IMG/VR virus record: IMGVR_UViG_2645727743_000019 | Strand: one strand, 5' to 3' | DNA from: a virus | Taxonomy: Duplodnaviria; Heunggongvirae; Uroviricota; Caudoviricetes | Length of the DNA: 4,133 nt | Shown here: positions 1-4,133 of the stretch, piece by piece | Numbering within the stretch: the first letter of the stretch is position 1 | How the letters are laid out: every line of letters begins with the position of its first letter | Translations under genes and position numbers: made by a program | The notes under the pieces: model-generated | The model's database searches: none | Told to the model about the DNA's origin: nothing | What the model saw: the letters and a program-made list of their open reading frames with translations, nothing else

Positions 1-68
1 TAGCTGAACAGGAGGGACAGCTGATAGAAACAGAAGCCACTGGAGCACCTCAAAAACACCATCATACA

Positions 69-314
69 CTAAATCAGTAAGTTGGCAGCATCACCCAAAC
101 TTCCAGGGTACTCTGAAAGTTTGGATTCTAAATAATGTTTACTGGTTGTTAAATTTCTTACTAGCCCTTGTCTATATTCGGCTGTTACATCAACCAATAC
201 CTTTGCCCCACCGCCAGCGTTTACTATTGCACCCAAGTCACTACTGGAAAAAGGGATTCTTAACATTGGGTTTGTAACTTTTGCGTTACTAAACTGTGTA
301 CCCCTTCTGCTCAT
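69..314 (-). CDS. hypothetical small protein (81 aa) overlapping the 3' end of the AAA ATPase gene; candidate partner of the ATPase
   Basis: Open frame of 81 codons with TAG stop at 69-71. The ATG at 314-312 is preceded on the coding strand by AAGGAGTCAGGAGCAT, which holds two Shine-Dalgarno-like GGAG cores. The start lies inside the last 26 nt of the AAA gene in a different frame, an arrangement typical of translational coupling. Composition is AT-rich like the ATPase gene. I recognise no motif in the protein (contains NAGGGAKVLVDV). Confidence 0.45.
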   Translation of the reverse strand: MSRRGTQFSNAKVTNPMLRIPFSSSDLGAIVNAGGGAKVLVDVTAEYRQGLVRNLTTSKHYLESKLSEYPGSLGDAANLLI

Positions 315-1443
315 ATGCTCCTGACTCCTTCAGAATGTTTGAAATTACTCTTGATGTAAGTTTGTACAAATTAGCAAGAACTCTGATAGAAAATAATTTT
401 TTATCTTTAGAACGTAACCAACGAATTTCATCTTCGTAAGTGCTTAAATTTACACCTTCCATAAGCGATTGCGCAAGATACAAACGCCTATACAATTTAT
501 GGTGATTTATCACACTTGCACCTTCAATAACTGCATCCCTACGTGCATCCAAGCTCACCTGTTCAATTATTGCTCCGGATAATCCCTCCGATTTTCTTGA
601 TAAATCACTTAAATCTAGATCGCTACATATCATATTCTTTAAACGATTTTTCCAAATTAACTCTCTCTGATGTATGTCAGGCAGAGGCATTGGAATTCTG
701 AAGCTAAATCGCCTCCAGATTGCAGGATCCAGAAGTTGCTCATGGTTAGTTGAGGCAATAATTACCGTATCCTCTGATGCCGCATCCATATTCTGCAATA
801 GTGAAATGACAACTCGCTGAAGCTCACCTATATCTCTCTCATTACCTCTTGCTCCAGCTAAAGCATCAAATTCGTCTAAAAAAAGCACTGATGGCCTCTG
901 CATTACATAATCGAAAACCTGTCTAAGATTTTTGCTGGTTTGTCCCAATAAACTACTAATCAAAGTATCGCAACGCACTGTAAGAAGTGGAAAATCTAAG
1001 CGGGTAGCGATGTACTTAGATAACATAGTCTTACCTGTTCCTGGCTTTCCATACACGAGCATACGACTCGGCAATGCTGCATCAGCTTTAACAAACTCAT
1101 CATAACGTTGAACATTAGTGATAAACTCTTCAACACGGGTACTGATTGCTGCAGGCAGAAAAATCTCTGAACTGTCTAATTTAGGATAACTGACATCAAC
1201 AGTGTTGAGTCGACTATCAATATCTACCGGTAATGAGCCCAGAGATATCCCACCTCCAGCCCTTTGAGCTCCTGCCAACGCCTGGGGAGCTCTAAGCAAC
1301 CTTTCTCTTATCATTCTGGCTTGCTTGACCTCCCCTTTTTGTTCGAGCTTATCTGCCAGCAACCCAGCATAATTACTAGCCATCGAAGCATTTGCCTTTG
1401 TTGCACCTTCAATGATTTTTAACACTTCTGATAAATAATCCAT
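289..1443 (-). CDS. AAA family ATPase, classic clade, with uncharacterised ~120-aa N-terminal domain
   Basis: 384-aa ORF, ATG at 1443-1441 preceded by GGGAGTGTTGA (SD-like GGGAG). Walker A is GKPGTGKT (aa 132-139, nt 1027-1050) and Walker B is VLFLDEFD (nt 865-885). Sensor-1 is ASTN, followed by a second region of homology AIWRRFSFRIPMPLP with tandem arginines (aa 244-245). A lid-type motif GLSGAII sits near aa 287-293. The RRF..RI...PLP pattern is what I associate with the Vps4/katanin/spastin-like branch of classic AAA proteins. The N-terminal ~120 residues and C-terminal ~90 residues carry no motif I can assign. Confidence 0.9.
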   Translation of the reverse strand: MDYLSEVLKIIEGATKANASMASNYAGLLADKLEQKGEVKQARMIRERLLRAPQALAGAQRAGGGISLGSLPVDIDSRLNTVDVSYPKLDSSEIFLPAAISTRVEEFITNVQRYDEFVKADAALPSRMLVYGKPGTGKTMLSKYIATRLDFPLLTVRCDTLISSLLGQTSKNLRQVFDYVMQRPSVLFLDEFDALAGARGNERDIGELQRVVISLLQNMDAASEDTVIIASTNHEQLLDPAIWRRFSFRIPMPLPDIHQRELIWKNRLKNMICSDLDLSDLSRKSEGLSGAIIEQVSLDARRDAVIEGASVINHHKLYRRLYLAQSLMEGVNLSTYEDEIRWLRSKDKKLFSIRVLANLYKLTSRVISNILKESGAYEQKGYTV

Positions 1444-1640
1444 TCAACACTCCCACAACAAAAAGCCACAGCAATCAAAAAATGAGCACACAGAATCAAA
1501 ATACTCTCTAATCGTAACGCATTTTGAGATTTTTGATACGTTTTTTTGGGATTATGTAACGCCAAATGGTCATTTTGTGTCAGAAAAATAAATCTTAGTA
1601 CCGAGAATATGTAGCTTCCATCCTTCATCGTTCTATTCAT
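1419..1640 (-). CDS. possible small hydrophobic protein (73 aa) bridging the replication module and the AAA ATPase gene; speculative
   Basis: The ATG at 1640-1638 overlaps the TGA stop (1639-1637) of the upstream 143-aa gene as ATGA, with GGAG 7 nt upstream. The frame stays open for 73 codons through the whole AT-rich 'intergenic' region and ends at TAA 1421-1419, inside the first 25 nt of the AAA gene. The predicted product has a hydrophobic stretch (ESILILCAHFLIAVAFCCGSV) that could be a single transmembrane helix. Against it: rare codons, no recognisable domain, and the region could instead be a non-coding promoter leader. Confidence 0.25.
   Translation of the reverse strand: MNRTMKDGSYIFSVLRFIFLTQNDHLALHNPKKTYQKSQNALRLESILILCAHFLIAVAFCCGSVEWIIYQKC
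1444..1636 (-). promoter_or_regulatory. AT-rich leader upstream of the AAA ATPase gene; possible promoter and operator region (alternative to the small-ORF reading)
   Basis: 193 bp between the stop of the 143-aa gene and the AAA start, about 30% G+C. On the coding strand it contains weak sigma70-like elements (CTGACA ... TTACAT/CATAAT) and an A-tract. A short inverted repeat CCAAATG-GT-CATTTTG sits at 1562-1577 (5-bp perfect core). No convincing intrinsic terminator hairpin with a T-run was seen. Promoter calls by eye are unreliable. Confidence 0.2.
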
Positions 1641-2068
1641 CCCTGATCTCCAAGCCTCTCTCGAAAACCATTCTGATAAAACGCCAGCACACGCTGCATA
1701 ACTTCGCTCTTCCGGCACTCGCGACAGATTATGTTCAGACGCCTGTCGTAGCGGCGTATTTCTCCGTCTGGTAATGACCAGATAAGGTCCGGATCAACCA
1801 CAGATGGTTTCTTCACCTTTGCCCTGGATAGTTTTTTGCGGGCATTTTGCCAGTCCTTACGAGCCTGTTCAGACGGGAATAACCCGTAACCAGAGTTGTA
1901 TACATCGCCACTGGCAACCAGCTCTCTGGCGAGAACGCTCATCAGATATCTTGTCGCACCTGTCTTGGCTTCCAGTTGCCGTAACATCTCGCGCCCACTC
2001 CGGCGTACTAGCTCAACAACCTGCCCTTTAATTTTTTCCCGCTCTTCTTGTGTAAATACTTTTGCCAT
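1637..2068 (-). CDS. hypothetical protein (143 aa), basic, prophage replication-region gene of unknown function
   Basis: ATG at 2068-2066 is preceded by GGAGG at 7-nt spacing and lies 15 nt downstream of the TGA stop of the preceding gene. The longer version in the ORF track begins at a TTG (2083) and is less likely. The protein is rich in R/K and has a single CxxC (ICRECRK). Composition matches the replication module. I do not recognise the family. Confidence 0.65.
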   Translation of the reverse strand: MAKVFTQEEREKIKGQVVELVRRSGREMLRQLEAKTGATRYLMSVLARELVASGDVYNSGYGLFPSEQARKDWQNARKKLSRAKVKKPSVVDPDLIWSLPDGEIRRYDRRLNIICRECRKSEVMQRVLAFYQNGFRERLGDQG

Positions 2069-2083
2069 AAGCGCCTCCGGCAA

Positions 2084-2845
2084 TCACTTTTCCGATACAA
2101 CACGGCGGGAAGAATCAGTAATCTGTCGAACAATATCCCGGTGCTTGTTCAGCTCCCGCAGCGCGGCGCAGACTCGCTCCCACTTCTGGACATGATTTTT
2201 CGCCCGACGCAGTTCGCGGTTTGCCATATGCAGTGATGGTAAAACCAGGTCATCCGCTCGCGTTTCAGTAAACGATGGCAGCGACTGCACAATGTCCGCC
2301 ACAGTTTCTGTTTTAATATCTTCCTGTGTTGCAGCCTCCTGTACTGGTAACGCAACACCTGCGGTATGAGGAAAGGCCTTACCATCAGTTTCCGCTACCG
2401 ATGCTGCTTTCGGCTCTGCTGGTAAATTATCGCCCGGTATGCAGTAACGAAATTTACCGCCCTGATTTACGCGAATCAGACGACCTTTGCTGATTGCCAT
2501 TGCCAGCGTTGAAGCCACTTTGCGTGATGTGGTACCAAACAATGTAGCCAGCTCATCAGCCATTTGTGGTCCTCGTTGTTCAATCGTCGCGGTTAAATCG
2601 CACTCTGAGATTTTCGCTACTGTTGCTGTGGTGATTTCTTCCGGCAGTTCTGCCTGCGCTGGCTGTTCCTGCTGAACGTTGTTATCAGCCACACGCCAGG
2701 TGTACGCGCTTTTATCAACAAAACCAGCCTTTTTCAGTTCCCATAGTTCGTTCAGCACTTCTTCACGACTGATATCAAGTCGCGCAGCAAGTTCTATGGA
2801 TGTGGCTTTTCCCATTGCTTTCAGTGCGTCAAAAACAGTCTCCAT
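2084..2845 (-). CDS. prophage protein with two winged-helix (HTH) DNA-binding-like segments; function unknown
   Basis: Preferred start is ATG 2845-2843, preceded by GGGAGA at 8-nt spacing and lying 22 nt after the DnaC-like stop. The alternative ATG at 2896 would overlap the DnaC-like gene by 29 nt and has a weaker SD. The N-terminus ([29 protein letters not shown]) and a second segment ([32 protein letters not shown]) both look like MarR/Lrp-type winged-helix recognition units. The acidic/Q-rich linker and basic C-terminus resemble proteins I recall following dnaC-like genes in Rac-type prophages (DUF1627-like), but this is unverified. Confidence 0.7.
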
Positions 2846-2867
2846 TAAATTTTTCTCCCGGTAAAAA

Positions 2868-3614
2868 TTACTTCGCAATTCCTGGCTGGACGACATTCGG
2901 ACGCCAGCTCTCCCAGTTAAAATTCACCCATAGCCCGCCGTTCATGGTCATGCGATCCATAATCCGCTCGCCGAGCAATGTTTTCATGGCCTCATAGTTC
3001 AGGTTTGTCAGCATCCCCACGCTGCGCATCGACGCTGTCCGGCGATCAACAATCTGGTGCAGTACCACCTGCTCGTTTTTCGTCTCGCGCTGAATGCCAA
3101 TTTCATCAAGAACCAGCAGATCCACTTCGCACAGTTCCCGCAAAAATTTTTCGCCTGACTGCCCATCGTCATAGCTGGCGTGGAGGGCACTCATAACATC
3201 AGCCACGGTAACCACAATCACTGTCTGACCGTCTTTCAGCAGGCGATTCCCGATAGCTGCTGCTAAGTGGTTCTTCCCGGTACCAGGTTTTCCGCTAAAC
3301 GCGAAATTTGTGCATCCGGTCATCAGTTCATCAGCGATAGATTTCGCCTGGCTCAACGCGTATCGCTGACCGTCGTTCTGCACCTGGTAATTCGCAAACG
3401 AGCATTTACGGTGCAACGGCTGGATGCCTGAGCGATTCAGAATTTTTTCCACCCGCAACTGGCGATTCAGGCGGTTGATCTCCTCGCTACGTTTCTGGCC
3501 TTCAGCAAGTTGCCACTCGTGCCACTCCGCTACCGTTCTGAATGGGGCGGTTACATGTGGCGGAGCCAGTCTTCGGATACGTTCAAGAACGCCGCCTGCC
3601 GCAATGTTTTTCAT
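2868..3614 (-). CDS. dnaC: DnaC-like replicative helicase loader (prophage paralogue of DnaC)
   Basis: 248-aa ORF with Walker [18 protein letters not shown] (nt 3270-3293), Walker [10 protein letters not shown] and [11 protein letters not shown]. These stretches are near-identical to what I recall of E. coli DnaC ([30 protein letters not shown]). The N-terminus ([17 protein letters not shown]) also resembles DnaC. The ATG at 3614 lies 6 nt after the TGA of the upstream DnaT-like gene with AGGGGG as SD, as in a dnaT-dnaC type operon. Confidence 0.9.
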
Positions 3615-3620
3615 GACACG

Positions 3621-4133
3621 TCACCCCCTGAATCCCGGCGGTATTTCAGTGTCCGGTTCAGAAATGTGATTCACGCAACGCTGCGCAGGCAAACGCCCCA
3701 GGCGGATAACCAGTTCATCCCATTTTTCCCGGAGTTTTGCCGGACTCATGATGTTTTTTACCCAGAACGAATCCCGCTGGAGACGCCCAAACATTTCACA
3801 AATTTGTCTGTGAGTTCTGCCATCCAGCATCCGCATTGTGCGAACGTCATTGGCCCATGCTGTCCAGTTGGGTTCTTTCGGTCTAGTGATCTCGCCATCA
3901 TAGCTGGCCGCCTGCTCGTAAAGACTCACGATTCGTCCCCAGATCCACTGTGCGCACACCAAATCTTCCTGACTTCCCCACTGGCGTTTTTTCGCACTGA
4001 ACACAACCGCGTCAGGGTGTCGGGTTAAAAAATCCTGTTCAGCCGTCTGCGGGTCCGGTTGCGAAGCGTCCGGACAAGAAGATCTTTTATCTGACGGATC
4101 AGGTTTTAATACTGACGGATCGGGGTCAATCAT
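3621..4133 (-). CDS. phage replication protein with DnaT-like (primosomal protein I) C-terminal domain; possibly 5'-truncated by the window edge
   Basis: Open frame running from the window edge to TGA 3623-3621. The C-terminus (ISEPDTEIPPGFRG) closely matches the C-terminal end of E. coli DnaT as I recall it (...SEPDSQIPPGFRG). It sits immediately upstream of, and is coupled to, the DnaC-like gene. The frame begins with ATG exactly at 4133-4131, so the true start may be this codon or may lie beyond the window. Confidence 0.8.
   Translation of the reverse strand: MIDPDPSVLKPDPSDKRSSCPDASQPDPQTAEQDFLTRHPDAVVFSAKKRQWGSQEDLVCAQWIWGRIVSLYEQAASYDGEITRPKEPNWTAWANDVRTMRMLDGRTHRQICEMFGRLQRDSFWVKNIMSPAKLREKWDELVIRLGRLPAQRCVNHISEPDTEIPPGFRG

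What the first reader, a model, noticed from the sequence alone, without database searches (positions are those of the whole stretch)
1..1700. Sharp compositional discontinuity at about 1640 marks a probable horizontally acquired insertion
Hand counts on 60-nt lines give 33/60 and 30/60 G+C in the replication module (1681-1740, 2461-2520) against 18/60 and 15/60 in 1501-1560 and 361-420. The first ~60 nt of the window return to about 48%, so the AT-rich block may end near the 81-aa ORF. The boundary coincides with the end of the replication operon, consistent with a moron or cargo insertion rather than an ancestral phage gene.
Basis: seen in the sequence. Interest (0 to 1): 0.45.

Follow-up and report, generated by a model that had tools for sequence, protein, structure and literature searches.

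The report
IS1-broken IetAS defence cassette in prophage
The AT-rich stretch is a known two-gene anti-phage defence cassette (IetA ATPase plus IetS protease) carried as swappable cargo in an E. coli prophage, and in this strain an IS1 insertion has cut off the protease gene; it is real but ordinary.

Summary
The GC step is real. Window 96-1640 is 39.4% G+C and 1641-4133 is 51.5%. The maximum-likelihood change-point is 1681, with LLR 28 against at most 12.5 in block shuffles.

The AT-rich block is the known IetAS (NCBI: IteA/IteS) anti-phage toxin-antitoxin cassette. iteA (289-1443, minus strand) is intact and passes NCBI's equivalog cut-off.

The "81-aa ORF" is not a gene. It is the first 73 codons of the 754-codon iteS fused to the end of an IS1 element (window 1-95). 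That IS1 end explains the return to about 48% G+C and why the contig stops there.

In intact relatives the block is about 4 kb and lies between the replication module (O-like, DnaC-like ydaV, DUF1627, DUF977) and the DUF968/RusA/Q or DUF1367/Q module of Rac-like lambdoid prophages. It occurs in 78 of 5,426 complete E. coli genomes.

The right junction is at window 1673, directly after the conserved FYQ codons of the DUF977 gene. Other prophages hold other cargo at that same joint (hok, a QueH fragment, small ORFs). No flanking repeats were found, so the likely route is module exchange by recombination and not transposition.

Its left boundary and its reading of the 81-aa ORF do not. The feature is already known and of low interest.

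The parts
1..95 (-). Left end of an IS1 element: the terminal inverted repeat GGTGATGCTGCC... and the GTG start of insA at IS1 nt 56, read on the minus strand. The contig ends inside it.
   Evidence: 100/100 identity to sequence annotated 'IS1-like element IS1B family transposase' in more than 5,000 plasmid records. This stretch alone hits 5,338 of 5,426 E. coli genomes. Homology to intact iteS stops at 93-95. The insA-like start VASVSISCPSCSA was read.
96..314 (-). 5' remnant of iteS (S8 protease, the toxin/effector): codons 1-73 of 754. The listed 81-aa ORF (69-314) is this remnant fused to IS1 sequence that supplies ...GDAANLLI and the stop.
   Evidence: PADLOC IetS PDLC02197, E=1.3e-10, ORF residues 12-73 on profile positions 3-64 of 749. 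NCBIfam IteS NF042956 scores 37 bits against a cut-off of 900. Identical apart from one synonymous SNP at 99 to the start of the intact 754-aa iteS of strain TUM14664. The Peptidase_S8 domain lies at residues 268-544 and is therefore lost.
289..1443 (-). iteA/ietA: intact AAA+ ATPase of 384 aa, the antitoxin/partner of IetS. It overlaps the iteS start by 26 nt.
   Evidence: NCBIfam IteA_antiphage NF042959 (equivalog), 526.6 bits against a cut-off of 510, full length. PADLOC IetA, E=8.9e-143. Pfam AAA, E=2.6e-30. 100% identical to cluster P0001. RefSeq annotates this gene in the intact relative TUM14664 as WP_000385105.1, 'anti-phage ATPase IteA'; its identity to the window's protein follows from the DNA comparison.
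1444..1565 (-). Conserved upstream region of the cassette: presumed promoter and 5' leader of iteAS.
   Evidence: DNA homology to the Citrobacter cassette (81% overall) extends to window 1565 and then stops. Long conserved runs are visible in the alignment. No consensus sigma-70 promoter was found by the strict scan or the relaxed scan, so the promoter role is inferred.
1566..1672 (-). Extra AT-rich DNA specific to the E. coli version of the block. It includes the last 11 codons and the stop (1637-1672) of the DUF977 gene, encoding NGFRERLGDQG.
   Evidence: Not shared with the Citrobacter cassette and not shared with other DUF977 prophages. G+C is 0.38. The 99-aa and 73-aa ORFs overlapping this stretch match no family and are not conserved in Citrobacter.
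1673..2083 (-). Conserved part of the DUF977 gene, the last gene of the replication module. Position 1673 is the module joint and the true position of the G+C step.
   Evidence: Homology to three independent prophages with other cargo starts at L001:10581, which is window 1673, in all three. Every allele shares ...EVMQR(V/I)L(A/S)FYQ and then diverges. Pfam DUF977, E=2.2e-27.
2084..4133 (-). Replication module at about 51-52% G+C: DUF1627 protein (2084-2896 as an ORF; RefSeq start equivalent to 2845), DnaC/IstB-like ATPase ydaV (2868-3614), and the 3' part of an O-like HTH replication gene (3621-4133, cut by the contig end).
   Evidence: Pfam DUF1627 E=4.7e-97 and IstB_IS21 E=1.3e-19. RefSeq annotation of the identical locus.

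Best explanation
The AT-rich block is the IetAS (IteA/IteS) anti-phage toxin-antitoxin cassette. It is carried as exchangeable accessory cargo in a variable slot of Rac-like lambdoid prophages, directly after the conserved end of the DUF977 gene that closes the replication module.

In intact relatives the block is about 3.97 kb. It has a 3.5-kb core (about 120 nt of upstream region, iteA, and an overlapping iteS). The core is flanked by 107 nt and 349 nt of further AT-rich DNA, and the 349-nt side ends in a perfect 16-bp hairpin terminator.

The cassette was joined to this slot by recombination without target duplication. That junction is older. More recently, the DUF977-iteA-iteS unit has moved between prophage backgrounds by homologous recombination in conserved flanking sequence.

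According to the literature, IetS is a subtilisin-like protease that acts as the toxic effector, IetA is the AAA+ ATPase that restrains it, and protease activity is required for defence. In this strain (E. coli 401140) an IS1 element has inserted after codon 73-74 of iteS and removed the whole protease domain from the reading frame. The defence system is therefore predicted to be dead, leaving an intact orphan iteA.

Shown here: the composition step, gene identities, both junctions, the IS1 end, and the population distribution. Inferred: the promoter, expression from the lysogen, loss of function, and the donor lineage.
For: Composition.

Identity of the genes:
- IetA passes the NCBIfam equivalog cut-off at 526.6 against 510 and matches PADLOC IetA at E=9e-143.
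- The intact neighbour gene in the relative TUM14664 (identical to the window at all but two of 4,041 positions) passes the IteS cut-off at 1037.8 against 900 and has Peptidase_S8 at residues 268-544.
- RefSeq annotates the same locus as iteA/iteS.

IS1:
- Window 1-95 is an IS1 end.
- The same fusion ORF appears in the NCBI assembly and in 5 independent Logan assemblies, all breaking inside IS1.
- All 78 complete genomes with the block have uninterrupted iteS DNA.

Cargo status:
- 78 of 5,426 genomes carry the block, all on the chromosome and all next to DUF977.
- The same slot holds hok, a QueH fragment or small ORFs in other prophages, with the right-hand break at the same base.
- The block occurs in at least two backgrounds with different left neighbours, including an isolated phage, vB_EcoS-683R6.
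- Block plus DUF977 is 99.0-99.8% identical between backgrounds, while DUF1627 and ydaV are 91-95% (Fisher p=1e-23 and 2e-35).
- A Citrobacter prophage carries an 81%-identical cassette, also AT-rich (0.415 against 0.497) and also just after a DUF977 gene.

No flanking direct or inverted repeats. Terminator hairpin after iteS.

Mechanism from the literature:
- Protease is the toxin, ATPase is the antitoxin, protease activity is required, and the anti-phage mechanism is unknown (PMC13069673).
- The B. cereus ietAS acts by abortive infection triggered by a phage protein (10.1101/2022.08.27.505566).
- E. coli ietAS is often located in prophages (10.1101/2022.08.21.504612).
Against: - No consensus sigma-70 promoter was found upstream of iteA, so autonomous expression, a defining trait of a moron, is not shown.
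- No truly empty DUF977|DUF968 site was found in 5,426 genomes. 'Insertion' is therefore strictly 'one of several alternative occupants of a slot'.
- The other side of the IS1 is not in this contig. A simple insertion cannot be told apart from an IS1-associated deletion of the rest of iteS, and the target-site duplication cannot be checked.
- The donor of the AT-rich DNA is unknown. The closest relatives are all Enterobacterales whose own genomes are about 50-55% G+C (the genome G+C figure is my own knowledge).
- Anti-phage activity of this particular E. coli allele was not tested here.
Confidence: 0.9

Rival explanations
1. The AT-rich stretch is an ancestral part of this phage lineage. Its composition reflects local function or mutation bias, as with the AT-rich immunity regions of lambdoid phages, and not horizontal acquisition.
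For: L001 has a second moderately AT-rich stretch at 14,000-17,000, with G+C of 0.42-0.45, in the immunity/early-left region. Prophages are therefore not compositionally uniform.
Against: The block is present in only 78 of 5,426 genomes, while its flanks are present in thousands. Other prophages hold alternative cargo at the identical joint. Identity between backgrounds is discontinuous. A homologous AT-rich cassette exists in a Citrobacter prophage whose flanks are otherwise unrelated or only weakly related.
Confidence: 0.03
2. IS1 brought the AT-rich block in, as a composite transposon or by IS1-mediated co-integration. On this view the G+C step is an IS1-generated junction.
For: An IS1 end abuts the AT-rich DNA at window 95. 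IS1 is known to mobilise adjacent DNA (my own knowledge).
Against: Seventy-eight complete genomes carry the same block, with the same right junction at 1673 and an uninterrupted iteS. In the three intact loci inspected (L001, L005, L006) no IS1 is annotated within the slot. The IS1 lies inside a reading frame of the cassette, not at its edge. IS1 is therefore a later, strain-specific event.
Confidence: 0.02
3. The block is a self-mobile element inserted by site-specific recombination or transposition, with definable ends and a target duplication, as the reader proposed to look for.
For: The edges are sharp at both ends.
Against: No direct or inverted repeats bracket L001:6609-10580. The annotated genes in the block are only iteA and iteS, so it carries no integrase or transposase gene. 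The break falls at a joint shared by several unrelated cargos. A 42-nt sequence shared by all backgrounds sits at the left joint. In Citrobacter the cassette joins DUF977 at a different point, profile positions 1-72 only. All of this fits illegitimate or homologous module exchange better.
Confidence: 0.04
4. The contig is an assembly chimera, and the composition step or the IS1 junction is an artefact.
For: The window is a 4.1-kb contig from a short-read draft that ends in a repeat.
Against: Window 93-4133 is collinear with complete genomes, differing from TUM14664 at 2 of 4,041 positions. The IS1::iteS junction recurs in 5 other assemblies of separate read sets.
Confidence: 0.01

Closest known systems
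IetAS / IteAS anti-phage defence system (Gao et al. 2020). It was first described as a protease-toxin / ATPase-antitoxin plasmid-stability pair, as stated in PMC13069673.
   Same: The gene pair, order and overlap are the same. IetA passes the curated equivalog model. The intact partner gene in relatives that differ from the window at only 2 of 4,041 positions passes the IteS model and has an S8 domain. RefSeq already names these exact proteins.
   Different: In this strain iteS is cut after codon 73-74 by IS1, so only the ATPase gene is intact and the system is predicted to be non-functional.
Morons and accessory-gene slots of lambdoid phages (Hendrix/Juhala concept), and prophage-encoded defence hotspots (for example the P2/P4 hotspots, PMC9122126).
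   Same: Extra genes sit between conserved modules, with deviant base composition, a terminator at the 3' end, presence/absence polymorphism, and alternative cargos at one joint.
   Different: No consensus promoter was found and no empty site was found. The joint lies inside the 3' end of a reading frame (DUF977) and not between genes. This slot, after the replication module of Rac-like phages, is not one I found described as a named hotspot in the papers I read.
The relBE-hokD / rem region of the E. coli K-12 Qin prophage.
   Same: In other E. coli genomes the equivalent DUF977|DUF968 (ydfU) interval holds hokD and rem (hits H69-H71), so this is the same variable slot filled with toxin-type cargo.
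   Different: The occupant is different and the size differs (0.24-0.6 kb against 4 kb). The hok occupant is not AT-rich (0.55).
IS1 insertional inactivation.
   Same: A canonical IS1 terminal sequence abuts a broken reading frame, and the draft contig ends in the repeat.
   Different: The second IS1 end and the target-site duplication could not be seen.

Membership tests
IetAS (IteA/IteS) defence system | An AAA+ ATPase matching the IetA/IteA family model over its full length | tested here: met
   NCBIfam NF042959 (equivalog), 526.6 bits against a cut-off of 510, positions 1-367 of 367. PADLOC PDLC02196, E=8.9e-143, positions 1-371 of 374.
IetAS (IteA/IteS) defence system | An adjacent, co-oriented S8 subtilase gene (IetS/IteS) of about 750 aa | tested here: not met
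   In the window only codons 1-73 remain: 37 bits against a cut-off of 900, profile positions 1-60 of 747. The feature is met in intact relatives, where the 754-aa protein scores 1037.8 bits with Peptidase_S8 at residues 268-544. The window therefore holds a disrupted member.
IetAS (IteA/IteS) defence system | Protection against phage that depends on protease activity | not testable with these tools
   Literature only: PMC13069673 and 10.1101/2022.08.21.504612 (the ECOR52 allele is weak on its own).
Moron / accessory cargo of a lambdoid prophage | Present between genes that are adjacent in related phages | tested here: inconclusive
   No empty site in 5,426 genomes. The interval instead holds alternative cargos of 244-630 nt in other prophages, with identical right break points.
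Moron / accessory cargo of a lambdoid prophage | Base composition different from the surrounding phage genes | tested here: met
   G+C is 0.39 against 0.49-0.52, and GC3 is 0.32 against 0.44-0.61.
Moron / accessory cargo of a lambdoid prophage | Its own promoter and terminator | tested here: inconclusive
   A terminator is present: a perfect 16-bp hairpin 8 nt after the iteS stop in L001, which lies outside the window. No consensus sigma-70 promoter was found in 1444-1672, although 122 nt of upstream sequence is conserved with Citrobacter.
IS1 insertion | The canonical IS1 terminal sequence | tested here: met
   Window 1-100 is 100% identical to annotated IS1 copies. It contains the terminal repeat and the insA start.
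IS1 insertion | An 8-9 bp target-site duplication, with the remainder of the target gene on the other side | not testable with these tools
   The contig ends inside IS1. The junction 40-mer is absent from genome contigs and viral contigs. The paper's supplement did not contain the gene.

The most novel reading that the evidence does not exclude
The orphan iteA may be more than debris. Because IetA is the antitoxin of a protease toxin, an intact and possibly still expressed iteA left behind after IS1 removed iteS could neutralise IetS delivered by incoming IetAS-bearing phages or plasmids, acting as an anti-addiction or anti-defence module.

Separately, the tight co-transfer of DUF977 with iteAS, together with a cassette-specific 11-residue tail on DUF977, could mean that DUF977 is a functional third partner or sensor linking phage replication to the system.
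Probability: 0.05. Interest if true: 0.45.

Novelty: already known. Interest (0 to 1): 0.15.

Why it matters
It matters little beyond annotation. The G+C step is a correct flag for accessory cargo, but the cargo is a named defence system that RefSeq already annotates at this exact locus in dozens of complete genomes.

Three small points are useful:
1. The 81-aa ORF in the draft assembly of strain 401140 is a fusion artefact of an IS1 insertion and should be annotated as a disrupted iteS.
2. Strain 401140 and its study-mate 102651 differ by an IS1 knockout of the IetS protease in the same prophage. They make a convenient, though not isogenic, natural pair for testing what E. coli IetAS does.
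3. The codon right after FYQ at the end of DUF977 is a recurrent module joint in Rac-like prophages, where different toxin or defence cargos are swapped.

Tried and rejected
- Empty-site search. A synthetic query joining the two flanks found no genome with the flanks adjacent. It did reveal alternative cargos in the slot.
- Flanking repeats. None bracket the block.
- Promoter. The strict scan and the relaxed scan gave only one weak 8/12 match with a 19-nt spacer. The footprint alignment with Citrobacter shows conservation but no clear -35/-10 pair.
- RNA families. None in the window at E<=1. The sub-threshold hits in L001 are driven by the terminator hairpin.
- The 99-aa and 73-aa ORFs across the intergenic region (1419-1718), which one phage record annotates as a 'kinase fragment'. 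They match no family and have no counterpart in Citrobacter, so I rejected them as genes.
- Junction 40-mer in genome contigs and viral contigs: no hit.
- Whether the rest of iteS survives in 401140. The paper's cluster FASTA was cut when stored and the gene was not found.
- Whether the Logan contigs are RNA-seq assemblies, which would show transcription. The SRR accessions were not found in any paper or supplement, so this stays open.
- Donor lineage. The protein search shows only that the nearest relatives are Enterobacterales (91%, then 86% and below), followed by Pseudomonas and Aeromonas at about 60%. No low-G+C donor was identified.
Full report
**1. The observation**

- Window 96-1640 is 39.4% G+C and 1641-4133 is 51.5%.
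- A single change-point fit places the step at 1681, with a 2-lnL range of 1593-1712.
- The log-likelihood ratio is 28.1. In 200 shuffles of 60-nt blocks the mean was 4.4 and the maximum 12.5.
- Third-position G+C is 0.32 in both AT-rich reading frames and 0.44-0.61 in the four genes to the right.

**2. What is encoded**

All real genes are on the minus strand. From right to left they are:
- the 3' part of an O-like HTH replication gene (3621-4133);
- a DnaC/IstB-like ATPase, ydaV (2868-3614);
- a DUF1627 protein (2084-2896);
- a DUF977 protein (1637-2083);
- then, inside the AT-rich DNA, a 384-aa AAA+ ATPase (289-1443) and the 81-aa ORF (69-314).

The ATPase is IetA/IteA. It matches PADLOC at E=8.9e-143 over its full length. 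It scores 526.6 bits on the NCBIfam equivalog model, above the 510 cut-off.

The 81-aa ORF matches only the first 60-64 positions of the roughly 750-position IetS/IteS models. It is a fragment.

**3. The left end is IS1, not the end of the block**

Window 1-100 is 100% identical to sequence annotated as IS1 in more than 5,000 plasmid records. It is also the reason that 5,338 of 5,426 E. coli genomes hit the window at all.

Aligned with the intact gene from strain TUM14664, homology to iteS stops at window 93-95. From there the minus strand reads the IS1 terminal repeat GGTGATGCTGCCAACTTACTGATTTAG. That sequence supplies ...GDAANLLI and the stop of the "81-aa ORF". The insA start follows at IS1 nt 56.

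The ORF is therefore 73 iteS codons, one codon that straddles the junction, and 7 IS1 codons.

The intact IetS is 754 aa, with its Peptidase_S8 domain at residues 268-544. The whole catalytic domain is lost from this reading frame.

**4. Source of the window, and whether the junction is real**

The window is the entire contig JHRM01000155.1 of GCA_001265465.1. That assembly is E. coli 401140, an EPEC/ETEC hybrid of phylogroup A (PMC5471185, PMC10332235).

The same fusion ORF is called in five Logan assemblies of separate read sets. Every one of those contigs breaks about 30 nt into IS1, and four of the five are identical to the window. The junction is real, and the contig ends there because IS1 is a repeat.

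No complete E. coli genome has IS1 at this site. All 78 that carry the block have uninterrupted iteS DNA, and two appear to be split by point mutations. One of the intact carriers is strain 102651, from the same study as 401140.

**5. Extent and ends of the block in intact loci**

These coordinates refer to L001, strain TUM14664, which differs from window 93-4133 at two positions. L001 coordinates equal window coordinates plus 8908.

The AT-rich block runs from L001:6609 to 10580, which is 3,972 nt at 39.1% G+C. The flanks are about 0.50-0.58.

Right end:
- Three independent prophages with other cargo lose homology at the same base, L001:10581, which is window 1673.
- That position is 36 nt inside the DUF977 reading frame.
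- All alleles share ...EVMQR(V/I)L(A/S)FYQ and then diverge to different short tails or an immediate stop.

Left end:
- Homology with a hok-bearing prophage ends at L001:6597-6608.
- Homology with Rac-type carriers begins at 6565-6567.
- This leaves a 42-nt joint common to all backgrounds.

No direct or inverted repeats bracket the block.

**6. Cargo status and movement**

The block is in 78 of 5,426 complete genomes. It is always chromosomal and always next to DUF977.

It occurs in at least two backgrounds:
- a lambdoid prophage at ompW, with hypothetical/DUF968/RusA/Q genes to the left;
- true Rac-type prophages, with DUF1367/YbcO/Q to the left. These include an isolated phage, vB_EcoS-683R6.

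Identity between the backgrounds, for L005 and L006 respectively:

| Segment | L001 vs L005 | L001 vs L006 |
|---|---|---|
| iteS | 99.4% | 99.5% |
| iteA | 99.7% | 99.8% |
| upstream region and DUF977 tail | 99.6% | 99.6% |
| DUF977 (shared part) | 99.5% | 99.0% |
| DUF1627 | 94.7% | 91.0% |
| ydaV | 94.0% | 93.6% |

Fisher's test of block against flank gives p=1e-23 and 2e-35.

So the unit exchanged recently is DUF977-iteA-iteS. The G+C step at 1673 is an older junction inside that unit.

No empty DUF977|DUF968 site exists in the collection. Instead, the interval holds a 244-nt hok segment, a 630-nt QueH fragment or a 401-nt small-ORF segment in other prophages. It is a replacement slot.

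**7. The core cassette**

A Citrobacter freundii MAG carries a cassette whose IetA protein is 91% identical to the window's and whose DNA is 81% identical to the E. coli cassette. Its homology spans exactly from the iteS stop to 122 nt upstream of iteA, which is window 1565.

It is likewise AT-rich in a roughly 50% G+C context (0.415 against 0.497). It also lies just after a DUF977 gene, but that gene is cut deeper, at profile positions 1-72 of 134.

The E. coli block is therefore a 3.5-kb core plus 107 nt (right) and 349 nt (left) of extra AT-rich DNA. The left extra carries a perfect 16-bp hairpin just after the iteS stop.

The upstream 122 nt shows long conserved runs, but no consensus sigma-70 promoter. 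A promoter belonging to the cassette is inferred, not shown.

**8. How it works**

This section rests on the literature, which was not tested here.
- IetAS was found as an anti-phage system by Gao et al. 2020.
- It is described as a toxin-antitoxin pair, with the serine protease as toxin and the ATPase as antitoxin.
- Protease activity is required for defence, and the anti-phage mechanism is still unknown (PMC13069673).
- A Bacillus cereus homologue acts by abortive infection triggered by a phage protein.
- E. coli ietAS is often prophage-borne and weak on its own.

On that basis the IS1 insertion removes the effector/toxin. The system in 401140 should be inactive, and the loss should be tolerated, because it is the toxin that has gone and not the antitoxin.

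**9. Verdict**

The feature is a disrupted copy of a known defence system, in a variable prophage slot of a familiar kind. Novelty: already known. Interest: low.

Noticed in passing
L001:6818-6903 (+), outside the window, in the 349-nt AT-rich 3' extra of the block: An unannotated 28-aa hydrophobic ORF (MENNKSAHYAPFLSVILFVFCCVWAVFL) converges on the same bidirectional hairpin (6917-6950) that ends iteS. No NCBIfam family matches it. It shows no differences between L001 and L005, while the 190 nt beside it has 9. It could be a small membrane toxin of type-I TA style, as the hok occupants of this slot are.
   Followed up: partly
window 3623-3664 (about 3657): A second mosaic joint lies between the O-like gene and ydaV. 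Rac-type carriers switch to ydaU to the right of about 3657. A 42-nt island here is 86% conserved even in the Citrobacter prophage, whose ydaV is otherwise only 66% identical. It looks like a conserved linker at a module boundary.
   Followed up: partly
L001:6567-6608, outside the window: A 42-nt sequence containing the small hairpin CTGCTG-GCG-CAGCAG is shared by all prophage backgrounds at the left edge of the slot, 18-60 nt upstream of the next gene's ATG. It is a likely recombination joint or regulatory element.
   Followed up: partly
L009-L013 (Logan contigs covering window 66-1753): Five short contigs from runs SRR1184186 to SRR1186293 cover only iteA and the IS1 junction, and they end at variable points between 1258 and 1753. 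If these runs are the RNA-seq libraries of strain 401140, they would show that iteA and the fusion ORF are transcribed. The library type could not be established.
   Followed up: partly
window 1-60, minus strand: IS1 insA is oriented the same way as iteA and iteS, so transcription of the cassette would read into the IS1 transposase gene.
   Followed up: no
hits H165 and H166 (NZ_AP040205, NZ_CP196120): In two complete genomes the iteS DNA is full length (one is 1 nt short), but it is annotated as 'S8 family peptidase | hypothetical protein'. This suggests independent point inactivation of the protease gene.
   Followed up: no
window 289-314: iteA and iteS overlap by 26 nt, which suggests translational coupling of the antitoxin and toxin genes.
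   Followed up: no
window 2845-2896: The mechanical ORF for the DUF1627 gene (270 aa, from 2896) overlaps ydaV by 29 nt. RefSeq starts the gene at the equivalent of 2845 (253 aa), which removes the overlap.
   Followed up: no

Follow-up and report, generated by a model that had tools for sequence, protein, structure and literature searches.

An IS1-truncated copy of the IetAS anti-phage module in a prophage of Escherichia coli 401140, most likely defence-dead

Results

The low-G+C block beside the prophage replication genes of E. coli 401140 is very probably one copy of the known two-gene module IetAS, inactivated by the insertion sequence IS1. The module pairs IetA, an AAA+ ATPase, with IetS, a subtilisin-like S8 protease, and is carried here as cargo of a Rac/Qin-like prophage. 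IS1 has inserted after codon 74 of ietS, which leaves a 74-residue stub followed by seven IS1-derived residues, without the protease domain, and ietA is untouched by the element. In our view the copy has most likely lost its defence function and retains only an orphan, antitoxin-type ATPase, because protease activity is reported to be critical for IetAS-type defence and the protease domain is missing in the window; the published requirement comes from other ietAS and ietHAS alleles, not from the allele in the window.

The window (the whole stretch of DNA analysed, 4,133 bases) is the entire short-read contig JHRM01000155.1 of assembly GCA_001265465.1, broken at the IS1 repeat. Its source, strain 401140, is listed as an EPEC/ETEC hybrid isolate of phylogroup A (PMC10332235; supplement of PMC5471185). 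Every gene in the window lies on the minus strand, and the order from right to left is the 3' part of a replication-initiator-like HTH gene, ydaV, DUF1627, DUF977, a gap of 193 bases, ietA and an 81-codon ORF. The conserved replication module of the Rac/Qin-like lambdoid prophage (1673..4133, minus strand) comprises all but the end of DUF977, together with DUF1627, ydaV (DnaC/IstB-like) and the partial initiator-like gene. It matched the Pfam families DUF977, DUF1627 and IstB_IS21, with further backing from a syntenic RefSeq locus and the annotation of phage vB_EcoS-683R6. The initial annotation had remarked on a G+C content much lower than in these replication genes, and a composition count over the window bears this out (0.396 at 96–1672 vs. 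0.516 at 1673–4133). No Rfam family matched any part of the window at E ≤ 1.

The ATPase gene and its family

The largest gene of the block, an intact 384-residue ORF at 1443..289 (minus strand), encodes a classic-clade AAA+ ATPase that, judged by its profile matches, is IetA; the block is accordingly read as a copy of a named module and so already known. The PADLOC IetA profile matched residues 1–374 (8.9e-143), and the NCBIfam equivalog NF042959, “anti-phage ATPase IteA”, matched residues 1–367 at 526.6 bits, against a cut-off of 510 bits. The names IteA and IteS used by NCBI transpose the letters of the published IetA and IetS. Window positions 93–1700 were matched at 99.8–99.9% by 78 complete E. 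coli chromosomes, whose annotation names the two genes iteA/iteS. The ietA DNA is identical in all 78, and in a base-by-base comparison ietA showed zero differences from the copy in one of these genomes. The block had earlier been left without a match to any named defence or toxin-antitoxin family, a view superseded by these PADLOC and NCBIfam equivalog matches to IetAS and by the published defence and toxin-antitoxin data on the module.

IetAS was first described as a protease-toxin/ATPase-antitoxin pair stabilising pTiC58 (Yamamoto et al. 2009, as cited in PMC13069673) and was presented as an anti-phage system by Gao et al. 2020 (likewise as cited in PMC13069673). For the anti-phage function, protease activity is reported as critical and the mechanism as otherwise unknown, and attempts to build constructs carrying a mutated ietA failed (PMC13069673). 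In Bacillus, a phage protein triggers an IetAS that works through abortive infection (bioRxiv 10.1101/2022.08.27.505566), and the ietAS of E. coli ECOR52, a typically prophage-borne system, has been tested experimentally (bioRxiv 10.1101/2022.08.21.504612). According to this literature, IetS of an intact system is the toxic effector and IetA an antitoxin-like partner restraining it, until a phage-encoded trigger frees the toxicity of IetS and abortive infection follows.

The catalytic motifs of the ATPase, previously described as intact, are indeed so. Walker A (GKPGTGKT, residues 132–139, with K138), Walker B (LFLDEFD, 187–193), sensor-1 (N233) and the arginine pair R244/R245 each have their counterpart in an alignment with the p97 D2 motifs and are invariant across 44 homologues. 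The nearest solved structures are p97/CDC48 D2 (1e-53), and there is no solved structure of IetA itself. In the structural model, three N-terminal helices (residues 1–62, low model confidence) precede an AAA core (residues ~99–307) and a confidently modelled, four-helix HTH-like C-terminal domain (residues ~314–372), which carries the family-wide pattern FSLRxLAxLYxLSTRxITNILKE and resembles DnaA domain IV, sigma region 4 and LuxR-type HTH domains. Pfam searches at E ≤ 10 on residues 1–98 and 308–384 gave no match. The N-terminal domain, at first called unassigned, falls within the span of the IetA family model (residues 1–367) and hence is assigned at the family level. Pore loop 1 reads SSLLGQTS (residues 163–170, window 934–957), is almost invariant in the family and contains no aromatic residue; substrate-threading AAA+ unfoldases typically have an aromatic residue in this loop.

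An IS1 element within ietS

The 81-residue ORF at 314..69 (minus strand) overlaps the 3' end of ietA by 26 nt and is preceded by AAGGAG/AGGAG. It is identical to IetS of E. coli TUM14664 through residue 74 and then continues with DAANLLI and a stop codon. The PADLOC IetS profile (1.3e-10) and the NCBIfam IteS model (1.2e-9) matched the stub at model positions 1–60 of 747 only. Where the locus is intact, ietA is followed by a gene for a 754-residue S8 peptidase (1037.8 bits to NCBIfam IteS), with its Peptidase_S8 domain at residues 268–544 and catalytic motifs DTG273/HGT303/GTS503. That domain lies past the break and is absent from the window, in which IetS is represented by residues 1–74 only. 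A full-length S8 protease IetS is present in 76 of the 78 sister loci, and the 26-nt ietA/ietS overlap, on the same strand and in the same order, is identical in six of the loci compared (L001, L005 and L015–L018). By these comparisons the 81-residue ORF is the IS1-truncated stub of the protease gene ietS, made up of codons 1–74 of 754 (96..314, minus strand) and an end supplied by IS1. The initial annotation had proposed a translationally coupled small gene; the overlap and the Shine-Dalgarno-like motif stand, and the status of a gene of its own does not, since the ORF consists of IetS codons 1–74 plus seven codons and a stop derived from IS1. The suggestion that the system may continue beyond coordinate 1 was well placed, in that intact copies have a 754-residue ietS running past that point.

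Positions 1–95 (minus strand) are the transposase-proximal end of IS1, with 95/95 identity to the known IS1 end. A search with this stretch hit 72,780 places in 4,976 E. coli genomes, which carry the annotation IS1 family transposase, and the transposase CDS of an annotated IS1B copy begins, on the minus strand, at the base equivalent to window position 40. The insA start codon accordingly lies at position 40 (minus strand) and reads out of the window, so that IS1 is co-oriented with ietA and ietS and its transposase-proximal end abuts ietS codon 74. Both the terminal inverted repeat and the adjacent insA start expected of IS1 are present. Only from position 93 onward does the window resemble intact ietAS loci; bases 93–95 are common to the IS1 end and the target, which makes the breakpoint ambiguous by three bases. 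One IS1 end is in the window and the contig stops inside the element. The other 2.0 kb of ietS may follow on the far side of IS1, as after a simple insertion, or may have been deleted. The earlier reading of this DNA overlooked the IS1 end, which makes the ietAS copy most likely non-functional.

The exact junction was found in none of 5,426 complete E. coli genomes and had no match in a collection of species-representative genomes. The same chimeric ORF occurs on contigs of at least five other sequencing runs, four of which map exactly onto the window and stop 27–30 bases into IS1, as a break at a repeat would. An assembly artefact or chimera at the junction was considered and is ruled out, given that at least five runs, assembled independently, show the same junction.

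Expression of ietA and lesions in ietS

Five Logan contigs (L007–L011; runs SRR1184186–SRR1186293; window 66..1753) cover ietA and the IS1 junction and have ragged upstream ends. Four of them start at 1753, 1702, 1491 and 1376 and are only 1.2–1.7 kb each, compared with a 4.1-kb contig in the genome assembly. Such lengths and starts fit assembled transcripts from RNA-seq of strain 401140, a run type that we assume, and on this assumption the contigs point to expression of ietA. Transcription would probably come from the gene's own conserved leader and from read-through.

Two further copies carry lesions in ietS beside an identical, intact ietA, namely a 1-base deletion at ietS nt 831 in E. coli B19695 and a nonsense change, T1671A, in E. 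coli 28Eco12, each of which could be a sequencing error. Three independent lesions in ietS and none in ietA were thus present among 79 copies. Such lesions beside an intact ietA fit the loss of a costly effector; with ietS twice the length of ietA, however, a ratio of 3:0 lacks significance.

A non-coding leader upstream of ietA

A possible hydrophobic protein of 73 residues had been proposed at the 5' end of the cassette (ATG ORF at 1640..1419, minus strand, its ATG overlapping the DUF977 stop codon as ATGA). We compared the region with the Citrobacter locus, whose IetA is 91% identical and in which similarity upstream of ietA spans only the last ~125 bases. Over 93 ungapped bases in the frame of the 73-residue ORF there were 0 synonymous and 11 non-synonymous codon changes, distributed 3/6/7 by codon position and so without a third-position bias, compared with 122 synonymous and 36 non-synonymous changes (24/19/137 by codon position) in ietA. 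Across four loci, frame-breaking indels of 8, 5 and 1 nt separate a conserved core from the ietA ATG. The ORF is called as a gene neither by PGAP nor in loci L015–L018, and it had no match in NCBIfam, nor in Pfam or PADLOC when searched as the 99-residue extended frame that contains it. On this comparative evidence the 73-residue ORF is not a gene and overlies a conserved non-coding leader of ietAS (1444..1636, minus strand, G+C 0.35). In phage vB_EcoS-683R6 (ON470595; L012 5804–7155) the ORF is labelled “kinase (fragment)” and IetA is labelled “cell division protein FtsH”, both of which look like annotation errors.

The leader core (~1506–1546) is kept in four loci whose flanks are otherwise unrelated. 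Short repeats occur at 1474–1537, including a direct repeat of ~21–22 nt and A-run/T-run inverted repeats 46–52 nt apart; AT-rich sequence readily yields repeats of this sort. A simple scan for sigma-70 promoters and terminators detected no promoter in the leader. The repeat-bearing core (window 1474–1546) is probably a promoter/operator region.

A cargo slot after DUF977

DUF977 was found in 4,165 of the 5,426 genomes, and most of these match only from query base 37–38 on, that is, 36 bases short of the 3' end of the gene. Similarity to cassette-less prophages resumes at window position 1673 (position 7581 of locus L001). Sequence comparison therefore places the upstream edge of the cargo at about 1672/1673, and the last 12 codons of DUF977 (1637..1672, minus strand) belong to the variable segment and travel with the cassette. 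This pattern suggests that the recombination by which cargo is exchanged takes place within the 3' end of DUF977.

The contents of the slot differ between related prophages. In E. coli HBUT-L (L002 1587–4790) it holds NsnA/B/C instead of ietAS (PADLOC 1e-89 to 1e-123), which we take to be the Menshen system, and in other related prophages it holds small hypothetical genes and hokD. The IetA-based search for related loci returned a single locus, from Citrobacter, and L015–L018 were added by exact-protein matches. The ietAS genes follow DUF977 in the Citrobacter prophage and in another prophage, and in Kosakonia they lie within an integrase-bearing island. Phage vB_EcoS-683R6 has an identical IetA together with a gene for an S8 peptidase. 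Comparison of these loci indicates that the slot after DUF977 is a true cargo hotspot and an exchange point for defence cargo. The comparison of related prophages that the initial annotation called for thus reveals a variable slot (ietAS, NsnABC, or small genes with hokD), and its expectation of defence-type cargo just after the replication genes is confirmed by a horizontally acquired IetAS cassette.

Directly after the DUF977 gene, ietAS was observed in three prophage backgrounds (window 1637–1672; L005 2955–3323; L017 3055–3315). A functional link between DUF977 and ietAS was considered and rejected, given DUF977 in 4,165 genomes vs. ietAS in 78, and the ietAS of Kosakonia without a DUF977 neighbour.

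Discussion

Readings other than an inactivated IetAS copy were weighed against the same evidence. The orphan ietA could have been kept because it is functional alone, for example as an anti-addiction immunity gene that neutralises IetS from incoming phages or plasmids bearing ietAS, or because its HTH-like domain lets it regulate genes by binding DNA. An ietA that is intact, identical to functional alleles and probably transcribed would fit this, as would the three lesions confined to ietS among 79 copies and the resemblance of the C-terminal domain to DnaA domain IV, sigma region 4 and LuxR-type HTH domains. However, the copy is 99.9–100% identical to intact alleles, which points to a recent insertion that left no time for ietA to decay, and with an ietS twice the length of ietA, chance alone would give a 3:0 ratio in about 30% of cases. 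We regard this as improbable. Slightly less improbable, yet still unlikely, is a more speculative proposal in which the C-terminal HTH, undescribed so far, would bind the repeat-bearing leader of its own operon, as an antitoxin-style autoregulator, or phage DNA, and in which the orphan ietA would persist as an anti-addiction or immunity gene against incoming IetS.

The system could alternatively still be active if the distal part of ietS (residues ~75–754, with the whole S8 domain) survives on the far side of IS1 and an outward promoter, either IS1-borne or hybrid, drives it to yield an N-terminally truncated but catalytic protease. All catalytic residues are indeed encoded downstream of the break, and IS elements can drive neighbouring genes. 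Yet the window and every related contig end without sequence past the IS1 end, the IetS family models cover the N-terminal 74 residues that such a product would lack, and an unregulated toxin would be counter-selected, which makes this highly improbable. The chance that the block is instead an uncharacterised three-gene system, made up of a 73-residue membrane protein, an AAA ATPase and an 81-residue coupled protein, is negligible. All three ORFs exist, some gene callers call all three, and phage ON470595 gives the 73-residue ORF a “kinase (fragment)” label, but the ATPase is an IetA equivalog, the 81-residue ORF is an IS1 chimera of IetS, and the 73-residue ORF shows 0 synonymous to 11 non-synonymous changes, frame-breaking indels and no family match. 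The three-gene accessory architecture put forward in the initial annotation is refuted by the equivalog match, the IS1–IetS chimera and the non-coding leader, and the reading that we prefer is an IetAS copy inactivated by IS1.

The main value of this result is a correction, as a scan of gene content would count this strain among the IetA-positive ones, or credit it with a “novel three-gene system”, though the effector gene is destroyed. The case also shows that calls of defence systems need a check for IS breaks at contig ends, and that a mobile element can switch off a costly abortive-infection module and spare its antitoxin-like partner. For the mechanism of IetAS, the HTH-like C-terminal domain of IetA, the non-aromatic pore loop and the conserved, repeat-bearing leader are offered as leads only.

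Comparison with known systems

The element at the edge of the window resembles IS1 in its 95 identical terminal bases and in a transposase start at the expected place, and differs in that the window holds only one of its ends. With IetAS the block shares the IetA equivalog, an ietS that comes after ietA and overlaps it by 26 nt, its carriage by a mobile element and an S8 partner in all sister loci; it departs from IetAS in that ietS of this copy is cut after codon 74 by IS1 and the effector domain is absent. IetAS also has a variant with an added SNF2-type helicase, ietHAS (Liu-DS4; PMC13069673). The IetA and IetS components are common to both, whereas no helicase gene lies beside ietA in the window, where the upstream neighbour is the prophage DUF977 gene. 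Compared with other classic-clade AAA+ ATPases (FtsH, p97/CDC48 D2, Vps4, spastin and PAN), IetA differs in that its one AAA module is flanked by three N-terminal helices of its own and a C-terminal HTH-like domain, in its non-aromatic pore loop 1, and in having its S8 protease partner encoded by a separate gene instead of a fused protease domain.

Follow-up and report, generated by a model that had tools for sequence, protein, structure and literature searches.

The short reading frame at positions 69..314 (minus strand) of the stretch analysed here, a DNA sequence of 4,133 nt referred to below as the window, can be identified with high confidence as the first 74 codons of iteS (ietS), a 754-codon gene of an S8 family protease that was broken by the insertion sequence IS1, that is, as a pseudogene remnant of the known IetAS (IteAS) system. 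The window carries an ordinary broken copy of this already catalogued two-gene anti-phage defence. The apparent orphan small ORF is an artefact of the insertion sequence and, for this reason, does not qualify as a candidate for a new small protein.

The chimeric reading frame and the IS1 junction

The frame begins with ATG and comprises 81 codons. Its residues 1–74 match the N-terminal end of IteS (754 aa) from Escherichia coli TUM14664 (locus L001) without a difference (74/74), whereas residues 75–81 (DAANLLI) and the stop codon TAG (71..69) are the sequence of the IS1 inverted repeat; the peptide spanning the chimeric C-terminal end is ...SEYPGSLGDAANLLI. Since the last seven codons and the stop codon are derived from IS1, the length of 81 aa is an accident of the IS1 landing site. 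According to the DNA alignment with the intact locus of TUM14664, identity extends from window position ~93–96 rightwards, and the sequence leftwards of it is unrelated. The 5' remnant of iteS thus delimited by the alignment occupies positions 96..314 (minus strand), and its codons 1–73 are certainly native. In the comparison with an annotated IS1A copy (locus L002), positions 1–97 of the window are 100% identical to the element, and the sequence rightwards is unrelated. Since IS1 and iteS share the bases of codon 74 (GGT, 95..93), the junction can be placed only to within 3 nt.

As for the element itself, its terminal ~95 nt lie at 1..95 (minus strand), with the left inverted repeat GGTGATGCTGCCAACTTACTGAT... 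reading from position 95 downwards, and the element runs off the end of the sequence. We take GGTGATGCTGCCAACTTACTGAT... to be the left inverted repeat (IRL) of IS1; the terminal repeat (GGTGATGCTGCCAAC..., minus strand) ends at window position 95. The 5' end of the transposase gene insA is found at 1..40 (minus strand; GTG start at 40..38), in the same orientation as iteA and the iteS remnant, and is cut by the sequence end. The transposase CDS annotated in the IS1A copy ends at position 1040 of that locus, which corresponds to window position 40. Both the terminal inverted repeat and the adjacent start of insA are therefore present, as is characteristic of IS1 membership.

In 5,426 complete E. 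coli genomes searched by megablast with window positions 1–1500, the matches fell into two classes. Positions 1–~110 matched loci of IS1-family transposases in 4,976 of these genomes, and 78 chromosomal matches with 99.7–99.9% identity, containing annotated iteA and iteS, all started at window position 93. Over positions 93–1500, the intact allele of E. coli strain 102651 is 99.9% identical to the window. In the retained part of iteS, the sole difference from the intact allele of TUM14664 is at window position 99 (A here, G in the intact locus). This change is synonymous (Ser72, AGT vs AGC) and is located 4 nt from the IS1 junction, within the expected target-site duplication; the best matches among the complete genomes likewise contain one mismatch over window positions 93–200. 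A complete IS1 is ~768 bp long and is flanked by target duplications of 8–9 bp; for a simple IS1 insertion here, the expected 9-bp target duplication is CAAACTTCC or a neighbouring register.

The insertion took place after codon 73/74 of the 754 codons of iteS. Translation from the native ATG would then read seven codons into the IS1 inverted repeat and stop there, so that the native start yields at most a peptide of 74 + 7 aa. The window ends 95 nt inside IS1, and the 680 3' codons of iteS may either follow on the far side of the element, as after a simple insertion with a target duplication, or have been deleted. Since the sequence ends within the multicopy IS1, the contig break can be attributed to the repeat. 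Short-read assemblers tend to misjoin in exactly such repeats, and it could be supposed that the junction is an assembly chimera and that iteS is intact in the genome. This is next to impossible, as at least seven other read sets, each assembled independently, gave the identical junction with 27–30 nt of IS1, and a misjoin would not fall cleanly at the exact terminal base of IS1.

The exact 81-aa product is recorded in the NCBI draft contig JHRM01000155.1 (GCA_001265465.1) of E. coli 401140, of which the window is the full extent. It was also called in seven Logan read-set assemblies, five of which were retrieved as loci (L007–L011). Among these, four contigs occur letter for letter in the window, and the other deviates from it in its first 6 bases only. 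The five contigs end 27–30 nt into IS1 (window positions 66–69), as k = 31 assembly at a repeat would lead one to expect, and have ragged 5' ends at window positions 1258–1753. The accessions of the listed runs (SRR1184186/97/98 and SRR1186284/93) form two clusters, as do the sample accessions. The ragged 5' ends and the two accession clusters suggest that the Logan contigs are assemblies of RNA-seq reads, probably from libraries of strain 401140; if so, iteA would be transcribed together with the iteS stump and the first part of IS1. The record JHRM00000000 belongs to E. coli 401140, an EatA+ EPEC/ETEC hybrid of the EPEC5 lineage (phylogroup A, ST1788) from a lethal case in Kenya in 2008 (PMC5471185; PMC10332235), for which eight RNA-seq libraries exist and RNA-seq reads are public (GEO GSE86640).

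Thus far, the exact product is found only in assemblies of apparently one strain. The IS1::iteS junction is absent from the 5,426 complete E. coli genomes, the GTDB species representatives and IMG/VR, which indicates a strain-specific insertion.

The iteA gene and its overlap with iteS

The gene upstream of the remnant, iteA (ietA; 289..1443, minus strand), is intact and encodes a classical AAA+ ATPase of 384 aa, the antitoxin or regulator of the pair. The protein scored 526.6 bits against the NCBIfam equivalog model of IteA (NF042959, cut-off 510), aligning over its full length (1–367 of 367), and was assigned on this basis as the ATPase of IetAS. It also matched the PADLOC IetA profile (8.9e-143) and the Pfam AAA family (2.6e-30), and is identical (384/384) to the RefSeq protein WP_000385105.1, which is encoded in TUM14664. 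The closest relatives with solved structures are Afg2, proteasomal ATPases and the D2 domains of p97/Cdc48, which places IteA in the unfoldase-type clade. Sequence searches for solved structures of IteS or IteA themselves found none and matched only generic subtilases and p97/Cdc48. In Pseudomonas aeruginosa (locus L012, 1605–3041), the gene call for IteA has 478 aa, compared with 362–401 aa elsewhere, owing to an N-terminal extension or a mis-called start.

An earlier note made from the sequence had described the 81-aa ORF as overlapping the ATPase ORF by 26 nt out of frame, with a Shine–Dalgarno (SD) motif inside the ATPase coding sequence. Both features are present. The shared segment is 289..314 (minus strand), from the iteS ATG (314..312) to the iteA TAG (291..289), and is where the two genes natively meet. 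The motif AAGGAG (325..330, minus strand, read as 330..325) falls within iteA codons (..LKES..) and precedes the ATG of iteS by 10 nt. Another motif, AGGAG (322..318), also within the iteA coding sequence, is not conserved.

The overlap is 26 nt in the window, in E. coli TUM14664 (PGAP-annotated), in Citrobacter (L003) and in Morganella (L017), 20 nt in Salmonella (L015), 32 nt on an Acidovorax plasmid (L004), 41 nt in P. aeruginosa (L012, GTG start), 53 nt in Burkholderia (L013) and 56 nt in Ralstonia (L016); these lengths rest on starts set by automatic gene callers, and the exact values are provisional. In the window and the eight other loci, every overlap is 2 mod 3, i.e., the relative frame of the two genes is constant. 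The sequence AAGGAG, GAGGAG or AAGGA occurs ~9–13 nt upstream of the iteS start in eight of the nine overlapping loci, the window included (the exception is Burkholderia), and AAGGAG probably works as the SD. A very distant AAA/S8 pair on a Methylotuvimicrobium plasmid (27% identity) has a gap of 46 nt and no overlap; the overlap is therefore a feature of the IteS equivalog clade rather than of all AAA/S8 pairs.

A start at M17, which would abolish the overlap, was considered and rejected. M17 is replaced by Phe in most homologues, which argues that the upstream start of the M1 type is the real one; in addition, M17 is not preceded by an SD, and every homologue has 14 or more residues ahead of the conserved NP motif.

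As in IetAS, the protease gene directly follows the ATPase gene on its strand and overlaps it, and the geometry of type II toxin–antitoxin operons (the antitoxin gene first, overlapping the toxin gene) is present. To judge from gene geometry, the protease gene is most likely coupled translationally to the ATPase gene upstream of it by the overlap and the internal AAGGAG, in the manner of type II operons with the antitoxin first. The conserved overlap and frame of iteA and iteS could guide the annotation of start sites as well as studies of toxin:antitoxin stoichiometry.

The IteS remnant and the loss of the protease

The best 120 listed homologues of IteS are proteins of 708–771 aa with 50–100% identity and 94–100% query coverage from Enterobacterales, Pseudomonas, Aeromonas, Burkholderia, Ralstonia and Comamonadaceae. 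This diversity was obtained from the IteS protein search and look-ups of the contigs, while the search for IteA loci in genome contigs gave only one locus, of Citrobacter. No stand-alone homologue of ~80 aa ending at the same place was found among the 120 matches listed. The N-termini of the homologues consist of a variable basic tail followed by the pattern NPF..IPF..DL..GGG.K..V.V..YR..L, with 93–100% conservation. The dN/dS ratio of the retained codons 10–74 (Nei–Gojobori) is 0.14 for E. coli/Citrobacter and 0.08 for E. coli/Morganella, and the other two frames contain 3–8 stops. The frame of the remnant is under purifying selection in relatives and goes well beyond what chance would give. 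The conservation and dN/dS proposed in the earlier note as a check on the frame are thus confirmed, but as those of the start of a 754-aa gene.

In a search of the 81-aa ORF against Pfam, no match was found. The impression of a novel protein that this blank gave was overturned by the DNA comparison and by N-terminal matches to the PADLOC IetS profile (1.3e-10) and the NCBIfam IteS profile (1.2e-9), of whose 747–749 positions only the first ~60, at the N-terminal end, were matched. Against the equivalog model of IteS (NF042956, cut-off 900), the ORF scored 37 bits and covered only positions 1–60 of 747, while the intact IteS of TUM14664 (gene at 1958–4222 of its locus) scored 1037.8 bits. The full-length S8 peptidase that defines IetAS/IteAS is not what the window encodes, as the ORF represents only 10% of the protein.

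In intact IteS, the Peptidase_S8 domain comprises aa 268–544. The residues D273, H303, N402 and S505, located in the DTG, HGT, GN and GTS motifs of subtilases, are invariant in 79 aligned homologues. The window encodes none of the four residues of this catalytic tetrad, which come after residue 74 in the protein. The structural model of full-length IteS (pLDDT 85.6, pTM 0.89) predicts an N-terminal extension (1–73) with mini-strands 18–20 and 27–29 and a helix 45–68, two beta-alpha-beta-beta-alpha-beta-like modules (74–147 and 167–237), then the S8 domain and, at the C-terminal end, a beta domain (576–720). The best Foldseek matches of the model in the PDB are pro-subtilisins with propeptides (3afg, Pro-Tk-subtilisin, PCSK9 and S1P), and the modules preceding the catalytic domain may be read as propeptide-like. 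Residue 74 opens the strand 74–80 of the model, and IS1 cut the gene directly before the near-invariant block FKLRE.GIAKSHRP. When the 81-aa product was modelled alone with the same alignment, pLDDT was 67.7 and pTM 0.33, and only the helix 45–68 was kept.

These results bear on the proposal of the earlier note that the ORF encodes the effector partner of the ATPase. The partner gene is indeed that of an effector, the protease IteS/IetS. As for the 81-aa protein, its role as a functional partner does not hold, given the length of the listed homologues, the score of 37 bits, the missing S8 domain and the poor folding predicted for the product alone. A genuine small adaptor, regulator or antitoxin-like protein that arose as a partner of the AAA ATPase would be consistent with the good start context, the overlap with the ATPase gene and the purifying selection on the frame in relatives, but is extremely unlikely, as its last seven codons and stop belong to IS1, every one of the 120 listed homologues runs on to ~750 aa, no Pfam family and only the N-terminal positions of the IetS/IteS profiles are matched, the junction occurs in no complete E. 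coli genome, GTDB representative or IMG/VR contig, and the product is not predicted to fold alone. The 81-aa product is most probably a non-functional remnant of iteS and is probably unstable. Since no protease domain follows the iteS stump within the window, this copy cannot be a functional IetAS as seen, and the defence system appears to be dead in strain 401140, with iteA persisting as a harmless antitoxin gene. Defence finders that work gene by gene may report an "IetA-only" system or a false-positive IetAS in this strain.

The loss of iteS is not limited to strain 401140. Point mutations divide the gene into two ORFs in E. coli B19695 (locus L018, 201–2464) and NR3736 (locus L019, 201–2465), the match in B19695 being 1 nt shorter, and in both strains the iteA product is the identical WP_000385105.1; the two are among the 78 complete genomes with this allele. 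There have therefore been at least three separate inactivations of iteS in E. coli, each with iteA kept, which fits toxin–antitoxin logic. In another strain, E. coli 28Eco12, the protease is named just "S8 family peptidase".

Some residual activity at the locus may be imagined in several forms: the stump could bind IetA as a decoy, the orphan IetA could serve as an anti-addiction or anti-defence factor against an incoming IetAS, or a 5'-truncated IetS could be expressed beyond IS1. The strong conservation of the N-terminal segment 15–73, the native SD and overlap kept by the stump, the apparent transcription of the locus into IS1 (probable RNA-seq assemblies) and the intact iteA in three independent strains with broken iteS would agree with such a role. 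It is nevertheless very unlikely. Binding of IetA by the IetS N-terminus is a conjecture, the stump is predicted to be largely unstructured, with its motif modelled confidently only alongside the missing part in the full-length protein, and recent neutral decay would leave iteA in place just as well, the alleles being at least 99.5% identical. There is a similarly slim chance that the AAA+ ring of IetA recognises its protease by the IetS N-terminus (the basic tail, NPF..IPF..DL and the helix 45–68), that the co-translated stump therefore still occupies IetA, that the stump with IetA or the orphan IetA forms an anti-addiction or immunity-modulating module directed against incoming phages and plasmids with IetAS, and that the recurrent loss of iteS with iteA kept was selected rather than neutral.

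Genomic context and comparison with known systems

The genes of the window are all on the minus strand, in the order O-like replication initiator (cut by the sequence end), DnaC/YdaV-like loader, DUF1627/YdaW, DUF977/LygF, iteA and the iteS remnant. The DUF977/LygF protein corresponds to the PHROG "Ren-like exclusion". If the longest ORF of DUF1627 were taken, its ATG at 2896 would place its first 29 nt (2868..2896) within the DnaC-like gene. Gene callers and PGAP start DUF1627 ~17 codons later (253 aa, 2084–2845), so this overlap is probably not real. In the AT-rich region upstream of iteA, a gene caller run on the NCBI contig placed an ORF of 73 aa at 1419..1640 (minus strand), 25 nt over the iteA start; it has no PGAP annotation in the TUM14664 locus and looks spurious.

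The GC content falls from 0.50–0.56 in the replication module to 0.36–0.41 in iteAS. The DUF977 gene extends with its 3' end into the AT-rich region upstream of iteA (1444..1672, minus strand; GC ~0.36). Going by the drop in GC and by the stretch shared with Rac-like phages (see below), this region probably carries the promoter of the cassette as well as the edge of the variable cargo. No match to the sigma-70 consensus was found on the minus strand upstream of iteA, and the promoter scan overall gave fewer matches than shuffled sequences. An Rfam search of the window gave no match.

The phage vB_EcoS-683R6 is 97% identical over window positions ~96–3657, including iteA and the start of iteS. 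Rac-like phages (vB_EcoS-666R9 and others) share only positions ~1673–3657, without iteAS, which indicates that the pair is variable cargo between the replication and nin/rusA modules. In E. coli 401140, iteAS is low-GC cargo of a Rac-like lambdoid prophage; E. coli ietAS has been reported to be located in prophages (bioRxiv 10.1101/2022.08.21.504612). Outside E. coli, iteAS of the Acidovorax plasmid lies beside a Shedu nuclease and an integrase (4814–5923 of locus L004), and that of P. aeruginosa beside a Fic protein and an AAA_15/AAA_21 ATPase pair (1–1022 and 5588–7959 of locus L012). Both neighbourhoods look like a defence-island context.

According to PMC13069673, which cites Yamamoto (2009) and Gao (2020), IetAS was first described as a plasmid-stabilising toxin–antitoxin pair with a serine protease toxin and an ATPase antitoxin. 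The same paper states that the anti-phage function needs the protease activity, that an ietA mutant was not constructible and that the mechanism "remains unknown". An ietAS of Bacillus acts by abortive infection triggered by the expression of a phage protein (bioRxiv 10.1101/2022.08.27.505566). In a homologous mycoplasma pair, deletion of the toxin or of both genes is viable, and deletion of the ATPase only is lethal (PMC8562856). In an intact system, a hexameric AAA+ ring of the unfoldase-type IetA would restrain IetS; a phage protein would disturb this restraint, and the freed IetS protease would cause growth arrest. Of this model, published work establishes only three elements, namely a toxic protease whose activity is needed, its neutralisation by the ATPase, and a phage protein as the trigger of the toxicity (PMC13069673; bioRxiv 10.1101/2022.08.27.505566; PMC8562856).

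As an insertion, the remnant is similar to other IS1 insertional pseudogenes of E. coli and Shigella, with the clean terminal-repeat junction, the short chimeric frame ending inside the inverted repeat and the contig break at the repeat, and nothing distinguishes it from them.

As for the protein pair, the ietHAS system (Liu-DS4; PMC13069673) has the same core of IetA and IetS and requires protease activity, but contains an added SNF2 helicase. In the window, iteA has no adjacent helicase gene, and its upstream neighbour is DUF977/LygF (Ren-like). The TA132/133 pair of Mycoplasma mycoides (PMC8562856) is likewise a two-gene operon of an AAA ATPase and a subtilisin-like protease, in which, according to experiments, the ATPase neutralises a toxic protease and cells without the toxin gene are viable (PMC8562856). 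This pair belongs to a distant lineage, is likened here by description rather than by sequence, and has no IS disruption.

The IetA/IetS pair of the Agrobacterium plasmid pTiC58 (Yamamoto et al. 2009, J Bacteriol 191:4656, as cited in PMC13069673 and PMC8562856) also has the gene of the AAA ATPase antitoxin upstream of that of the S8 toxin, and follows the same logic, by which loss of the toxin is tolerated and that of the antitoxin is not. The pTiC58 pair is carried by a plasmid, whereas the pair in the window is prophage cargo. S8 proteins of Agrobacterium/Rhizobium plasmids align to E. coli IteS only at query aa ~260–740, with 25–28% identity; since this alignment is confined to the catalytic and C-terminal part, the N-terminal segment retained in the window is not detectably shared with them.

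The closest known system is IetAS/IteAS itself (Gao et al. 2020, as cited in PMC13069673). The copy in the window differs from it in that iteS is interrupted by IS1 after codon 73/74 and no protease domain is present within the window, and it shares with it the identical ATPase, 74 identical residues of IteS, the gene order, the 26-nt overlap and the location in a prophage.

Follow-up and report, generated by a model that had tools for sequence, protein, structure and literature searches.

An IetA-family AAA ATPase beside an IS1-truncated ietS toxin gene in an Escherichia coli prophage

The 384-aa ATPase encoded in this viral DNA is, judged by its sequence, IetA (alias IteA), the ATPase already named as partner of the protease IetS in IetAS, an anti-phage and toxin-antitoxin system. 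The gene for the protease is broken by an IS1 element. We regard these two points together, the identity of the ATPase and the IS1 truncation of iteS, as near certain. Our best overall explanation joins them to a mechanism in which IetA would hold or remodel IetS, and to this combined reading we give a probability of about 0.8. The mechanism taken by itself stands at roughly even odds. The IetA family and the IetAS system are already known, named and curated, and what is described here is not a new kind of system. The window, meaning the whole stretch of DNA that was analysed, is 4,133 nucleotides long (IMG/VR record IMGVR_UViG_2645727743_000019). In window coordinates, the locus is laid out as follows.

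1444..1636, minus strand: AT-rich region upstream of iteA, with an imperfect inverted repeat (1495-1506 / 1526-1537).
289..1443, minus strand: iteA/ietA gene, for a 384-aa predicted classic-clade AAA ATPase, the antitoxin or regulatory component of IetAS.
93..314, minus strand: iteS/ietS remnant, codons 1-74 of a 754-aa S8 peptidase toxin.
1..95, unstranded: end of an IS1 element, which contributes the final 7 codons (DAANLLI) and the stop of an 81-aa ORF (69..314, minus strand).

The 384 residues are the translation of the ORF at 289..1443 on the minus strand. They match the NCBIfam equivalog NF042959, "anti-phage ATPase IteA", at 526.6 bits against a cutoff of 510, and residues 1-367 cover all of the 367-position model. 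The PADLOC IetA model PDLC02196 (8.9e-143) and phrog_3757 (6.8e-147) match the same protein. WP_000385105.1, which is 100% identical to it, lies in an intact iteA-iteS locus, and Escherichia phage vB_EcoS-683R6 also encodes an identical protein. The initial annotation had spoken of an unassigned N-terminal domain; the protein as a whole is placed in a named family by the NCBIfam and PADLOC matches. It had also given the span as 700-1443. This holds residues 1-248 only, cuts the AIWRRFSFRIPMPLP motif, which extends to window 679, and omits the lid and the C-terminal domain (289-699).

In a matching prophage context, the iteA-iteS pair occurs in 78 complete E. coli genomes. Here, iteA lies in a Rac-like lambdoid E. 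coli prophage, as a stretch of low GC inserted into the replication region, and E. coli ietAS has been reported to sit in prophage regions (bioRxiv 2022.08.21.504612). Gene order is that of the known loci, with the start of iteS overlapping the stop of iteA; the overlap in the window is 26 nt (289-314). Whereas known loci are a two-gene pair, iteS in the present copy is cut after codon 74 by IS1, leaving the pair incomplete.

What is left of iteS is identical to the intact IteS protein WP_109963257.1 at 74 of 74 residues. The PADLOC IetS profile recognises the remnant over positions 3-64 of 749 (E = 1.3e-10), as does the NCBIfam IteS model (1.2e-09). Homology to intact iteS ends at window ~93-96, and window positions 1-96 are 100% identical to thousands of sites annotated "IS1-like element IS1A family transposase". 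The stretch at about window 73-95 we take to be the IS1 terminal inverted repeat. The fused 81-aa ORF was found in 8 contigs, 7 of them independent read-set assemblies. Besides the source contig, 7 read-set assemblies confirm the exact IS1/iteS junction; none of the complete E. coli genomes in the collection searched has it.

In intact IetS, the S8 catalytic domain occupies residues 268-544 and is therefore missing from the 74-codon remnant. No full-length S8 peptidase gene (~750 aa) lies downstream of iteA, so the two-gene module is incomplete. Because IS1 after codon 74 removes the whole S8 domain, the present locus is incapable of IetS-dependent killing, and IetA remains as an intact orphan antitoxin. 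The 81-aa ORF had been put forward as a possible small partner of the ATPase. We reject it in this role, since it consists of 74 iteS codons and 7 codons from the IS1 end, a composition that marks it as an insertion artefact.

In IetAS, the subtilisin-like protease IetS acts as toxin with IetA as its antitoxin, and defence requires the protease activity (PMC13069673). [quoted passage not shown] The system is reported to work by abortive infection on being triggered by a phage protein, and ietAS becomes toxic once SPbeta yosG is expressed (bioRxiv 2022.08.27.505566). A mycoplasma pair, MMCAP2_0132/0133, which we liken to IetAS by description, follows the same logic. An AAA antitoxin of ~353 aa lies upstream of an S8 toxin of ~757 aa, and cells that have the toxin cannot do without the antitoxin (PMC8562856). 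In this AAA-ATPase/subtilase pair, deletion of only the ATPase kills the cell, and the toxicity was neutralised in E. coli; the ATPase still neutralised with separate inducible promoters driving the toxin and the antitoxin (PMC8562856). The mycoplasma pair is chromosomal in a Mollicute and has no prophage link, whereas IetA is prophage-borne. The genetic evidence for restraint of IetS by IetA was obtained in other species and with a three-gene variant, not in the E. coli system. Since loss of a toxin is tolerated and loss of an antitoxin is not, the survival of IetA with the loss of IetS fits toxin-antitoxin logic. An ATPase antitoxin to a protease toxin is thus already in the literature (PMC13069673, PMC8562856), and the unusual mode of action that the initial annotation had suggested is not supported.

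The AAA module of IetA carries the following elements.

679..1152, minus strand: AAA large (alpha/beta) domain, residues 98-255, from Pfam PF00004 and invariant columns.
1027-1050, minus strand: Walker A, GKPGTGKT, residues 132-139.
943-957, minus strand: pore loop 1, SSLLG.
865-885, minus strand: Walker B, LFLDEFD, residues 187-193.
745-756, minus strand: sensor-1 ASTN, residues 230-233, with N233 as the sensor-1 residue.
679-723, minus strand: AIWRRFSFRIPMPLP motif, residues 241-255.
709-714, minus strand: Arg fingers R244/R245 of the second region of homology (SRH).
457..675, minus strand: small helical (lid) domain of the AAA module, residues 257-329; the G-[LMF]-S-G-A motif of the classic clade lies at 287-291.

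Pfam PF00004 (AAA) matches residues 128-253 at E = 2.6e-30, far beyond chance. An AAA ATPase with sensor-1 ASTN followed by AIWRRFSFRIPMPLP had been read from the DNA at the outset, and both motifs are there, at residues 230-233 and 241-255. We aligned the IetA family using 60 sequences, with identity down to 31%. Invariant in this alignment are G132, P134, G135, G137, K138, D190, E191, N233, H234, D239, A241, R244, R245 and F246. K138, D190/E191, N233 and R244/R245 are all present in this protein and invariant in the 60 relatives. The ATPase motifs (Walker A and B, sensor 1 and both Arg fingers) appear intact, which predicts catalytic competence. Within AIWRRFSFRIPMPLP, W243 and P255 are conserved in at least 90% of the 60 relatives, and the "RI" and "PL" positions vary. 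Position 165 of pore loop 1 is Leu in 25 relatives, Tyr in 20, Phe in 12 and Met in 3. The residue is thus aromatic (Y/F) in 32 of the 60 and Leu in the present subfamily. Because Leu165 is not the aromatic residue typical of processive translocases, threading is less certain for this subfamily than binding or holding.

The PF00004 match, together with a second region of homology bearing two Arg fingers after sensor 1, assigns IetA by its motifs to the classic clade. The PAN, CDC48, FtsH and CdvC profiles all score between 92 and 124 bits, and in fold IetA is nearer to the classic clade than to other clades of AAA+ proteins; the classic-clade placement proposed at the outset therefore stands. 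For the lid, AAA_lid_3 reaches 17.9 bits, under its cutoff of 27.2. The lid helices are modelled at pLDDT >90, and the sequence shows a GLSGA motif at residues 287-291 that is for the most part conserved in relatives. Unlike Cdc48/p97/VAT, PAN/Rpt and FtsH, IetA has one AAA module, lacks any protease or OB/N domain, and has a three-helix bundle at its N-terminus and a helix-turn-helix (HTH) at its C-terminus that are its own. Where those proteins have Arg fingers in the form R-P-G-R, IetA has an adjacent RR, and pore loop 1 of its subfamily has Leu in place of an aromatic residue.

The region ahead of the ATPase divides into three parts.

1258..1443, minus strand: N-terminal three-helix bundle, residues 1-62, with helices 4-15, 19-35 and 39-62 (AlphaFold2).
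1234..1275, minus strand: variable disordered Gly-rich linker, residues ~57-70, holding RAGGGISLGS.
1183..1233, minus strand: residues 71-87, a P-x-D-x-[ED]-S-R-L ... P segment that is better conserved than anything else ahead of the ATPase.

These parts were drawn with the help of an AlphaFold2 model of IetA (mean pLDDT 85.5). The N-terminus had first been described as helical with a Gly-rich linker. The three helices agree with this, as does disorder at residues 57-67 (pLDDT <50), which overlaps RAGGGISLGS at residues 61-70 (window 1234-1263). Short strands come next, at residues 73-85 (pLDDT 71-85), and the AAA fold begins from about residue 98. No consensus residue occurs at positions ~50-70 of the family alignment. 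P72 is invariant and D74 at least 90% conserved (60 sequences, down to 31% identity). In all, about the first 95 residues are folded, and relatives throughout the family conserve them, which supports the earlier proposal of an N-terminal domain. By sequence, this domain matches neither a Pfam family nor a solved structure. Residues 1-117 alone matched no Pfam family, MIT (PF04212) included, at E up to 10. The N-domain family profile found no MIT among solved-structure sequences, returning chance-level matches only (designed proteins, AcrIIC4, KLC1 TPR; best E 0.02).

One alternative reading starts from the Arg fingers. WRRF is invariant across the IetA family, and a HMMER alignment pairs R244 and R245 with both Arg of the p97 RPGR, with a two-residue gap between them. 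Adjacent Arg fingers without the two-residue insert are the state in Vps4, katanin and spastin, the meiotic clade. IetA could then belong to this branch, with an MIT-like N-terminal bundle that binds a short helical motif of a partner, either IetS or a phage protein, and feeds the pore for disassembly. Consistent with this, the adjacent R244-R245 is invariant in the family and lacks the two residues of RPGR-type motifs. A Foldseek search with the N-domain also ranked the human VPS4B MIT domain first, and its top 17 included the CdvC MIT and katanin p60 N-terminal domains, none of these matches being significant. Several results speak against it. The CdvC profile scores below those of PAN, CDC48 and FtsH, and meiotic-clade members are not closer to IetA than other classic AAA families. 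Neither the SRH segment nor the whole protein has a meiotic-clade protein among its best 60 solved sequences. Pfam gives no match to Vps4_C or to MIT, the N-terminus alone having been searched up to E 10, and what follows the lid is an HTH where the meiotic clade has its C-terminal helix. Among the best 150 whole-protein scores, the nearest domains outside the family are all R-x-G-R, a weak point because such a list favours tandem AAA proteins. We consider this reading quite unlikely. Of the Vps4/katanin/spastin-like SRH proposed initially, the adjacent arginines hold up but the clade placement is judged unlikely. The suggested MIT-like adaptor fares similarly, with MIT domains recurring among the best structural matches, none significant, and no MIT match in sequence.

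Vps4, CdvC, katanin and spastin combine an MIT domain with one AAA module, and their partners are ESCRT-III or tubulin. IetA has no MIT or Vps4_C sequence signal, its C-terminus is an HTH, and its partner is a protease toxin. It is very unlikely that IetA is a bacterial or phage relative of these MIT-plus-AAA machines (Vps4/CdvC type) that gained a DNA-binding HTH. If it were, the job of the N-terminal bundle would be to read a short helical motif, carried by IetS or a phage trigger protein, and that of the ring to take this target apart or unfold it. Toxin-antitoxin defence would then be linked to ESCRT-type disassembly ATPases.

Beyond the lid lies a domain that the initial annotation had missed.

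307..438, minus strand: C-terminal helix-turn-helix domain, residues 336-379, called from the model, the family profile and relatives.

In the model, the C-terminus forms helices at residues 336-346, 353-360 and 364-379 (pLDDT 92-95). Searched against the PDB, the family C-terminal profile retrieves almost only HTH DNA-binding regulators, led by SpoIIID (0.002), DeoR (0.007) and AsnC (0.01). Further matches are to NtrC/TyrR, Aca1, LacI/PurR, MarR and Rrf2, and all align on the HTH. Among relatives, the C-terminal segments match Pfam HTH_23 in 14 of 42 cases, and also HTH_Tnp_4, HTH_3, HTH_28, Sigma70_r4 and others. IetA's own C-terminus (residues 314-384), searched alone, had no Pfam match at E up to 10, and Vps4_C (PF09336) gave no match to IetA at E up to 0.01. 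The predicted HTH is thus called from the model, the family profile and relatives, not from a Pfam match of its own. A literature search for IetA and helix-turn-helix found, in the library searched, no paper linking the two. The HTH probably adds DNA binding to IetA, which could serve either sensing or, as in type II antitoxins, autoregulation of the operon.

DNA binding could also be the main role of the protein. IetA would then be chiefly a regulator whose HTH sits on the iteAS promoter or on phage DNA, with the AAA module as a nucleotide-controlled switch and toxin control at the level of transcription. In favour of this, relatives throughout the family keep the HTH, and autoregulation through such a domain is common among type II antitoxins. 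There is also the inverted repeat upstream of iteA, with 12-nt arms of 83% complementarity, in a region of GC 0.36-0.44. This region (1444..1636) may be a candidate promoter and operator of iteA, but a scan of 1380-1700 for a sigma-70 consensus promoter or an intrinsic terminator returned neither, leaving the repeat with no consensus promoter nearby. An Rfam scan of the window returned nothing. Control through the native promoter is not required in the mycoplasma pair, where the ATPase neutralised the toxin from separate inducible promoters (PMC8562856). Moreover, the family conserves pore-loop, Arg-finger and ISS-like QN[IM]D motifs, which belong to ring-forming remodellers. We judge a mainly regulatory IetA unlikely.

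The preferred reading remains that IetA acts on IetS directly. IetA would assemble into a ring, as other classic AAA ATPases do. Using ATP, its pore loops and the N-terminal bundle, it would hold, unfold or otherwise remodel IetS, and the protease would be kept inactive. A phage trigger would block or divert IetA, freeing IetS and killing the cell. A literature search for IetAS and cryo-EM found no structural study.

The opposite polarity can also be envisaged. IetA could be a sensor and activator that switches IetS on upon infection, by remodelling the protease or by stripping an inhibitory segment from it, comparable to the AAA partners that remodel HORMA proteins in CBASS. Defence-system TRIP13 models are in fact the next-best PADLOC matches (E = 2.4e-16), and published descriptions make IetA more than a safety catch, counting it as a component of the functioning defence. 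Yet the failure to construct a mutated-ietA plasmid (PMC13069673) and the lethality of deleting the mycoplasma ATPase (PMC8562856) point to restraint, and at the present locus it is IetA that survived and IetS that was lost, which fits an antitoxin. CBASS Trip13/Pch2, which remodels HORMA proteins, scores 58 bits against 474 for IetA and has other N- and C-terminal domains and another partner. An activating role for IetA is in our view rather improbable.

For annotation, these findings mean that the present copy is a dead system, and the locus should not be counted as active defence. IetAS itself is experimentally tied to plasmid stability and phage defence. For the question of how an AAA ATPase restrains a subtilase toxin and how phage infection releases that toxin, the domain map offers constructs: the three-helix N-domain, the PxDxESRL segment, the adjacent Arg fingers, the pore loop and the C-terminal HTH.

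All substantial open reading frames (ORFs) of the window lie on the minus strand:

3621-4133 (-), replication-initiator-like ORF
2868-3614 (-), DnaC/IstB-like ATPase, matching Pfam IstB_IS21 and Bac_DnaA
2084-2896 (-), DUF1627 protein
1637-2083 (-), DUF977 protein, in the PHROGs Ren-like exclusion family phrog_142
289-1443 (-), 384-aa ORF (IetA)
69-314 (-), 81-aa ORF

The 384-aa protein is a member of the known IetA (IteA) family, the ATPase partner of the S8 (subtilase) protease IetS (IteS). It scores 526.6 bits over residues 1-367 against the NCBIfam equivalog NF042959, 'anti-phage ATPase IteA', which has a curated cutoff of 510 bits. It also matches the PADLOC IetA model (8.9e-143) and phrog_3757 (6.8e-147), so it is not an unassigned protein. 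It is 100% identical to IteA of NZ_CP135649, and Escherichia phage vB_EcoS-683R6 (ON470595.1, 26064-27215) encodes a protein that it also matches at 100% identity. The features annotated under that second match are a 'cell division protein' and a 'kinase', and the IetA identity has therefore been missed in public phage annotation.

The 81-aa product, which had been proposed as a partner for pull-downs, is instead an insertion-truncated toxin gene. Over residues 1-74 it agrees exactly with the same residues of intact IteS, and in the PADLOC (749 positions) and NCBIfam (747) IetS/IteS profiles its match is confined to the first ~60. Homology to intact iteS stops at window ~93-96. Window 1-96 matches the IS1 end at 100% identity, and thousands of copies of this sequence carry an IS1 family transposase annotation. 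The final seven codons (DAANLLI) and stop of the ORF derive from the IS1 terminal repeat. The entire window corresponds to contig JHRM01000155.1 (assembly GCA_001265465.1; 4133 bp), which terminates in the end portion of an IS1 element inserted into iteS after codon 74. Since the S8 catalytic domain of intact IetS spans residues 268-544, it is gone here. The fused ORF is present in 8 contigs, seven of them independent read-set assemblies, so the junction is real and common to a set of isolates; the complete E. coli genomes of the collection all lack it. The IetAS system in the window is thus inactivated by IS1, and the proposal of an unusual mode of action is not supported: the protein is a known family member in a disrupted system. 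The two genes overlap, iteS starting 26 nt ahead of the iteA stop codon (window 289-314), which suggests translational coupling.

Intact versions of the locus occur in other genomes. Prophage regions in 78 complete E. coli genomes are 99.7-99.9% identical to window 93-1800, with genes annotated iteA and iteS. In NZ_CP135649 the locus belongs to a Rac-like lambdoid prophage, has YdaV and YdaT-family neighbours, and runs DUF977, iteA (384 aa), iteS (754 aa), hypothetical protein, DUF968, RusA, antiterminator. The iteA/iteS region, window 1-1650, has a GC content of 0.36-0.45, against about 0.50-0.56 for the phage replication genes. The ATPase region therefore appears to be a foreign insert, and its composition is consistent with horizontal acquisition of an insert by the prophage. 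The DUF977 gene lies immediately upstream of iteA; given its Ren-like family, two exclusion/defence-type genes are adjacent. The longest DUF1627 ORF (270 aa) shares 29 nt with the end of the DnaC-like gene (window 2868-2896). The start chosen by gene callers is later and yields 253 aa, so the true start is probably downstream.

The motifs quoted in the initial annotation were all recovered in the translation of 289-1443 (-):

1027-1050 (-), Walker A, GKPGTGKT, residues 132-139
865-885 (-), Walker B, LFLDEFD, residues 187-193
745-756 (-), sensor 1, ASTN, residues 230-233
679-723 (-), second region of homology (SRH) motif, AIWRRFSFRIPMPLP, residues 241-255
1234-1263 (-), Gly-rich RAGGGISLGS, residues 61-70

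The span of 700-1443 covers residues 1-248 only; it splits the SRH motif and omits the last 136 residues. Pfam PF00004 matches IetA with an E value of 2.6e-30, so the AAA assignment is not due to chance.

Placement of IetA in the classic AAA clade, as first proposed, is strongly supported. On the ATPase module the NCBIfam profiles score 123.6 bits for PAN, 115.2 for CDC48, 101.4 for FtsH and 92.3 for CdvC. Among solved sequences the top matches are p97, Cdc48, VAT, AFG2, Rix7 and Rpt subunits, with p97 D2 giving 100 bits over residues 99-307. An AlphaFold2 model was built from an alignment of 60 sequences, the most distant at 31% identity (mean pLDDT 85.5, pTM 0.73). RuvBL, MoxR, RFC, DnaA, RuvB, ClpC and HslU reach scores of just 13.5-14.7. 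No IetA relative has a solved structure, and the top structure-based identity is 29%.

The more specific affiliation to Vps4, katanin and spastin is not supported, though one character fits it. Adjacent arginine fingers typify Vps4, katanin, spastin, fidgetin and Msp1. In IetA R244 and R245 are likewise adjacent and W-R-R-F is invariant across the family; p97 has R-P-G-R, and the HMMER alignment opens a two-residue gap there. No other character measured singles out this branch. CdvC, the archaeal Vps4, is the lowest scorer of the four main profiles, and IetA gives no Pfam signal for Vps4_C or MIT, the adaptor fold of Vps4-type N-termini. When the SRH segment alone (65 aa) was compared with solved sequences, the best 60 included Rix7, VAT, p97, Cdc48, Rpt3, AFG2 and NVL, with Vps4, spastin and katanin absent from these at 27 bits or more. 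Among 149 representatives inspected, domains of at least 138 bits all had WRRF (three GRRF or ARRF), and the next, at 104 bits or below, were tandem Cdc48/VAT-like and all R-x-G-R; this comparison is weak evidence because the list favours tandem proteins. The paired arginines may reflect an independent deletion.

The N-terminal region is predicted to form a folded module, as had been proposed, and not a disordered segment lacking a conserved fold. About 60 representatives (32-45% identity) align from residue 1, showing family-wide conservation. In the alignments I10, L29 and G37 are at least 90% conserved and positions ~50-70 lack consensus. Both AlphaFold2 models place helices at 4-15, 19-35 and 39-62/63 (pLDDT up to 95), followed in the full-length model by the Gly-rich stretch (pLDDT below 50) and short strands at 73-85. 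No sequence match was found in Pfam or the PDB, and Foldseek gave none at E 0.001 or better. Its first-ranked structure was nonetheless an MIT domain, that of human SKD1/VPS4B (E 1.2, probability 0.33), and the top 17 also include the MIT domain of CdvC and the N-terminal domain of katanin p60. The suggested MIT-like fold is compatible with the model but indistinguishable from a generic TPR-like three-helix bundle. That IetA is a true meiotic-clade member with an MIT adaptor is a less likely reading.

Between the linker and the ATPase lies a P-x-D-x-[ED]-S-R-L segment (residues 71-87, window 1183-1233), the most conserved stretch of the N-terminal region, with P72 invariant and D74 at least 90% conserved. 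Pore loop 1 is SSLLG (residues 163-167, window 943-957; family pattern S-S-x-L-G). At position 165, 32 of 60 relatives have Tyr or Phe; the enterobacterial/pseudomonad subfamily that includes this IetA has Leu, which may give weaker or different substrate gripping.

Profile and model evidence indicates a C-terminal helix-turn-helix (HTH) domain, conserved across the family and absent from the initial annotation. Residues 336-379 (window 307-438) are modelled as three helices with pLDDT 92-95. A profile built from the C-terminal segments of 42 relatives matched, among solved structures, almost exclusively HTH DNA-binding regulators, all aligned on the HTH: SpoIIID (E 0.002), DeoR (0.007) and AsnC (0.01), and further MerR, NtrC/TyrR, Aca1, LacI/PurR, MarR and Rrf2. 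The relatives' segments match many Pfam HTH families, such as HTH_23 in 14 of 42; the window's own segment, searched alone, is too diverged and gave no HTH match. We found no papers linking IetA to an HTH in the searchable literature. Upstream of the iteA start, window 1495-1506 and 1526-1537 form an imperfect inverted repeat, ATCAAAATACTC / GAGATTTTTGAT, that could be an operator for this HTH; no consensus promoter was found near it. The HTH probably contributes DNA binding for autoregulation or sensing. A mainly transcriptional role for IetA, which such a domain would allow, is less likely.

IetAS was first identified as a toxin-antitoxin pair that stabilises plasmids; the toxin is the serine protease and the antitoxin the ATPase (2026 NAR, PMC13069673). 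A mycoplasma AAA-ATPase/subtilase pair behaves likewise: losing only the ATPase kills the cell, and in E. coli, with the two genes under separate inducible promoters, the ATPase neutralises toxicity (PMC8562856). An ietAS system from Bacillus cereus works through abortive infection and is toxic upon expression of SPbeta yosG (bioRxiv 2022.08.27.505566), and ietAS of E. coli has been noted as prophage-borne (bioRxiv 2022.08.21.504612). The literature describes a toxic IetS neutralised by IetA, in an abortive defence triggered by a phage protein. For the copy in the window, the identity of IetA, its domain map, its intact catalytic motifs and the loss of IetS are established. We suggest that IetA would assemble as a ring, like its structural relatives, and hold or remodel IetS through ATP, the pore loops and the N-terminal bundle, keeping the protease inactive. 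A phage trigger would block or divert IetA and so release IetS. The alternative, that IetA activates IetS rather than inhibiting it, is less likely: the window has a destroyed toxin beside an intact antitoxin, the outcome predicted by toxin-antitoxin logic. The family is already known, so this is not a new system. The value of the IetA domain map is modest, as a guide for mechanism experiments, especially its C-terminal HTH and conserved N-terminal elements.
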